In this document: in pieces, positions 1 to 64,000 of the stretch
Layout of the letters: every line of letters starts with the position of its first letter
Position numbering within the stretch: position 1 is the first letter of the stretch
Origin: Candidatus Cloacimonadales bacterium
GTDB lineage: Bacteria; Cloacimonadota; Cloacimonadia; Cloacimonadales; JAFGVF01
DNA: 64,000 nucleotides
Direction: 5' to 3'
NCBI GenBank assembly: GCA_963678315.1
Contig: OY782781.1
Span: 1,632,001 to 1,696,000, forward strand
Position numbers and translations under genes: made by a program
The notes under the pieces: model-generated
What the model was told of the DNA's origin: nothing
Seen by the model: the letters and a program-made list of their open reading frames with translations, nothing else
The model's database searches: none

Positions 1-240
1 AAAATAGCCAAAAATCTTGATAGTCTAGTTCTGTACTTCTTTACTTTACGGTATTTATTCTTCATAATTATCCCTTTAAATTCTATTTTAGTCATTTTAT
101 ATATGTTGAGTAAAATAAGCAAGAAAAAAAAGATAAAAAAGCTATGTTCATATAATCTAAAGTTACAAAATATTGCTATCTTATAATTTAATTCTGGACA
201 GAAAATTAAAAATCCCATATGTTTGGTAAAAGAGGTAATT

Positions 241-888
241 ATGACTTTTGACCAGATTTATAAGACACTAGAAAAGAGGTTTCATGATTTCCCAACACCT
301 GTTGTTGACTTCATTGAAGCTCAAACCAAAGACCCTTTTAAAATACTTGTGGCTACTATTTTGAGTGCTAGAACTAAAGACGAGACTACTACAAAAGTTG
401 TTAAAGAATTCTTCAAAGTTGTAGATAAACCACATGACATATTAAAATACACAATACCTGAACTTGAAAAGATGATTTATCCTGTAGGATTCTATAAAAA
501 TAAAGCAGTCTATCTCAGTAAATTGCCAACAGCTCTTGATGAACTTTATAATGGACAAATCCCAGAAACTATAGAGCAACTAGTTGAACTACCAGGTGTA
601 GGCAGAAAGACAGCTAATTTGGTTCGAGCTATCGCCTTCAAGAAACCTGCAGTATGTGTTGATGTACATGTGCATAGAATATTTAATAGAATTGGTTTTC
701 TAAGAACTAAAACTCCTTTAGAAACAGAAATGACTCTCAGAGAAACCCTTCCTGTTAAATACTGGATTCATTTTAATTCTTACTTTGTAGCATTCGGACA
801 AAACTTGTGTACTCCAAGAAAACCTAAATGTTCTGAATGCCCTATTTATGAAGGATGTGATAAAATTGGAGTGATGGAAAGTAGATAG
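241..888 (+). CDS. nth: Endonuclease III (DNA glycosylase/AP lyase)
   Basis: HhH motif LPGVGRKTAN, VDVHVHR and C-terminal 4Fe-4S motif CTPRKPKCSECPIYEGC. ATG at 241 follows a GAGGT RBS. Confidence 0.95.
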   Translation: MTFDQIYKTLEKRFHDFPTPVVDFIEAQTKDPFKILVATILSARTKDETTTKVVKEFFKVVDKPHDILKYTIPELEKMIYPVGFYKNKAVYLSKLPTALDELYNGQIPETIEQLVELPGVGRKTANLVRAIAFKKPAVCVDVHVHRIFNRIGFLRTKTPLETEMTLRETLPVKYWIHFNSYFVAFGQNLCTPRKPKCSECPIYEGCDKIGVMESR

Positions 889-938
889 CTTGACAATAAA
901 ATATATCTAAGATAATGGGCGTTTGTTAAGGAGATGAT

Positions 939-2246
939 ATGAGAATAAATATAGATGGAATAGGGATGCTAAAAGACACAAGCATTGAACTAAATAACTT
1001 AACTGTAATTGCTGGAGAAAATGATAGCGGTAAAAGTACAGTAGGGAAGGTTATATACGCCATTGTTAAAGCTCTTCGAAATTATGAAGAGCGATATAAA
1101 GACTTTTACATTGATAGACTTGAATCTGACTATCTACAAAAGATAAGTAAAATAGTGAGGCAAGATTATAATGAAGAGTATTATCTACTTAGAAAGAACA
1201 TTGACCCAATATTTGTTGCAAGAAATATTAGATTTGCAGATGGAAATGTACCAGATATACAATTCGCAGTAAATAATTACATTGATCAAATTACAGAAAT
1301 TACAAGTAAAAAAGATGCTCAAAATACATCGATGGGATCCCAATCAATAAAAAAGCGCAATACTGAACTAAATAAGCTATTAATACTTCTTAAGGAAGAA
1401 ATTTCTGAGAATAAATTATATCCAGATAATAATAAACTATTTCAGGCTGCAATTCAGCAATATCTAAAGTTTGAATTTAAAAAAGATATCAATTTTAAAT
1501 ATTGTGTTGATAGTGGTCAGATTCAAGTTAAAGAAGGGAAAAATATTATGTTGAACTTAACTATAAGCAAGAATAGAGTAATTAACTCTGAACTTGTTGA
1601 TAAAAATATATTTAGTGATGCAACATATATTGAGTCTCCTTTTGTATTGAATTCAACAAAATATGATAAATATTCTAGAAACCTAGATTTGATTAATAAG
1701 TTGAAATTATCGGATTCGAATGAAGATCAGATGTTTTTTGAAGAACTATTTGATTCAGATATAGATATTAGCAACGAAATAAAACAAGTTATTGGAGGAA
1801 GTCTTAAATATGATAGACAAGAAAGAAAGTTTCAGTTCTCCAAAAGCAATAAGTATTTTGATATAGTCAACATAGCCTCTGGTATAAAAAGTCTTGGAAT
1901 AATTAAGAGTTTATTTGATAGTAATCTAATGGATTTATCTCAATTGTTGATCATTGATGAGCCAGAAGTACATTTGCATCCAGAGTGGCAAGTGAAATAT
2001 GGTGAAATCTTGGTTAAATTAGCATCAAAGGGTTACAACATCTTAATTGCAACTCATTCTGAAAATATTCTACAAGCGATTGACTATTATAGTAGAAAGT
2101 ATGGTGCCAAAGAGTTGATAAGTTATTATTCTTCTGATAAGACTGAACTTGGTCAATCTAAAATTAGTGATTATACTGATAAGTTAAATGATATTTTTGA
2201 AAAATTATCTTATCCTTTCGAAAGACTAGTATGGGAGGTTGATTGA
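939..2246 (+). CDS. ABC/AAA_15-type ATPase (OLD/RloA-like)
   Basis: Walker A GENDSGKST, signature-like ASGIK, Walker B IIDEPEVHLHP and H-loop ATHS. No transmembrane partner. Confidence 0.85.
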   Translation: MRINIDGIGMLKDTSIELNNLTVIAGENDSGKSTVGKVIYAIVKALRNYEERYKDFYIDRLESDYLQKISKIVRQDYNEEYYLLRKNIDPIFVARNIRFADGNVPDIQFAVNNYIDQITEITSKKDAQNTSMGSQSIKKRNTELNKLLILLKEEISENKLYPDNNKLFQAAIQQYLKFEFKKDINFKYCVDSGQIQVKEGKNIMLNLTISKNRVINSELVDKNIFSDATYIESPFVLNSTKYDKYSRNLDLINKLKLSDSNEDQMFFEELFDSDIDISNEIKQVIGGSLKYDRQERKFQFSKSNKYFDIVNIASGIKSLGIIKSLFDSNLMDLSQLLIIDEPEVHLHPEWQVKYGEILVKLASKGYNILIATHSENILQAIDYYSRKYGAKELISYYSSDKTELGQSKISDYTDKLNDIFEKLSYPFERLVWEVD

Positions 2247-2887
2247 TTTTTAAGGGTGTTTATGAAAAGGGTTTAAGTAAAGGATTATTTCAAATAGAAA
2301 AAATTAAGGATATTTGTAAAACCTGTTGTTATTATTCAGAAATAAAAGTTATAGACTTTGATGAAACAGCAAAGTATGTTAAAAGTCAGGATCCAGTTAC
2401 TTTTGCTGAAACCCCAGCATCTGTTGATTGCTTAATTTTTAATATATCTCATAGTACAATTGATCTGATTGAAATGAAAAGTGTTGATAAATTTATTAAG
2501 TATCATTTAATGGATACTAACAGAGCAAGCAAAGAACAGATAATTTCAAAGCAAATGGAGAAATTTAATTTATCAAAAAAGTATATTGATTCAATCAAAA
2601 TTATCAAATGGGTTGAACAACAGTTTAACCAAACAGAAGTGAGTAACTATTTTAAACAAGAATATCCAATTTTTGTAGTCTTAATTGATGAAAGTGATTA
2701 TAAGTTATTTAAAGAAGATATTAGAAAAAGAAGAACATATACTGGGTTTCATGCTCGAGTCAAAAGAAGTATTGAAGACTATCTAAAAAAATATTTAAAT
2801 GATATCAATGGTAACATGATAATATCACGATTATGGACAGAAAAGAAATTTGATGACTTCTATTCAAAATTAGATAAACTACCATAG
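2243..2887 (+). CDS. Hypothetical protein, putative PD-(D/E)xK nuclease, translationally coupled to the ATPase
   Basis: TTG start overlaps the ATPase TGA stop, with GGAGG upstream. SVDCL...LIEMKS fits a D...ExK motif. Confidence 0.6.
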   Translation: MIFKGVYEKGLSKGLFQIEKIKDICKTCCYYSEIKVIDFDETAKYVKSQDPVTFAETPASVDCLIFNISHSTIDLIEMKSVDKFIKYHLMDTNRASKEQIISKQMEKFNLSKKYIDSIKIIKWVEQQFNQTEVSNYFKQEYPIFVVLIDESDYKLFKEDIRKRRTYTGFHARVKRSIEDYLKKYLNDINGNMIISRLWTEKKFDDFYSKLDKLP

Positions 2888-2894
2888 CAAGAAG

Positions 2895-2920
2895 AGGCAG
2901 TCAGTTTGATTGACTGCCTT
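2895..2920. terminator. Hairpin between convergent genes
   Basis: AGGCAGTCA-gtttgat-TGACTGCCT stem-loop. Confidence 0.6.
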
Positions 2921-2936
2921 AATGAAGAAAAATTCT

Positions 2937-3323
2937 TTATTTACTTACAAAATCCTTAATTGACATATTGTAAGATAACTTATAAACGGGCATATTACCT
3001 ATATTATCAAGCAGACTTCTCTTAATTAGATTATTAATAATATCATCAATAAACTCATTTAGTCCAGATAAGAAAGGTGGATCAGCAATATGACAGTGTT
3101 GCATTTCAAATGTTCCTAAGAGAACATCGGTTTCTGCAGCTAATCTAGCTTCAAGTTCACCTACGAAATAGTCTATTTTAACATTTATATTATTTATGTT
3201 AAGTACGTCATTATCAAATTTTAGAACAAAGTTATAGGTATTGTTATTATTAATAAAATCACAATATCTCGGCAAAAATCTTTTGAACAACTCAATTTTA
3301 AATTGATTCTCTACTGAATTCAT
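2937..3323 (-). CDS. Hypothetical protein
   Basis: ORF with GGAGG RBS before the ATG at 3323. No recognisable motif. Confidence 0.6.
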   Translation of the reverse strand: MNSVENQFKIELFKRFLPRYCDFINNNNTYNFVLKFDNDVLNINNINVKIDYFVGELEARLAAETDVLLGTFEMQHCHIADPPFLSGLNEFIDDIINNLIKRSLLDNIGNMPVYKLSYNMSIKDFVSK

Positions 3324-3562
3324 TGTATCCTCCAATTAATCCTTTATTTAGAATATACTTTAAATGTTCTGTTATGCAAACGCAATTCAACATAAAAAAC
3401 ATATTTTTGTAACTAAAAGATTTATAGTACGTTTATTATGTAGAAGTGAAAGAAAATTAATTTTGATTGACTTATATAGTATGCTCTTCAAAATTGTTAG
3501 AAGATACTTATTTTGTTGATTAAACGTAATTTAAGAATCATAAATTGTAATAAGAGGTTTTA

Positions 3563-3775
3563 ATGAAAGGAACAGTTAAGTGGTTCAATGAGAATAAAGG
3601 CTACGGTTTTATTCTTTCTGAAGATAATGTTGAGTATTTTGTACACTGGAAAAGTATAGTTACTTCCAATCCACTACAACACAAAGTTTTAGTGCAGGAT
3701 GAAAGAGTTCAATTCGATACAATCGAAACAGATAGAGGAACTCAAGCTATTAATGTTATTAGACTAGATGCATAG
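3563..3775 (+). CDS. Cold-shock domain protein (CspA family)
   Basis: MKGTVKWFNENKGYGFI, YFVHW, GTQAINV. Confidence 0.95.
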   Translation: MKGTVKWFNENKGYGFILSEDNVEYFVHWKSIVTSNPLQHKVLVQDERVQFDTIETDRGTQAINVIRLDA

Positions 3776-3801
3776 GTAATTATTGATAAGTTTATAACAA
3801 T

Positions 3802-5679
3802 ATGAATTTTAAACATAAGTTTTTCTTGCCTACAACTAAGCAAGAGATGAATGCTCTTGGATGGCAAGAATTAGATATTATTATTATCTCGGGTGATGCT
3901 TATATTGATCATCCGAGTTTTTCTGCGTCTATTATCGGAAGATATTTACAGCATTTCGGATTTAAAGTAGGCATAATACCTCAGCCTAATATAGATGAAC
4001 CTGATGATTTTCTCGTAATGGGGGAACCCAAACTTTTTTGGGGTATTACTTCAGGGAATATGGATTCAATGGTAAATCATTATACAGCCCAGAAGAAACT
4101 TCGTTCAGAAGATGCTTATACTCCTGCTGGTAAAATAGGAATTAGACCAGATAGAGCCTTGATTAGATATACAAACCTTGTCAAACAAATTTCTAAAGAT
4201 ACTCCAGTAATACTAGGTGGTATAGAAGCTTCCATGCGTAGGATATCCCATTATGATTATTGGAGTGATAAGGTTAGAAATTCTATCCTTGTTGATTCTA
4301 AAGCTGATATTCTTGTTTATGGAATGGGTGAGAAGATTATTCATGAAATAGCTATTCGGCTCCTTAATGGCGATCATATTAGTACTATTTATGATGTTCC
4401 TGGAACTGCTGTAATTAGCTGGGATATTGATGAAGAAGAAGAGCATACCTTCTTACCTCCACAAAATGTGTGTAAAGTCAAAGAGAACTTCCACCAGCTC
4501 ACGAAAACCTTTCAAGAAAACTATAACTCTAAAGTAATATATCAGGATATAGGTTCTAGATATTTAAGACATAACATTCCTGCTCCAAACATGACCACAG
4601 AAGAACTTGATGAAGCTTATAGTCTCCCTTATATGAGGAACCCACATCCTAGATACAAAGGAAAATCCATTAAGGCTTGGGACCAGATAAGAGATTCTAT
4701 TACTGCTCATAGAGGTTGTGGAGGTGGTTGTAATTTCTGTGCAATTGGTTATCATCAAGGCAAAACGATTACTTCTAGAAGTGAAGATTCTATTTTAGAT
4801 GAAGTTAAAGAACTTGTTAATAGAGACTATTTTCACGGCACAATAAGTGATGTTGGTGGTCCTTCTGCAAATATGTATGGTATGAAGTGTACTTTAGAAG
4901 AGGGGCTTATTTGCAAGCGAAGTTCTTGTTTATACCCATCTATTTGCACAAAGCTAGATTGTTCTCACGATAAGTATTTAAGTCTATTAAGGAAAGTAAA
5001 GAGTATCAATAAGGTTAAGAATCTGTTTATAGCTTCAGGTATTAGATTTGACTTAGCATTGAAATCAAAGAATTTTATTAGAGAGACTGCAAAACATTAT
5101 ATTGGGGGACATCTAAAATTAGCTCCTGAACATGTCGTTCCTAAGGTTCTAAAAATAATGAACAAACCGTCAATAGATTTGTATGAAGAGTTTTCTAAGT
5201 ACTTTATGGATGCATCCCTTCAAGCAGGAAAGAAACAATCTATTATTCCATACATCATAGTAGGCCACCCAGGAACAGATTTGAATGATGCTGTTAAACT
5301 GGCTCTTTATCTAAAAAAGAATAATCTTAAGTTAGAACAAGTTCAAGAATTTTATCCGACTCCGATGACTCCGAGCACTGCTATGTATTACACTGAATTA
5401 GACTATCAAACTGGAAAAAGAGTACATGTTTCAAAAGGCAGGGAAATTCGCCTTCAAAAGGCTCTTGTTCAGTGGTATATGCCAGAGAATAAGAAATATG
5501 TTATTGAAGCTCTAAGTAAAATTGGGAAAAGTAGTCTTATCGCTAAATTCTATCAGAATGGAGCTTTATCTAATCCAAAGAAAGAGAAAACAAGCAATGC
5601 AAAGAATACTTTTAAAGACAGAAAAAATAGCAAAAAGGGTAAAAGAACTAATACTAGCAAGAATAAAGGAAGACGCTAA
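3802..5679 (+). CDS. YgiQ family radical SAM protein
   Basis: GDAYIDHPSF, GNMDSMVNHYT, CxxxCxxC (CGGGCNFC), DVGGPSANMY. Confidence 0.92.
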   Translation: MNFKHKFFLPTTKQEMNALGWQELDIIIISGDAYIDHPSFSASIIGRYLQHFGFKVGIIPQPNIDEPDDFLVMGEPKLFWGITSGNMDSMVNHYTAQKKLRSEDAYTPAGKIGIRPDRALIRYTNLVKQISKDTPVILGGIEASMRRISHYDYWSDKVRNSILVDSKADILVYGMGEKIIHEIAIRLLNGDHISTIYDVPGTAVISWDIDEEEEHTFLPPQNVCKVKENFHQLTKTFQENYNSKVIYQDIGSRYLRHNIPAPNMTTEELDEAYSLPYMRNPHPRYKGKSIKAWDQIRDSITAHRGCGGGCNFCAIGYHQGKTITSRSEDSILDEVKELVNRDYFHGTISDVGGPSANMYGMKCTLEEGLICKRSSCLYPSICTKLDCSHDKYLSLLRKVKSINKVKNLFIASGIRFDLALKSKNFIRETAKHYIGGHLKLAPEHVVPKVLKIMNKPSIDLYEEFSKYFMDASLQAGKKQSIIPYIIVGHPGTDLNDAVKLALYLKKNNLKLEQVQEFYPTPMTPSTAMYYTELDYQTGKRVHVSKGREIRLQKALVQWYMPENKKYVIEALSKIGKSSLIAKFYQNGALSNPKKEKTSNAKNTFKDRKNSKKGKRTNTSKNKGRR

Positions 5680-5771
5680 ACATTCTGAACAGTAACAATC
5701 TTTATTAATTTGATACTAGCTTTTTATGTAGAAATACATCTAGATAATCAATTATTTTACTCATAAAATAC

Positions 5772-5836
5772 TAGACCCTTACTTGCCTCTTTGAAAAAAA
5801 GCCGATTTTTCAAGGAGACCCTTAAGTTAGGAGTTA
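5772..5836 (+). repeat. 65-bp dispersed hairpin element, copy 1
   Basis: Matches the reverse complement of 18848-18912 at 61 of 65 positions. Internal stem CTC(T/C)TTGAAAAA...TTTTTCAAGGAG. Confidence 0.85.
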
Positions 5837-5983
5837 GAAGTGAGGATTTAGAAGTTAGATGGAGAATAAGAATACTGATTTATAACAAAGATTCATTAAA
5901 TGCTAAGATTGAATTTGAAAAAAGATTGACATGTAATAGCTTCAGTATTGAATTAGAATCAATATAAATGGAGTTTAGCAAAG

Positions 5984-8900
5984 ATGAATATAAAAAGAGT
6001 ACTTATTGTTGTCATATTGTTGTATAGCTATTGTTATGCCTCAATAAGTAGTCATATTCAACTCACAGGCCAAGAGACTAATTGGGTTGCTGAAAATCAT
6101 AAAGTAAGAGTATGTGTGCTTAATTGGCCTCCTTATGAATCAAATATTCAAGGACTTGGTGGTATCTCTGTTGATATTATTAGAAAAATCTTTAACGAAA
6201 ATAAGATTGACTATGAACTAGTTTCTAGTGGCGATTTAACTTGGACTGAATTATTGGAAGATATTAAGTTAAAAAAGAACTTTGATTTAATTTTAACTGT
6301 GCAAGATTTACCTGAACGTCGTGAATATCTTAATTTTACCAATCCACATCTCAGATTAAAATCAGTTATCTTCACTAATAAGAAATCAACACATATCAAT
6401 AGTATAGAGGATCTTTTTGGTAAGACTATTTACGTTGCTAAAAATTATGGTATAACCAATAAGATAAGAAAGAAATATCCACAGATTAAATTACATGAAA
6501 TAGACAACAATAGAATTGACGAAACTTGCTTGTCTGCTGTAAATTCAGGTGTAGCGTTAGCATATATTGTCGATGAAAGAGTAGGACTTAATTTTATCCA
6601 AAAACTTAGACTAAAGGATATGAGAGTTTTAGCTTCTAAACCATTTGAATACACAGGTTATAGTATGGGGATTCGCAATGATTGGCCTGAATTAGCAAGT
6701 ATCATTAATAAATCATTAAAGCTAATACCTGATTCTGAAAAGAATGAGATTCTCAATGAATGGATTACGATTAAGTATGATTATGGAATAAGTATTTATC
6801 AGATTTTCAAGATTATTTTACTAGCAGTCATTGTTGTTATAGCAGTGATTTTAGTTAACTATAGGTGGAATAGGAAACTTAAGAAAATAATAAAAGAAAA
6901 AGATGCATCAGAAACTAAGTTTAGAACAATATTCAACAATACTCCAATACCTACAGCAATAACTACTATTGATAATTTGACTTATATTGCTGTTAATGAT
7001 GGTTTTACTGACATTTTAGGCTTCACTAATGACGATGTGATTGGAAAGACTCCTGTTGAATTGGGGATAATTACAAATGAGCAAAAGTACGAGAATATTA
7101 GCAACTTAGTGAAAACAGAGTCTACAAAGAACACAATAAAAAGCTCAGTATATACAAAAGATAAGAAATTACTCCAAGGTATAATCTATTCCGAAAAAAT
7201 AATATTAGATGACAAAGAATATCTAATAACATCATTCTTAGATAATTCAGCAGAGATTGAAGCCTCAATAGAAAATCAAAGATCATTAAATTTTGCTAAT
7301 ATTGTACAAAAAGTAACAACTAAGTTGATTAATATTGATTCTAACAAGTATGAAGCAGAATTAGTGAACATGTTTAGCGAAGTTGGGAAATATCTAGAAG
7401 CCAACAGTATATACATATATGAATATGACTTTGATAACAAGATAGTAGACAATATTCTAGAATGGTATAGTAGTGATTATGAAAATCTTCAAGGAGAATG
7501 TGTATCATTAGACCTAAATAAAATTCCTGAGATAATTAAACAACATCAAATGAATGAGGCTGTTGAGTTCTATGATTATCAAAATTCAGCTCCAAAGTAT
7601 CTCCGTGATCTTTTAAATCTTCAATTAATAAAGAGCTTAGTTGCTGTTCCAATATTCAATATCGAATCAGAACTGATTGCTTTTATTGGTGCAAGTTTCT
7701 TTAACACAAAAAAGGATAGTTTTGATAGAGATAAACAAGTTTTACAGCTTTTGGCGAATATCTATTTGAATACAATATCAAAAATTCGTAAAGAAGCAGA
7801 ATTAAATAAGTTAAATGAAGAACTAATTAATAAAAGTAAGGCAGCTAACTCATTTGCAATGGCTGCCAGAAAAGCAAATAATGTAAAAACTGAATTCTTG
7901 GCTAAAATGAGTCATGAAATAAGAACTCCTATAAATAGTATGATTGGTTTTACTAAATTTGTTTTAGACACTAATATAGATGATTATCAACATAAAAATC
8001 TTACTTTAGCTCTTGAATCTAGTGAAATTTTGCTGAAGATTGTTAATGACATATTACTTCTCTCTAAAATAGAATCTAATCAAGTTGAACTAGATTATAT
8101 TTCCAGCAATATCTTTGAAATAAGTAGAGAAATTGTAGAACTATTCAGACTTGATTCAGAGAAAACAGGGGTAAGCTTATATATTGATTATGATCCTTCA
8201 ATGCCTACATATATGACTATTGATTCCTTGCATTTTAAGCAAATAGTAGGAAATTTTCTTTCTAATGCTTTTAAATTCACTAAAAATGGTTATGTTGAGT
8301 TACGATACACTTTTATTGAACTAGATGAAAACAAGGGTGAGTTGCTGGTAGAAGTTGAAGATACAGGCATTGGAATCAGGGAAGATGAAAAAGATAGAAT
8401 ATATAAATCTTTTACACAAATAGATGACACCAGTACCAGAGAATATGGTGGTACAGGATTAGGATTAAGTATTTCTAATCAACTAGCTAGTATGATGGGA
8501 GGACAACTATCTTGTGAAAGTAGCATAGGTAAAGGTTCTACTTTTAGTTTAAGAATTCCAGTTGAGTATCAAAAATCTGAAGATACTTTGAAGGTGAAAG
8601 AAAGCAAAAATATATTAATACACACAGATGAACAAAAGTCTTATGATATATTAAAAAAACATGCTGAATACAATGGTTATAATGTTCTTCCTTATACACC
8701 TCATTGTGAAAACATGAATCTTAAAACTATTGATAATATTCATGTCCTTGTGATAAACTGTAATAAAAGCAATTTGATGTGTCAGAATCTATTTTATGAT
8801 GATCTTAAGGCTAATCTAAAGAAATTTAAACTTGTTATAATGTATTATTCATCACTAAACAAAAGTGTTCTAGAAAAGAAGTTTGAAAGTGCTTTTAATC

Positions 8901-9412
8901 AAAGATTCAATAAGAAACCACTTCTGCCTTACGTCTTTTTAAAAACTATAAAAGAGAATCTTGCTTTAAATGATAATAAAGCAATAAACTCTAGCCCGAG
9001 GAAAATTTTCAGGGTTTTAAGTAATAAAAAGTATTCGTTATTAGTTGTAGATGATAATAAATTGAACAGGAAATTGCTTAGTAAGATATTAGTGAAATAT
9101 CTTCCTAATGCTAGGGTTAATATTGCTGTTAATGGGCAAGAAGCTTTTGAGAAGACTATAAATGACAGTTATGATATTGTATTTATGGATATTCAAATGC
9201 CTGTCATGGATGGAATCTCCTCTGCGAAAGCAATAATCAAAAAGTTAAAGAGTTCAGCACCAACAATTGTTGCTTTAACGGCAAATACATCTGATAGTAA
9301 TAGACTAAATGCTGAAAACTCTGGAATGTCTGATTTTGTTACGAAACCAATTAATAATAATCTGCTAGTTGAAGTTCTGACTAAGCACTTAAAAATTGCA
9401 ACTGATATATAA
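5984..9412 (+). CDS. Hybrid sensor histidine kinase (PBPb, TM, PAS, GAF, HisKA, HATPase, receiver)
   Basis: FLAKMSHEIRTPIN, NFLSNAFKFT, DTGIGI, GGTGLGLSI and receiver motifs VVDDN/FMDIQMPVMDG/KP. Confidence 0.93.
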   Translation: MNIKRVLIVVILLYSYCYASISSHIQLTGQETNWVAENHKVRVCVLNWPPYESNIQGLGGISVDIIRKIFNENKIDYELVSSGDLTWTELLEDIKLKKNFDLILTVQDLPERREYLNFTNPHLRLKSVIFTNKKSTHINSIEDLFGKTIYVAKNYGITNKIRKKYPQIKLHEIDNNRIDETCLSAVNSGVALAYIVDERVGLNFIQKLRLKDMRVLASKPFEYTGYSMGIRNDWPELASIINKSLKLIPDSEKNEILNEWITIKYDYGISIYQIFKIILLAVIVVIAVILVNYRWNRKLKKIIKEKDASETKFRTIFNNTPIPTAITTIDNLTYIAVNDGFTDILGFTNDDVIGKTPVELGIITNEQKYENISNLVKTESTKNTIKSSVYTKDKKLLQGIIYSEKIILDDKEYLITSFLDNSAEIEASIENQRSLNFANIVQKVTTKLINIDSNKYEAELVNMFSEVGKYLEANSIYIYEYDFDNKIVDNILEWYSSDYENLQGECVSLDLNKIPEIIKQHQMNEAVEFYDYQNSAPKYLRDLLNLQLIKSLVAVPIFNIESELIAFIGASFFNTKKDSFDRDKQVLQLLANIYLNTISKIRKEAELNKLNEELINKSKAANSFAMAARKANNVKTEFLAKMSHEIRTPINSMIGFTKFVLDTNIDDYQHKNLTLALESSEILLKIVNDILLLSKIESNQVELDYISSNIFEISREIVELFRLDSEKTGVSLYIDYDPSMPTYMTIDSLHFKQIVGNFLSNAFKFTKNGYVELRYTFIELDENKGELLVEVEDTGIGIREDEKDRIYKSFTQIDDTSTREYGGTGLGLSISNQLASMMGGQLSCESSIGKGSTFSLRIPVEYQKSEDTLKVKESKNILIHTDEQKSYDILKKHAEYNGYNVLPYTPHCENMNLKTIDNIHVLVINCNKSNLMCQNLFYDDLKANLKKFKLVIMYYSSLNKSVLEKKFESAFNQRFNKKPLLPYVFLKTIKENLALNDNKAINSSPRKIFRVLSNKKYSLLVVDDNKLNRKLLSKILVKYLPNARVNIAVNGQEAFEKTINDSYDIVFMDIQMPVMDGISSAKAIIKKLKSSAPTIVALTANTSDSNRLNAENSGMSDFVTKPINNNLLVEVLTKHLKIATDI

Positions 9413-9452
9413 TCAAAAATCTAGCTCACTAAATTAATATAGACAGATATTC

Positions 9453-10106
9453 TTATCTGTGTGAATATAAACCAAGTTCCTCTATAACACTTAGATAAAT
9501 GTCATAAGCTTGTTCAATTTTGTCCTTAGTAAACCTATTGCTAGGTCCACTAAAGGCTATACAACCTACAATCTGATCCTTATTCCTGTAAGGAATTGCC
9601 ATGCAATTCATGCCCTCATACACATATTCAAGATCTACAGTATAATCTTTATTAAAATTCTCGTCCATAAATACCTGAGCTACCGCAGTATTCGATGGTA
9701 AATCTATGAATTGCCCTTCTTCAGGTACTACTTTAAGAGGCTTGGATGATAATATATAGTCATGATAGTAGAATCTATCGCCTACTTTAATAGCAAAATA
9801 GACAGTTTCGTCAACAATTTCAACAAGTTTTTGGAGAAGGTTATGTATCTTATTACTAATCCCTGATTCTTCCATATATGAAAGACCTAATCTGAGGCTA
9901 TTCAATCCTAGCCCATATTCTAATCCATTATTTATTCTGGAAACTTGCCCTTCATATTCTAATGTCTGCAAAATTCCGAATGCCGTAGATGTTTTTAATC
10001 CTGTTTCATTACAGATATCATTTAACTTTATAGATCCTTTATCTGCAATCAGATTTAGAATCTTTGCTGCTCTTTGAATAGATTGTATATATTTCTTTTC
10101 GTTCAT
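9453..10106 (-). CDS. IclR family transcriptional regulator
   Basis: IQSIQRAAKILNLI HTH and C-terminal CMAIP...IAFSGPSNRF. Confidence 0.9.
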   Translation of the reverse strand: MNEKKYIQSIQRAAKILNLIADKGSIKLNDICNETGLKTSTAFGILQTLEYEGQVSRINNGLEYGLGLNSLRLGLSYMEESGISNKIHNLLQKLVEIVDETVYFAIKVGDRFYYHDYILSSKPLKVVPEEGQFIDLPSNTAVAQVFMDENFNKDYTVDLEYVYEGMNCMAIPYRNKDQIVGCIAFSGPSNRFTKDKIEQAYDIYLSVIEELGLYSHR

Positions 10107-10213
10107 TACTTCCTCTTCATTCTATTGTCTGCATAATCACAAACATTGTATAATCTCAGCTAATGCAATTACATATTCAATATTTGTTTGAAATATGTCA
10201 AACAATAAAATAA

Positions 10214-10270
10214 TTCAATATTATAGAAAAAAATATATTGACAGTAATATAGTGTTCGGCAATATAGGAA
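10214..10270. promoter_or_regulatory. Candidate IclR operators and -35 box in the divergent intergenic region
   Basis: Imperfect palindromes TTCAATATTATAGAA (10214-10228) and TTCGGCAATATAGGAA (10255-10270) flank TTGACA (10238-10243). Confidence 0.4.
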
Positions 10271-10309
10271 ATATATTTATAATGTAATAAGTTAAAGGAG
10301 AACAGATTT

Positions 10310-11092
10310 ATGAAACTTAACGGAAAAGTAGCTCTAGTAACAGGCGCAGCAGCAGGTATTGGATATTGTATTACAAAACGTCTTTTAGAAGATGGAGCAG
10401 CTGTTGCTATGGTTGATATAGACGGTGATGGTGTAGTAAAAGCAGCTAAAGAACTTGCTGTAGATGGCGCGAAGGTTACCACTTTTGTTGCAGATGTAAG
10501 TAACAGAGATCAAGTTTTTGCAGCTGTGGGACATGCTGTAGCTGAATTGGGTGGACTTGATATTATGATTAACAATGCAGGAATCGCAGGTGCTCCTCAT
10601 AGTATCATGGATATTACCGAAGATGAGATGAACTTCATCCAGAAAGTTAACGTAAATAGTGTTTTATGGGGAACTCAAGCAGCAGCAGAAGTTTTCAAGA
10701 AGAACGGAACAAAAGGTAAAATTATTTCAGCTTCTTCAATCGCAGGACACGAAGGTTTCCCAATGTTAGCAGCATATTGTGCTACTAAATTTGCAATCAG
10801 AGCTTTAACTCAATCTTCAGCAAAAGAATTGGCTGCTTTTGGTATTACAGTTAATGCTTATTGTCCAGGTGTAGTTGCAACTCCTTTATGGGAAAAACTT
10901 GATGAAGATTTCGCAGACGAAACAGGTGCTGGAAAAGGTGATACATTTAATAACTTCGCAAGTGGAGCTGTATTAGGTAGACCTCAAACTCCTGAAGATG
11001 TTGCTAATCTTGTTTCTTACCTAGCTGGTCCAGACAGTGACTTTATGACAGGTCAAGCTGTTATTATGGATGGCGGAATGATATATCGCTAG
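10310..11092 (+). CDS. budC: Acetoin(diacetyl) reductase / 2,3-butanediol dehydrogenase, SDR family
   Basis: TGAAAGIG, NNAG, YCATKFAIRALTQSSAKELA, VNAYCPGVVATPLWE. Confidence 0.85.
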   Translation: MKLNGKVALVTGAAAGIGYCITKRLLEDGAAVAMVDIDGDGVVKAAKELAVDGAKVTTFVADVSNRDQVFAAVGHAVAELGGLDIMINNAGIAGAPHSIMDITEDEMNFIQKVNVNSVLWGTQAAAEVFKKNGTKGKIISASSIAGHEGFPMLAAYCATKFAIRALTQSSAKELAAFGITVNAYCPGVVATPLWEKLDEDFADETGAGKGDTFNNFASGAVLGRPQTPEDVANLVSYLAGPDSDFMTGQAVIMDGGMIYR

Positions 11093-11116
11093 AATGTAAA
11101 TATTAAACTATAAATT

Positions 11117-11143
11117 AAGGCTCGATTGATTCGGGCCTTTTTT
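11117..11143 (+). terminator. Rho-independent terminator
   Basis: AAGGCTCGA-ttgat-TCGGGCCTT followed by a T-tract. Confidence 0.75.
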
Positions 11144-11289
11144 ACATAAATCATAACTATGGTCAAACCCAAATAATGTCTAATACATCAACCGAAATAA
11201 AAGGATTATGAACTTAGATTATTCTTTGTCTGATAATATTATCATTGACATGAATCTGCATCATAATTTTTATTAAAAAAAAGGATGTA

Positions 11290-12645
11290 ATGATTATGAA
11301 AAAATGTATTATATATGTAATTTTGGCTTTAATAATAACAAATATATGCTCAGTTACAGTTTTATTTGACAGGACAAAAGATGAATTAGCAGGTAACGCA
11401 GATTGGACTATTGGTTATTCTCCTAACTGGACAGGGGGGTATTCAGAATTTGGTCAAGCTTTGAGAGATTTAGGCTATAACACCCAGACTCTTACAGGTA
11501 GCAATATCTCTTCAAGCGACTTACAGAACGTTGATGTTTTTGTAATTCCAGAACCACAAGAGTCATTCTCTTATAGCGAAAGAACTGCTATTCTTAACTT
11601 TGTTGATAATGGTGGCGGACTCTTTATTATTGCTAATCATGTAGGTTCTGACAGATCAAATAATGGATGGGATTCTCCAAGAGTTTATAATGAATCCCTT
11701 AATATAGAAAGCAATTTCGGTTTTACATTTATTGATGTAGGAAGTTTATATGTTGACCCTACTACTATGTTTGAAAGCCCAAGAGGTCCAATTACTGAAG
11801 GTTTATCTTCAGTGGGAATGTATGCCGGTTCTGCAATAGAAGTTACAGGAACAGATGTAGTAACTAATGTTTATCTTAGAAACTTTAATGAATCTGGTAT
11901 GGTCTCATTGGAATATGGCTCAGGAAGAGTAGTTGCATGGGGGGATAGCTCTCCTTGGGATGATGGAACTGGTAATTCAGGTAATAATTTATATGATGGC
12001 TGGACTGACCATGATAATGCCCAATGGGGATTAAATGTTATTGCTTGGTTAGCAGGAGAAGGTGCTCCGCAAGTAGAAACTAATTTTGCAAATGTTAACT
12101 TCCCTCAAGAAGTAGCTGTTGGTAATCCAATCAATGTATCTTGTAATATTTCTGCTGTAAATGCAAATGTTACTCGAGCTTACTTATATTGGAATACAGG
12201 TAGTGGTTTCCATCCAACTTCAATGACTTCTAGTGGAACATTATTCAATGTAACTATTCCTGCACAAGAAGAAGCTACAGAAGTTTCTTTCTATATTCAA
12301 GCTATCCTAAGCAATAACCAATATGGCTATTTTCCGGAAGGTGCTCCAAACGAACTAGAAACCATTGTAGTTAGTCCAGTTAGTAACTATGATGATGTTG
12401 AGCCAATAGAAAGCATATTTTCTGTTTATCCTAACCCCTGTAACTTAACTGAACAAGACTTAAAGATTTCAACAAATAAAGAGCAAACTATTAAAATTTA
12501 TGATATTAAGGGACGATTAATAGAAAGACTTGTCGTTCAAAATGAGAAGACCTTTAATAAGGGTGATTTATCAAGTAAACTTAATTCGGGAACTTATATA
12601 TTCAAAAGCAAAGACTATGTTCAAAAAGTGAGTATAATAAAATAA
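11290..12645 (+). CDS. Secreted protein, GATase-like/DUF4350-type N-domain with C-terminal sorting (T9SS-like) domain
   Basis: Signal peptide, VLFDRTKDELAGNADW...VFVIPEP...GGGLF, and C-terminal VYPNPCN...IYDIKGRLI...SGTYIF. Confidence 0.7.
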   Translation: MIMKKCIIYVILALIITNICSVTVLFDRTKDELAGNADWTIGYSPNWTGGYSEFGQALRDLGYNTQTLTGSNISSSDLQNVDVFVIPEPQESFSYSERTAILNFVDNGGGLFIIANHVGSDRSNNGWDSPRVYNESLNIESNFGFTFIDVGSLYVDPTTMFESPRGPITEGLSSVGMYAGSAIEVTGTDVVTNVYLRNFNESGMVSLEYGSGRVVAWGDSSPWDDGTGNSGNNLYDGWTDHDNAQWGLNVIAWLAGEGAPQVETNFANVNFPQEVAVGNPINVSCNISAVNANVTRAYLYWNTGSGFHPTSMTSSGTLFNVTIPAQEEATEVSFYIQAILSNNQYGYFPEGAPNELETIVVSPVSNYDDVEPIESIFSVYPNPCNLTEQDLKISTNKEQTIKIYDIKGRLIERLVVQNEKTFNKGDLSSKLNSGTYIFKSKDYVQKVSIIK

Positions 12646-13445
12646 TGAAAGATAATTTTTACCATAAAAAGAAGTGGGGACAGAACTTTCTTAAAGACAA
12701 GAATATTGTTGAAAAGATAGTTAGAGAATCAAAGATTACTAAAGATGATAAAATTTGGGAGATTGGTCCTGGAATGGGGATTCTCACAGAAGCAATATTG
12801 AAAGTTAGTCCTCAACTTACAGCTTTTGAAATAGATGACGAAGTGATTGAAATCATCAAAGAACGCTTTGGTCAACGTATATCTCTAATCAAAGGGGATG
12901 TAATTAAGTTAGATTGGAGTAAATATCTACAGGATAATATTAAGATTGTAGCTAACATTCCTTATCAAATAACTTCACCATTATTGTATAAGATCTGTAA
13001 TAATTGCGATAAGATTGATACAGCAACTTTGATGGTTCAGAAAGAATTTGCAGATAGATTAAGAGCTAAGCCAAATACCAAAGAGTATGCAGCCTTAACT
13101 ATTAAAACCCAGTTCTTCTATAATGTGAAAATGTTATTCAAAGTTCCGGCACATGTATTCAATCCACCACCAAGAGTAGATTCTGCAATTATTCATCTTG
13201 AATTAAGAAAAGATATTCCTCAAATAGATAACTTAAAATTGTTCAATAAATTGGTAGATGCAGCATTTGCCATGAGAAGAAAGACTTTAAGAAACAACCT
13301 GAAAGCTTTTATTGGAGCAGACAATGTTGCTAGAATGGATCAAGATAACATAATCGACCTAAGAAGACGTGGAGAATCTCTGAGTGAAGAAGAGTATCTT
13401 AGCATTTATCATTATCTTAATGATAAGCTCAAGTTTACTTGCTAA
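12645..13445 (+). CDS. rsmA: 16S rRNA adenine dimethyltransferase
   Basis: KKWGQNFL, EIGPGMG, VANIPYQITSP, MVQKEFA, PPPRVDSA. Confidence 0.95.
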   Translation: MKDNFYHKKKWGQNFLKDKNIVEKIVRESKITKDDKIWEIGPGMGILTEAILKVSPQLTAFEIDDEVIEIIKERFGQRISLIKGDVIKLDWSKYLQDNIKIVANIPYQITSPLLYKICNNCDKIDTATLMVQKEFADRLRAKPNTKEYAALTIKTQFFYNVKMLFKVPAHVFNPPPRVDSAIIHLELRKDIPQIDNLKLFNKLVDAAFAMRRKTLRNNLKAFIGADNVARMDQDNIIDLRRRGESLSEEEYLSIYHYLNDKLKFTC

Positions 13446-15195
13446 GTTAGAATTTAAATCTACTTATCACGAGTATAACAAGAATCACCAGTTCGATTAC
13501 TTGCTTGATTATAATTATATAAACGATAAGCTTGAACTAGATCTTGAGAATAGCTTAAGAAAGCTTAATAATAAGGTTTTCGACCAAGTTAATTCACAAA
13601 GTAATTATACCGCAATACTTTCTTATAAGTTTCCTAAATTCTATAATGGGCTAATTGTATCTTACCAAAATGTATATGATCATTATCCTGAATATCATAG
13701 AGAGGGTGATGTGAAACAGAATAGCTATACTACTGGATATTACCTGAATTATTCTGTTACAGATAGTCTTTCTTTGCGTGGAGAAACTAAGATATTATAT
13801 GATATTCTTGATGATCCTAATATTCGTAAAGATGAGTTTAATAGGAAAGGATATAAATCAAGTTTAGTAGGTAATTGGGGCTTATCTCTACATGAAAATG
13901 ATATACATCTCAATTTCAACTATGCTAATGAAAATAAAACTAATAACTACATTAATCAGTTAAAATCATATTTAAACCATAGTTATCAATCAGACTACTT
14001 AAATGTTATGAACAATATCAGTTTTAATACTTCTAAAAATGATATTTATACCTTAGTGGGGGATACTCTTGTAGGTTATGATTATTCCCAAACCAATTCT
14101 CAGTTAAAAGATGATTTCAATATAAGAAGTATAATTGAAACATCAATTACTGATAGATTTGGCTTTGTTCTTAACAGTAATTTCAATAAGAGCAATAGTA
14201 GGTATGACTCTAGTACTAATAAGAATAGTAAGAATCTTTCCTATGACTTCTTTTTAGAAAGTGAATATTTGGCTACTAATTGGATGTCACTTCTTGTTAA
14301 TCTAGATTATGGTCAGATTGAGAAAGACTTCTTTCAAACAAGTAATAACAGGAATATTGAGAACATAAAAACTGTTTTCGGTGTTAACTTTAACAATATC
14401 TATCTAGATTCGTTATCGGTAAGGCAATCATTGGAGAAAGTAACAACTAATTACCCAAACTCAACTTATGGCTTGGATAATGATTTAATAACCGAAATCA
14501 CTCAAGTATCAATGAGAAAGATGTTGATCGATAGAGTTAATCTAAAGAACTATTTTACTTATAGTAAGTGGGAAGAGGTTAATATAAGTTCTAACTTATC
14601 AGCAAATAACAATATCAGAACTTCTTACTTCTTTAATCCTCAATTAGAGATTCTTTTTGGAGATAAGTTATTGCTTACACAAGATTATACAATAAAAATT
14701 GATTATGATGACTATGTTTATGATAGCTATAATTATGATTACGACAACATCAATCTATATGATAGGTACTATAGACAAGTCTCTGCAGAATACAAGCTAG
14801 AATACAATAATTCCCCAATTATTGCAGGGATGGATAATAATATATGGGAGATACCTGATAGACTATCTAAAAGATCCGATAATTTAGGAGTTACTCTTTC
14901 ATACAAGTATTTTGCTAATGAAGCTGGAGATAAACGTAGTTCTGTCTATATCATCAACGGTCAAAACAAAAGAAATGAGATGTATTTAGAAGTTAAGAAG
15001 AAGTATGAAGATTTCTCTTTAACTGTAAAACCTCAACTAGAGTGGGGAGACTCTGAAATATATGAACTTGTATCTTTAATCAATTATGAATATGCAAGAA
15101 ATATAAATTTCCTACTAAGAATTAAACCTAAAATAGATGTTGATAAAGATGAGGTAATTTATACTGTTGATAGTGAAATCAGTTTAAGATTTTAG
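13384..15195 (+). CDS. Putative outer-membrane beta-barrel protein
   Basis: Signal peptide, Y/N/S-rich alternating strands and C-terminal Phe (EISLRF). Overlaps the rsmA 3' end. Confidence 0.65.
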   Translation: MKKSILAFIIILMISSSLLAKLEFKSTYHEYNKNHQFDYLLDYNYINDKLELDLENSLRKLNNKVFDQVNSQSNYTAILSYKFPKFYNGLIVSYQNVYDHYPEYHREGDVKQNSYTTGYYLNYSVTDSLSLRGETKILYDILDDPNIRKDEFNRKGYKSSLVGNWGLSLHENDIHLNFNYANENKTNNYINQLKSYLNHSYQSDYLNVMNNISFNTSKNDIYTLVGDTLVGYDYSQTNSQLKDDFNIRSIIETSITDRFGFVLNSNFNKSNSRYDSSTNKNSKNLSYDFFLESEYLATNWMSLLVNLDYGQIEKDFFQTSNNRNIENIKTVFGVNFNNIYLDSLSVRQSLEKVTTNYPNSTYGLDNDLITEITQVSMRKMLIDRVNLKNYFTYSKWEEVNISSNLSANNNIRTSYFFNPQLEILFGDKLLLTQDYTIKIDYDDYVYDSYNYDYDNINLYDRYYRQVSAEYKLEYNNSPIIAGMDNNIWEIPDRLSKRSDNLGVTLSYKYFANEAGDKRSSVYIINGQNKRNEMYLEVKKKYEDFSLTVKPQLEWGDSEIYELVSLINYEYARNINFLLRIKPKIDVDKDEVIYTVDSEISLRF

Positions 15196-15341
15196 TTATT
15201 TCATTCTATTTATTAGCAAAGTGCTTTTGCTGAGCAGACTTAATTCTAGTAAAGTATAAATTAATAAATAAATATAAAATTTAGTTTGACTTAATTAAAT
15301 AAGCAATTAATTTTTGAACAAATGACAAATGAGAGACTCAG

Positions 15342-18167
15342 ATGAAAGATAAAATAATAATAAAAGGTGCAAGTGAACATAATTTAAAGAATGTTAACTT
15401 AGAATTCAAAAGAAACCAACTTGTAGTAGTAACTGGTGTTTCTGGTTCAGGAAAATCATCTCTAGCTTTTGATACTCTATATGCTGAAGGTCAAAGACGT
15501 TATGTTGAATCATTATCAGCTTATGCAAGACAGTTTTTAGGTCAAATGGAGAAGCCTAAAGTTGACTATATTGAAGGTTTAAGTCCTGCTATATCAATAG
15601 AACAGAAGTCAGCAAGTAAGAACCCAAGATCTACAGTTGGTACTGTAACTGAGATATATGATTATTTAAGAGTTCTATATGCTCGTATTGGTGAACAGCA
15701 TTGCCATATTTGTGGAGATCCTGTTAGCTCATTAACAGTTGACCAAATTGTTGAGCACTTGATGCTTAATCCTGAAAAGACTAAGATGCAGATACTAGCC
15801 CCGGTTGTACAAAATAGAAAAGGTACTCATGTTGATGAGCTTAGCAATATTAGGGCTGAAGGTTTCACAAGAGTTAAGATTAATGGGGTTGTCAGAAAGC
15901 TAGATGAAGAAATCGTCTTAGATAAGAAGAGTAAACATACTATAGATGTTGTAGTAGATAGGATTTCGATTAAGGAGAGCGTAAGATCTAGGTTAACTGA
16001 TTCAGTTGAAACAGCACTTAAACTAGCTGAAGGAATGCTTAAAATTGATTATGTAGAAGAGGATAGGGAAGAGATTCTTTCTGAGAAGAATGCTTGTGCT
16101 AAGTGTGGAATAGGTTTTGAAGAATTATCCCCCCAGAGCTTCTCTTTTAATAGCCCGATTGGCGCATGTCCTAAGTGTAAAGGATTAGGCTATACTTTAG
16201 AAATAGACCCAGATTTAATTGTTACTAATCCAGAATTATCCATTTGGCATGGTGCTGTCGCTCCTTATGGTTCATTTGGTAAATCAAAAAGTTATACTAA
16301 AAAGACATTACAGCATTTAGCTAATGAGTTTGATTTTGATTTAAAAACACCTTGGAAAGATCTACCAAAGGATATTCAAAATCTAATTTTATATGGTTCA
16401 AAAGGGAAGAAATTCACTGTATCTTGGAAGAATAAAAACTCACAAGGTGAATATCAGTCAACTTTTGAAGGTATTGTTAAAACTCTAACAAGAAGAATGA
16501 GAGAGACGACCTCAGAAGCTGCCCGTAGATATTACATGGAATTTGTTAGTAATAAACCTTGTTCCGAATGTGGTGGAACTAAACTTAAGAAGTCTAGCAA
16601 TGCAGTATTAATTGAAGGCAAGAATATTTCAACAATTACTGAAATGAGTGTTCAGGAAGCCCATGATCTATATAGTCAAATGGTTTTAACAGGAAATAAA
16701 CTAATTATTGCTGAAGAAGTATTGAAAGAGATTAAAAACCGTTTAACATTTTTAATGAGCGTTGGTTTGCATTACTTAACACTTAATAGAAGAGCACCAA
16801 CTCTTTCTGGTGGAGAGTCTCAAAGAATCAGATTGGCTAGTCAAATAGGCTCACAATTAGTAGGTGTTATGTATATTTTGGATGAACCAAGTATTGGGCT
16901 TCACCAAAGAGACAATGATAAGTTGATAGAAATGCTGAAACATCTTAGAGACTTAGGTAATACAGTGATTGTGGTTGAACACGATGAAGACACTATCAGG
17001 GAAGCTGATGAGATTATTGATTTTGGTCCTCGAGCTGGTATTTATGGGGGACAAGTAGTTGCTCAAGGCAATCTCAAGCAGATTATGAAATCCAAAGATT
17101 CTCTTACAGCTAAGTATCTTAGTGGAAAGATGGAAATAGAAGTTCCTAAAGAAAGAGTTTCTATTGATGATAGGTTAATTTCTATCAAAGGTGCAAGTCA
17201 TAACAACTTAAAGAATGTCAATGTCGATATTCCTCTTGGGATGTTTGTTTGTGTAACAGGTGTTTCAGGTTCTGGTAAATCTTCATTGATAAACCAGATA
17301 CTTTCTCCTTATTTACATAATCATTTCTTCAAATCTCAACAACAAGTAGGTAAAGTTGAATCTATTAATGGTATGGAACACATAGATAAGATAATCTCTA
17401 TTGATCAACAGCCAATAGGTAGAACACCACGCTCTAATCCTTCTACTTATATCAAGGTATTTGATTTGATTAGAAACCTTTTTGCAGAACTTCCAGCTTC
17501 TAAGTTAAGAGGTTATAAACAAGGTCGATTTTCTTTCAATGTTAAAGGTGGAAGGTGTGAACATTGCGGTGGGGCAGGTGTCAGACAGATTGAAATGCAC
17601 TTTATGGCTGATATTTATGTAACATGTGAAGTTTGTAAAGGTAAGAGATTTAATAATGAAACTCTCCAAATCAAGTATAAAGGGAAGAATATTTCTGAAG
17701 TATTAGATATGGATGTACAAGAAGCCTATGAGTTCTTCGAGAAGGTACCAAAAATAGCCACAAAGCTTAAAACTCTTCTCGATGTAGGCATGGACTACGT
17801 TAAGCTAGGTCAGCCTTCTACAACTCTCTCAGGTGGGGAAGCACAAAGAATTAAACTTGCTAGAGAACTAAGTAAGCGCTCAACTGGTAAAACATTGTAT
17901 CTGCTCGATGAACCAACAACAGGACTACATTTTGATGATGTTCAAAAACTATTAAAAGTACTCAAAAAACTTGTAGCAATGGGCAATACCATAGTTGTGA
18001 TTGAACATAATATGGATGTGATTAAATCTGCAGATTATATTATTGATTTAGGACCAGAAGGTGGTGATAATGGAGGAACTATTATTGCTCAAGGAAGCCC
18101 TGAAGAAGTTGCTGAAAATCAACAATCCTATACTGGTAAGTATCTAAAGAGGTATTTGAATAAATAA
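15342..18167 (+). CDS. uvrA: Excinuclease ABC subunit A
   Basis: Two GVSGSGKSS Walker A motifs, LSGGESQRIRLA/LSGGEAQRIKLA and zinc fingers. Confidence 0.98.
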   Translation: MKDKIIIKGASEHNLKNVNLEFKRNQLVVVTGVSGSGKSSLAFDTLYAEGQRRYVESLSAYARQFLGQMEKPKVDYIEGLSPAISIEQKSASKNPRSTVGTVTEIYDYLRVLYARIGEQHCHICGDPVSSLTVDQIVEHLMLNPEKTKMQILAPVVQNRKGTHVDELSNIRAEGFTRVKINGVVRKLDEEIVLDKKSKHTIDVVVDRISIKESVRSRLTDSVETALKLAEGMLKIDYVEEDREEILSEKNACAKCGIGFEELSPQSFSFNSPIGACPKCKGLGYTLEIDPDLIVTNPELSIWHGAVAPYGSFGKSKSYTKKTLQHLANEFDFDLKTPWKDLPKDIQNLILYGSKGKKFTVSWKNKNSQGEYQSTFEGIVKTLTRRMRETTSEAARRYYMEFVSNKPCSECGGTKLKKSSNAVLIEGKNISTITEMSVQEAHDLYSQMVLTGNKLIIAEEVLKEIKNRLTFLMSVGLHYLTLNRRAPTLSGGESQRIRLASQIGSQLVGVMYILDEPSIGLHQRDNDKLIEMLKHLRDLGNTVIVVEHDEDTIREADEIIDFGPRAGIYGGQVVAQGNLKQIMKSKDSLTAKYLSGKMEIEVPKERVSIDDRLISIKGASHNNLKNVNVDIPLGMFVCVTGVSGSGKSSLINQILSPYLHNHFFKSQQQVGKVESINGMEHIDKIISIDQQPIGRTPRSNPSTYIKVFDLIRNLFAELPASKLRGYKQGRFSFNVKGGRCEHCGGAGVRQIEMHFMADIYVTCEVCKGKRFNNETLQIKYKGKNISEVLDMDVQEAYEFFEKVPKIATKLKTLLDVGMDYVKLGQPSTTLSGGEAQRIKLARELSKRSTGKTLYLLDEPTTGLHFDDVQKLLKVLKKLVAMGNTIVVIEHNMDVIKSADYIIDLGPEGGDNGGTIIAQGSPEEVAENQQSYTGKYLKRYLNK

Positions 18168-18175
18168 TTTTTTTT

Positions 18176-18328
18176 TGGGTGCACAAGCATCTTGCTTGTA
18201 TTTGGATTTTAAGCTTCCTAGCTTACAAAACCATTTTTGTGTAAGCATGAACTTTCATGTTCAACCTATCGGTGGATGCTTACACTCCAAAACATTGGGT
18301 ACTCAAGCTTCCAGCTTGCCAACTGGGA
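18176..18328. repeat. Cluster of REP-like hairpins downstream of uvrA
   Basis: ACAAGC-atctt-GCTTGT, TAAGC-ttccta-GCTTA, GTAAGC...GCTTAC (18241-18289, near reverse-complement copy of 33391-33436) and CAAGC-ttcca-GCTTG. Confidence 0.75.
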
Positions 18329-18408
18329 TTTGATAAAAGTGCTTTTATACAAAAAGAGAGTTATGATTGTTCATAACTCTCTAATTTTTATTTTTGTACA
18401 AATAAATT

Positions 18409-18642
18409 TTAGAACAATCCTGCTAAAATTGAACCTGCTACTGCAAAAATTACAGCATAAATTACTATTCCAATTAGCATCCAAATTAAGGCTGCTTTTG
18501 CCCAATTTGCTTTACTAGCAGGAGTCCCATTACCAAAAGCCCAAACAAATAGCATTATCAAATTAACTAGTGGTATTATCATAATAATTGAGGTAGCCAT
18601 CCAGTCACCAACTGATACAACACGATTTTCAAAGTTTTCCAT
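18409..18642 (-). CDS. Small two-TM membrane protein
   Basis: MENFENRVVSVGDWMATSIIMIIPLVNLIMLFVWAFG...KANWAKA, with AAGGAG RBS before ATG 18642. Confidence 0.8.
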   Translation of the reverse strand: MENFENRVVSVGDWMATSIIMIIPLVNLIMLFVWAFGNGTPASKANWAKAALIWMLIGIVIYAVIFAVAGSILAGLF

Positions 18643-18780
18643 ATAATCTCCTTTTTTGATTTTACTGAGAAATAACTTTTTAGTATACAACAATTTATGT
18701 AGAAATGTGTACACCTGTCAAGATAATTAATAAATCATTAATAAAGTTTACATTCAAGATAGAGGTACAATGAACAGTAT

Positions 18781-18912
18781 TTGCCTGTAGCAGCCTCTGC
18801 TTGCACCCCTAAAAGAGGCTGGATGCTTACACTTCCTGCGTTCCCAGTAACTCCTAACTTACTGGTCTCCTTGAAAAATCGGCTTTTTTTCAAGGAGGCT
18901 AGTAAGGGTCTA
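18781..18912. repeat. Composite repeat cluster: REP half with inserted hairpin, GCGTTCCCAGTA foot and copy 2 of the 65-bp element
   Basis: GGATGCTTACACTTCC (18821-18836), GCGTTCCCAGTA (18838-18849), and 18848-18912 as an inverted copy of 5772-5836. Confidence 0.8.
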
Positions 18913-18929
18913 CTAAAGAGAGCTAAGGC

Positions 18930-18967
18930 AAAAAAAAAGAGGCTAGGAAAAATCCTAACCTCTTTTT
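18930..18967 (-). terminator. rpsT terminator
   Basis: AAAAAGAGGCTAGGA...TCCTAACCTCTTTTT stem with an A-tract (U-tract on the minus strand). Confidence 0.75.
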
Positions 18968-18983
18968 AATATTCTCAAAAATA

Positions 18984-19253
18984 TTATTCAGATGTAATAT
19001 TATGTTCTTTAGCTAGATAAGCAGCAATTCTTGCTTTTCTACGAGAAGCAGTTCTTTTATGAATAACATTAGTTTTAGCAGCTTTATCAAGTTTAGAATA
19101 AATCACATTAATAAGTTCTTTCTTTTCATCTAAAGAAATGTCTGAGCGCATTTTCTTATCTAGAGTAGAAAGAGTACGTTTTACATAGTGATTACGAGCA
19201 GCTCTTTTAGCGTCTTGTCTCAATCTCTTCGCAGGAGACTTATGATTTGGCAT
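18984..19253 (-). CDS. rpsT: 30S ribosomal protein S20
   Basis: MPNHKSPAKRLRQ...RN...LDKAAKTNVIHKRTASRRKAR. Confidence 0.97.
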   Translation of the reverse strand: MPNHKSPAKRLRQDAKRAARNHYVKRTLSTLDKKMRSDISLDEKKELINVIYSKLDKAAKTNVIHKRTASRRKARIAAYLAKEHNITSE

Positions 19254-19392
19254 TTTTCCTCCAATTAATCTATCTTTATTTAATTTTTTAATCTTCTGTG
19301 AAAAAAAAAGGAATACAAGTTTCCTGTCAATAGTTTTTTTATAAAATTTTTAATCTAATGTAAAACAATAGTTTAAGAATACTTGATGTTAC

Positions 19393-20649
19393 TTATTTCT
19401 TGTTGATATTTATGAACATATTGTCCAAATCTATAATCATTTCCTTTATTGAGAATAGTTCAGAATTATTAACAAAGTCTTTTTGATTCTTTTCCCATGA
19501 TTGGTAAATTGATTGTATGTATAACTTGCTTGCTTCGATATCATTGTATTCTGCAACAAAACCAGAATCACTGGAAGAGATTATTTTAGCAGCATTTCCG
19601 TTTTTTGGACCTATACAAAGAATGGGAACTTGTGAACCTATATACTCAAATAGTTTTGTAGTAAGCATTCCCTCGTTTCCTTCATAGTCATTTATAAGTA
19701 ATACAAGTAGTTCAGAATTAACCATCTCATTTATTGCTTCATTATGCTGAACAAATGCTATGTTTCTGATGGTAAAAGGAGTATCTAAGGTAGGACATGA
19801 CTGATAAGTACCAACAAATGAAAATTCTAGCTTATGATGATTTATATTAGAACTTGAAATAGCTTTTATAGCATGATCAATATCTTGACCTGCAGTGATT
19901 TTACCAATGTATTTAATTCTAAATAATTCACTTCTTTGGTAAGACTTATCTTGGAAGTCATCAGGGTCAAAACTATTAGTAAATGTTTCCTTGAATCCAG
20001 CCGGTAACTGGTCTTTAATAAAGTCAGAAACTACCAAATTAAGGTCTGCATTTTTAACGACTTTCTTTTCTAAGTACTTATTAATACTTCTGGATATCTT
20101 GCTTTGACCTGCTAATTGCAGATACATTATCTCAGACCATGGATCTCTGAAGTCTGTTACCCAAGTAATGTTGAAGTTTCTTTTTAGTCTATTCCCAACT
20201 AAGTGAGTAGAGTGGGGAGGAGCTGTAGTTAAGACTATATCAAATTTATTATTTATTAGAAGTTCTTTAGCCTGTTTATAGGCATACTTGTTCCAGATAA
20301 GTCTTGCATCAGGAATAATAAGATTGATTCTAATCCAAAATAAGATTTTCTTCAATAGAGAATCGTTTGAAGATGTTTCTAACGAACCAAAAGGAATGTT
20401 CTTTTTATCTCCGGAAACCTTCTTATAGAAATTACCAAAAACAGGTGTTTTAGTCCTGTATATCTTTACACTATTTGACACCTTATCAATGAGAGAATCA
20501 TCGATAACTGGGTAGTCGCCATTGTTAGTTGTTATTACACTTATATCCCAGCCAAGTTTATCTAGCCACTTAATTATACGTAGCCATCGTTGAACACCAG
20601 CTCCACCACATGGAGGGAAATAGTAACTTATTAGCAAGAGTTTCTTCAT
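19393..20649 (-). CDS. Glycosyltransferase family 4
   Basis: ISYYFPPCGGAGVQRW, DFRDPW, TKLFEY. Confidence 0.88.
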   Translation of the reverse strand: MKKLLLISYYFPPCGGAGVQRWLRIIKWLDKLGWDISVITTNNGDYPVIDDSLIDKVSNSVKIYRTKTPVFGNFYKKVSGDKKNIPFGSLETSSNDSLLKKILFWIRINLIIPDARLIWNKYAYKQAKELLINNKFDIVLTTAPPHSTHLVGNRLKRNFNITWVTDFRDPWSEIMYLQLAGQSKISRSINKYLEKKVVKNADLNLVVSDFIKDQLPAGFKETFTNSFDPDDFQDKSYQRSELFRIKYIGKITAGQDIDHAIKAISSSNINHHKLEFSFVGTYQSCPTLDTPFTIRNIAFVQHNEAINEMVNSELLVLLINDYEGNEGMLTTKLFEYIGSQVPILCIGPKNGNAAKIISSSDSGFVAEYNDIEASKLYIQSIYQSWEKNQKDFVNNSELFSIKEMIIDLDNMFININKK

Positions 20650-21761
20650 AGTTTTTCAATAACATCTACAAAGGGTTGCCAAGAGTATTTTCGGTTTTCT
20701 TCTTCAATAGCTTTCGTATACTTACCTGGTGTAAAATCTTTATAGAAAGAGATGACGCTATCTACTATTGCTTGTATATTGTTTGCTGGGAACATATTAC
20801 CAGTTTTTCCTTCAACAACTACTTCAGGGATTCCCCCAATTCTAGAGGCTAATACAGGAACTTTGAAAGCGTAAGAAAGTTGAATAATTCCACTCTGAGT
20901 AGCATGCTTATAGGGTAGAACGCAAACATCAGAGTTTTCGAAGAATGTCTTAACTTCCTCATTAGTAATATATTGATTGTAAAATTCAACATTATCTTTT
21001 AAATGTAATTCATCAATAATGTCAAGGTATTGGCTTTCATCACCATAAACTTCTCCGGCTACTATTAACTTTGTTTTAGGTCTAGCTTTGATTATTTGAG
21101 GCATTGCTTTGAGTAATAGATCTAGCCCTTTATAAGCTTTTATGTATCCAAAAAACAGGATTTTATTGTTAATCTTAGATGTATTTATATTTGTAGACTC
21201 ATCAGAATAAAAGTCGTAAGTAGGGTGTTTTAATGGGAAGACCCTATCTTTAGATAACTTAGGAAATAGTTTAAATAGACTATCATAAACACTGTCAGAC
21301 ATGCTTATAAAGTAATCACTAGACTTCATAGCGTATCTTGTAAGCTGGTCTCCCATAAACCACTTTTCATGAAAATCAATATTATCAATGATGTAGAGTA
21401 TTTTCAGGTTAGGGTTTCTTTTTTTCAATCTTTTAAGAATAAATCCAAAAGCAGGTGCAAAGAAAGGAATCCAGTACTTCAGTATTAGAACATCAGGAGA
21501 ATAGTCATTGATTTTATTAATAGTCTTGTTAAATGTAAGAGGATTATAAGGGATTAGTGTGCTATCAATGTTTATCTTGATAACTTTAGAAGACTTTTCT
21601 ACTTGTTCTTTACCAGGGAATAGTAGTTTAGGGTATTGCTTCTTAAAAGAAAAAACCTTTACTTGGTGATTATTAGCTTCTAGTTTATTAGCAAGAATCG
21701 CTATAAATTGAGCAATACCACCTCTTAAGGGATAGGCTGGACCAATAAATGCAACTTTCAA
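20646..21761 (-). CDS. Glycosyltransferase family 4
   Basis: GPAYPLRGGIA, FGYIKAYKGLD, PYKHATQSG, GGIPEVV. Confidence 0.9.
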   Translation of the reverse strand: MKVAFIGPAYPLRGGIAQFIAILANKLEANNHQVKVFSFKKQYPKLLFPGKEQVEKSSKVIKINIDSTLIPYNPLTFNKTINKINDYSPDVLILKYWIPFFAPAFGFILKRLKKRNPNLKILYIIDNIDFHEKWFMGDQLTRYAMKSSDYFISMSDSVYDSLFKLFPKLSKDRVFPLKHPTYDFYSDESTNINTSKINNKILFFGYIKAYKGLDLLLKAMPQIIKARPKTKLIVAGEVYGDESQYLDIIDELHLKDNVEFYNQYITNEEVKTFFENSDVCVLPYKHATQSGIIQLSYAFKVPVLASRIGGIPEVVVEGKTGNMFPANNIQAIVDSVISFYKDFTPGKYTKAIEEENRKYSWQPFVDVIEKL

Positions 21762-22829
21762 TTAAGCTTCTCCAATTAACTTAACTATCTCGTTAAATAC
21801 AGTATCAACAGGAATTGTTTCCATACACTTTTCATCACATGTATTTTTATAACAGCATTTACATGGTTTGTCTGGTTCTAATATGGTTCCTAATCCATAC
21901 AGTTCAAATTCATGCTTATTAAAAATATTGTTAAATAGTATTAGCTTTTTCTTTAAAGCAATGGATATATGCATTGCCATGGTTACCGATGTAACAACTA
22001 AATCACAGTTGTTAATGATATTGATAAATTCTGATAGAGGTTTTGTTCCAAAGTAAAGAGCTTTACCCCTTGTCGAAATTCTCATGTTCATCTCATGTTC
22101 GTGAGGACCTCCTAGCAATACAGGGACATAGCCAGCTTTGTTTAGTTTTTTGGAAAGAGAAACCCAGTTGTCAGAACCCCAAAGTCTAGTTAACCAACGA
22201 TTACCACAGCCAGTGTTTAAGCCAATAGTTTTGAAATTAGGTGTTAGCCCAAAAGGTATAAAAGTACTTGGTCTTTCTAGAATATACTCCTGTTTTTTAT
22301 ATTCAAAACCACACAGTTCGACTATCTCTTGAGGGTAACTTTTTCTATTAGCAAGGCACAAATCATCCCAGATACCAGTATTCCATTTATGTAGGGAATC
22401 ATCGTCTGCAGGGATACAATAACCGAATTCATTAATCTTATAACCTTTCAATACTTTAGTCTGTAATCTATTAGCTAAGCCTATAGCTTCTTTATCTTTA
22501 TCTAGATTGTAGACTATATCAAATTCTCTACCTAATAGCCATAAAACACTATCCATATTCCATTCAAGAACATGATTAACATAGTGAGTTGGAACAAATT
22601 CAGTAGTTCTAGTTATCCATGTAATATGGGCATTAGGGTATTTTTCTCTGAGAGGGTGAAGTATGGGAGTAGTTCTTAAAACATCACCACTAGCCCCAAG
22701 TTTTATAATTAATATTCTTTCTTGAAATGACTTATATTCTGGGCAGTTATCACAATGATAACCATTATTCTTGTGTGGCTTGCAAGGAATATCTCCTTTA
22801 AAAAAAATGCAATCTTGCTTAACTTCCAT
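21762..22829 (-). CDS. Glycosyltransferase family 9 (heptosyltransferase-like)
   Basis: IIKLGASGDVLRTTP, LLGGPHE, MHISIAL. Cys-rich N- and C-termini. Confidence 0.88.
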   Translation of the reverse strand: MEVKQDCIFFKGDIPCKPHKNNGYHCDNCPEYKSFQERILIIKLGASGDVLRTTPILHPLREKYPNAHITWITRTTEFVPTHYVNHVLEWNMDSVLWLLGREFDIVYNLDKDKEAIGLANRLQTKVLKGYKINEFGYCIPADDDSLHKWNTGIWDDLCLANRKSYPQEIVELCGFEYKKQEYILERPSTFIPFGLTPNFKTIGLNTGCGNRWLTRLWGSDNWVSLSKKLNKAGYVPVLLGGPHEHEMNMRISTRGKALYFGTKPLSEFINIINNCDLVVTSVTMAMHISIALKKKLILFNNIFNKHEFELYGLGTILEPDKPCKCCYKNTCDEKCMETIPVDTVFNEIVKLIGEA

Positions 22830-22844
22830 TCTAACTCCACTTAT

Positions 22845-25800
22845 TTATAAAGATTTATAGTCAATGTATAAACCTTTTTCTTTTATATATTCTATAACAT
22901 TATCATACTGTTGTAAATGACACAATATTCTTGCATTCCCAACAAGGATAATTTGTTCTATAGAACGAGAAAGAGCAACATTTAACTTTCTGTCAATATT
23001 TCTATCTGAAGAGAGTGACTCAAGATTGTCTAACTGATGAATAAAGTTACAGGCAAGAGAATATATAATTATATCTCTTTCAGAGCCTTGAAAGCGTTCA
23101 ACAGTATCAACACTTATTGCATTAGCCTTAGGGAAATCTGTTAAGTAGCTTCTTATTAAATTAATCTGGCTACGCCAAGGGCAGATGATTCCAATGGACT
23201 TATCAGAAAAAGCTGTGTTTAAAGTTGGAATTAATCCTTCAACTATGGTTTTGACTATCTTAGCTTCAGAAACTGAAACTTTAGATGATGATTTATCTTC
23301 AATATTAATAAAGATGATTCTAGATTTTGAAAGATATTGGGATAGTAGTTTGTCAGAACTTTCTGCTAATTTTAATAAGAAACTTGTGGATTTCTGTTTA
23401 TCCAATCCTGTCTTTAATTGATTATTATAAAATGGATTTACCAAATCAGCAACATGGCTATGCATTCTATAATGAAATTCAAGAGTATGTATAGAATCTT
23501 GCCAATTCTTATTTTGTGCGTTAGTAAATAACCTTTCAAACAAAGACTGTCCATAATCATGTATTCCAAGAGCATTTAATTCTTTTAAATTACATGCTTT
23601 ATTATCTGCAGACTGAGTAACTATTGCGGGCAATTGTATCTGATCACCAATCATAATGAATCTCTGGAAATTGTCTAATATTCCAATGATGTCAGCTTCT
23701 AGTAACTGTGAAGCTTCGTCAATAAAGAGAGTATCGAAAGATATGATTGAGTTTAAAGCTTCTTGTGATGAATGATAGGAAGCAACAGTTGAACAAAATA
23801 CTTGATATTTATCTATACTTGATTCTATTTCAGCTAACTTTTGATTGGAATTGGTCAGGTCATGTATTGACGATATAGAAGAATCACTTTTACTACCTAA
23901 TCTAAGATAATCAATATCAGAGTCATTTAATTTATGACAAACCTCATCTATAGCTCTATTAGTAAAAGATAATATCATAATCTTTTCATTAGTATTTCTA
24001 TATAAGTACTTAATGCAGTTAATCAAGAATGAAGAAGTTTTTCCTGTACCTGGAGGTCCTTGAAGTAGGAAGTAGTCCCTAGATGCAAGAGCTTTTGTGA
24101 TAATTGGGTTTAAATAGTCTGTCGATTCTGAATAAGCGAATGAGCTGTCTATTTCCGGTTCAATGTTGCCTAGTAATAGACTTCTTTTGCTAGCTGGAAG
24201 TTTGGTAAACTTAGTAAGTGAACTTAATAGGCTAGATTGTAGCGAATCATTAGAATCCTGCTCAATATTCCAGAAAGAGTATGATGCAAACAACCTTTCA
24301 TTAATCAGACTATTTCTAGGCTTTAGGGATACTGTATTTCCAGCAATTTCTACTATAGAACATTTTATAATCTGGGATTTGAATTCAAAACTATCTTCGC
24401 TGGAGGCTGGATATAAAACAACTCTATCTCCTTTTCTTAAACTACAGTAACTAAGATCATTATTAGCTAAGAAAACAAGCTTTTCATCATCAAAATTACT
24501 AAACTCAAGCTGGGTGATTACTTTGCTGTTAAGAGATTTATCAGCGTTAGAGCTTAGCCAGATAGAGCTAAAACCATAGTTGCTATACTGTTTTTGGTTT
24601 GACGTAAAATAACCGGTTTTCGAGGACCATATTTCTCTCATTAGAAAAGCAAAATAACTAGTATAGTATGCTTTCTCGGTTGGAGTGAGAGAACTGAAAT
24701 GTTGCATGATTTCAGCATATTCTTCTTGTTTATAGATAGGAAGTTTTGATTCATCTAAAGAAGAAATATAATCAGTGATTGTTGTTTCGTCATTAGCTAC
24801 TTTGTAACTATCGCTAACAATACAATTTCTAAGCATCAAAATATGTTGTTCAAGATATGTATTAGAAGTGACATTTCTGAGCTCAGCTTTGTTATCACAT
24901 GAATAGAATATCATTGATGAACCGGATCTATCTTGTCCAAAAGTAGATTCAAGAAGTAAGTTGTATATTACTACCTGAACCTCGTGAGATTTCCAAATTC
25001 CATTATATGGGGCTTTTCCGCTTTTAAGTTCAAAGATAGATTTTCGTTTGGGGTCATTGTTTTCTCCTTCTATTAAACCGTCTAACCTTCCATATAAACC
25101 ATATTTAGGAGCGTAAAAAGATGGTTCTATTGTTAGTTGTATGTCCTCAAACTTATCTGTTACTTTCAGCATATTAGGAAAGTGATTTTGTCTAATATCT
25201 TTCATAATTACCATTAATTCTTTAACCCCTATACTGAGAGCAGTAAGAATTGACGAATGCACACATTCAACATACATTTTATTAAAGTCTCTTTCTTGAT
25301 CCTTGATCATCCTATCCAAAATCTGATTAACAAAATTACCTTTTACAAAAGGAAGAGATATTGATACATTACTAATTAGAGAAAGCATAGCAAGCTTATG
25401 GTAAGCATATTTACTTTGAAAACACGATGCAATACTTGTTGCATCTACTAAATAGTCTGGTTCTAGGATAATCTTTGTGCTATCAGTATTTCGTAATATC
25501 TGCTTTTCAAAATCAAGGATTTCTAGATGATAGAAAGTAATCTTAGCTCCCTTCCATAATAGCTTTGAGAAGTTTCCTAAGAGCCTTCCATATTTATAAT
25601 CTACAAGCTTATCGCTATACATAGCAATATCTGTTAGCTCAATATAAACATAATTCCCTTGCTCAAGGCTAAATCCAGATATTCTACAAGTTCTTTTCTT
25701 ATCTAATAATGAAGGCTGTGTGTAATCATCAACAGTTATTGTTACAGAATCTATCTGCTCATTATCTATAGTGGAAGTCTTAAGTAGCGATAAAGGATTT

Positions 25801-26189
25801 TCCTGTAAAATCCATTTTAAATTACCAGGTATTTCGAGTGAGAATACTGAAGTAACTTTCACAATATAGAAAACACAAGCTTTTAATAACTTAGGATTGC
25901 TAGAAAAGATGTTTATTATATCTACTTTGTTTAGTAGTTTTCTAACTTGGTGAATATTGGCAATTAAATCATTATCTAACCTGTGAAGTTCGTGGATGAA
26001 GACTATTCTACTATATAGATTAGGGAACTTTTCTTTCGAGTTGATAGTAAGGCTATAAAAGAAATCTTCTAAGAAATTCCTTAAATCTGTAGCAATAGCC
26101 TTGCTATCTGTATCTGTAGTATATCTATTCCAAATATCTTCTAGCCATTCAGTATATTTATTCTTGCTCATGCCTCTTTGATTATCCAT
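22845..26189 (-). CDS. Dna2-like PD-(D/E)xK nuclease-SF1 helicase
   Basis: EPSF...GRLD...FELKSGK...QVVIY nuclease motifs, and helicase motifs QGPPGTGKT, IDEASQ, GDQIQLP, DTVERFQGSERD, LNVALSR. Confidence 0.88.
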   Translation of the reverse strand: MDNQRGMSKNKYTEWLEDIWNRYTTDTDSKAIATDLRNFLEDFFYSLTINSKEKFPNLYSRIVFIHELHRLDNDLIANIHQVRKLLNKVDIINIFSSNPKLLKACVFYIVKVTSVFSLEIPGNLKWILQENPLSLLKTSTIDNEQIDSVTITVDDYTQPSLLDKKRTCRISGFSLEQGNYVYIELTDIAMYSDKLVDYKYGRLLGNFSKLLWKGAKITFYHLEILDFEKQILRNTDSTKIILEPDYLVDATSIASCFQSKYAYHKLAMLSLISNVSISLPFVKGNFVNQILDRMIKDQERDFNKMYVECVHSSILTALSIGVKELMVIMKDIRQNHFPNMLKVTDKFEDIQLTIEPSFYAPKYGLYGRLDGLIEGENNDPKRKSIFELKSGKAPYNGIWKSHEVQVVIYNLLLESTFGQDRSGSSMIFYSCDNKAELRNVTSNTYLEQHILMLRNCIVSDSYKVANDETTITDYISSLDESKLPIYKQEEYAEIMQHFSSLTPTEKAYYTSYFAFLMREIWSSKTGYFTSNQKQYSNYGFSSIWLSSNADKSLNSKVITQLEFSNFDDEKLVFLANNDLSYCSLRKGDRVVLYPASSEDSFEFKSQIIKCSIVEIAGNTVSLKPRNSLINERLFASYSFWNIEQDSNDSLQSSLLSSLTKFTKLPASKRSLLLGNIEPEIDSSFAYSESTDYLNPIITKALASRDYFLLQGPPGTGKTSSFLINCIKYLYRNTNEKIMILSFTNRAIDEVCHKLNDSDIDYLRLGSKSDSSISSIHDLTNSNQKLAEIESSIDKYQVFCSTVASYHSSQEALNSIISFDTLFIDEASQLLEADIIGILDNFQRFIMIGDQIQLPAIVTQSADNKACNLKELNALGIHDYGQSLFERLFTNAQNKNWQDSIHTLEFHYRMHSHVADLVNPFYNNQLKTGLDKQKSTSFLLKLAESSDKLLSQYLSKSRIIFINIEDKSSSKVSVSEAKIVKTIVEGLIPTLNTAFSDKSIGIICPWRSQINLIRSYLTDFPKANAISVDTVERFQGSERDIIIYSLACNFIHQLDNLESLSSDRNIDRKLNVALSRSIEQIILVGNARILCHLQQYDNVIEYIKEKGLYIDYKSL

Positions 26190-26408
26190 ATCCTTCCTAT
26201 TATATATATTAAGTAAGATGATTATTAATTTAGTTAAAATATCGTCAATTTAAATATCTAGAGACTGGTCTTAGTAATATAGAAGGAAGTCTCATGTAAA
26301 TAGCTGTTAGATAGTCTTTTATGCACTACTGATAAATAATGATAATTTTTATTGACACAAAGTACCTATCAATAATTTTTAGAAAAATTTAGTTTGGGAG
26401 ATGTTACT

Positions 26409-27554
26409 ATGCGTAAGTATCTTATTAGCATGGCATTATGCTTATTTTTTGTTAGTAGTTTATTTTCTTATGAAAATACTCTATATGTTTTTAATTGGAC
26501 TGAATATATCGATCCCGATATAGTTAAAGAGTTTGAAGAAAAGTATGACTGTGAAGTCATTGAAGACAATTTTGATTCAAATGAGTCAATGCTAACTAAA
26601 GTTATCAATGCAGGCAAATCTTATGATCTTGTTTGTCCATCTGGTGACCATGTTACTATTCTAAGAGAAAAGGACCAGCTAGAGAAATTTGATATGACTC
26701 TTTTACCAAACTGGAAGCACCTAGATGAGAATATTTTGACTAAACTATCTAAATTTGATATGGCTGATGGCTATGCAATGCCTTATTTTTGGGGTGTTAC
26801 AGGTATCTTGTATAATCCTGAATTCATGGATGAAGCAGATAAAGAAAACATTGGTTGGAGTATCTATAAAAACGAGAAGTATAAAGATAAGGCAATGATG
26901 CTTAATGATGCAAGAGAAGTAGTTGGTGCTGCTTTGATTGTTAGTGGTTATTCAGTTAACGACTTTTCTCCAGAAGCTTTAGAAAAAGCAAAAGATGTCT
27001 TAGTGAAGTGGGATGATAATATCTCACAATATGACTCAGATGCCTACAAAAACGATGTCCCTCAAAATGAAGTTTGGATAGCACAAGCTTATAATGGTGA
27101 TGCTTTACAAGTGATTAGAGATTATCCTAACCTTAAGTTCTCATTACCTAAAGAAGGTGGTACATATTGGATTGATTCTTTTGTGATGCTTAAGAATGCT
27201 GAGAACAAAGATATGGCCTATAAATTCTTAAATTATCTAATGGAGCCTGAAATTGCAGCAAGAAACGCTGAATGGGTTGAATATCCAACTCCTAACAAAT
27301 CTGCTTTTGATAACTTTGTTTCAGAAGAAAGCAAGAACAATGAAAACATCTACGTTTCTCAAAGTTACCTTGATAAATGTTACCCTATTAATTTCTTAGG
27401 TGAAGATGTTATTGGTATATCTAACTTGTTTGAGAGAATATGTTTGAATGTTGAAAGTTCAAAAGATAAAAAGTCAACAAATATGTTACCTATCTGGATA
27501 GCTATATTTGTAGCTGTCTTTATACCTATAATCGCAAAGAAGAAAAGAAAATAA
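26409..27554 (+). CDS. potD: Spermidine/putrescine ABC transporter substrate-binding protein with C-terminal TM anchor
   Basis: LYVFNWTEYID, FDSNE, PYFWG, PKEG..WID. Hydrophobic C-terminus ending in KKKRK. Confidence 0.88.
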   Translation: MRKYLISMALCLFFVSSLFSYENTLYVFNWTEYIDPDIVKEFEEKYDCEVIEDNFDSNESMLTKVINAGKSYDLVCPSGDHVTILREKDQLEKFDMTLLPNWKHLDENILTKLSKFDMADGYAMPYFWGVTGILYNPEFMDEADKENIGWSIYKNEKYKDKAMMLNDAREVVGAALIVSGYSVNDFSPEALEKAKDVLVKWDDNISQYDSDAYKNDVPQNEVWIAQAYNGDALQVIRDYPNLKFSLPKEGGTYWIDSFVMLKNAENKDMAYKFLNYLMEPEIAARNAEWVEYPTPNKSAFDNFVSEESKNNENIYVSQSYLDKCYPINFLGEDVIGISNLFERICLNVESSKDKKSTNMLPIWIAIFVAVFIPIIAKKKRK

Positions 27555-27571
27555 TAATTGTGAGAGTGTAA

Positions 27572-28726
27572 GTGGCGAATTTAACAATAAAGAACGTTAC
27601 TAAGAGATTTGAGAACTTCATTGCTGTAGACTCTGTTAATTTAGAGATTCAGCAAGGGGAGTTCTTCTCTTTTCTTGGACCTAGTGGCTGTGGCAAGACA
27701 ACACTTCTTCGAATGATAGCAGGATTTGAAACTCCTACTGAAGGATCTATCTTCATTGGAGATAAGGATATTACTAATCTCCCTCCTTATAAGCGACCAG
27801 TTAATACAATCTTTCAAAACTATTCTCTTTTTCCACACATGAATGTTTATGAAAATATTGCTTTTGGATTGAATATAAAAAAGAAGGATAAAGCTTTCAT
27901 TAGTGACAAAGTTAACTCAATGCTAAAACTTGTTAAAATGGAAAACCTAGAAAAGAAGTATCCTAACCAACTTAGTGGTGGTCAAAGACAAAGGGTGGCA
28001 ATTGCCAGAGCATTGATTAATGAGCCAGAAGTACTTCTTCTTGATGAACCTTTAGCTGCTCTGGATCTTAAACTTCGTCAGCACATGCTTATTGAATTAA
28101 TGAATATCCATGATGCAGTTGGTATCACATTTTTATATGTAACTCATGACCAGAGTGAGGCTTTATCTGTGGCAGATAGATTAGCTATCATGGATCACGG
28201 ACGCTTTGCTCAGATTGGTTTACCTGATGATGTATATGAAAGACCAGAATCCATCTTTTCAGCTTATTTTGTGGGAGACACTAACTTTATAACAGGTAGA
28301 GTTGTTCAAGTACTAGATGATTATGTTACAATTTCAGCTGATATTGGTAAAGATAAATACGTTGAAATAGATAGTTATTATGCAAGACAACCTTTTGTTG
28401 ATGAGAAAATTACACTTTCTCTTAGACCAGAGAAGATTGCCATCTCAAGAAAGCCTCCTAAACATCAGGATGATTTCAATATCCTTAAAGGAACAATAGA
28501 AGATATTCTTTACTTAGGTACTCATACTCAATACATTGTTACTGTAGAAGATTTGCAAATAAGAGTCTTTCAACAACATAAGAAAGTTTATATTGATGAA
28601 TTCTCTTTAGATTGGAATGAAGAAGTTTATCTATATTGGCATGATACTGATAGTCATATAATCTTTGAAGAGATTGACGAAAGAATACTTACACGTCGTC
28701 CATTGATTAAAACAAGAAAGAAGTAA
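27572..28726 (+). CDS. potA: Polyamine ABC transporter ATP-binding protein
   Basis: GPSGCGKTT, PPYKRPVNTIFQNY, LSGGQRQR, LLDEP. Confidence 0.93.
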   Translation: MANLTIKNVTKRFENFIAVDSVNLEIQQGEFFSFLGPSGCGKTTLLRMIAGFETPTEGSIFIGDKDITNLPPYKRPVNTIFQNYSLFPHMNVYENIAFGLNIKKKDKAFISDKVNSMLKLVKMENLEKKYPNQLSGGQRQRVAIARALINEPEVLLLDEPLAALDLKLRQHMLIELMNIHDAVGITFLYVTHDQSEALSVADRLAIMDHGRFAQIGLPDDVYERPESIFSAYFVGDTNFITGRVVQVLDDYVTISADIGKDKYVEIDSYYARQPFVDEKITLSLRPEKIAISRKPPKHQDDFNILKGTIEDILYLGTHTQYIVTVEDLQIRVFQQHKKVYIDEFSLDWNEEVYLYWHDTDSHIIFEEIDERILTRRPLIKTRKK

Positions 28727-28727
28727 T

Positions 28728-29612
28728 ATGGAAAGATATACACCGCAAGAGATAGCTTCTATTCGAAGAAAGAATCGTACAAGCTGGATTCTAACTACTC
28801 CTTTTATAATTTGGATGAGCTTTTTCTTCTTAATACCTTACATAATTGTAGTTATATATAGTATCCTTACTCCTGGAGTATATGATATTAAGTTTATATT
28901 TTCACTTGAATCATGGAAATCTGCTTTTTCTCCATCATACATAAATTCTATTACACATTCTCTGAGTATGTCATTTATTACAACGATCTTGTGTATCTTA
29001 ATAGGATTTCCAGTAGCCTACTGGATAGCCAAACTACCTGCCAAAAATAGGTCATTCTGGTTAGCAATCATTATTATCCCATTTTGGACTAATTTTGTTA
29101 TAAGAATATTCTCATGGAAGGTTTTTTTAGCTTCAAAAGGTATTCTCAATTCTGTCTTGCTCTCTTTAGGATTAATTGATACTCCTATGATGATGTTAAG
29201 AACAGATTGGGCGGTCTTAGCTGTAATGGTTTATGTCTATCTTCCTTACATGATTCTTCCAATATATTCTGTACTTGAAAAGCTAGATTTTAAGTTATTA
29301 GATGCTGCCTTGGATTTAGGGGCTAATGAGATTAAAGCCTTTTGGAAAGTTACTTTCCCCCTTTCTATAGAAGGAATTTTTGCAGGTTCAGTTTTAGTCT
29401 TTATTCCGGCTCTTGGCACCTATATTATACCTCAATTAGTTGGCCACCAAAGCAATCCTTTTATTGGACAGTTGATTACTTATAAAACTAAGTCAATACC
29501 TAGAAATTGGCCATTGGCATCAGCATTAGCATTTATTTTATTGCTTACAGTTGCATTTATCTTAATCGCAGGTTATCAGTATTATAAAAAACTAGGAAAG
29601 AAGAATACATGA
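28728..29612 (+). CDS. potB: Polyamine ABC transporter permease
   Basis: IIPFWTNFVIR, LPYMILPIY, DAALDLGA. Confidence 0.92.
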   Translation: MERYTPQEIASIRRKNRTSWILTTPFIIWMSFFFLIPYIIVVIYSILTPGVYDIKFIFSLESWKSAFSPSYINSITHSLSMSFITTILCILIGFPVAYWIAKLPAKNRSFWLAIIIIPFWTNFVIRIFSWKVFLASKGILNSVLLSLGLIDTPMMMLRTDWAVLAVMVYVYLPYMILPIYSVLEKLDFKLLDAALDLGANEIKAFWKVTFPLSIEGIFAGSVLVFIPALGTYIIPQLVGHQSNPFIGQLITYKTKSIPRNWPLASALAFILLLTVAFILIAGYQYYKKLGKKNT

Positions 29613-30409
29613 GCTATCAATCAAAATTAAAAAAGACTTTAAGTAGTATAAATTTAGTTACAGTTATTATTGCATTATTGTTTTTATACATTCCTATCTT
29701 GATTCTTATCATCTATAGCTTTAATGATGCAAGAATTATCGCAAATTGGAATGGTTTTACTTTTAAATATTACCTTGAACTCTGGGAGAATGATAATCTT
29801 GTAAACTCATTCATTAATTCTCTCTTTGTGGCTATTGCCTCAACCATTATATCTACTGCATTTGGTTTGATAACATCTTTAGGAATGGAAAATAAGCTGT
29901 TTACAGGTAAGAAATTTATTCAGGCTGTTACTTTTCTTCCTTTGATAATGCCTGATATCCTAATGGGTGTTTCTATTGCTATGCTCTTTAGTTTTCTTCG
30001 TTTCCCAATGGGGAAAATCACAGTTATAATAGCACATATCACCTTTTGTATTTCTTACACAATAATCGTAATTCAATCGAGATTACAAGGCTTTGATAAA
30101 TCTCTGGAAGAGGCTGCCCTTGACTTAGGTGCTAATAGAAGGGAATTCTTCTGGAAGATTAAGTTCCCTCTGATTTTTCCAGGTATTTTAGCTGGAGCAT
30201 TATTAGCTTTTACTCTTTCACTTGATGACTTCATTATCACTTTCTTTACTACAGGAAGAGGCTTCAATACCCTGCCTGTCTATGTGGAAAGCGCTATAAG
30301 AAGAGGTTCCATTACTACCATTAACGCTCTTTCAACAATTATGGTTATGATGACCTTGTTCATTACTCGTCTGTCTAAACCAATCAGAAGATTAGCACTT
30401 AAGATTTAG
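29609..30409 (+). CDS. potC: Polyamine ABC transporter permease
   Basis: FLYIPI..YSFN, EEAALDLGA, FTLSLDDF. Confidence 0.92.
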   Translation: MSYQSKLKKTLSSINLVTVIIALLFLYIPILILIIYSFNDARIIANWNGFTFKYYLELWENDNLVNSFINSLFVAIASTIISTAFGLITSLGMENKLFTGKKFIQAVTFLPLIMPDILMGVSIAMLFSFLRFPMGKITVIIAHITFCISYTIIVIQSRLQGFDKSLEEAALDLGANRREFFWKIKFPLIFPGILAGALLAFTLSLDDFIITFFTTGRGFNTLPVYVESAIRRGSITTINALSTIMVMMTLFITRLSKPIRRLALKI

Positions 30410-30597
30410 TGAACATACTGCTTAGACAGCTTCTGTTATGAAAAATGCACAGCCTTGGGCTCACTATTTGGGCTAATTTAGGAACAACAAAAACTAGACT
30501 TTTTCCAATAGTCGCAACAAATTATCTTGACACATAGATACTTTATAAAAGTTTACTTTAATAATTATATTAAATCGGATGATATAGAGAGGAAAAA

Positions 30598-32607
30598 ATG
30601 CGTAAAAACAAACTTAATTTACTACTAATTTTATTACTTGCTTTTGTAGGACTTACTTCTATAGAAAGCAATGATTTTGAATTCACATGGCAAGATGAAA
30701 ACACTCTTAATTCAGATGTAAGAATCTCTCCAACAGACCCTCCAACAGGCCAAGTAAGGGCTATTGCCGAGTTTGAACCAATGGATGCAGTTATCGTAAG
30801 ATACCCTTTAGGAATACCAACTGAATTCGTAGCTCTGCTATCTCAAGAATCTCCAGTTATCTGTATAGTTGCTAGTTCTTATGAACAATCTTCAGCTCAA
30901 TCTTCTTTTGATGCGGCAGGTGTTAATAATGATAATTTAAGCTACATTATTGCTGATACAGATTCTTATTGGACAAGAGATTATACATCTTGGTTTATTA
31001 CTAATGGCGACCAAGAAGTTTCTGTTCTTAATTTTGAATATAACAGACCTAGACCTAATGACAATCTTTTCCCTGGCGAATTTGCTGATGAATTTGATTA
31101 CCCATACTATGCTATGAATATAGAACAAACTGGTGGTAACTTCATGTGTGATGGTTACGGTATAGCTGCTTCTTCTCATATTGCTTATACTGAAAACAGC
31201 AACAACCAAACCTTAGTTGATAACACTATGGAAAGCTATATGGGAATTACTGATTACATGGTAGTTCAAGATCCTAATGAAACTTACATTGACCACATCG
31301 ACTGCTGGGGTAAATTCTTATCCGTTGATAAAGTTCTTATCAGACAGGTTGCTACAAGTCATTCTCAATATGATGAACTTGAAGAAGTTGCTGACATGTT
31401 TGCTACTACAAACTGCTCTTGGGGCTACCCTTACGAAGTTGTTCGTGTCTACACTCCTAATGATGAACCTTACTCAAATTCATTAATTCTTAATGATAGA
31501 GTCTTTGTTCCACAAACAGGTGGACAGTGGGATGACGAAGCTCTTGAAACTTATGAACAAGCTATGCCAGGTTACACTGTTTATGGTGTTGTGAATAATA
31601 CATGGAATGGCTGGGAATCAACTGATGCTCTTCATTGTAGAACTCATGAAATTCCAGGACAAGATATGCTTTCAATTTTACATTATCCAATCTGGGAAGA
31701 TGTGCAAGACCAAGCTGTTACTATAGAAGCTAGAATCATTGCCCATAGTAATGAAAATATCTATGCTGATTCTACTAAAGTATTCTATAGAACTTCTCCT
31801 ATTCAAGATTGGCAATCAGCTAATATGATTTTACAAAATGAAGACACTTATTCTGTAGAAATCGGTCCTTTTGATCAAGATTGTAGCATTGAATACTTTA
31901 TTCATTCAGCTGATGAATCTGGTCAATCAGAAGATTACCCTTATGTAGGACAAGAAGATCCATTCACTTTTAACTATCATAATTCTTCTTCTAATGTAGC
32001 TCCTGTAATCACTTTTGACCCAGTATTGGAAGTTGAAACTGCTGATTTACCATTGACAATAACTTGCCAAGCTATCGACCAAGATGATAATCTTGCTGAA
32101 GTAAAATTATTTGCTGTTGTTAATGGAAATGCAAGAATGATCACAATGCAAGAAGACTTATCACAAGATGATACCTTTTTTTGTGATTGGGATTTCTCCG
32201 AATATCTGAACGAAACTGATAATTTTGTGACATATAGGATTAATGCAACTGATTTAGCAGGTGCTTCTACTCAAACCGAAAATTTTACCTTAAATGTTGA
32301 AGTTACACCTAACGCTAACAATGAAACAGAGCTTGTTACTGGTATTCTAAATACTTACCCAAACCCTTTTCATAACAATGTGTCTATTCAGTTTTCTAGT
32401 AAATCAAACAATCAAACTATCTCTGTCTATAACATAAAGGGTCAACTTGTTAGAACTATTAAATCTACTGCTAAAGCTAACAGCCTTTCTTCTGTTAACT
32501 GGGATGGAAGAGATTCTAATGGTAATAAATCTGCTACAGGTATCTACTACATAATCATGGATAATGGAAGAACAAAATCAACTAAGAAAGTTCTCTTAAT
32601 GAAATAA
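30598..32607 (+). CDS. Secreted agmatine/peptidylarginine deiminase family protein with FlgD-Ig/T9SS-like C-terminal domain
   Basis: Signal peptide, AEFEP, WTRD, GGN, DHID, LHC, and C-terminal YPNPFHN...VYNIKGQLVR...WDGRD...ATGIY. Confidence 0.85.
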   Translation: MRKNKLNLLLILLLAFVGLTSIESNDFEFTWQDENTLNSDVRISPTDPPTGQVRAIAEFEPMDAVIVRYPLGIPTEFVALLSQESPVICIVASSYEQSSAQSSFDAAGVNNDNLSYIIADTDSYWTRDYTSWFITNGDQEVSVLNFEYNRPRPNDNLFPGEFADEFDYPYYAMNIEQTGGNFMCDGYGIAASSHIAYTENSNNQTLVDNTMESYMGITDYMVVQDPNETYIDHIDCWGKFLSVDKVLIRQVATSHSQYDELEEVADMFATTNCSWGYPYEVVRVYTPNDEPYSNSLILNDRVFVPQTGGQWDDEALETYEQAMPGYTVYGVVNNTWNGWESTDALHCRTHEIPGQDMLSILHYPIWEDVQDQAVTIEARIIAHSNENIYADSTKVFYRTSPIQDWQSANMILQNEDTYSVEIGPFDQDCSIEYFIHSADESGQSEDYPYVGQEDPFTFNYHNSSSNVAPVITFDPVLEVETADLPLTITCQAIDQDDNLAEVKLFAVVNGNARMITMQEDLSQDDTFFCDWDFSEYLNETDNFVTYRINATDLAGASTQTENFTLNVEVTPNANNETELVTGILNTYPNPFHNNVSIQFSSKSNNQTISVYNIKGQLVRTIKSTAKANSLSSVNWDGRDSNGNKSATGIYYIIMDNGRTKSTKKVLLMK

Positions 32608-32627
32608 ATATTTAATAAAGAATAGTT

Positions 32628-32839
32628 TAAGGCTGACCTTGTGTCAGCCAACACTGGGAACGCCGGCATCCGTGCCGGCTTTAGCATGTATAGTTTATAG
32701 TAAGGCTGACCACTGTGTCAACCAACACTGGGAACGCCGGCCTCCGTGCCGGCTTTAGTATGTATAGTTTATAGTAAGGCTGACCACTGTGTCAACCAAC
32801 ACTGGGAACGCCGGCCTCCGTGCCGGCTTTAGTATGTAT
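32628..32839 (+). repeat. Three tandem 73-74 bp units, each with two hairpins including the REP-like CTGGGAAC-GCCGGC-atccgt-GCCGGC
   Basis: Units start at 32628, 32701 and 32775 and are nearly identical throughout. Confidence 0.95.
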
Positions 32840-32910
32840 CTACATGCTAAACAACATATTAGCAATGTAGCATTCTGATGAGTTACACCCTACATTTCTC
32901 AGAAATTCCA

Positions 32911-32995
32911 GGAATGTAAGCATCTTGCTTACAATTGAGACGTTTTCCCAAACGTCTTTACAAAATCATTTGGGAATGTAAGCATCTTGCTTACA
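32911..32995 (+). repeat. Two copies of GGAATGTAAGCATCTTGCTTACA flanking an AGACGTTT-tccc-AAACGTCT hairpin
   Basis: Exact 23-bp direct repeats at 32911-32933 and 32973-32995. Confidence 0.9.
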
Positions 32996-33115
32996 AAAAA
33001 ACACTATTTGCTTAAACATGAACATGGAAAAGCACATAACTGCTTTTCTTCCCCTTCAAATCAATTCTTTCCTTGACATCCTAACAGAATATTAATTTTG
33101 TATTTCTATTGGTAT

Positions 33116-33192
33116 GCCCCCGTAGCTCAGCTGGATAGAGCAGTGCCCTCCTAAGGCAAAGGCCAGCCGTTCGAATCGGCTCGGGGGTACCA
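33116..33192 (+). tRNA. tRNA-Arg(CCT)
   Basis: Acceptor stem GCCCCCG/CGGGGGT, D-arm GCTC-AGCTGGATA-GAGC, anticodon loop CTCCTAA, T-loop GTTCGAATC and encoded CCA. Confidence 0.95.
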
Positions 33193-33196
33193 TTTA

Positions 33197-33554
33197 AGTT
33201 AATAAATTAACAATTAAAAATGATAAAAATCTTTAGTCCGGCATAGACGGAAGAACACTGATAACACTGATTAAACAGATGAAAAGAAATCAATTTGAGT
33301 TAATAAATAACAATTAAGAATGAAAAATAGATGTAGTGTAAGCCTCTAAAGATCTAATAGCAAACAAGATGCTTGCGTACCAGATAATGATGGAGTGTAA
33401 GCATCCACCGATAGGTTGAACCTAGTTCATGCTTACGCAAACAGATAGACAAACTTTCATTCGTCTAACCCCTAAAGGGATGACATATATTAGCATGTGT
33501 TTTTATACCCCATGTATGATGATTACAGTGATTTGAGTCCCCAAGGGACGGCAT
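33197..33554. repeat. Mixed short-repeat region downstream of the tRNA
   Basis: ~26-bp direct repeat (33197-33223 and 33298-33323), nonamers AACACTGAT x2 plus a variant (33254-33280), REP-like GTAAGC elements (33331-33436) and CCCCTAAAGGG/TCCCCAAGGGA hairpins (33467-33554). Confidence 0.7.
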
Positions 33555-33789
33555 AATGAATAACTAAAAATGAACAATGAAAACCTTCAACTCGAACGCT
33601 TTAAACAATCAAACCATATCATAACACACTATGTACTTATCAAATATCAATAAAAGAATCCTCTATAAATATAATGGGCACACTTTTGGTAAATTAGGCA
33701 CACTTTTTTGAATTTTGTAAAAAAAGATATTATACTTGTTTCAGAGGGAATAATATTTGGTAAGCGTATAAATCAATAAATCATTATTT

Positions 33790-33958
33790 ATCTAAAAAAC
33801 AGAACTCGAAAAAGAAATCTCTGTGCTGAAGGTAATCAAGAAGATGTTGAACTACTTCAACTTGAAAAACAAACATCACAGTAGCTGAATACATTACTAA
33901 ACAACTAGCCAAGAAACTGCTTGCTAAGAAACTTCACCAATTTACTCAAAAAGCTTAA
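33790..33958 (+). pseudogene. Remnant of a YhcG/DUF1016-type gene (C-terminus)
   Basis: Translation across one frameshift gives LCAEGNQEDVELLQLEK/NITVAEYITKQLAKKLLAKKLH, resembling the DUF1016 C-terminus (compare GIILCADKD...IGVAEY in 37572-38585). Confidence 0.6.
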
Positions 33959-34069
33959 ATGCATATCTGAGAATAGATATTTATAATCTATTATTTCAAC
34001 AATTTTCTCATTTTCTTTTAATTGATAGTTAATGAGAATAAATTAATGATATCTAAATAGATAATGTTA

Positions 34070-34104
34070 AGCCTACAATCCTAAGCTATAGAAGATTGTA
34101 GGCT
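34070..34104. terminator. Hairpin downstream of the PD-(D/E)xK gene
   Basis: AGCCTACAATC...GATTGTAGGCT, 11-bp stem. Confidence 0.5.
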
Positions 34105-34122
34105 GTTATTATTACTAGTTAT

Positions 34123-35472
34123 TTAGTTATCAATTTCACTGTTTAAATTACTTATTATACAGTCAGTTATTTTATCGATGAAGGGTTCTATTGATTTAAA
34201 GTATTCTTTTAGCTTCTTTTTGATAGTAACATCGTCTTCATCTAATAGTTTATTAGGGTTAGGTTTTGTTATTTCATAAAGTTTGTTTGTTTCAGTGTTT
34301 TTGTAATTTTTAGGGTAAATACAAATCCATTTTTGTTTAATCTCAGGTTTTTTCTTTACGTATAAAATATCTATATCTTTTATGTCTTCATAGAGTGCTT
34401 GTCTATAATTCTCATGTTCAGGAATGTGTGGAGCAATAGTAGCCTTCAACACTATTTTATTATCGATATCATTTTTTTTATAGTAAATTAGCTCAAATGC
34501 GAAAGATTCTTTTCCTTTCCACCAGTCTCCATAATTTTTATCTACAATTGTTTTTAGTTTCTTTGGATAAAACCTTGTTATGCCTTTGTTACAAGTAGCT
34601 ATAATATATTCGTTTTCATCATTATCTAATAACGATTCGTTCCTCTCATTAATTGCTTTTACTAAGTACTCGTGAAATTTTGAACATAAATCTGGTTTAT
34701 TATCATATATAAAATCTAATACATCTTTGTGTTGTTTATAGAAATGAGCTGCTTCCTGATTAATTTTTGATACCATTAATAACTCCTGATTAATAATATT
34801 TACATAGTCTTTTAAGTATATTTTAGTTTTGGTTTGAAGTTGATTACTATGAATTGTTAAAATAAAGTTTAAGTTGTGAGCTATCTCATAATATGAGTAA
34901 TTCATATAATATTCACTAACATTTTGTTCAGAAGGATCAGAACCAAATATTGTTAAATATACATAATGTTTTTCTTTCATTTTAAGTATTGGATCAGATT
35001 CAATGATATTTTTATATCTACTAAGTTGACCAGAATGGTCTTGTGAATCTATTTTGTTTTCAATAACAATCACATAATTATCTGAAATGATGAGTATATC
35101 AATATTTTTCCATTCTCTTCTAATCTCAATTGTACTATAATTGACTTTATCAATATCTAAAACAGATGTGTTTTCATTATTATCTCTAAATATATCCATC
35201 AATACTTTTTTTATAAATATTGAGCCAATTCCATGATTTTCATTTGGGTTTAGCAAATAGGCAAGGAATCTTGAATGCATTAATTCTTTTCTTTCATTAC
35301 CAAGGGCCCTAAATATATTAGGTTCAGTAATTGCTAGTTCCAATTTATCAAAATTTTCGTCCAATAACATTTTGTTGATATTGTTATAAAATTCATCTGA
35401 TTCGAGTTGCTGTTTTTTATTTTCAAGAAGTGATGATTCTTTTTCAGCAATATCATTTGCTTGCTCTGCCAA
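34123..35472 (-). CDS. PD-(D/E)xK nuclease family protein (PDDEXK_4-like)
   Basis: ELMHSRFLAYLLNPNENHG, REWKNIDILI, IVIENKIDS.DHSGQLSRY. GGAGG RBS plus TTG start. Confidence 0.85.
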   Translation of the reverse strand: MAEQANDIAEKESSLLENKKQQLESDEFYNNINKMLLDENFDKLELAITEPNIFRALGNERKELMHSRFLAYLLNPNENHGIGSIFIKKVLMDIFRDNNENTSVLDIDKVNYSTIEIRREWKNIDILIISDNYVIVIENKIDSQDHSGQLSRYKNIIESDPILKMKEKHYVYLTIFGSDPSEQNVSEYYMNYSYYEIAHNLNFILTIHSNQLQTKTKIYLKDYVNIINQELLMVSKINQEAAHFYKQHKDVLDFIYDNKPDLCSKFHEYLVKAINERNESLLDNDENEYIIATCNKGITRFYPKKLKTIVDKNYGDWWKGKESFAFELIYYKKNDIDNKIVLKATIAPHIPEHENYRQALYEDIKDIDILYVKKKPEIKQKWICIYPKNYKNTETNKLYEITKPNPNKLLDEDDVTIKKKLKEYFKSIEPFIDKITDCIISNLNSEIDN

Positions 35473-35515
35473 TTTATCCTCCTATCTTTTTAAACAAATT
35501 TATATCCTTTAATTA

Positions 35516-35800
35516 TCATTTTTCATCTAATGAGAAATTCACAAAAGTGTATCCTTTAGCATTTCTCTTAATGTCAAACTTTGTTTTTTCATCTATCGCA
35601 ATTAGACTTTTAACTATCTTTTCTAAATCATTGTCGCTAAGTTCTTCTACATCAGTTTCTAAGAATATCATGCATTGAGCAGTTATGCCTTCCCAGGACC
35701 AAATTTGATATAGTGCTTCATATTTATCATCTTTTAAAATTCTTTCATAAAGTATGGTTGTGTCATCGTCTAATGGAACATCATTAAATTTTTCATTCAT
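35516..35800 (-). CDS. Hypothetical protein
   Basis: Intact 94-aa ORF with GAGG RBS. No known motif. Confidence 0.65.
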   Translation of the reverse strand: MNEKFNDVPLDDDTTILYERILKDDKYEALYQIWSWEGITAQCMIFLETDVEELSDNDLEKIVKSLIAIDEKTKFDIKRNAKGYTFVNFSLDEK

Positions 35801-35884
35801 AATTTTCCTCTTGTATTTTTCAATATTATGATACTATTTATATTATAAGAATCACATAATTTTTTTGTCAAATTTATTTCTGAA

Positions 35885-37463
35885 TTAGCATACCCCCATT
35901 TTTTTTAAGTAAAATTGATTCGTAGTTGTAACTTGTCATGATATTCACCTTTATGAGGTACCATTTTCTTTAATTTAGAATTACTAAATATATGTTTTAT
36001 TATTCTACTAAGTTTATAATACACATAGGAATGCTTTATATTTTTTAGACTACCAAACTCCGGATATTGGTACAAAAGATCATCAATATAGCTTATCGAA
36101 GAATAAACAATATCTACCGCAACCATCAAAATAGTATTAATGTTTTTTAGTCCTATATAAGACATTAATTGAACACTTTCCCAGTTAAATTCTTGTTTTA
36201 TATGTCTATGAAACTCTTCAATTTTCCACCTTTTTCTATATCCTCGTAGAGTTTTCAATATAACCTCATAATCAATTAAACTATCATCGTTAAAATTGCA
36301 CAAGAAATAAAATAGTCCCCCTTTTTTACCATATCTTGCAATAACAAGATTTGCCTCAACTGTGTCTGGGTATTTTCTTTTGTGAGGATTGGTTCTTATC
36401 TTAACTTTTTTTACTCCACATCTTAAAACTGTTTTATCAGAAGTTATAACTTTATGTTTTAGTTTAACTTGCTTAACCACCGATACAAAATCAATTTCTT
36501 TATCATCAACAATGAGATCTCTTCTACCTGTACTTCGAAGTATATAGTTGTTTTCGTTTTGGGTGAGTAAATTTATTAGTTTGCGACTATCATAGCCTCT
36601 ATCAAAAACAAAAGTTCCTTTGTTATTGCTGTGAATGGTAATATCTATAATTTTATCTTCAAGCATGTTTTTTGAAGTGTCTTCCTCTATCTTGTTGCTA
36701 TATAACTTACTACATATAGGTAATATCGAATGATATTTACCATTATCTGTTAATGAAGTGATGTTGAATAAATGATAACCTTTAACACGTTTCCCCGTAG
36801 ATCCATCTCTAACTACTGATAGACCTTCTAATTTATTAGATCTTGGCTTAACAATATCCGAGTCATCAACAATAAAATAGGTATCTTTCGTAGCTTTTGA
36901 ACAGTTTGATTTTAATATATTATCACTAACTATATTTCCAAGCTTTTCTTTCTTAAGGTTTCTATATAATCTTTCACACACTTTGTCTAAACTAATGCTT
37001 TCATGTAAAGAAGTAGCTATCTGCCTTACTATTATTGAACCTGAAGAAATAATGCCTTTAGTTATGTCTTTCAATGCTTTATATTCAGGCTGACTTAATC
37101 CTTGTGCATACTTTTTTACTTTTTTGGAAAATTTCCCTTGCAATTTTACAACACTATTTTTTACTAATTTCATATTTAGAGAGCTCCCTATTTTTTGTTT
37201 TGTAGTAAATTCAATTTATTTAAGGAGCTCTTCTTTTTCAATAAATATTTTAATTTATTTTATTATTTATCAATTACTTATATCCCCTCGAAAAATGGCT
37301 TAATATTAGCCTTTTCTGGGAAGTTAAATTAAAATTTAATCATAAAGTTGATTTTTGAAATACATGCCGTAAATCTAATTTTTACCTGACAAACTATATC
37401 TCTAGAATACTTATTCACTCTTAGTTAGCTCTTTGGCTATATGGTTTTTTGGGGGTATGCTTG
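35885..37463 (-). mobile_element. IS4-family insertion sequence (~1.58 kb)
   Basis: Terminal IRs TTAGCATACCCCCA and (rc) CAAGCATACCCCCA, with 10-bp flanking direct repeat TATTTCTGAA at 35875-35884 and 37464-37473. Confidence 0.88.
35905..37173 (-). CDS. IS4-family DDE transposase
   Basis: IVDDSD, FDRGYD, and YREK motif YRKRWKIEEFHRHIK. Confidence 0.92.
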   Translation of the reverse strand: MKLVKNSVVKLQGKFSKKVKKYAQGLSQPEYKALKDITKGIISSGSIIVRQIATSLHESISLDKVCERLYRNLKKEKLGNIVSDNILKSNCSKATKDTYFIVDDSDIVKPRSNKLEGLSVVRDGSTGKRVKGYHLFNITSLTDNGKYHSILPICSKLYSNKIEEDTSKNMLEDKIIDITIHSNNKGTFVFDRGYDSRKLINLLTQNENNYILRSTGRRDLIVDDKEIDFVSVVKQVKLKHKVITSDKTVLRCGVKKVKIRTNPHKRKYPDTVEANLVIARYGKKGGLFYFLCNFNDDSLIDYEVILKTLRGYRKRWKIEEFHRHIKQEFNWESVQLMSYIGLKNINTILMVAVDIVYSSISYIDDLLYQYPEFGSLKNIKHSYVYYKLSRIIKHIFSNSKLKKMVPHKGEYHDKLQLRINFT

Positions 37464-37571
37464 TATTTCTGAACAGTTAAAGTGGTTAGAGATTATCAAG
37501 AAACATCATCAAGAAAAAAGCTAAAATGCTTATTGAAAATAGAAATTTATAAGTTAATTATGAATAATTCT

Positions 37572-38585
37572 TTAATCCTCTTCTTTTTTTAGTTCATTCA
37601 ATATAACCTCTTCAAGTTCTTTTTTAGGAATAAGTAATTTATACTCAGCTACCCCTATTGGCTTATTAACATCTTCAAGAGCTATTTCAACATCAAGATG
37701 ATCTTTATCAGCACAAAGAATAATACCTATAGAAGGATTTTCATCCTCATTTTTTTCAATTTTATCTAACAGAGAAAGATAGAAGTTCATTTTACCAATA
37801 TACTCTGGTTTGAATGCTCCAAGCTTCAACTCAATAGCTATAAGCGAATGCAGCTTTCTATGATAAAAAAGTAAATCAATGAAATATTCTTTATTATTGA
37901 ATTCTAATCTATATTGATTCCCGATAAAAGTAAAACCTTTACCAAGTTCTAAAATAAAGAGTTTTATTTTCTCTACTAATTTCTTTTCTAGCTCTAATTC
38001 TTTCAAAGGTCTATTAACGCCAAGAAAACCTAGATTATATTTGCTTTTCAGAATTTCATCTGCTTGTAGTGAAAGAGATTCAGGTAGGGTTTGCACGAAA
38101 TTATGAGACTTATCGTAAGAAATTGAAAGTTTATAATCTTCAGCTTTGATATAGTTTAAAAGAAGGTCACGACTCCAACCATTTTGAATAGATTTATCTG
38201 CATAAAATAGGACTTCATCATCTGTTTTTGTTTTTGATAAAATTAATAAATTGTGTCCCCAAGGCAAAAGTGCGACAGTGCGTCGCACTTTTGCTGAAGA
38301 GTCTTTATATCTTTCATAAAACCTTTTCATATCCCATAAATTTCTGGGAGAAAGACCCAAATTAGGAAATTCCATTTTAAGATCTATCGATAATTTCTTA
38401 ACAACTTGGCTCCCATATCCTTGAGTAATTTTACGTTCGTGAAGCAATTGTCCCAAAATCCAATAAACTGATATTGTAGATTTATTAATCTGAATCGCAA
38501 TAGCATGTTTTGCTTTTCTTATCTCAGCAATAGCTGTATTCAACAAATTTGCATAATCTTTTGGGATTTCAATTTTCATTTTCAT
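37572..38585 (-). CDS. YhcG/DUF1016 family PD-(D/E)xK nuclease
   Basis: YWILG, GYGSQVV, SPRNLWDMKRFY, LPWGH, LELGKGF, IDLLFYH, IELK, GKMNFYL, GIILC. Confidence 0.92.
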   Translation of the reverse strand: MKMKIEIPKDYANLLNTAIAEIRKAKHAIAIQINKSTISVYWILGQLLHERKITQGYGSQVVKKLSIDLKMEFPNLGLSPRNLWDMKRFYERYKDSSAKVRRTVALLPWGHNLLILSKTKTDDEVLFYADKSIQNGWSRDLLLNYIKAEDYKLSISYDKSHNFVQTLPESLSLQADEILKSKYNLGFLGVNRPLKELELEKKLVEKIKLFILELGKGFTFIGNQYRLEFNNKEYFIDLLFYHRKLHSLIAIELKLGAFKPEYIGKMNFYLSLLDKIEKNEDENPSIGIILCADKDHLDVEIALEDVNKPIGVAEYKLLIPKKELEEVILNELKKEED

Positions 38586-38890
38586 TTCCTTTCTCTGATT
38601 AAAATCACATTAAATTTTTATTTTACTTCTTCTATATGGGTTCTTAAAACATTCTTTTTCTGTTAAATCAACTTTTTAATTGAAATATTTCTATAATGAT
38701 TCATGTAAATCCATAATATCAGCAGAGGGTAGTTAGAGTTATTTTTTTAATGAAAACAAGAGATCTATCGTTATCATTAGAAAAGTCTTCTCCTAATACA
38801 GGCCCAAAGAGTTAAATCCATTCAACCTCATAATCTATCAGGATGTCATGAAATCTCTCACTCTCATTTATTTCTATATCACAGATGATT

Positions 38891-39931
38891 TTATATTGAT
38901 TCAATAATTTTTAATGACTCTGTTATTTCTGCTAAATCATACACAGCGTATATAAAATCTCTAATTTTTATTGAGTGAGAACCAAATAAAATATGACCAT
39001 TTTCTAAACCGGAGTAATAACCTTCATACTCATCTCCATCATAGTTAATAACTGATCCTAATATATCATATTTTAACGAATTGCCTAGTCTAAACAATAT
39101 TCCCGTATTATTTGATAAATTTACGTTTTCAATTTCTCTTAAGATTGATTTTAAACATTTTCGTACGGCACCAGTTATATTCAGCCCATTTGCACCTAAT
39201 TTTATTTCCCATAGACTCCCAGTCTTGTATACTCTAGAGGAATCTCCACTAGCTCGGCATGGGCCACTAGGATGCTTATACCACCAGGCAGAACTACTGA
39301 TTAAATCTCTAGCCTCATTCCTGCTTAAAAACTCAAAATCATCAGAAAAAAATGGTTCTATTTCTCTTCTAATATTCTCGATCTCTTCATCAATCTTCTT
39401 TATCTTATCAATATCTACTGGATAAATATCCAGGGATTTGATTAGTGTAGTATAATTTTGTAGTTCTTTATCAATTTGTGCTAAATGTTCTCTAACATAA
39501 TTAGTTGCCTCTATGGCTATTGGAAAAGATTTTCTTTTCCAATCACTAACATTTCTGTTGATGTCATTGTGTTTACTGAAACCATTAGTTAGATATGATA
39601 AATTTATTTCTGAAGTCTGATTACTTCCTATAATTATAATATCATCATCTAATATAATCAAATTTGATTTAATACCTGTAATATGGCGTACTGAAATTCC
39701 CATATCTAAAAGCTGCTCAATAACAGTTAAAGAAGATTGGTTTGTAGCAAAATTTTTTAGCGAAAACTCAGTATATATTGTAATGTTTTTACTATTGCAA
39801 TTGGGTATCAAGTTTTCAATCAATTGAGAATTAACAGTTGAAGTAAATATAGTTACATTATAATCTTCTAAATTTTCGATAGACTTAGCTACCGAAAAAA
39901 TATTTTCAGTATAAATTTTAGTTTTATGCAT
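38891..39931 (-). CDS. Hypothetical protein with degenerate PLD-like N-terminal domain
   Basis: VRHITGIKSNLIILDDDIIIIGSNQTS parallels the PLD HxKxxxxD...GSxN motif but lacks H and K at those positions. GGAGG RBS. Confidence 0.55.
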   Translation of the reverse strand: MHKTKIYTENIFSVAKSIENLEDYNVTIFTSTVNSQLIENLIPNCNSKNITIYTEFSLKNFATNQSSLTVIEQLLDMGISVRHITGIKSNLIILDDDIIIIGSNQTSEINLSYLTNGFSKHNDINRNVSDWKRKSFPIAIEATNYVREHLAQIDKELQNYTTLIKSLDIYPVDIDKIKKIDEEIENIRREIEPFFSDDFEFLSRNEARDLISSSAWWYKHPSGPCRASGDSSRVYKTGSLWEIKLGANGLNITGAVRKCLKSILREIENVNLSNNTGILFRLGNSLKYDILGSVINYDGDEYEGYYSGLENGHILFGSHSIKIRDFIYAVYDLAEITESLKIIESI

Positions 39932-40469
39932 GGGTATTATCCTCCTTTTTCCTTATAACTGAAACCAATACTATAGTGTTAAGTAATAATAAACTTGTCA
40001 ACCCCGATTTCAAATATTTTCTTTATATATAACATATTGAGGTTTTCTCCTTAAAGTTTAGCTAATCTCCCACACCTCTAATCAAGCAGCTAACAACCGA
40101 CATCCTCCCAATTTTCTTATTAGATTGGATAACTTGTATGCTTTTAGTATCATCATCTATATTTGAGTTATTGGAATTATATTTATTAACTAAATTAGTT
40201 AAGACTTTTTTATTTACTTCTTTTAAAGTAATAATATTCTAGTTTGAGATTATTTCTTGGAAGCTAATAGTTAATAAATCAATGTTTGATCTTTGTTTCA
40301 TATAGGCTAACATCAGTTTATAAAAAACGATATAGATGGATCTTAGTTTCAGCTTCATATTGATTCTTTGTAAATCATTTTTCTGATTAGGGGAGAGGAG
40401 TTTATATAGCTTAGCAAGATTCTTGGCATAGGCTTCCATTTTCTTGTTTTGGTCAAAACTTTTAGGCTT

Positions 40470-40847
40470 TACATATCTTCTAACAAAAAATGGATTCTTC
40501 CAGAGAATTTTATCCAAAAGAAACTATTCGACTTAATGCATAGTAGAAAGAAACCATTTAGCAAGAAAAGATTAAAACTTCATACTTATGGTGAGGGAAT
40601 TGAGAATTACGTTTACACAGATGGAAATTGCACAGGCTGTGGCTTGTGTGCAAAAGTTTGTCCTGTAGATAATATAATTGTAGATACAAAGAATAAGAAA
40701 ATATCTCTACAAGATTCTTGTTTTGCCTGCTTCGCATGTATTCAAAACTGTCCATCACAAGCTATTCACATTAGGGGAGAAGTGAGTGGTAACAGATACC
40801 GTCATCCTCAAATTAAAGTAAGTGAAATTATTGAATCTAATAAGTAA
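40470..40847 (+). pseudogene. 5'-truncated EFR1-type (flavodoxin-ferredoxin) gene; only the 2x[4Fe-4S] C-terminal part remains
   Basis: CTGCGLCAKVCP and CFACFACIQNCP plus NRYRHPQI tail. No RBS and no flavodoxin N-domain upstream. Start coordinate is approximate. Confidence 0.55.
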
Positions 40848-40893
40848 GAATTATAGATAAACTAAAAGAATTAAAAAGTGTGCCTGTAATATT

Positions 40894-41029
40894 TAAGCCG
40901 GCTAGCATCAGTCTTCGCCTGACTAAAGGCCATCAGCGTTCCCAGTATAAGCCGGCTAGCAGCCGAGCGTTCCCAGTATAAGCCGGCTAGCATCAGTCTT
41001 CGCCTGACTAAAGGCAAAGCGTTCCCAGT
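40894..41029 (-). repeat. Three tandem REP-like units TAAGCCGGCTAGCA...GCGTTCCCAGT
   Basis: Shared ends. Units 1 and 3 carry the insert TCAGTCTTCGCCTGACTAAAGGC, and unit 2 is short. Confidence 0.9.
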
Positions 41030-41036
41030 TTATGTC

Positions 41037-41606
41037 TTAAAATCTTTTCTTTATCTTATTGAGGAATTTAGTCTTTTTACTTCTTTTACCTGAAGTGGTG
41101 AAATCGCTATTATACCATTTGATATTTTTAAAACCGACTCCTTTTATAATCGCTTTAAAAGTGCCAGCAATAGGATTGCCAAAGCCAAATCTAAGCATGA
41201 TAGTTGGCATCTCTGATGTTGTAATTACAGTGGTTTTTTGGATATTACCCAATAAGCCAACAAGTCCAAGTTTTCCAAGATTATAAGCGTAGGTCTTAAG
41301 CATGACTTTATCAATGAAGCCTTTTAGGATTGCTGGTATCCCGAACCACCAAATAGGGAAGATGAAGACTATCTCATCGGAATCTTTTAAGATCGTTTGA
41401 TAGGCTTTTACTTGTTGGTCGCTAGTGTCTCCCTTGGAGAAGAGAGCCAAGTCCTGCTCTTTCATAACAGGGTTAAAATTATCTTTGTTAAGGTCTAATA
41501 GAACAAACTCTTTCTTCTTAGCTGTAAGGCTAGTTACTACTGTGTCCAATATTGCTTTATTGAAGGATCCATGCCAAGGGTGGGCAAAGACTATCGCTGT
41601 TTTCAT
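41037..41606 (-). CDS. NAD(P)H-dependent oxidoreductase (flavodoxin_2 family)
   Basis: AHPWHGSFN, FNPVM, FPIWWFGIPAILKGFIDKV. Confidence 0.9.
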   Translation of the reverse strand: MKTAIVFAHPWHGSFNKAILDTVVTSLTAKKKEFVLLDLNKDNFNPVMKEQDLALFSKGDTSDQQVKAYQTILKDSDEIVFIFPIWWFGIPAILKGFIDKVMLKTYAYNLGKLGLVGLLGNIQKTTVITTSEMPTIMLRFGFGNPIAGTFKAIIKGVGFKNIKWYNSDFTTSGKRSKKTKFLNKIKKRF

Positions 41607-41861
41607 CTTATCTCCTAGATAGTATTCTAAAAATATTCTTAACAATAAAGTAGCTAGATAATTGTATAAAGCAAGCTTCTTTTAATTAGAAGTGAAAATC
41701 TTTAATGCAATACAATCTAATAAATTTGCATTCTAAAGTCTTTTGAAGTTAACAGTGATAACTTTTTTAGTAAAATGTGATTTTTATGTTTGACAGCAAA
41801 GTGCGATTTTGAGCTATAGTCTCATTAGGTTAACACTATTAATTAAAAGAGGAGATTTTGT

Positions 41862-44354
41862 ATGAAAAAGTCAATATTTATACTTTTGATGGTTATTTTT
41901 ACAGTAACTTCATCATTCGCTGCCTTTGTTGAAATCGGCAATGGTACAAGTAGCAATAGTCTATGTCCAACAAATGGTTACTTCCCTTATGGATGGTCTT
42001 CATTTGTTCTTACATCAGATCAAATTGGACAGGCTCTAGAGCTTGATGGTATAAAATTTAATGTAGCAAACGAGCCAGAATCTTTTGAGATGGCAAATCA
42101 AAAATTATATGTAAAAGCTGTTTCTTTATCAACAATAACAACAGCATATCCAGATCCAGAAAACAATGGTTTCCAACTTGTTTATGATGGTTCTATAATG
42201 TGGGATGGTGCAGGTTGGCAAGGTGTTGATTTTGCACAAGTATTCTCATATAATGGTACTTCAAACTTGCAATTTGTATGGGAAAATAGAAATGGAGCTG
42301 CTTATGATGAAGGATACCCTGAATTTAGATACACATCAAGTAATGCCCTAATTGGTGCTGAAAGATCTACTTCTTTCTCTGTATTTATTCCAGGTAATGA
42401 GATGTATAGTCATCCAAATGTGAGACTAAAATACAGTCTAACTGACGAACCTGAAGTAGCAACTTTAGTTTCTCCACAAAATGGTTCTGAATTTATTTCT
42501 ACATCAAGTGCTTTATTCTGGGAAATAGGTGAAAACACAACAGGTGTGGATGTTTACTTATCAGATTCATATTCAGCTGTTAACAACAATAATGCGACAG
42601 CAAGAGTTGTTGAAAATGGAATGGAAGAGACATATACTTTCTCTTTAACAGGTGGTACAATGTACTACTGGAAAGTTGTATCTAATAATAGTAACTCAGG
42701 TTTAGCTACAGAATCAGCAATCTGGTCATTCGCAACAGAAGTTGGACAAGTTCAATTACCTATAACTTACAATTTCAATGATGTTGTAGAAGATCAAGTT
42801 CCTTATGGATGGGATATGATTCATGAAACAGATGCTTCTTGGACTACAGTTGGAGCAGACTCTACTCATGGTTTGAACGATACTAATTGCTTAAGACTAT
42901 ATAACTCATCTGACCCAGATGGTATCTTTATGGCGATTGCTCCAGAAGTTAATGGTACAGGTGCACAAGTTAGATTTAAGGGAATGACAACTGTAGGTCA
43001 TGCAACAGATCTTAAAATAGGTACAATTAGTGATATTACTAATGCTGAGACTTTTGAATTAATTGAAACAGTAGAAATAACAAGTGACTGGACTGAATTA
43101 ACAGTTCCATTGAATCATGAGACAGCAAGAATCGCTTTCTTACACGGATTAAGTGATATTTATACTGCTATATATTTAGAAGATGTTACTTTTGAGCTTG
43201 GAGAAGGCTTAGAGCTTCCTTATGTTCAAGATTTATCTCCTATCGTTATTGGCACAGAAGTGGTTTTATCTTGGACAGATCCTTCAAATGATACTTATAC
43301 AGCTAGTGGCTATAAAGTGTATCGTGATGGCCAATTCCTAGAAGAAGTTACTACATTATCATATACAGATTCTAATGTTCCTTATGGTGACCATGAATAT
43401 TACGTTACCGCAATGTTTGGAGAAGATGAATCTCGTCAATCTAACCTTGTTGAAGTTACAATTGAGCTTACTACAGGTCAAGAAATTATTGTTGATTCTT
43501 TCGAAGATTATGAAGACTTCTCATTAGACTTTGGGGATTGGACTTTAGTTGATAATGACTTGTCAATTACCTACGGTTTTGGTACAAGTGCTACTTTCAC
43601 AAACATGAATGCTCAAATGGCATACATTGTCTTTAATCCACTGAATGTTGTTCCTGCTATTGAAGATGATGAAACATTCTTACCTCATACAGGTGATAAA
43701 TATTTAGCTTCATTTGCTTCAGAAACACCTACAAACGATGATTGGTTAATCACACCAACATTCTCAATTGGTACTTCTGGTTTAGTAGACTTCTGGGCAA
43801 AATCACAAACAGGCCAATATGGTCTTGAAAGATTCAATGTTCTTGTTTCTAATGGTTCAACTGATATTGCAGACTTTACTGTGATTTCAGGTGATACTTA
43901 TGTTGAAGCTCCTCTAGAATGGACTAACTTTGTTTATGATTTATCAGCTTATGCAAATGAAACTATTAGAGTAGCGATTCAATGTGTTTCAGACGATGCT
44001 TTCATCTTTATGATTGATGACTTCACTGTTCTAGGTCAAGATGGTACAGATATTGAAGATAACAATTCAGAACTTGTAACAACTTCATTGAAAGGTAACT
44101 ATCCAAATCCATTCAATCCAGAAACAACAATTTCTTTTGAGGTTAAAGAAGCTGGTAAGCTCTCTCTAGATATCTACAATATCAAAGGTCAAAAAGTTAA
44201 AACTCTTATCAATGGCAACAAAGGTGTGGGAAATCACTCAGTTGTATGGAATGGAAGAAATGATAAGAATGAAAATGTAGCATCTGGTGTTTATTTCTAC
44301 AAATTAACATCAGGAGATTACTCTGAAGCGAAGAAAATGATTTTAATGAAATAG
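41862..44354 (+). CDS. Secreted multidomain protein (FN3, cleaved-adhesin/choice-of-anchor J-like, FlgD-Ig C-terminal sorting domain)
   Basis: Signal peptide, GYKVYRDG..L..YTD, SFEDY..WTLVDND..NDDWLITP, and GNYPNPFNPETTISF...ASGVYFYKL. Confidence 0.85.
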   Translation: MKKSIFILLMVIFTVTSSFAAFVEIGNGTSSNSLCPTNGYFPYGWSSFVLTSDQIGQALELDGIKFNVANEPESFEMANQKLYVKAVSLSTITTAYPDPENNGFQLVYDGSIMWDGAGWQGVDFAQVFSYNGTSNLQFVWENRNGAAYDEGYPEFRYTSSNALIGAERSTSFSVFIPGNEMYSHPNVRLKYSLTDEPEVATLVSPQNGSEFISTSSALFWEIGENTTGVDVYLSDSYSAVNNNNATARVVENGMEETYTFSLTGGTMYYWKVVSNNSNSGLATESAIWSFATEVGQVQLPITYNFNDVVEDQVPYGWDMIHETDASWTTVGADSTHGLNDTNCLRLYNSSDPDGIFMAIAPEVNGTGAQVRFKGMTTVGHATDLKIGTISDITNAETFELIETVEITSDWTELTVPLNHETARIAFLHGLSDIYTAIYLEDVTFELGEGLELPYVQDLSPIVIGTEVVLSWTDPSNDTYTASGYKVYRDGQFLEEVTTLSYTDSNVPYGDHEYYVTAMFGEDESRQSNLVEVTIELTTGQEIIVDSFEDYEDFSLDFGDWTLVDNDLSITYGFGTSATFTNMNAQMAYIVFNPLNVVPAIEDDETFLPHTGDKYLASFASETPTNDDWLITPTFSIGTSGLVDFWAKSQTGQYGLERFNVLVSNGSTDIADFTVISGDTYVEAPLEWTNFVYDLSAYANETIRVAIQCVSDDAFIFMIDDFTVLGQDGTDIEDNNSELVTTSLKGNYPNPFNPETTISFEVKEAGKLSLDIYNIKGQKVKTLINGNKGVGNHSVVWNGRNDKNENVASGVYFYKLTSGDYSEAKKMILMK

Positions 44355-44402
44355 GAAAATATGAACTGCTTGTAAAAAGTTATCATATAAAGATATAAAA
44401 AT

Positions 44403-44432
44403 AAGGCACGATTATTGAAATCGTGCCTTTTT
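44403..44432. terminator. Terminator between convergent genes
   Basis: AAGGCACGATT-attg-AATCGTGCCTT followed by a T-tract. Confidence 0.75.
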
Positions 44433-44451
44433 ATCTAGTTGAAATATTTAT

Positions 44452-45387
44452 TTAGAATTCTACTTCAAGTCTAAGAACAACTTCTTCAGTTACTTCTTCT
44501 TGGTAATCTTTTTCATTATAGTAGTTTAGTTTTAAAGAAGAAACAGCTTCTTCACTTTCAAAGATTTTGTAAGCTACGAATCCACCGATTAAGCTTTCTC
44601 CAAAGTCTTCATTTTCTTCAAGCTCTTTAGTTTGGTCGAACTTAGCAGCAAAAGATAAATTCTCGTTGAAATAATAAGCAAGTTCAATGTGATATGCTTC
44701 AGGTTGACTTTCATCTTCCATCTTCTCAATTGTTCTAACATACTCACCAGTAAGATTGAAATCTGACATACTTAGATCAGCACTAAGACTTACAGCTCCA
44801 ATTTCTTCATCTAATAATGAATTCATATATTTAGCACTTAAAGTACCTTCAATATTCTCAATAGTGACATCTTTATGGAAGCCAGCTACGAAAGCATTAA
44901 TATCTGTGTTTTTGTTACCTTCAAGTTCTGTTTTGTAAGTAGCACAGAAAATATTGAAATCATATAAGTTAAAATCAGCTTTAACAGCAGTATTCCAAAG
45001 TGTAGCTAAGTTGTATGAATAACTGTAGTTAGAAAAATTGCTATTGTCCTCAACGGAAGGAAGATACATTTTACCTGCAGTAATAGATAAATCGTAGTCT
45101 TCAAGTAGTTGGATTGTAGCATAAGCTTCATCTATTTCAAAACTAGCGTAATCTTCTTCATAGTAAAGAGCAATATAAGCTTGAAGTTTCTCAAGAGGAC
45201 TTGCAGTAACATAAAGTTCTAAATCACTAAGATCTAGGTTTGTTTCTTCTTCTGTTTGATCTCCATTAGAATATGAGAAATCAGTTGCTAAGAATCCATT
45301 AAATTCTAGGTTGTTAAAACTAACAGCATTAAGACTACAAGTTAAAACAATTAATAAAAACAATAAAACATAATTTTTGCATTTCAT
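44452..45387 (-). CDS. Putative outer-membrane porin (LbtU-like)
   Basis: Signal peptide, LYYEED..FEIDEAY..AGKMYLP, and C-terminal LRLEVEF. Confidence 0.65.
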   Translation of the reverse strand: MKCKNYVLLFLLIVLTCSLNAVSFNNLEFNGFLATDFSYSNGDQTEEETNLDLSDLELYVTASPLEKLQAYIALYYEEDYASFEIDEAYATIQLLEDYDLSITAGKMYLPSVEDNSNFSNYSYSYNLATLWNTAVKADFNLYDFNIFCATYKTELEGNKNTDINAFVAGFHKDVTIENIEGTLSAKYMNSLLDEEIGAVSLSADLSMSDFNLTGEYVRTIEKMEDESQPEAYHIELAYYFNENLSFAAKFDQTKELEENEDFGESLIGGFVAYKIFESEEAVSSLKLNYYNEKDYQEEVTEEVVLRLEVEF

Positions 45388-45528
45388 AGCATACTCCTAA
45401 AAAATTTGATAGCCTAATTTCCTAAACCACTATTTCTAGGCAATAAATAAATTAACAATAGTGAAAAAAAAAGAGCCAGGTTAATCTAGCTCTTAAATAT
45501 TAGCAAATTTAGCTGTATTTGTTTAGTG

Positions 45529-46014
45529 TTAAACTGATGTTTTAATACTATCCACAAGCTTATTGAGTGCTTGATCTGCTAGCTCTTTATTACTCAATGG
45601 CTCTCTCATCTCAACTGTATGAATGGCTTCACAGTGAGCGAATAGTTCTTTAAACTTATCAATAGTATGACCTGTATTCCCTTGATGAGTACATGTGTAA
45701 ATCATCTTTTGACCGCTTTTGATAGTATTCTCTGATGCAAAGGTTCTGATAGCTGGGGCATAGGTTAAAGCCCAAACAGGTGTTCCAAATATTATTACAT
45801 CATACTTGTCAGCATCGAATGTGTATGGCTTTAGTTGAGGCTTTGCACCTCGAATAGATTCCATTCCACCTTTAAAAATTACTTTGAAAGTTGATTTGGT
45901 ATACTCTTCAACAGTTTCAAGCTTCAAAACATCACAATTAATCTTCTTTTTCAATTCACTCGCTAAATAATCATTGTTCCCTGAGTAGGAAAAATATATA
46001 AAAATTGACTTCAT
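45529..46014 (-). CDS. Flavodoxin family protein
   Basis: YFSYSGNN, GTPVWA, CTHQG. Confidence 0.88.
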   Translation of the reverse strand: MKSIFIYFSYSGNNDYLASELKKKINCDVLKLETVEEYTKSTFKVIFKGGMESIRGAKPQLKPYTFDADKYDVIIFGTPVWALTYAPAIRTFASENTIKSGQKMIYTCTHQGNTGHTIDKFKELFAHCEAIHTVEMREPLSNKELADQALNKLVDSIKTSV

Positions 46015-46017
46015 TTA

Positions 46018-46866
46018 TTACCTCAATCGTTGTCTAAAAACATAATATTTATGATGTGCCCAAATAGCTTTAAAGCAATCTGGAGCTATCTTTTCTAACC
46101 AATAATAATTCATCATCTTACTAGCAAAGTCTTTATCTTTGTCTTGCCAGTAATCAAGGACAGTTAACGGCTCCTTATCTTCATTAACCGGCTGATTCTT
46201 TACTAAGAAACCTAAGCCTAGTTTCTTGAGGAAGTCTTCTTTAGCCATGCCAATATCTGGCCATGGGGGACAGTCAAAATAACCATTTGAAATCTTCTTC
46301 CAGCCTAAGTCATTCATGACCTTGATAAAGTTTCTAGGGATGATATTCTCTTCTTTTAAGTACTTGTTTAAATCTTCTTTGCCTAAATACTTTTGACTTA
46401 AATAGCCAAGTCCAGATCTATTAGGAACTGCAAGAATTACAACTTTACTAGTTACACGGGTTAACTCTTTTAAGAATTGCTTTAGATCATTAACAAACCA
46501 TAAGGCTGAGAAGTTCCAAGACATATCAAAAGAATTATCTTCAAAGGGAATACTTGAATATTTCTCTAAATAGACTAGTTTAGCTTCTAGATTGGACTCT
46601 TGCCATACTCTATTGATTAAATCAAGACGTTCTTGATCATGGTCAACTAAAGATACTTTCATGCCCTCGTAGGCTAGTCCCATGGAGTTTATACCAGATG
46701 TTCCAGTAAATCCAAATGAAGGAACTTCTAATACACTTTTAACACCATACTTATTAGCTATCTCTAGTATTTTATTATGTATAATTATACGTTCATAGCT
46801 TGAACCTAGACCTTCATCAGGATTATCATAATATTTCTTCCAAAAGTTGATTATTGGGATAGCCAT
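46018..46866 (-). CDS. Class I SAM-dependent methyltransferase
   Basis: SVLEVPSFG, IPFEDNSFDMSWN, FLKELTRV. Confidence 0.75.
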   Translation of the reverse strand: MAIPIINFWKKYYDNPDEGLGSSYERIIIHNKILEIANKYGVKSVLEVPSFGFTGTSGINSMGLAYEGMKVSLVDHDQERLDLINRVWQESNLEAKLVYLEKYSSIPFEDNSFDMSWNFSALWFVNDLKQFLKELTRVTSKVVILAVPNRSGLGYLSQKYLGKEDLNKYLKEENIIPRNFIKVMNDLGWKKISNGYFDCPPWPDIGMAKEDFLKKLGLGFLVKNQPVNEDKEPLTVLDYWQDKDKDFASKMMNYYWLEKIAPDCFKAIWAHHKYYVFRQRLR

Positions 46867-47841
46867 TTATCTTACCTCTTTATACCAGTTAATGACGCTA
46901 TCAAATTTATCAAGGCTATCTACTTGTTCAATGTCAAGGCTTTCATAAGTGTTTTCTACCTGGTAATACCAAGATCTTGAAATAAGCTCAAAACGTGAAA
47001 CAAAAAGCTCATTCTTAAGCATTCTGGAAACAGATTCACCAATTCTGAAGAGGAATGTAGGAACAATTCTAGTCTTAGGAAGATCTTGTTTCTTCAGCTT
47101 TCTTGAAATATAATTAGATAGTTGAAGTAAGTTTACAGGCTTCTTATCTGCTACAATGAAATTACTTCCATCATGCTTATTCTCATTTACAAGTAAAGAG
47201 AATGCTTGAGCTAATACTTGAACATTGGTTAAATGTATCAATACTTGGCTAGAAGGTAAAATCATCATGCCCTTATCTATTAGCTTGCACAGTGTATAAG
47301 GGAAACCGTAATCTCCTTCCCCGTAAGTTATAGCAGGCCTAACAATGACAGCATTTAGCCCTTTAAGTCTTAATTCCTCAATGCTCTCTTCTGCTTTAAT
47401 TTTAGTGAAGTGATAGTAGTTATCTTCTTTTCTAGGAGTAGAATCATCAGCAGGAAGACTTTTGGGTATAGCTCCAAAAACTCCGACAGAAGAACAGAAT
47501 ATTAATCTAGAATTATTGTTTAGGCAATAGTTGGCTATGATATTGCTAGCTTCTACGTTAGCAAGGTAATACTTGTCTTTGTGGTCAGGACGTCCACCAC
47601 GTAATGCCCCAATATGTAGAACTAGGTCGAACTCTTTATCTTGAATCCATTTACTTAATGTGCTTACATCACAGAGGTCAATTTCTATGAAGTTAACATC
47701 ATCAATAAATTCTTTAATTCTCTCTTTATCTGTATTAGGTCTTATCAAAGCAGTTATTTTATGCTGTCCCTTCTTGATAAGTTCACGTGCTGTGTGTTTT
47801 CCTACAAAGCCACTGATGCCTGTAATCAATATATTTGCCAT
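46867..47841 (-). CDS. NAD-dependent epimerase/dehydratase
   Basis: ITGISGFVG, CSSVGVFG, YHFTK, VRPAITYG. Confidence 0.88.
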   Translation of the reverse strand: MANILITGISGFVGKHTARELIKKGQHKITALIRPNTDKERIKEFIDDVNFIEIDLCDVSTLSKWIQDKEFDLVLHIGALRGGRPDHKDKYYLANVEASNIIANYCLNNNSRLIFCSSVGVFGAIPKSLPADDSTPRKEDNYYHFTKIKAEESIEELRLKGLNAVIVRPAITYGEGDYGFPYTLCKLIDKGMMILPSSQVLIHLTNVQVLAQAFSLLVNENKHDGSNFIVADKKPVNLLQLSNYISRKLKKQDLPKTRIVPTFLFRIGESVSRMLKNELFVSRFELISRSWYYQVENTYESLDIEQVDSLDKFDSVINWYKEVR

Positions 47842-48154
47842 TAAAACTCCTAGTTGATCTAAGATTATTCATCATATCTCTTATATTTAATAAATTTGAT
47901 TTAGGAGCTAATTATAGTCAAGTAAAAACAAGATAAAAAAAGAGCTTTGAATGTGTCAAAGCTCTAATGAGTAAGTTTAATATTATTATTTTCCCATTTG
48001 ATTTAGTAGGCTTCTCGTGAAGAGTGCAGATTTTTTCAGCAAAATATGTTACAGAATTGAAGTTCGAATAATATATATTCTAGCTGAGATTATGGAACTT
48101 ATTCTTGCATAAAAATATAGTACTATTCTAGAAGTTCTACTGTATTAGATGGGT

Positions 48155-48442
48155 TTATAGTAAGTTCGCCTTGTAAATGGTCATATTTTTACTAATACAC
48201 CATTGTTTTGAATTAGAGAAGTAAGCTCTCATCTCTTGAGTAGTTAGATGATTATCCAGAGCTTTTTTATTTGTCCATTTACCAATAATATAGAAAGTGT
48301 TGTTACTTGAATAGTCTCGGTTTAACTGATATTCAAGACAGCTATTTTCTTTTACCAAATTCTCAGAAACTTCAGAAAAGAAGTTAACAAAATCATCAGC
48401 ATGTTGATCCTTGACAACAGATTTTAAAGTTAAAATAATCAT
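48155..48442 (-). CDS. Antibiotic biosynthesis monooxygenase (ABM) family protein
   Basis: ENSCLEYQL..D...FYIIGKW...ALDNHLTT. Confidence 0.75.
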   Translation of the reverse strand: MIILTLKSVVKDQHADDFVNFFSEVSENLVKENSCLEYQLNRDYSSNNTFYIIGKWTNKKALDNHLTTQEMRAYFSNSKQWCISKNMTIYKANLL

Positions 48443-48812
48443 CTTTACTCCTTTTGAATTTAAGTTCTCTTCAACAGAAAACTAATCAATTCAATCTTTA
48501 TATCTTATAAGTCAAATCTACGCATTCTAAATAAGCTGTCAATATAAATCGATAAAAAAATATTAATTTAATTAATTGCCTGTATCTGAATAAATAGAAA
48601 GATTGATATTATAATACCATTAAATATATGATAAATAATGTTTAAAAGATATTAAACTTGTATTATGTTTATATTACTAAAACGATAAATAAATATCTTT
48701 ATATTTATTGTGTTTTCCATATTTTATCCAACAATCACTTTAACTCCATATTTTCATAGACATTTTTTAGCTAAAGCCTATATATTGTAAAAATAGAATT
48801 TTAGGAGTATAT

Positions 48813-49892
48813 ATGTTAAGAAATCTTGTAGCCATATTTGCTTTATTAGTGGTAGGTATCTTGTCAGCTTTTCCTGTACCACAACTAGACTTTAATCCTA
48901 AACAATACCAGTGTTTTAGAACAGAAGAAGAGATTATTATTGATGGACGAAACTTAGAAGATGTCTGGTTGGATGCTGCGTGGACAGATGAATTTGTTGA
49001 TATTGAGGGAGATTTGAAGCCTTTACCAAGTTTTACTACCAGAGTTAAAATGCTTTGGGATGATAAATATTTTTACTTCTATGCTGAACTTGAAGATCCT
49101 AATGTATGGGCAACATTAACTGAAAGGGATGCTGTTATTTTTCATGATAATGATTTCGAAATATTCATTGATCCTGATGGTGATACCCACAATTATTATG
49201 AGTATGAAGTTAATGCTTTTAACACAGTTTGGGATTTACTATTATTGAATCCTTATCGTGATAATGGACAGGTAGCTATTGATTCTTGGGATATAACAGG
49301 CTTAAAATCTGCAGTTTATGTTGATGGAACTATCAATGATCATGTTACTTGGGATAAAGGTTGGAGTGTTGAAGTGGCTATTCCTTGGAAAGTACTAGAA
49401 GAATGCTCAGATTTACCAGCTCCACCCAAAGATAAAGATTATTGGAGAGTTAACTTTTCAAGAGTCCATCATGACACTAAAATCGAAGACAGCAAATATG
49501 TAAAATTAGATAAGCCTGAATACAATTGGGTATGGTCTCCTCAAGGTCTAATTGCTATGCACTATCCTGAAATGTGGGGTTTTGTTCAATTCAGTACTCA
49601 GTTAGCTGGAAGTAAAGTCGAGAACTTTAAGATTCCTGAAGAAGAGCAAGTTAAAATGAACTTGAGATATATCTATTATGCTCAAAAAGTCTATTATGAA
49701 AAGCATAATAAATGGGCAAGCTCACTAAGTAAACTTGAATATAAGCTCAAAGATATAGCAGGCTGGAAGTCTCCAAAACTATATAATGCTGGTCAACTTT
49801 ATCAAGTTTCTATAATGTCTAAAGATAAGAAGATAGTATGGTCAATCGACAATATGGGTCATACTTGGAAGACAGACTTAGAGGAAAACTAA
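48813..49892 (+). CDS. Carbohydrate-binding family 9-like secreted protein
   Basis: Signal peptide, IDG..W..AAWTDEFVDIEG, KMLWDD, DNDFEIFIDP, WSVEVAIPW, WRVNFSR, MHYPEMWG. Confidence 0.82.
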   Translation: MLRNLVAIFALLVVGILSAFPVPQLDFNPKQYQCFRTEEEIIIDGRNLEDVWLDAAWTDEFVDIEGDLKPLPSFTTRVKMLWDDKYFYFYAELEDPNVWATLTERDAVIFHDNDFEIFIDPDGDTHNYYEYEVNAFNTVWDLLLLNPYRDNGQVAIDSWDITGLKSAVYVDGTINDHVTWDKGWSVEVAIPWKVLEECSDLPAPPKDKDYWRVNFSRVHHDTKIEDSKYVKLDKPEYNWVWSPQGLIAMHYPEMWGFVQFSTQLAGSKVENFKIPEEEQVKMNLRYIYYAQKVYYEKHNKWASSLSKLEYKLKDIAGWKSPKLYNAGQLYQVSIMSKDKKIVWSIDNMGHTWKTDLEEN

Positions 49893-49894
49893 TT

Positions 49895-51007
49895 ATGAAA
49901 GCAATGTCATGGAGAGGAGTTCACCTAGATGTAAGTAGACACTTTTTTGATAAAGAGTTCATTAAAGAATTCATCAATGTCTTATCTATGCTTGATTTTA
50001 ATAAATTCCACTGGCATCTTTGCGATGATCAAGGCTGGAGATTAGAAATATTAAAATATCCTAAGTTAACAGAGATTTCTGCATATAGAAAGAAAGCTGA
50101 TAACATGATGTATGGCGGATTCTACACTCAAGAGGATGTAAAAGAAATAGTTAAATATGCTTCAGCTAGAAATATTGAGGTGATTCCTGAAATAGAATTA
50201 CCTGGTCATGCTCAAGCAGTGCTTGCTGCCTATCCAGAATTGTCATGTAAGCAAGAAAAGCTAGAAGTGTGGAATGAATGGGGGATATCTAAGCATGTTT
50301 ATTGTGCTGGCAAAGAGGCTAGTTTTGACTTTTTACAAGACGTATTAGATGAAGTTTTTGAGCTTTTTCCAGGACAGTATATCCATATAGGTGGAGATGA
50401 ATGTTTAAAAGAACACTGGAAGACCTGTCCTGATTGTCAAAAGAGAATGAAAGAGCTCGGTTTTAAGAATGAAGAACAATTGCAATCTTATTTCGTGAAG
50501 AGAATAGGCCGATATATTCATCAGCATGGAAAGCAAGTGATTGGCTGGAATGAGATAATGGAGGGGGATCTTGATTTCCCAGCAATTATCATGGCATGGC
50601 AGGGTAATGAAGCAGGTAAGAAAGCAATTGAGAAAGGCTTCAAAGTAATTCAAACACCTAACCCATATCTTTACCTAGATTGGTATCAAACTTCTAGATC
50701 AAATGAAAAAGGCTATTTTGGAGTTACAACAACTAAAGATGTTTTTGATTATTGTCCTTATATTGATGAATGTACAGATGAGCAGAATAGCTTGATTATT
50801 GGTTCGCAAGCTAATATCTGGACAGAACGTATTGCTACTCCTGAAGAAGTGTGGTATATGGCTTTACCAAGGTTGATTGCACTTTCTGAAAGTCAGCATG
50901 GAAATTCAGATTGGCAAAACTTCCTAAATCGATTACCTTCAATATTACGAGAGCTAGCTTTACCTATAGACGTTGAAAGAATTCTTGCAAGAGCACAGAT
51001 GAGTTAG
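49895..51007 (+). CDS. Beta-N-acetylhexosaminidase (GH20 catalytic domain only)
   Basis: WRGVHLDVSRHF, HWHLCDDQGWR, PEIELPGH, HIGGDE, IWTE. ATG at 49895. Confidence 0.9.
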   Translation: MKAMSWRGVHLDVSRHFFDKEFIKEFINVLSMLDFNKFHWHLCDDQGWRLEILKYPKLTEISAYRKKADNMMYGGFYTQEDVKEIVKYASARNIEVIPEIELPGHAQAVLAAYPELSCKQEKLEVWNEWGISKHVYCAGKEASFDFLQDVLDEVFELFPGQYIHIGGDECLKEHWKTCPDCQKRMKELGFKNEEQLQSYFVKRIGRYIHQHGKQVIGWNEIMEGDLDFPAIIMAWQGNEAGKKAIEKGFKVIQTPNPYLYLDWYQTSRSNEKGYFGVTTTKDVFDYCPYIDECTDEQNSLIIGSQANIWTERIATPEEVWYMALPRLIALSESQHGNSDWQNFLNRLPSILRELALPIDVERILARAQMS

Positions 51008-51009
51008 TA

Positions 51010-51186
51010 ATGAAGATTCCTAAAAGTATCAAGATTGTTCTAGGATATTTGTCGGTAATAGTAATTGCCTATACTTTATATACTGATTTACCTCGAATTC
51101 ATCTTTCTTATAGATACATTGTGTTGATAATTGGATCAATAATAAGCTTTGTAATTTACTTTTTAAGGCTAAGAGATAAGCACTAA
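51010..51186 (+). CDS. Small 58-aa two-TM membrane protein (not in the supplied ORF track)
   Basis: MKIPKSIKIVLGYLSVIVIAYTLYTDLPRIHLSYRYIVLIIGSIISFVIYFLRLRDKH*. Starts 2 nt after the GH20 stop. Confidence 0.55.
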   Translation: MKIPKSIKIVLGYLSVIVIAYTLYTDLPRIHLSYRYIVLIIGSIISFVIYFLRLRDKH

Positions 51187-51314
51187 TTTTAGTGAGAAAA
51201 GAAAGATCTTAGAATTATTTAAAAAAAAGTGAAGGGATTTTCTTAAGGTCAGTCTTATAGGTTGAAGAATGAAAGTTCTTAAATAAAAAATATAACCTTA
51301 ACCAGGAGATAAAA

Positions 51315-51845
51315 ATGATTAAGAAAACACTTATTACACTTGGACTTATTGCCCTTTTAGTAGGAACACTAGTTGCACAACCTATGATGAATGGAAGAAA
51401 TCGAAACATGGCAGATAACTGTGATAATAATGGAAAACAATTTAGAATGGAACAAGGAAGAATGGGACATCATCAAGCTAAAGGTGACCACAGACAACAT
51501 CACAGAAAAGGTGATGGCTTACATGTTGGAATGATGATTATCCATAATGCTGAAGAACTTGAACTTAAAGATAGTCAAATCGAAGATATAAAAGATATTG
51601 CTTCTACTTTCCATAAACTTGCTAATGTTACTAAAGCTGAATTAGAAAATCTACGTATCGATAAAAGAGAAGCTATGATGAATAAGAACTATTCTGAAGC
51701 TAAGAAAGTTACTAAAGCTATCTTCTCTAAAAAAGAAGAGTTAGAACTAAAAGAAATTGATGCAAAGAAAGATATCATGGATGTTCTTACTGAAACACAA
51801 CAAGAAAAATTCGAAACTCTATGTAAAAAAGGACCTAGGAAATAA
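51315..51845 (+). CDS. Spy/CpxP-like periplasmic protein
   Basis: Signal peptide, M/G/H-rich N-terminus, LELKDSQ and VLTETQQEK (LTxxQ-type motifs). Confidence 0.78.
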   Translation: MIKKTLITLGLIALLVGTLVAQPMMNGRNRNMADNCDNNGKQFRMEQGRMGHHQAKGDHRQHHRKGDGLHVGMMIIHNAEELELKDSQIEDIKDIASTFHKLANVTKAELENLRIDKREAMMNKNYSEAKKVTKAIFSKKEELELKEIDAKKDIMDVLTETQQEKFETLCKKGPRK

Positions 51846-51894
51846 TTTAACAACAAAACTAGAAAAGCAGTAAGATTCTTTCTTATGCTACCTC

Positions 51895-51926
51895 AAGAGA
51901 CCTTGCAAAAGGTCTCTTTCCTTTTT
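51895..51926 (+). terminator. Rho-independent terminator
   Basis: AAGAGACCTT-gcaa-AAGGTCTCTT followed by a T-rich tail. Confidence 0.75.
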
Positions 51927-52501
51927 CGTGGAATAAGTAGGCTTCAGCTTTAGTCTGTCACTATTCCCTTGCTAACTAAAGCAAATTTAAATGAAAATAA
52001 TTTACCAATACTTAATGAAACTTTCTTACCTCCTGCATAAAATTGATGTTTAATGCAGGAGGCTCTTTGGTAAAAGTTAATTTTCACTTAAATTTCACTT
52101 AATTTTTGTGCTAGTATTTTCTTAATAGATTCAAGTAAACTATAAGCGAAATAAACATTTGAAAACAAAGCAAAAAAAACAGTCTTGTCCTAGTTTGCCC
52201 CAGATGATGTATTAGCTTTAAAGAAGGTTAAAATATACATTCATGTCAACACTCCTAGCTCTCTTTACAAGCTAAATTAGAAATATTCTTAATACATATA
52301 AATCTTAATTTCTATAATATTATATCTGTCTAATTTGAACAGGAGCTCTGCTTACTTTTCTTTACTAGTATATAGGGCATTTAATTTAAATTAACTTTAA
52401 CTTGACTAATATATCTAGGCAACTATAATTCAGTAATTATTGGTAAATCTATAGGGATTATTGCTTATTGTTATCGATAAGAACTGCAATATAGGAGTAA
52501 A

Positions 52502-54298
52502 ATGATGAAAAATATACACACTCAAACAAATATAAATACTCAAGAAAAAGCTAATATGATTTGGTCTATAGCCGACATTATTAGAGGGACTTTTAAACCA
52601 CACGAATATGGTAGAGTAGTATTGCCAATGACACTTCTTAAACGATTAAATGATACTCTTCTACCTAGTAAACAAGCTGTATTAGACAAACTTGAAGAAG
52701 TAAAGAACTACGATAAAAAAGAAGGTTTTCTTACCAGAGCATCAGGTTATAACTTCTATAACATTTCTCCTTTTACTTTTGAAACACTACTTAATAATCC
52801 AGAACAGATAGAAGATAACTTCAAGGCTTTCTTAGGTGGTTTTTCCGAGAATATTCAAGATGTACTAAGTAACTTTGAGTTTAACAACATCATTAATAGA
52901 CTTCGTGGTAAAACACCAGAAGAAGATAAACTTTACTATGTGATAAAAGAGTTTAACAAACCACAAGCTTACATGGGAGCTGATAAGTTAACTGCTACCG
53001 ATATGGGCTATATCTTTGAAGAGCTGGTTAGAAAGTTCTCTGAAAGCTATAATGAAGAAGCAGGGGCTCACTTTACAGCTAGAGATATAATCTACACAAT
53101 GACAGATCTTCTGACAGCTGAAGAAAGAGATATATTCTCTAAAGATGGAGTTAATCAAACAGTCTATGATATGACTATGGGAACTTCTCAGATGCTAACC
53201 TGTATGGAAGAGAGATTGAAAGACTTTGATAGTCAGGCAGAAGTTACTGTCTATGGACAAGAGTTCAATGCTGAAACCTATGCCATTGCTAAAGCAGATA
53301 TGATTATTAGAGGAGGGAACGCTTCTAACATGAGATTTGGAGATACTCTCTCTAATGACCAATTTACTAACTTTAAATTCTCCAAAATTATCTCTAATCC
53401 TCCTTTTGGAGTAGATTGGAAAGCTCAACAAAAAGCAGTAAAAGCTGAACATGCTCTAGGTGCTAGTGGTAGATTTGCCCCTGGTTTACCTAAGATTAGT
53501 GATGGACAGATGCTCTTTACACTGAACGGTATATCCAAGCTAGATGAAGATGGTCGCATGGCTATTATTCATAATGGTTCACCCCTTTTTACAGGTGATG
53601 CAGGTTCAGGACCAAGTGAAATTAGACGCTACATCTTAGAAAATGACCTTTTAGATGCTATTGTGCAACTTCCTAATGACCTATTCTATAACACAGGAAT
53701 CACAACTTATATCTGGATTATTACCAAGAAGAAATCTACAAAAAGAATAGGCAAAGTTCAACTTATTGATGCCTCTAAGATGTTTGTTAAACGTAGGAAA
53801 TCAATCGGTAATAAACGGGTTGATATAGATAATAAGTGCCGTCAAGCTATAGTGCAAGCTTATGGTGATTTTAAAAACAAGATGTATCTCTATGATGAAC
53901 ATAGCCTTGAATCTAAAATATTTAACAATCAAGACTTTGGTTACTATAAGATTGTAGTGGAAACACCACAAGTAGATGACCAAGGTAATATAGTATTGAA
54001 GAAAGGAAAGCCCCAAGCTGATACTAATAAAAGAGATACAGAAAATGTGCCAATGCTATTAGGCGTAAATCAAGAAGATGCAATCTCAGCTTACTTTGAA
54101 AAAGAAGTAAAAGCTTATAATCCTAATGCTTGGCTAGATGAAAAGAAAACTAAGATCGGCTATGAAATACCTTTTACACGTCACTTCTATAAATATGTAG
54201 CTCCTGAAAAGTCTGACATTATAGCTAAGAGAATCAAAACCCTAGAAGCAGACTTAATGCAAAGCCTTGCTTCTCTCTTTGATAATGATGGTGAATAA
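52502..54298 (+). CDS. hsdM: Type I restriction-modification methyltransferase subunit M
   Basis: IWSIADIIRG, EAGAHFTARD, YGQE, SNPPFG, GSPLFTGDAGSG, LPNDLFYNTGI. Confidence 0.95.
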   Translation: MMKNIHTQTNINTQEKANMIWSIADIIRGTFKPHEYGRVVLPMTLLKRLNDTLLPSKQAVLDKLEEVKNYDKKEGFLTRASGYNFYNISPFTFETLLNNPEQIEDNFKAFLGGFSENIQDVLSNFEFNNIINRLRGKTPEEDKLYYVIKEFNKPQAYMGADKLTATDMGYIFEELVRKFSESYNEEAGAHFTARDIIYTMTDLLTAEERDIFSKDGVNQTVYDMTMGTSQMLTCMEERLKDFDSQAEVTVYGQEFNAETYAIAKADMIIRGGNASNMRFGDTLSNDQFTNFKFSKIISNPPFGVDWKAQQKAVKAEHALGASGRFAPGLPKISDGQMLFTLNGISKLDEDGRMAIIHNGSPLFTGDAGSGPSEIRRYILENDLLDAIVQLPNDLFYNTGITTYIWIITKKKSTKRIGKVQLIDASKMFVKRRKSIGNKRVDIDNKCRQAIVQAYGDFKNKMYLYDEHSLESKIFNNQDFGYYKIVVETPQVDDQGNIVLKKGKPQADTNKRDTENVPMLLGVNQEDAISAYFEKEVKAYNPNAWLDEKKTKIGYEIPFTRHFYKYVAPEKSDIIAKRIKTLEADLMQSLASLFDNDGE

Positions 54299-54299
54299 T

Positions 54300-55553
54300 A
54301 TGAGAAAGATGAAAGATTCAGGGGTTGAATGGATTGGGGAGATACCGGAGGAGTGGGAAGTAATATCTCAAAAGTACATTATGAGTAAAGAGAAAAAAGT
54401 ATGTAATAAATATACAAATGAAGATATTTTATCATTAACAATGAATGGAGTTATTGTTAGAGATTTAGATAACCCAAAAGGTAAAATGCCAACAACATTT
54501 AATGGTTATCAGTATGTTAGAAATGGAAATTTGTTAATGTGTTTGTTTGATATTGATGTTACACCAAGATGTATTGGTTTGATTCAAAATGAAGGTTTAA
54601 CTAGCCCAGCATATAGCCAGTTTGTAGTAAACAACAATAATGTTCCTGAGTATTACAATTACTATCTTCATATGATAGATAATGACAAAATATATTTGCA
54701 TCTTTCACGAAACCTAAGAAATTCCCTTACTGAAACGGATTTTGGTCATATTAAGACTGTTAAACCAAAGCCTGTAGAACAACAAAAAATAGCAGGCTAC
54801 TTAGACAAGAAAGTAGGGCTAATAGATGATATAATAGCCAAGACAAAAGAGTCTATCGAAGAGTATAAAATCTACAAGCAAGCTTTAATAACCGAGACAG
54901 TGACCAAGGGATTAGACCCTAATGCTAAGATGAAGGATTCTGGTATTGAGTGGATTGGAGAGATTCCTGAGGGGTGGGAGGTTGTGAAGATAAAGTATAT
55001 CTTCGAAATAGTTAAAAGAATTTCAGGTGAACTAGGTCATGATGTGTTATCTGTTACTCAATTAGGTTTAAAAATTAAGAATATTAAATCTAACGAAGGA
55101 CAACTTTCAGCAGATTATTCTAAGTATCAGTTTGTAAATAAAGGTGATTATGTAATGAATCACATGGATTTATTAACAGGGTGGGTAGATTGTTCTAATT
55201 TTTATGGAGTAACAAGTCCAGACTATAGAGTATTTAGAACTAATACAAACTCTTGCTTTAAAGAATACTTCCTCTATATCTTCCAAACCTGTTATACAAA
55301 CAAAATATTCTATGGTATTGGTAGTGGAGTAGCAAAACTAGGGAGATGGAGACTACAAACAGATAAATTTAAGAATTTCGTAGTACCTTTACCATCTTTT
55401 AAAATGCAAAAAAAGATTGTTCATTATCTTAAAGATAGAATAGATTCTATTGATAAACATATCAACCAAAAACAAAAACTTATAACAGAGTTAGAGACTT
55501 ACAAAAAGTCATTAATATATGAAGTAGTGACTGGGAAAAGAGAGATAGAGTAA
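54300..55553 (+). CDS. hsdS: Type I RM specificity subunit S
   Basis: Two conserved MKDSG(V/I)EWIGEIP repeats each followed by a TRD, EQQKIAGYLD, and KKSLIYEVVTGK. Confidence 0.95.
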   Translation: MRKMKDSGVEWIGEIPEEWEVISQKYIMSKEKKVCNKYTNEDILSLTMNGVIVRDLDNPKGKMPTTFNGYQYVRNGNLLMCLFDIDVTPRCIGLIQNEGLTSPAYSQFVVNNNNVPEYYNYYLHMIDNDKIYLHLSRNLRNSLTETDFGHIKTVKPKPVEQQKIAGYLDKKVGLIDDIIAKTKESIEEYKIYKQALITETVTKGLDPNAKMKDSGIEWIGEIPEGWEVVKIKYIFEIVKRISGELGHDVLSVTQLGLKIKNIKSNEGQLSADYSKYQFVNKGDYVMNHMDLLTGWVDCSNFYGVTSPDYRVFRTNTNSCFKEYFLYIFQTCYTNKIFYGIGSGVAKLGRWRLQTDKFKNFVVPLPSFKMQKKIVHYLKDRIDSIDKHINQKQKLITELETYKKSLIYEVVTGKREIE

Positions 55554-55568
55554 GAAAAGAGGGAATAA

Positions 55569-56133
55569 TACATCAGCTTTGCTGAAGTATAGCCACCAGA
55601 GATGGTGGCGTTCCCAGTAGGCTGGCGATCCCAGTGTACAGGCTGAGAGATTATAAAAAAAGTGTAACCTGTAAAGTCGGAGCGCCGTCATCCCTGACGG
55701 CTCACCACCAAGAGGTGGTGATTCCCTACATCAGCTTTGCTGATGTATAGCCACCAGAGATGGTGGAGTTCCCAGTAGGCTGGCGATCCCAGTAGCAGGC
55801 TGAGAGATTATAAAAAAGTGTAATCTGTAAAGTCGGAGCGCCGTCATCCTTGACGGCTCACCACCAAGAGGTGGTGATTCCCTACATCAGCTTTGCTGAT
55901 GTATAGCCACCAGAGATGGTGGCGTTCGTAGTAGGCTGGCGATCCCAGTAGCAGGCTGAGAGATTATAAAAAAGTGTAACCTGTAAAGTCGGAGCGCCGT
56001 CATCCCTGACGGCTCACCACCAAGAGGTGGTGATTCCCTACATCAGCTTTGCTGATGTATAGCCACCAGAGATGGTGGAGTTCCCAGTAGGCTGGCGATC
56101 CCAGTGAGCAGACATAGCCACCGAGAGGTGGTA
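55569..56133. repeat. Tandem array of ~156-bp multi-hairpin (REP/BIME-like) units upstream of the RAYT
   Basis: Units start at 55569, 55727, 55883 and 56039 (last one partial). Each full unit has four stem-loops. Confidence 0.95.
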
Positions 56134-56154
56134 ACAAAAAACAAAGGAAGCAAA

Positions 56155-56670
56155 ATGGATGAAACTAGAGGTTGGTATAATAGAGGTTATCTACCACATT
56201 ATGATTGTAGATATATCTATCAGTTTATAACTTTTAGATTATTTGATTCTGTTCCTAAAGATGTAATAGTACAATGGAAAGATGAATTATCTTGCAATGT
56301 TTCAGATATAGAGCAGAAGCTAATACTTGAAAAACGTATTCATAAATATGAAGATGAAGGATATGGTTGCTGTTTATTGAAAGACCAGAGAGCTTATGAT
56401 ATAATGGAGAAAACTCTTCTCTTCTATAACAATGAAAGGTATCAGTTGATAGAATATGTAATTATGCCAAATCATGTTCACGTTCTAATAAAACTTATTT
56501 CAGATGTTAGTTTAGGTACAATTGTTCATTCATGGAAGTCATTTAGTGCATCTGAGATAAACAAGAAGATGAATCGTAGTGGTAAGGTTTGGATGCGTGA
56601 ATATTTTGACAGGTTTATAAGAAATGAAGAACATTTGAATAATGTTATTAAGTATATACAGAATAATTAG
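56155..56670 (+). CDS. REP-associated tyrosine transposase (RAYT; HUH/Y1, IS200-like fold)
   Basis: RGYLPH, QFITFRLFDS, YVIMPNHVHVL (HUH), HSWKSFSA, WMREYFDRFIRNEEH, KYIQNN (catalytic Tyr). AGGA RBS before ATG 56155. Confidence 0.9.
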   Translation: MDETRGWYNRGYLPHYDCRYIYQFITFRLFDSVPKDVIVQWKDELSCNVSDIEQKLILEKRIHKYEDEGYGCCLLKDQRAYDIMEKTLLFYNNERYQLIEYVIMPNHVHVLIKLISDVSLGTIVHSWKSFSASEINKKMNRSGKVWMREYFDRFIRNEEHLNNVIKYIQNN

Positions 56671-56681
56671 ATATTGAGGGA

Positions 56682-56800
56682 TACATCAGCTTTGCTGATG
56701 TATAGCCACCAGAGATGGTGGCGTTCCCAGTAGGCAGGTATAGCCACCAAGAGGTGGTGATCTCCAGTAGGCAGGCTGACGGTAAACCACCATTCATGGT
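56682..56800. repeat. Partial copy of the same hairpin unit downstream of the RAYT
   Basis: TACATCAGCTTTGCTGATGTATAGCCACCAGAGATGGTGGCGTTCCCAGTAGGC, followed by GCCACCAAGAGGTGGTGA. Confidence 0.92.
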
Positions 56801-56821
56801 GTTTATTCAAAAAGAGGAAAT

Positions 56822-59800
56822 ATGGAATATAAAGAAAGAAGATTTGAGCAAGACATAGAGACTTACCTGTTAGAACAGGCAGGATATGTTAAAGCTAATA
56901 AGAAAGACTATGACGCTGATAAGGCTCTTGATTTAAAGACGTTGATAGGATTTATAAAAAAGACTCAGCCAGATGAGTGGAAACGCTACGAAGTTATCTA
57001 TGGTGATAATTCTAGTAAAAAGTTCTATAAACGCTTTAGCGAAGTCGTGAATGACTTTGGCTTAATACATGTCTTACGTTATGGTATTGATGATAGAGGT
57101 GTGAATTTAAGAGTCTGCTATTTTAAGCCAGAATCAACTCTGAACTCTTTAACCTTAGACAGGTATAGAGCTAATGTTATGAGCCTTGCTAGGCAGTTCT
57201 ACTATTCTACTGAGAATGCAAATTCTATTGATATGGTTCTTTCTCTGAATGGTATTCCTATTGTGGCAATGGAGTTAAAGAATCAGTTTACCGGTCAGTC
57301 TGTAGAGAATGCTAAAAAGCAATATATATATGATAGGAACCCAAGAGAGTTATGCTTCAACTTTAATAAAAGATTCTTAGTCTATTTTGCAGTAGATTTG
57401 TACCAAGTATGGATGACCACGCAACTAAAGGGTAAAGATACTTACTTCTTGCCATTTAACCAAGGTTCAGGTGGAGCAGGCAAAGTAGGAGGATTAGGCA
57501 ATCCTGAAAACCCTGATGGTTATAACACTGCCTATCTGTGGCAAAAGGTTTTGAGAAAAGATTCTCTCATGAATATAATACAGCGATTCTTACACTTGGA
57601 AGTAACAAAAAGCAAAGAGATTAAGAATGGTAAGACTAGGAATATTACTAAGAAGACTATTATCTTCCCTAGATACCATCAACTTGATGTTGTAACGAAG
57701 TTAATTTCTCATGTTCAAGAGAATGGAGCTGGTAAGAACTACTTGATACAGCATTCGGCTGGTTCAGGTAAATCAAATTCAATAGCTTGGACAGCCTATA
57801 GGCTCTCTTCTCTCCATGATGATAACAACAACAATATCTTTACTTCTGTGATAATTGTTACTGATAGACGAGTATTAGACAGTCAGCTACAAGGTGTAAT
57901 TGCTTCCTTTGACCATAGAAGAGGGGTTATTGAAACTATTGATGATAAGAAGAACTCACAAGACTTGAAAAATGCTATTAATGCTGGAGTAAAGATTATA
58001 GTAACAACCTTGCAAAAGTTTCCTGTTATCTTTGATGAAGTGGAAAATACTTCAGGCAAGAGATTTGCTGTAATAGTAGATGAAGCACACAGTTCTCAGA
58101 CAGGTACTTCTGCTCAAAAGCTTAAAACTGCTTTAGCTGATAATGACCAAGCTTTAGAGGAGTTTGCTCAATTTGAAAATACTGAAGAGTCTAATAGAGC
58201 AGACTTTGAAGATAAATTAATCGAAGAACTACAATCACACGGTAAACATAGGAACTTATCCTTCTTTGCTTTCACTGCCACACCTAAAGAGAAAACTCTA
58301 GAGATGTTTGGCCAAGAACAGAATGATGGTACATTTCATCCTTTCCATATCTACTCAATGAAACAGGCTATTGAAGAAGGTTTTATACATGATGTCCTAG
58401 CTCACTACATGACCTACAATACCTGCTTTAAGATTGCTAAAGAAATAAGTGACAATCCAGAACTACCTGAAAGTGAAGCCACCAAGGCAATTAAAAGATA
58501 TCAATCACTACACCCATATAACCTACAGCAAAAAACTGCTGTAATGGTTGAGTATTTCAGAGATGTTACTCGCAAGAAGATAGGTGGAAAGGCTAAAGCA
58601 ATGCTTGTTACAGCATCTAGGTTACATGCAGTACGTTATTATCATGAATTTAAGAGATATATAGAATACAAAAAATATAATAATGTTGATGTGTTAGTAG
58701 CCTTCTCTGGAACCGTAAAAGATGGTGATAATGAGTACACAGAAGTAGGATTAAACATAAAGAAAGATGGTTCTAAGGTAAGTGAAAAGCAGTTAAAAGA
58801 GACTTTCCATGGTCCTGAATTTAATATTCTTATAGTAGCTGAAAAGTACCAAACAGGTTTTGATGAACCACTTCTACATACTATGTTTGTAGATAAAAAG
58901 CTATCAGGTGTGAAAGCAGTTCAAACTCTTTCAAGACTTAATAGAACTAGATCTGGCAAGACCGAAACTTTCGTAATGGACTTTGTTAATGAGGCAGATG
59001 ATATTAGAAACTCATTCACTCCATTCTATAAAGAGACTGTACTTGATGAAGAGATTAATGTTAATCTTATCTATAATACTAAGATTCTTATCAGAGAATT
59101 TTATTTATATTCTCAAGATGATATAGAGCAATTCAACATCATTTATTATAGCAAGAAACAGTCTGAGCATGACTTAGGAAAATTAGCAAGTCAGTTCACA
59201 AGACTAATAAAACAATATCTTGAGCTAGATGCTGAAGAACAGTTTAAGTTTAAGAAAGCTGTACGTAACTTTGTGAAATGGTATGCTTATATTACCCAGA
59301 TAACTAGACTATTTGATAAAGAGCTTCACAAGGAATATAATTATCTGAAATATCTAGCAAAAGTATTACCTAATAAGTCTACAGAGAAAGTAGATCTTGA
59401 AGATAAGATAAAATTAGAATACTATCGTTTGGATAAAAGCTTTGAAGGGGATATACAACTTGAAGAAGAAAATGAGAATGGACTGCTAGTAAATCCAAAG
59501 ACCTTAAATGTAGATAAACCAAAAGATCCTAAAGATGAACTCTTAGATGTTATTATTAATCACATTAATGACCGATTTAGTGGTATCTTTGATGAAGGTG
59601 ATAAAGTAATAGTTGAGACTCTCTTTAATAAGATTCTTGAGCAAAACAGTAAACTTAAGCGTTATGCTAAAAAACATAATCCCGAAATATTTAATACTAA
59701 ACTTGAAGAAGTGTTTGAGAGTGCAGCCCACTCTTGCTATGCTGAACAGATGGGAGCATTTAAGAAACTATTCGAGAATGCTGAATTCTATAATGCTATT

Positions 59801-59848
59801 ATGAGTGCTATTGGTTCTGCTGCCTATAGTGTTTTAGGAAGGGAGTGA
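56822..59848 (+). CDS. hsdR: Type I restriction endonuclease subunit R
   Basis: IDMVLSLNGIPIVAMELKN nuclease motif, QHSAGSGKS, DEAH, FTATPK, TGFDEP, VQTLSRLNR. Confidence 0.96.
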   Translation: MEYKERRFEQDIETYLLEQAGYVKANKKDYDADKALDLKTLIGFIKKTQPDEWKRYEVIYGDNSSKKFYKRFSEVVNDFGLIHVLRYGIDDRGVNLRVCYFKPESTLNSLTLDRYRANVMSLARQFYYSTENANSIDMVLSLNGIPIVAMELKNQFTGQSVENAKKQYIYDRNPRELCFNFNKRFLVYFAVDLYQVWMTTQLKGKDTYFLPFNQGSGGAGKVGGLGNPENPDGYNTAYLWQKVLRKDSLMNIIQRFLHLEVTKSKEIKNGKTRNITKKTIIFPRYHQLDVVTKLISHVQENGAGKNYLIQHSAGSGKSNSIAWTAYRLSSLHDDNNNNIFTSVIIVTDRRVLDSQLQGVIASFDHRRGVIETIDDKKNSQDLKNAINAGVKIIVTTLQKFPVIFDEVENTSGKRFAVIVDEAHSSQTGTSAQKLKTALADNDQALEEFAQFENTEESNRADFEDKLIEELQSHGKHRNLSFFAFTATPKEKTLEMFGQEQNDGTFHPFHIYSMKQAIEEGFIHDVLAHYMTYNTCFKIAKEISDNPELPESEATKAIKRYQSLHPYNLQQKTAVMVEYFRDVTRKKIGGKAKAMLVTASRLHAVRYYHEFKRYIEYKKYNNVDVLVAFSGTVKDGDNEYTEVGLNIKKDGSKVSEKQLKETFHGPEFNILIVAEKYQTGFDEPLLHTMFVDKKLSGVKAVQTLSRLNRTRSGKTETFVMDFVNEADDIRNSFTPFYKETVLDEEINVNLIYNTKILIREFYLYSQDDIEQFNIIYYSKKQSEHDLGKLASQFTRLIKQYLELDAEEQFKFKKAVRNFVKWYAYITQITRLFDKELHKEYNYLKYLAKVLPNKSTEKVDLEDKIKLEYYRLDKSFEGDIQLEEENENGLLVNPKTLNVDKPKDPKDELLDVIINHINDRFSGIFDEGDKVIVETLFNKILEQNSKLKRYAKKHNPEIFNTKLEEVFESAAHSCYAEQMGAFKKLFENAEFYNAIMSAIGSAAYSVLGRE

Positions 59849-59914
59849 GGATTATAGGATTTAAATCTAATCCTATACATTAATATTTTATGTTGAAAAG
59901 AGATAGTAAAAATT

Positions 59915-59939
59915 AAAAGGCGTACCACAGATACGCCTT
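59915..59939 (-). terminator. Hairpin between convergent hsdR and NYN genes
   Basis: AAGGCGTA-ccacaga-TACGCCTT preceded by an A-tract. Confidence 0.6.
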
Positions 59940-59958
59940 AAAATATTATTTTTTTAGA

Positions 59959-60804
59959 TTAATAAAATTTATAGGTGTAGCAAATCCTAATATCGGTTGC
60001 TTGAAGTCCTTTATCTCCATGAGATAATTTGAATTCAAATATCTGATTACGGTTAGGTAAGTCTTTTTCACTGCCTTCAGGTAAATGTGAAGAGTGGAAG
60101 AAGATAGATTTATAAGGAGAATTTTCCTTACGAGAATCTGTTATCCAAAGTCCGTTATTAATTGAATCTAATAATCTAAAAAAGCCAAACTTTTTATCTT
60201 TATTATAAGTATAACAAACACCACGAACCCAAGAGCCTTCTTCACCCCAAGGAATATTATTTAATGGGTGACCGTATTCATCTTGTACTGGTAATAAATC
60301 TGGAACTAAATAACCTGAAAAGAAAATATCTGATTCTGTTTTTAATAAATGTGAAACGTTTCTAAAACCAAGTACATCAACTCGGCATCCTTTGTTTTGT
60401 AATGCTCTAATAACTTGTAAAAAATCACCATCTCCAGTAACTAATAATACATAATCTAATCTGTCTGATTGGAGAAGGGCATCAACTGCAAGATCAAGAT
60501 CTGCGTTGGCTTTAGCATATCTATGACCAGATTCATCGAAGAAAAACCTTACTTTTTTCACAATAACCTTATAGCCATAATCTCTAAGATTTGCGTGGAA
60601 ATTAAGTGAATGTCTTTGATATTCCTGATCTATTTTAGCTCTTTCTTCATCATAAGCAAGATAAGCATTTAATCTAACTGCAATGCCATTATTTCTACAT
60701 GCGAATTCCCTAAGTACATCATAAGCAATACCATATCCACCATTCTGGGCGATATTAGCTACATCAATGTAAATTCCAACCTTCTGATAGCCTGTTTTTT
60801 CCAT
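59959..60804 (-). CDS. NYN (LabA/DUF88, PIN-like) domain protein with C-terminal cold-shock/OB domain
   Basis: IYIDVANI, ADLDLAVD, LVTGDGDF, and C-terminal KKFGF...IFFHSS...GDKGLQATDI. Confidence 0.85.
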   Translation of the reverse strand: MEKTGYQKVGIYIDVANIAQNGGYGIAYDVLREFACRNNGIAVRLNAYLAYDEERAKIDQEYQRHSLNFHANLRDYGYKVIVKKVRFFFDESGHRYAKANADLDLAVDALLQSDRLDYVLLVTGDGDFLQVIRALQNKGCRVDVLGFRNVSHLLKTESDIFFSGYLVPDLLPVQDEYGHPLNNIPWGEEGSWVRGVCYTYNKDKKFGFFRLLDSINNGLWITDSRKENSPYKSIFFHSSHLPEGSEKDLPNRNQIFEFKLSHGDKGLQATDIRICYTYKFY

Positions 60805-61142
60805 AAAAAACTCCTTCTTTTATACAAACCCATTTATAACATAAAGAAATATAATGTCAATGAGTGTTTTATCAATATCCCCAAAAAGTTAGTTAATCTG
60901 AAGGCTTAAAATGGTAAATATGAAGCTAATTATTGGCTAGAGGGCTTGTAATGAAAACTTTAATGAGTGAAAATTACTTCATGTTCCTTGCTATTCAGTA
61001 TAACTATTGTTCACATCATCAAGAATTCCAGATATAAATAATGAATTTGATTGACAACATTGAAAGAACAAGTTATTTATAATTAAACCCTTTTCGAAAA
61101 ATGTAGAATGTATCAATAAATCAATATTTTTAGCAGGGTAAA

Positions 61143-62135
61143 ATGATAAACGGAAGGTTGAAATTGAGTAGTTTAGATAGTAAAATGAATAAAGACAATA
61201 ATAAATTATCTGTTATCTTTTGGGTGTTCTTTTCTTTGTTTGGGGGGTGGAATGGAGTTCAGTTAGCTTTACAACCTCAAGATATTTTAGTGTTTTTTCG
61301 AGAAGACACCTTTTTAAATAGTATTTACCTAACATTATTGTCATTTAGAGAGAACTTACCTCTAATGTTATTCTTCATAACAAGTATTTTTATTGTATGG
61401 CAATATATATCTGTAAAACTTGATTCACAAATGATAAGTCGTTATAATAGCTCATCTTTTTACTGCTCTTTAAAGAAAGAGGATAGATTTAACTTAAACA
61501 TCTCATTAACTTTTATTTCAATAATTATATGGGGGATAAGCTTCTGGTTTTTGAGCACAATCAGTTTATTAACAAAATATTCAGTACTCAATATTTTTGA
61601 TGTTAATTCTACTGAGAATACAATTATTCAGTCATTGCACATTGTAATTGTTTCATTAACCTGTGCTTTGGTACTATTTATCAGACAAAATACTATGATA
61701 TTTGCTAGTAATGGAAGTGTTGGAGAATCAATAACAAGCTTTTATAGAGCATTTAAGAAACATACTGTCTTGTATGTTAGAGTCTTTTTAACTAGCTTAC
61801 TAATGATAATTTTATCTTCATTAGTTTATAAATGGTTAATCATTGGTATTCTTTACAGAATGAAAATAGCACTATTCCCAACTTTTGGAATTAAAATAAA
61901 TACAATTATCACTGGAAATGACTTTTTATTAGAGTCACCTAAACTGATATTGGCATTTTTAATTTCATCAATACTCTTATTCCCTTTAGTAATATTGGGT
62001 TATAAAATGCTTTTAAAATACCAAATTGAAATATTTAACTCATATATGTATGAAGAAAAAATTGATAATTTTGTTGACTTAAATGAAGAAGACTTAATAA
62101 ATAATACAGAAAATAAAAATATGGAGGAGATATGA
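61143..62135 (+). CDS. Hypothetical multi-pass membrane protein
   Basis: Several hydrophobic segments. Stop overlaps the lpoB-like start. Confidence 0.7.
   Translation: MINGRLKLSSLDSKMNKDNNKLSVIFWVFFSLFGGWNGVQLALQPQDILVFFREDTFLNSIYLTLLSFRENLPLMLFFITSIFIVWQYISVKLDSQMISRYNSSSFYCSLKKEDRFNLNISLTFISIIIWGISFWFLSTISLLTKYSVLNIFDVNSTENTIIQSLHIVIVSLTCALVLFIRQNTMIFASNGSVGESITSFYRAFKKHTVLYVRVFLTSLLMIILSSLVYKWLIIGILYRMKIALFPTFGIKINTIITGNDFLLESPKLILAFLISSILLFPLVILGYKMLLKYQIEIFNSYMYEEKIDNFVDLNEEDLINNTENKNMEEI

Positions 62136-64000: not shown

Follow-up and report, generated by a model that had tools for sequence, protein, structure and literature searches.

The insert in a type I operon

What is a transposase-type gene, accompanied by hairpin repeats, doing between the specificity and restriction genes of a type I restriction-modification (RM) operon? 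The question is raised by a locus in the genome (2.99 Mb, 33% GC) of a Candidatus Cloacimonadales bacterium, situated in a 64,000-nucleotide stretch of contig OY782781.1 that was analysed as a whole and is referred to here as the window. The gene order is hsdM, hsdS, an array of 3.5 copies of a 156-bp hairpin unit, a gene for a 171-aa RAYT-type HUH/Y1 protein, a partial unit and hsdR, with the following features.

52502..54298, + strand: hsdM, type I methyltransferase subunit, 598 aa, intact (Pfam HsdM_N and N6_Mtase; PADLOC MTase_I, 733 bits)
54267..55553, + strand: hsdS, specificity subunit with two target-recognition domains (Pfam Methylase_S; PADLOC Specificity_I, 307 bits, residues 7-427)
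55569..56105, + strand: tandem array of a 156-bp composite unit with REP-type stem-loops (Tandem Repeats Finder, TRF: 55569-56111, period 156, 3.5 copies, 95% matches)
56114..56135, + strand: degenerate REP stem-loop, ATAGCCACCGAGAGGTGGTAAC, immediately before the ribosome-binding site of the RAYT gene (sequence reading)
56155..56670, + strand: RAYT-type Y1 HUH nuclease/transposase gene, protein P0001, 171 aa (Pfam Y1_Tnp, E 1.2e-12)
56682..56735, + strand: partial unit (unit positions 1-54), oriented like the upstream array (blastn, 98% identity; pattern matches)
56739..56771, + strand: second REP variant, stem CACCACC/GGTGGTG, tail ATCTCCAGTAGG (sequence; TRF period 37 at 56700-56775)
56788..56808, + strand: short terminator-like hairpin with a T-rich tract, 14 nt from the start of hsdR on its upstream side (consensus scan)
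56822..59848, + strand: hsdR, restriction/translocase subunit, 1008 aa, intact (Pfam HSDR_N, SWI2_SNF2, ResIII and T1R_D3; PADLOC REase_I, 132 bits)

The original prediction for this DNA, of an HUH/Y1 gene lying co-directionally between an intact hsdS and an intact hsdR, was confirmed by the open reading frames and their Pfam matches, with hsdM, hsdS, the RAYT gene and hsdR all intact and on the + strand (4/4). The window gene encodes a RAYT-type Y1 HUH protein and is bracketed by same-orientation hairpin units in an intact type I operon: HsdM has its HsdM_N and N6 methyltransferase domains, HsdS two target-recognition domains, and HsdR a nuclease N-terminal domain and an SF2 motor, all co-oriented, and full-length orthologs of these genes are present in two other genomes, G002 and G003. 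The HsdS length of 428 aa is that of the longest ORF, the start of which is uncertain, and the type I RM proteins of the window did not reach NCBIfam equivalog cut-offs. Within the operon no further ORF of at least 50 aa had a family match, and a scan of ten ORFs from 48.8 to 62.7 kb gave no TnpB-type match, in agreement with the predicted absence of TnpB.

The RAYT protein

In P0001 the HUH motif is H107-V-H109 and the catalytic residue is Tyr167, and alignments showed the two histidines and the tyrosine to be invariant among its paralogs and IS200-type TnpA proteins. Its N-terminus has a conserved RGYLPH...QFITFRL motif, and it is without a C-terminal extension. The top-scoring family for P0001 was NCBIfam NF047646 (REP_Tyr_transpos), albeit at 66.1 bits, under the cut-off of 80, and with only residues 89-171 aligned; the IS200 model NF033573 gave 33.3 bits, under its cut-off of 55, and no PADLOC model matched. 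A fold search with the AlphaFold model (pLDDT 83) returned Y1 transposases for all of the top 30 PDB matches (E <= 0.001), including TnpA_REP (4er8) at rank 21, a structure absent from the results of the PDB sequence search, the fold having no power to tell IS200-type from REP-type Y1 enzymes.

The hairpin units

The tandem, GC-rich 156-bp hairpin units predicted before the gene, and the partial unit after it, were recovered by TRF, blastn (98%) and base composition, the GC content being 0.49-0.535 in the array versus 0.25-0.41 in its surroundings. Three full units start at 55569, 55727 and 55883 and are followed by the first 67 nt of a fourth (sequence and blastn), and a 54-nt direct repeat brackets the RAYT gene, with four copies upstream and one downstream, on the + strand. 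Several stem-loops of the unit carry a conserved tail, G[AT]TCCCAGT(AG), directly after them. In RAYT-associated REPs the foot of the stem has a conserved GT[AG]G on its 5' side; by sequence reading, GTAG is present in 8/10 local tails (...CCCAGTAG...), where it lies 3' of its own stem and hence on the 5' side of the stem that follows it in the array. On either side of the gene every tail is on the + strand, and inverted (REPIN-like) flanks were not seen at the window copy. When folded as DNA, a single unit formed five to seven hairpins, with an energy of -35.6 kcal/mol that 0/200 shuffles equalled (z = -6.9), and the downstream flank also folded strongly (z = -5.0); two hairpin words of the unit occurred 5 and 9 times in the window versus 0 expected from shuffles. 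An Rfam scan of 55000-57200 (E <= 1) for a known RNA family in the array produced only a chance lncRNA match, which was set aside.

The exact stem word was confined to the RAYT locus (5/5 genome matches), and the exact 156-bp unit occurred nowhere else in the genome. What locus and genome have in common is the tail CG[AT]TCCCAGT, with 203 occurrences after many different stems in many intergenic regions. Across the genome this tail has a 2:1 replichore strand bias.

Between the terminator-like hairpin and hsdR lies a new ribosome-binding site, AAAGAGG, and alignment of the junction placed the hsdR start two or three codons later than in insert-free orthologs. The consensus scan found promoter-like and terminator-like sites in the region to be no commoner than in shuffled sequence, and the terminator-like hairpin is for that reason described as anatomy only, not as evidence of function. 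Before the window RAYT a promoter-like box is lacking; one is present for each of two paralogs, L007 and L010.

The junction without the insert

Both G003 and G002, which belong to other genera, have orthologous hsdMSR operons (HsdM 67-68% identical in amino acids; HsdR 64-65%, over residues 1-1005) in which hsdS and hsdR are separated by 3 bp and there is no insert, versus an interval of 1,268 bp in the window. The operon lacks synteny, with orthologs of the genes downstream in the window being found about 240 kb from the hsdMSR operon of G003. Comparison with these orthologs showed the cassette to be a derived insertion: the operon, an accessory and non-syntenic one of type I, formerly had 3 bp at its hsdS-hsdR junction. 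Since the orthologs of G003 and G002 have just the 3-bp gap, the type I system is able to run without the insert, and the cassette would seem dispensable to it.

In related strains the cassette has been kept (runs X2 of study P2 and X5/X6 of study P3), with a divergence of 1.1-1.2% for the RAYT versus 2-9% for pieces of hsdM and hsdR. The hsdS target domains at 54323-54777 and 54995-55460 were replaced or diverged in a related strain, with the swap breakpoints (54323/54777 and 54995/55460) in conserved parts of hsdS, at least about 90 nt upstream of the array. Contigs of the related strains, which drop rare variants, contained no excised or empty-site joint. Their array joints did differ between runs (55560>55883, 55636>55951 and 55722/55878>56138), but a change in array copy number between strains was rejected as a candidate, these being short-read contigs of a repeat and the joints possibly collapse artefacts.

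Paralogs and a second entry

The host genome has six RAYT paralogs, P0001 included, that are 47-61% identical, and REP-type hairpins, each paralog having its own, flank all six (6/6). The flanks are inverted in L007, L009 and L010, and direct in L008 and L011, as in the window copy. In a tree P0001 clustered with L007, L008 and L010 (support 0.945), joined by L009 (0.91), and by this placement the window RAYT is a member of a lineage-specific expansion of six paralogs, nested among copies of the same genome. No near-identical copy was found in the genome, the nearest paralog being only 61% identical, and any recent mobility of the window cassette is therefore conjectural. None of the five remaining paralogs lies within an RM operon, nor do any of the 19 closest Cloacimonadota homologs have a type I operon context (0/19), their neighbours being mostly housekeeping genes; any pull toward RM loci must therefore be weak per copy.

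Across 151 Cloacimonadota genomes there were 172 RAYT matches, and among the best 150 of these 172 at least two lie in hsdS/hsdR gaps, against a chance expectation, by our own estimate, of about 0.1-0.2. The second of these is in G004, where a cassette of the same design forms the order hsdM-hsdS-[unit]-RAYT-[unit]-hsdR in an operon that is not orthologous to that of the window (HsdR 23% and HsdM 28% identical). Because the RAYT of this cassette is sister to another copy in G004 (support 0.94), the two insertions look independent, and the same kind of cassette appears to have entered the hsdS/hsdR junction of an unrelated type I operon separately in another genus.

RAYT domains in restriction genes of other phyla

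Beyond the Cloacimonadota, a RAYT domain occurs in frame within HsdR at six orthologous Verrucomicrobiota loci. There it lies between the two RecA lobes, with the HUH motif and tyrosine intact in six genomes, and is bracketed by translated REP repeats ('KVAGASSS...'). When the best 120 of 449 long homologs were considered, 71/120 were DNA methylases or RM enzymes, comprising 59 DUF1156/HmaB proteins, 5 N6_N4 (type III) methyltransferases, 5 MmeI-like type IIG enzymes, 1 HsdM and 1 D12 methyltransferase, with 1 HmaA-type SNF2 protein beyond the 71; these counts lack phylogenetic independence, the six HsdR fusions being one lineage and most of the HmaB fusions one large clade. CarB, SpoU, CbiG and HAD proteins likewise contain the domain in frame. 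A metagenome scan produced no relative with P0001 alone as the query, and 58 loci with an alignment (A2).

Enrichment for RM genes in RAYT neighbourhoods had been put forward in the original prediction as a check, and its outcome was mixed: at 71 RAYT loci of other phyla, 5/106 adjacent or host ORFs were of RM type versus 0/149 ORFs at least 4 kb away within these same loci, the five collapsing to three host families, but the closest Cloacimonadota homologs gave the null count above. Taken with the fusions, the occurrence of RAYT relatives in or beside restriction genes is more frequent in other bacteria than chance would explain. Two PADLOC Specificity_I matches beside RAYT genes were dropped, that at L030 since Pfam identified it as Bro-N/HepT-like, not HsdS, and that at L112, which has the same two PADLOC models, as presumably a like case.

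Likeness to known systems

The closest comparison is with the RAYT-REP system or REPtron (E. coli TnpA_REP/YafM, PDB 4er8), with which the cassette shares a Y1 HUH protein, flanks containing its own hairpin repeats, and a fold match; database sources also label homologs of P0001 as RayT or REP-associated tyrosine transposase. It differs in that the flanking units of the window are direct, not inverted, and form a 156-bp composite tandem array whose exact unit is found nowhere else in the genome, in that the host has six diverged paralogs versus one copy, in the score of P0001 under the NCBIfam cut-off, and in its position within an RM operon. Reference classes are the RAYT groups of Bertels et al. 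2017 (PMC5581495) and class 2 of the TnpA-Y1 proteins of Quentin et al. 2018 (PMC6006769). Subclass 2.4 of the latter is described as having a conserved N-terminal motif, no C-terminal extension, and REPs in frame in genes, and by these described traits P0001 resembles it, with its N-terminal motif, absent C-terminal extension and relatives whose REPs are in frame in genes, whereas its HuH-Y distance of about 58 aa differs from the subclass median of 88 (PMC6006769). We found no published description of a RAYT cassette within an RM operon: the main text of Quentin et al. 2018 (PMC6006769), whose supplementary Figures S6 and S10 on in-frame REPs may list host genes, does not once contain 'restriction', 'methylase' or 'methyltransferase', and 'restriction' occurs in Bertels et al. 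2017 (PMC5581495) in the reference list only.

Similarities to the IS200/IS605 elements (IS608, ISDra2 and IS200 TnpA) are the Y1 transposase gene, same-strand hairpins at both ends, precise insertion with flanking ORFs intact, and the best sequence and fold matches of P0001, which were PDB 2vju, 2xm3 and 2f4f. Unlike such elements, the window RAYT has no near-identical copies (nearest 61%), a low score on the IS200 model (33 vs 55 bits) and no TnpB, and its upstream end is a 3.5-copy array, not a single end. A foreign gene embedded in a type I RM operon has a precedent in the E. coli prr locus, hsdM-hsdS-prrC-hsdR, in which PrrC is an anticodon nuclease restrained by the RM proteins. At both loci an unrelated co-directional gene separates hsdS from hsdR, the type I operon being otherwise intact, but the guest in the window is of transposase type and accompanied by repeats of its own, and any functional tie to the RM proteins would be hypothetical. 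Mosaic clusters of hairpin repeats are familiar from the BIMEs of enterobacteria and the NIMEs of Neisseria, and in-frame palindromic elements from the RPEs of Rickettsia. The window array is like the former in being made of several short hairpin modules, and the repeats of RAYT relatives in other phyla are like the latter in being read through in frame; the window array differs from all of these in being a uniform tandem of 156-bp units that goes with a single RAYT gene, intergenic and untranslated.

How the cassette came to lie between hsdS and hsdR

The explanation that we favour, with a probability of about 0.55, is that the 1,268-bp insert is a selfish RAYT-REP cassette for which restriction loci are preferred sites of settlement or survival. 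Its copying within the genome would proceed via single-stranded DNA in the manner of IS200/IS605, a likeness drawn because the end hairpins lie on the same strand, and copies that landed in RM or defence loci without frame damage would be preferentially retained. Such retention might come about because insertions are tolerated there at the boundaries of genes or domains, because imprecise loss would upset the balance of restriction versus methylation, or because mobile RM operons can carry the cassette onward, and hitchhiking or addiction may play a part. Expression of the RAYT would probably be by read-through from the hsdM promoter, as the gene has no promoter-like box of its own, and hsdR, now behind an extra gene and many hairpins, might be lowered or delayed in expression as a side effect.

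A selected function would likewise be compatible with how strongly the RAYT is conserved and with its two precise placements at one junction. One such function, uncoupling of hsdR from hsdMS, was suggested in the original prediction. On this explanation, array and extra gene would separate genes formerly translationally coupled via the 3-bp gap, and with HsdR made after the methylase, or in smaller amounts, the host would be protected when a mobile RM operon enters a new cell. This is possible, if doubtful, since the arguments pull both ways, two independent and exact insertions, retention in strains of three studies, and the hairpin and T tract with a rebuilt ribosome-binding site before hsdR being set against two genera whose orthologous operons manage without a cassette, regulatory-type sites no commoner than in shuffled sequence, and in-frame domains in HsdR, HmaB and type IIG enzymes that uncoupling is unable to explain. 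Those domains (71/120 of the best 120 of 449 fused homologs), the RM-type neighbours (5/106 adjacent versus 0/149 distal ORFs) and the second independent insertion in G004 also make it improbable that one of six RAYT-REP cassettes arrived by neutral chance, with no RM preference, even with 5/6 paralogs and 19/19 closest homologs located elsewhere and about 200 REP-type hairpins with this tail spread across many intergenic regions.

Could the RAYT instead take a working part in defence, with an HUH domain that nicks ssDNA in cooperation with the HsdR translocase, e.g., against ssDNA phages or plasmids or on HsdR-unwound DNA, as split proteins here and as a fusion in Verrucomicrobiota? Gene adjacency in the window and G004, the six HsdR fusions with HUH and tyrosine intact, and a RAYT better conserved than the hsd genes would accord with that, but the translated REP brackets of the fusions identify an inserted cassette, as opposed to a designed linker, the same domain sits in CarB, SpoU, CbiG and HAD proteins, insert-free orthologs exist, and P0001 matches no PADLOC model, making cooperation highly improbable. 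Barely credible is the predicted excision, amplification or exchange of hsdS alleles driven by RAYT nicking and the same-orientation units: both target-recognition domains do differ between related strains and internal array joints vary between runs, but the joints may be collapse artefacts of short-read contigs, and array-driven exchange is rejected because the breakpoints lie within hsdS, as in ordinary shuffling of target-recognition domains. Of the original prediction, the RAYT-RM link finds support, for it recurs in G004 and, in frame, in HsdR, HmaB, type IIG and type III enzymes, but the mechanisms proposed for it are unsupported, the insert-free hsdMSR operons that had been named as evidence against them having been found, if in other genera.

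A further explanation, one that we consider rather unlikely, is that the RAYT-REP cassettes of this clade would be specialised colonisers of DNA-modification defence genes, serving as seamless, excisable inserts that tune or toggle restriction. That a cassette could act so follows from the ability of a Y1 enzyme to cut and rejoin single strands without a scar. The same low expectation applies to its proposed targets, namely type I, IIG and III RM systems, Hma and DISARM-like helicases, with the dose of HsdR behind hsdMS being set in the present case. Were it true, it would represent a RAYT-based layer of control or phase variation for RM, and would supply the missing host function of RAYTs.

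Meaning for RAYTs and for annotation

In the account of Bertels et al. 2017 (PMC5581495), RAYTs are transposases that have been domesticated, are passed on vertically, exist mostly in single copy and are of unknown benefit to their host. The present locus contrasts with that picture, in that its RAYT lineage has multiplied inside one genome, there appear to have been two entries into the same junction of unrelated type I operons, and restriction and methylase genes of different phyla contain relatives in frame. Should the link to RM be selective, it would offer a concrete context in which RAYT function could be tested, or else the spread of such elements between genomes on mobile, addictive RM cassettes, and if it reflects mere tolerance, RM genes would still be a preferred refuge of hairpin-borne cassettes. 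For annotation, the warning is that 'transposase-fused' HsdR and HmaB proteins harbour a guest.

Layout of the hsdS-hsdR insert

The source genome (G000) is one contig of 2,988,751 bp and 32.8% GC, and ORF calling, Pfam, repeat finding and PADLOC bore out the layout hsdM-hsdS-[array-RAYT-array]-hsdR as the original prediction had written it, with no TnpB-like ORF found at the locus by ORF and Pfam scan. The features, in window coordinates, are:

52502-54298, +: hsdM (PADLOC MTase_I, 733 bits)
54267-55553, +: hsdS, two-domain, whole length (PADLOC Specificity_I)
55569-56111, +: tandem array, period 156 bp, 3.5 copies, 95% identity
56155-56670, +: Y1/HUH (RAYT) gene, 171 aa
from 56682, +: partial repeat unit
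56822-59848, +: hsdR (PADLOC REase_I)

The array has ~50% GC, as against 25-41% in the rest of the locus, and a single 156-bp unit is predicted to fold into a row of hairpins (-35.6 kcal/mol, z = -6.9). A copy of the unit's first 54 nt, 98% identical and in the same orientation, lies 3' of the RAYT gene, so that the gene is bracketed by direct, not inverted, repeats. Right after hsdR lies a convergent gene (59959-60804, -) whose product has an NYN domain and weakly matches the cold-shock domain; PADLOC gives no match, and the gene is conserved at 76% nucleotide identity in three relatives without an RM operon at that place.

The array and the genome's REP system

The 156-bp unit is a chain of REP-type modules, each a stem-loop followed by G[AT]TCCCAGT(AG). 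All five exact occurrences of the stem word TAGCCACCAGAGATGGTGG in the genome are at the RAYT locus and the unit as a whole has no other site in G000, whereas the tail CG[AT]TCCCAGT has 203 copies genome-wide, with stems that are many, different and mutually compensating. Since the tail is common to a genome-wide family and the stem and unit are confined to the locus, the array appears to be a member of the genome's REP system, in the form of a private variant that has not spread. The tails are biased 2:1 to one strand, in opposite senses on the two replichores (81 minus and 37 plus on one side, 53 plus and 32 minus on the other), and the bias stays at ~2:1 once clusters are collapsed, as would be expected of elements acting on the lagging-strand template. 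Many copies sit in a dispersed ~65-nt element starting TACAAATTCACTTATCAC.

The RAYT protein and its paralogs

The HUH histidines (H107, H109) and Tyr167 are invariant in an alignment of the protein (P0001) with its paralogs and two IS200-type TnpA proteins of G000. Among curated families it scores highest with NCBIfam REP_Tyr_transpos, although its 66 bits do not reach the cut-off of 80; the IS200 model gives 33 bits. Matches of its AlphaFold model (pLDDT 83) to PDB folds at E <= 0.001 are Y1 transposases only (ISDra2, IS200, IS608 and, at rank 21, TnpA_REP 4er8). Homologs are annotated publicly as 'REP element-mobilizing transposase RayT' or 'REP-associated tyrosine transposase', and the nearest public relatives are titled Cloacimonadota MAGs. 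The portions of Quentin et al. (2018, PMC6006769) that describe TnpA-Y1 subclass 2.4 give it an N-terminal motif, no C-terminal extension and in-frame REPs; compared with that description, P0001 shares the conserved N-terminal RGYLPH...QFITFRL motif and likewise lacks a C-terminal extension, and its relatives likewise have REPs read in frame.

G000 carries six copies of the protein, at 47-61% identity, each with its own flanking hairpins; the flanks have the classical inverted arrangement in three paralogs (L007, L009, L010) and are same-strand composite units in two others (L008, L011) and in the RM copy. In a FastTree tree of 208 RAYT domains (215 domain hits at E <= 1e-10 covering >= 140 profile positions, minus seven identical duplicates), P0001 groups with L007, L008 and L010 (support 0.945) and L009 joins at 0.91; nested in this way among the G000 copies, the RM copy is the product of a lineage-specific expansion. 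Four of the six paralogs lie within ~20 kb around dnaA (G000:C1:1104000-1127000; loci L013, L014), a stretch where two true IS200-type TnpA genes (150 and 152 aa) and an IS21-like integrase-IstB pair are also found; the cumulative GC-skew minimum is at ~0.73 Mb, away from dnaA (1.105 Mb). One paralog (L015:4669-8486 = G000:C1:792669-796486) is 80 bp 3' of a large co-directional SNF2 helicase with DpdE/ZorD-type model matches (431 bits), and in another genome (G122, L170:62-3490) a RAYT is directly 3' of, and co-directional with, a large SNF2 helicase matching DrmD (648 bits).

Origin of the insert and its fate in related strains

Two further genera from the family of G000 have orthologous hsdMSR operons (HsdM 67-68%, HsdR 64-65% identity). 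The hsdS-hsdR gap is 3 bp in G003 and on contig C2 of G002 and 1,268 bp in the window; a 3-bp gap is also implied by coordinates on contig C4 of G002, and the hsd genes of G006, on separate small contigs, were outside this comparison. The window's hsdS ends at the position homologous to that of the insert-free orthologs, and its hsdR starts two or three codons later than theirs, preceded by a new AAAGAGG ribosome-binding site. These alignments show that a RAYT-REP cassette was inserted precisely, sparing the reading frames, at the hsdS-hsdR junction of a mobile type I operon; the insert is derived, and the RM system does not need it. The original prediction of a functional RAYT-RM module had counted close relatives with the same hsdMSR lacking the insert against itself, and G003 and G002 have such operons, although they belong to other genera. 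The operon is accessory: the genes downstream of it in the window have their G003 orthologs ~240 kb from the hsdMSR of that genome.

Contigs from three runs of two other studies (X2; X5 and X6) were compared with the window over 53000-59000, at 90-99% identity. The hsdM, RAYT and hsdR genes are present in all three runs, and no joint removing the cassette was seen in their contigs; over 560-660 letters the RAYT piece shows 6-8 differences (1.1-1.2%), as against 2-9% for hsdM and hsdR pieces. The cassette is thus kept in related strains, with RAYT strongly conserved. One X2 contig extends from hsdM across hsdS as far as the first array unit, and in this strain (95-99% identical) both hsdS target-recognition domains are replaced, one with 471 other letters between its breakpoints (54323>54777) and one by a diverged stretch of equal length (54995>55460), so that the recognition specificity of this RM system differs between close strains; X5 and X6 have almost no cover of these domains. 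Array-internal joints varying between runs were discarded as evidence, coming from short-read contigs of a repeat.

RAYT genes and restriction loci in other genomes

Scanning 151 Cloacimonadota genomes gave 172 RAYT matches in 82 of them, with context taken from the 150 listed, and HsdR-family matches in 92, with 38 further rows unlisted. Among the matches listed, a RAYT is immediately upstream of hsdR in at least two cases, the window and G004. The latter has the order hsdM-hsdS-[hairpin unit]-RAYT-[same hairpin unit]-hsdR, with flanks on the same strand, in an RM system non-orthologous to the window's (HsdR 23%, HsdM 28% identical), and in the tree its RAYT and another G004 copy are sisters (support 0.94), which points to an independent repeat, in another genus, of entry between hsdS and hsdR. 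None of the 19 closest Cloacimonadota homologs, fetched with flanks, lies within a type I operon; the genes beside them include valS (three syntenic cases), hrcA/grpE, sulfatase-modifying enzymes, T9SS proteins, SHMT and Lon among others, and a DrmD-like SNF2 helicase adjoins one.

Six orthologous Verrucomicrobiota loci have a complete RAYT domain, HUH and Tyr intact, in frame within a bona fide HsdR, between the SWI2_SNF2 lobe and T1R_D3, with repeats on both sides that are themselves translated ('KVAGASSS'). Longer proteins were searched as well, with 449 hits at E <= 1e-5.

Hosts of in-frame RAYT domains (among the 120 hits listed of 449)
DUF1156 methylases: 59
SpoU: 22
N6_N4 MTases: 5
MmeI-like type IIG enzymes: 5
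HsdM: 1
D12 MTase: 1
SNF2 helicase: 1
Other hosts: 8
No second domain: 18

PADLOC assigned fusion representatives to HmaB, type III MTase, type IIG REase-MTase, type I MTase and HmaA. In the tree the long fusions reduce to a limited number of events, among them a single large HmaB clade and a single SpoU clade, and DNA-modification defence genes make up about half of the distinct host families; in-frame relatives thus occur in RM and defence genes elsewhere. At 71 RAYT loci of other phyla, RM-type PADLOC models (E <= 1e-40) matched 5 of 106 adjacent or host ORFs, from three host families (HsdR, type IIG, HmaB), and 0 of 149 randomly drawn ORFs >= 4 kb away within these loci; these counts take in kin and spurious ORFs from GC-rich DNA and are therefore indicative only. 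A 'Specificity_I' neighbour at L030 was discounted as HsdS, Pfam showing a Bro-N/HepT-like protein, and that at L112, with the same PADLOC models, by analogy. As to the neighbourhood enrichment proposed originally, G004, the fusions and the distal control speak for an association with restriction and methylase genes and the 19 closest homologs against it; overall, it is real but weak per copy.

Several other contexts were seen. An Akkermansiaceae carbamoyl-phosphate synthase large chain (L055:8-3292) contains the RAYT domain in frame, and on two Verrucomicrobiota contigs (L051:8660-11671, L060:7961-10891) the domain joins ADH-type and GFO/IDH-type dehydrogenase frames; at L137 it has a mad3-like gene on one side and a PD-T4-6/mad6-like kinase gene on the other. 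On an Opitutales contig, a 1242-aa SIR2-domain protein (L043:8657-12385; PADLOC Dsr2 over its full length, 1523 bits) is encoded 2.5 kb downstream of an HsdR-RAYT fusion, which makes this a defence island.

Interpretation

We favour, at a probability of roughly 0.55, selfish cargo with a preference for RM loci. Because same-strand end hairpins, which the cassette shares, are the architecture of IS200/IS605 elements, it would copy within the genome through single-stranded DNA, and copies at RM loci would be preferentially kept because such sites tolerate inserts, sloppy loss would upset the balance of restriction and methylation, and the copies travel along with the RM operon. In this reading an effect of the cassette on HsdR dosage is plausible from its anatomy. 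Pure chance insertion is improbable: if each genome is taken to have some 2,000-2,500 intergenic gaps and between one and three type I operons, we estimate that chance would give ~0.1-0.2 cases of this type among 172 RAYTs. Two were observed, and the window's is the case that prompted the search.

That the cassette is an insert selected for regulation, in an operon whose orthologs have a 3-bp gap, is unlikely. That it is a true defence component is very improbable. Array-driven hsdS exchange, with the swap breakpoints that had been predicted to fall in the array, is barely credible: both domains are indeed exchanged in X2, but the breakpoints are within conserved parts of hsdS, outside the array.

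Each of three components is already known: RAYT-REP cassettes, REPs in frame, and type I operons with foreign genes in them; new are the three combined, the direct-repeat tandem array, the six-paralog expansion and the repeated hsdS-hsdR entry. Full-text search found, among the matches listed, no literature tying RAYTs to RM genes; in the available text of Bertels 2017 (PMC5581495) 'restriction' is in the reference list only, and from the available main text of Quentin 2018 it is absent.

Another type I HsdR, of 1312 aa, in G003 (L109 = G003:C1:2829001-2840000, ORF 3983-7918; G000 ortholog C1:83836-86091, 1092 aa) has a DUF559 endonuclease domain in frame at residues 387-489 (E 6e-26), where it separates HSDR_N from the SF2 motor and is flanked by GC-rich hairpin repeats translated as 'NSPPEEGW' and 'TPPREGN' peptides. 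It is a second kind of hairpin-borne nuclease cassette within a restriction gene, and the same split match is found in G010:C106.
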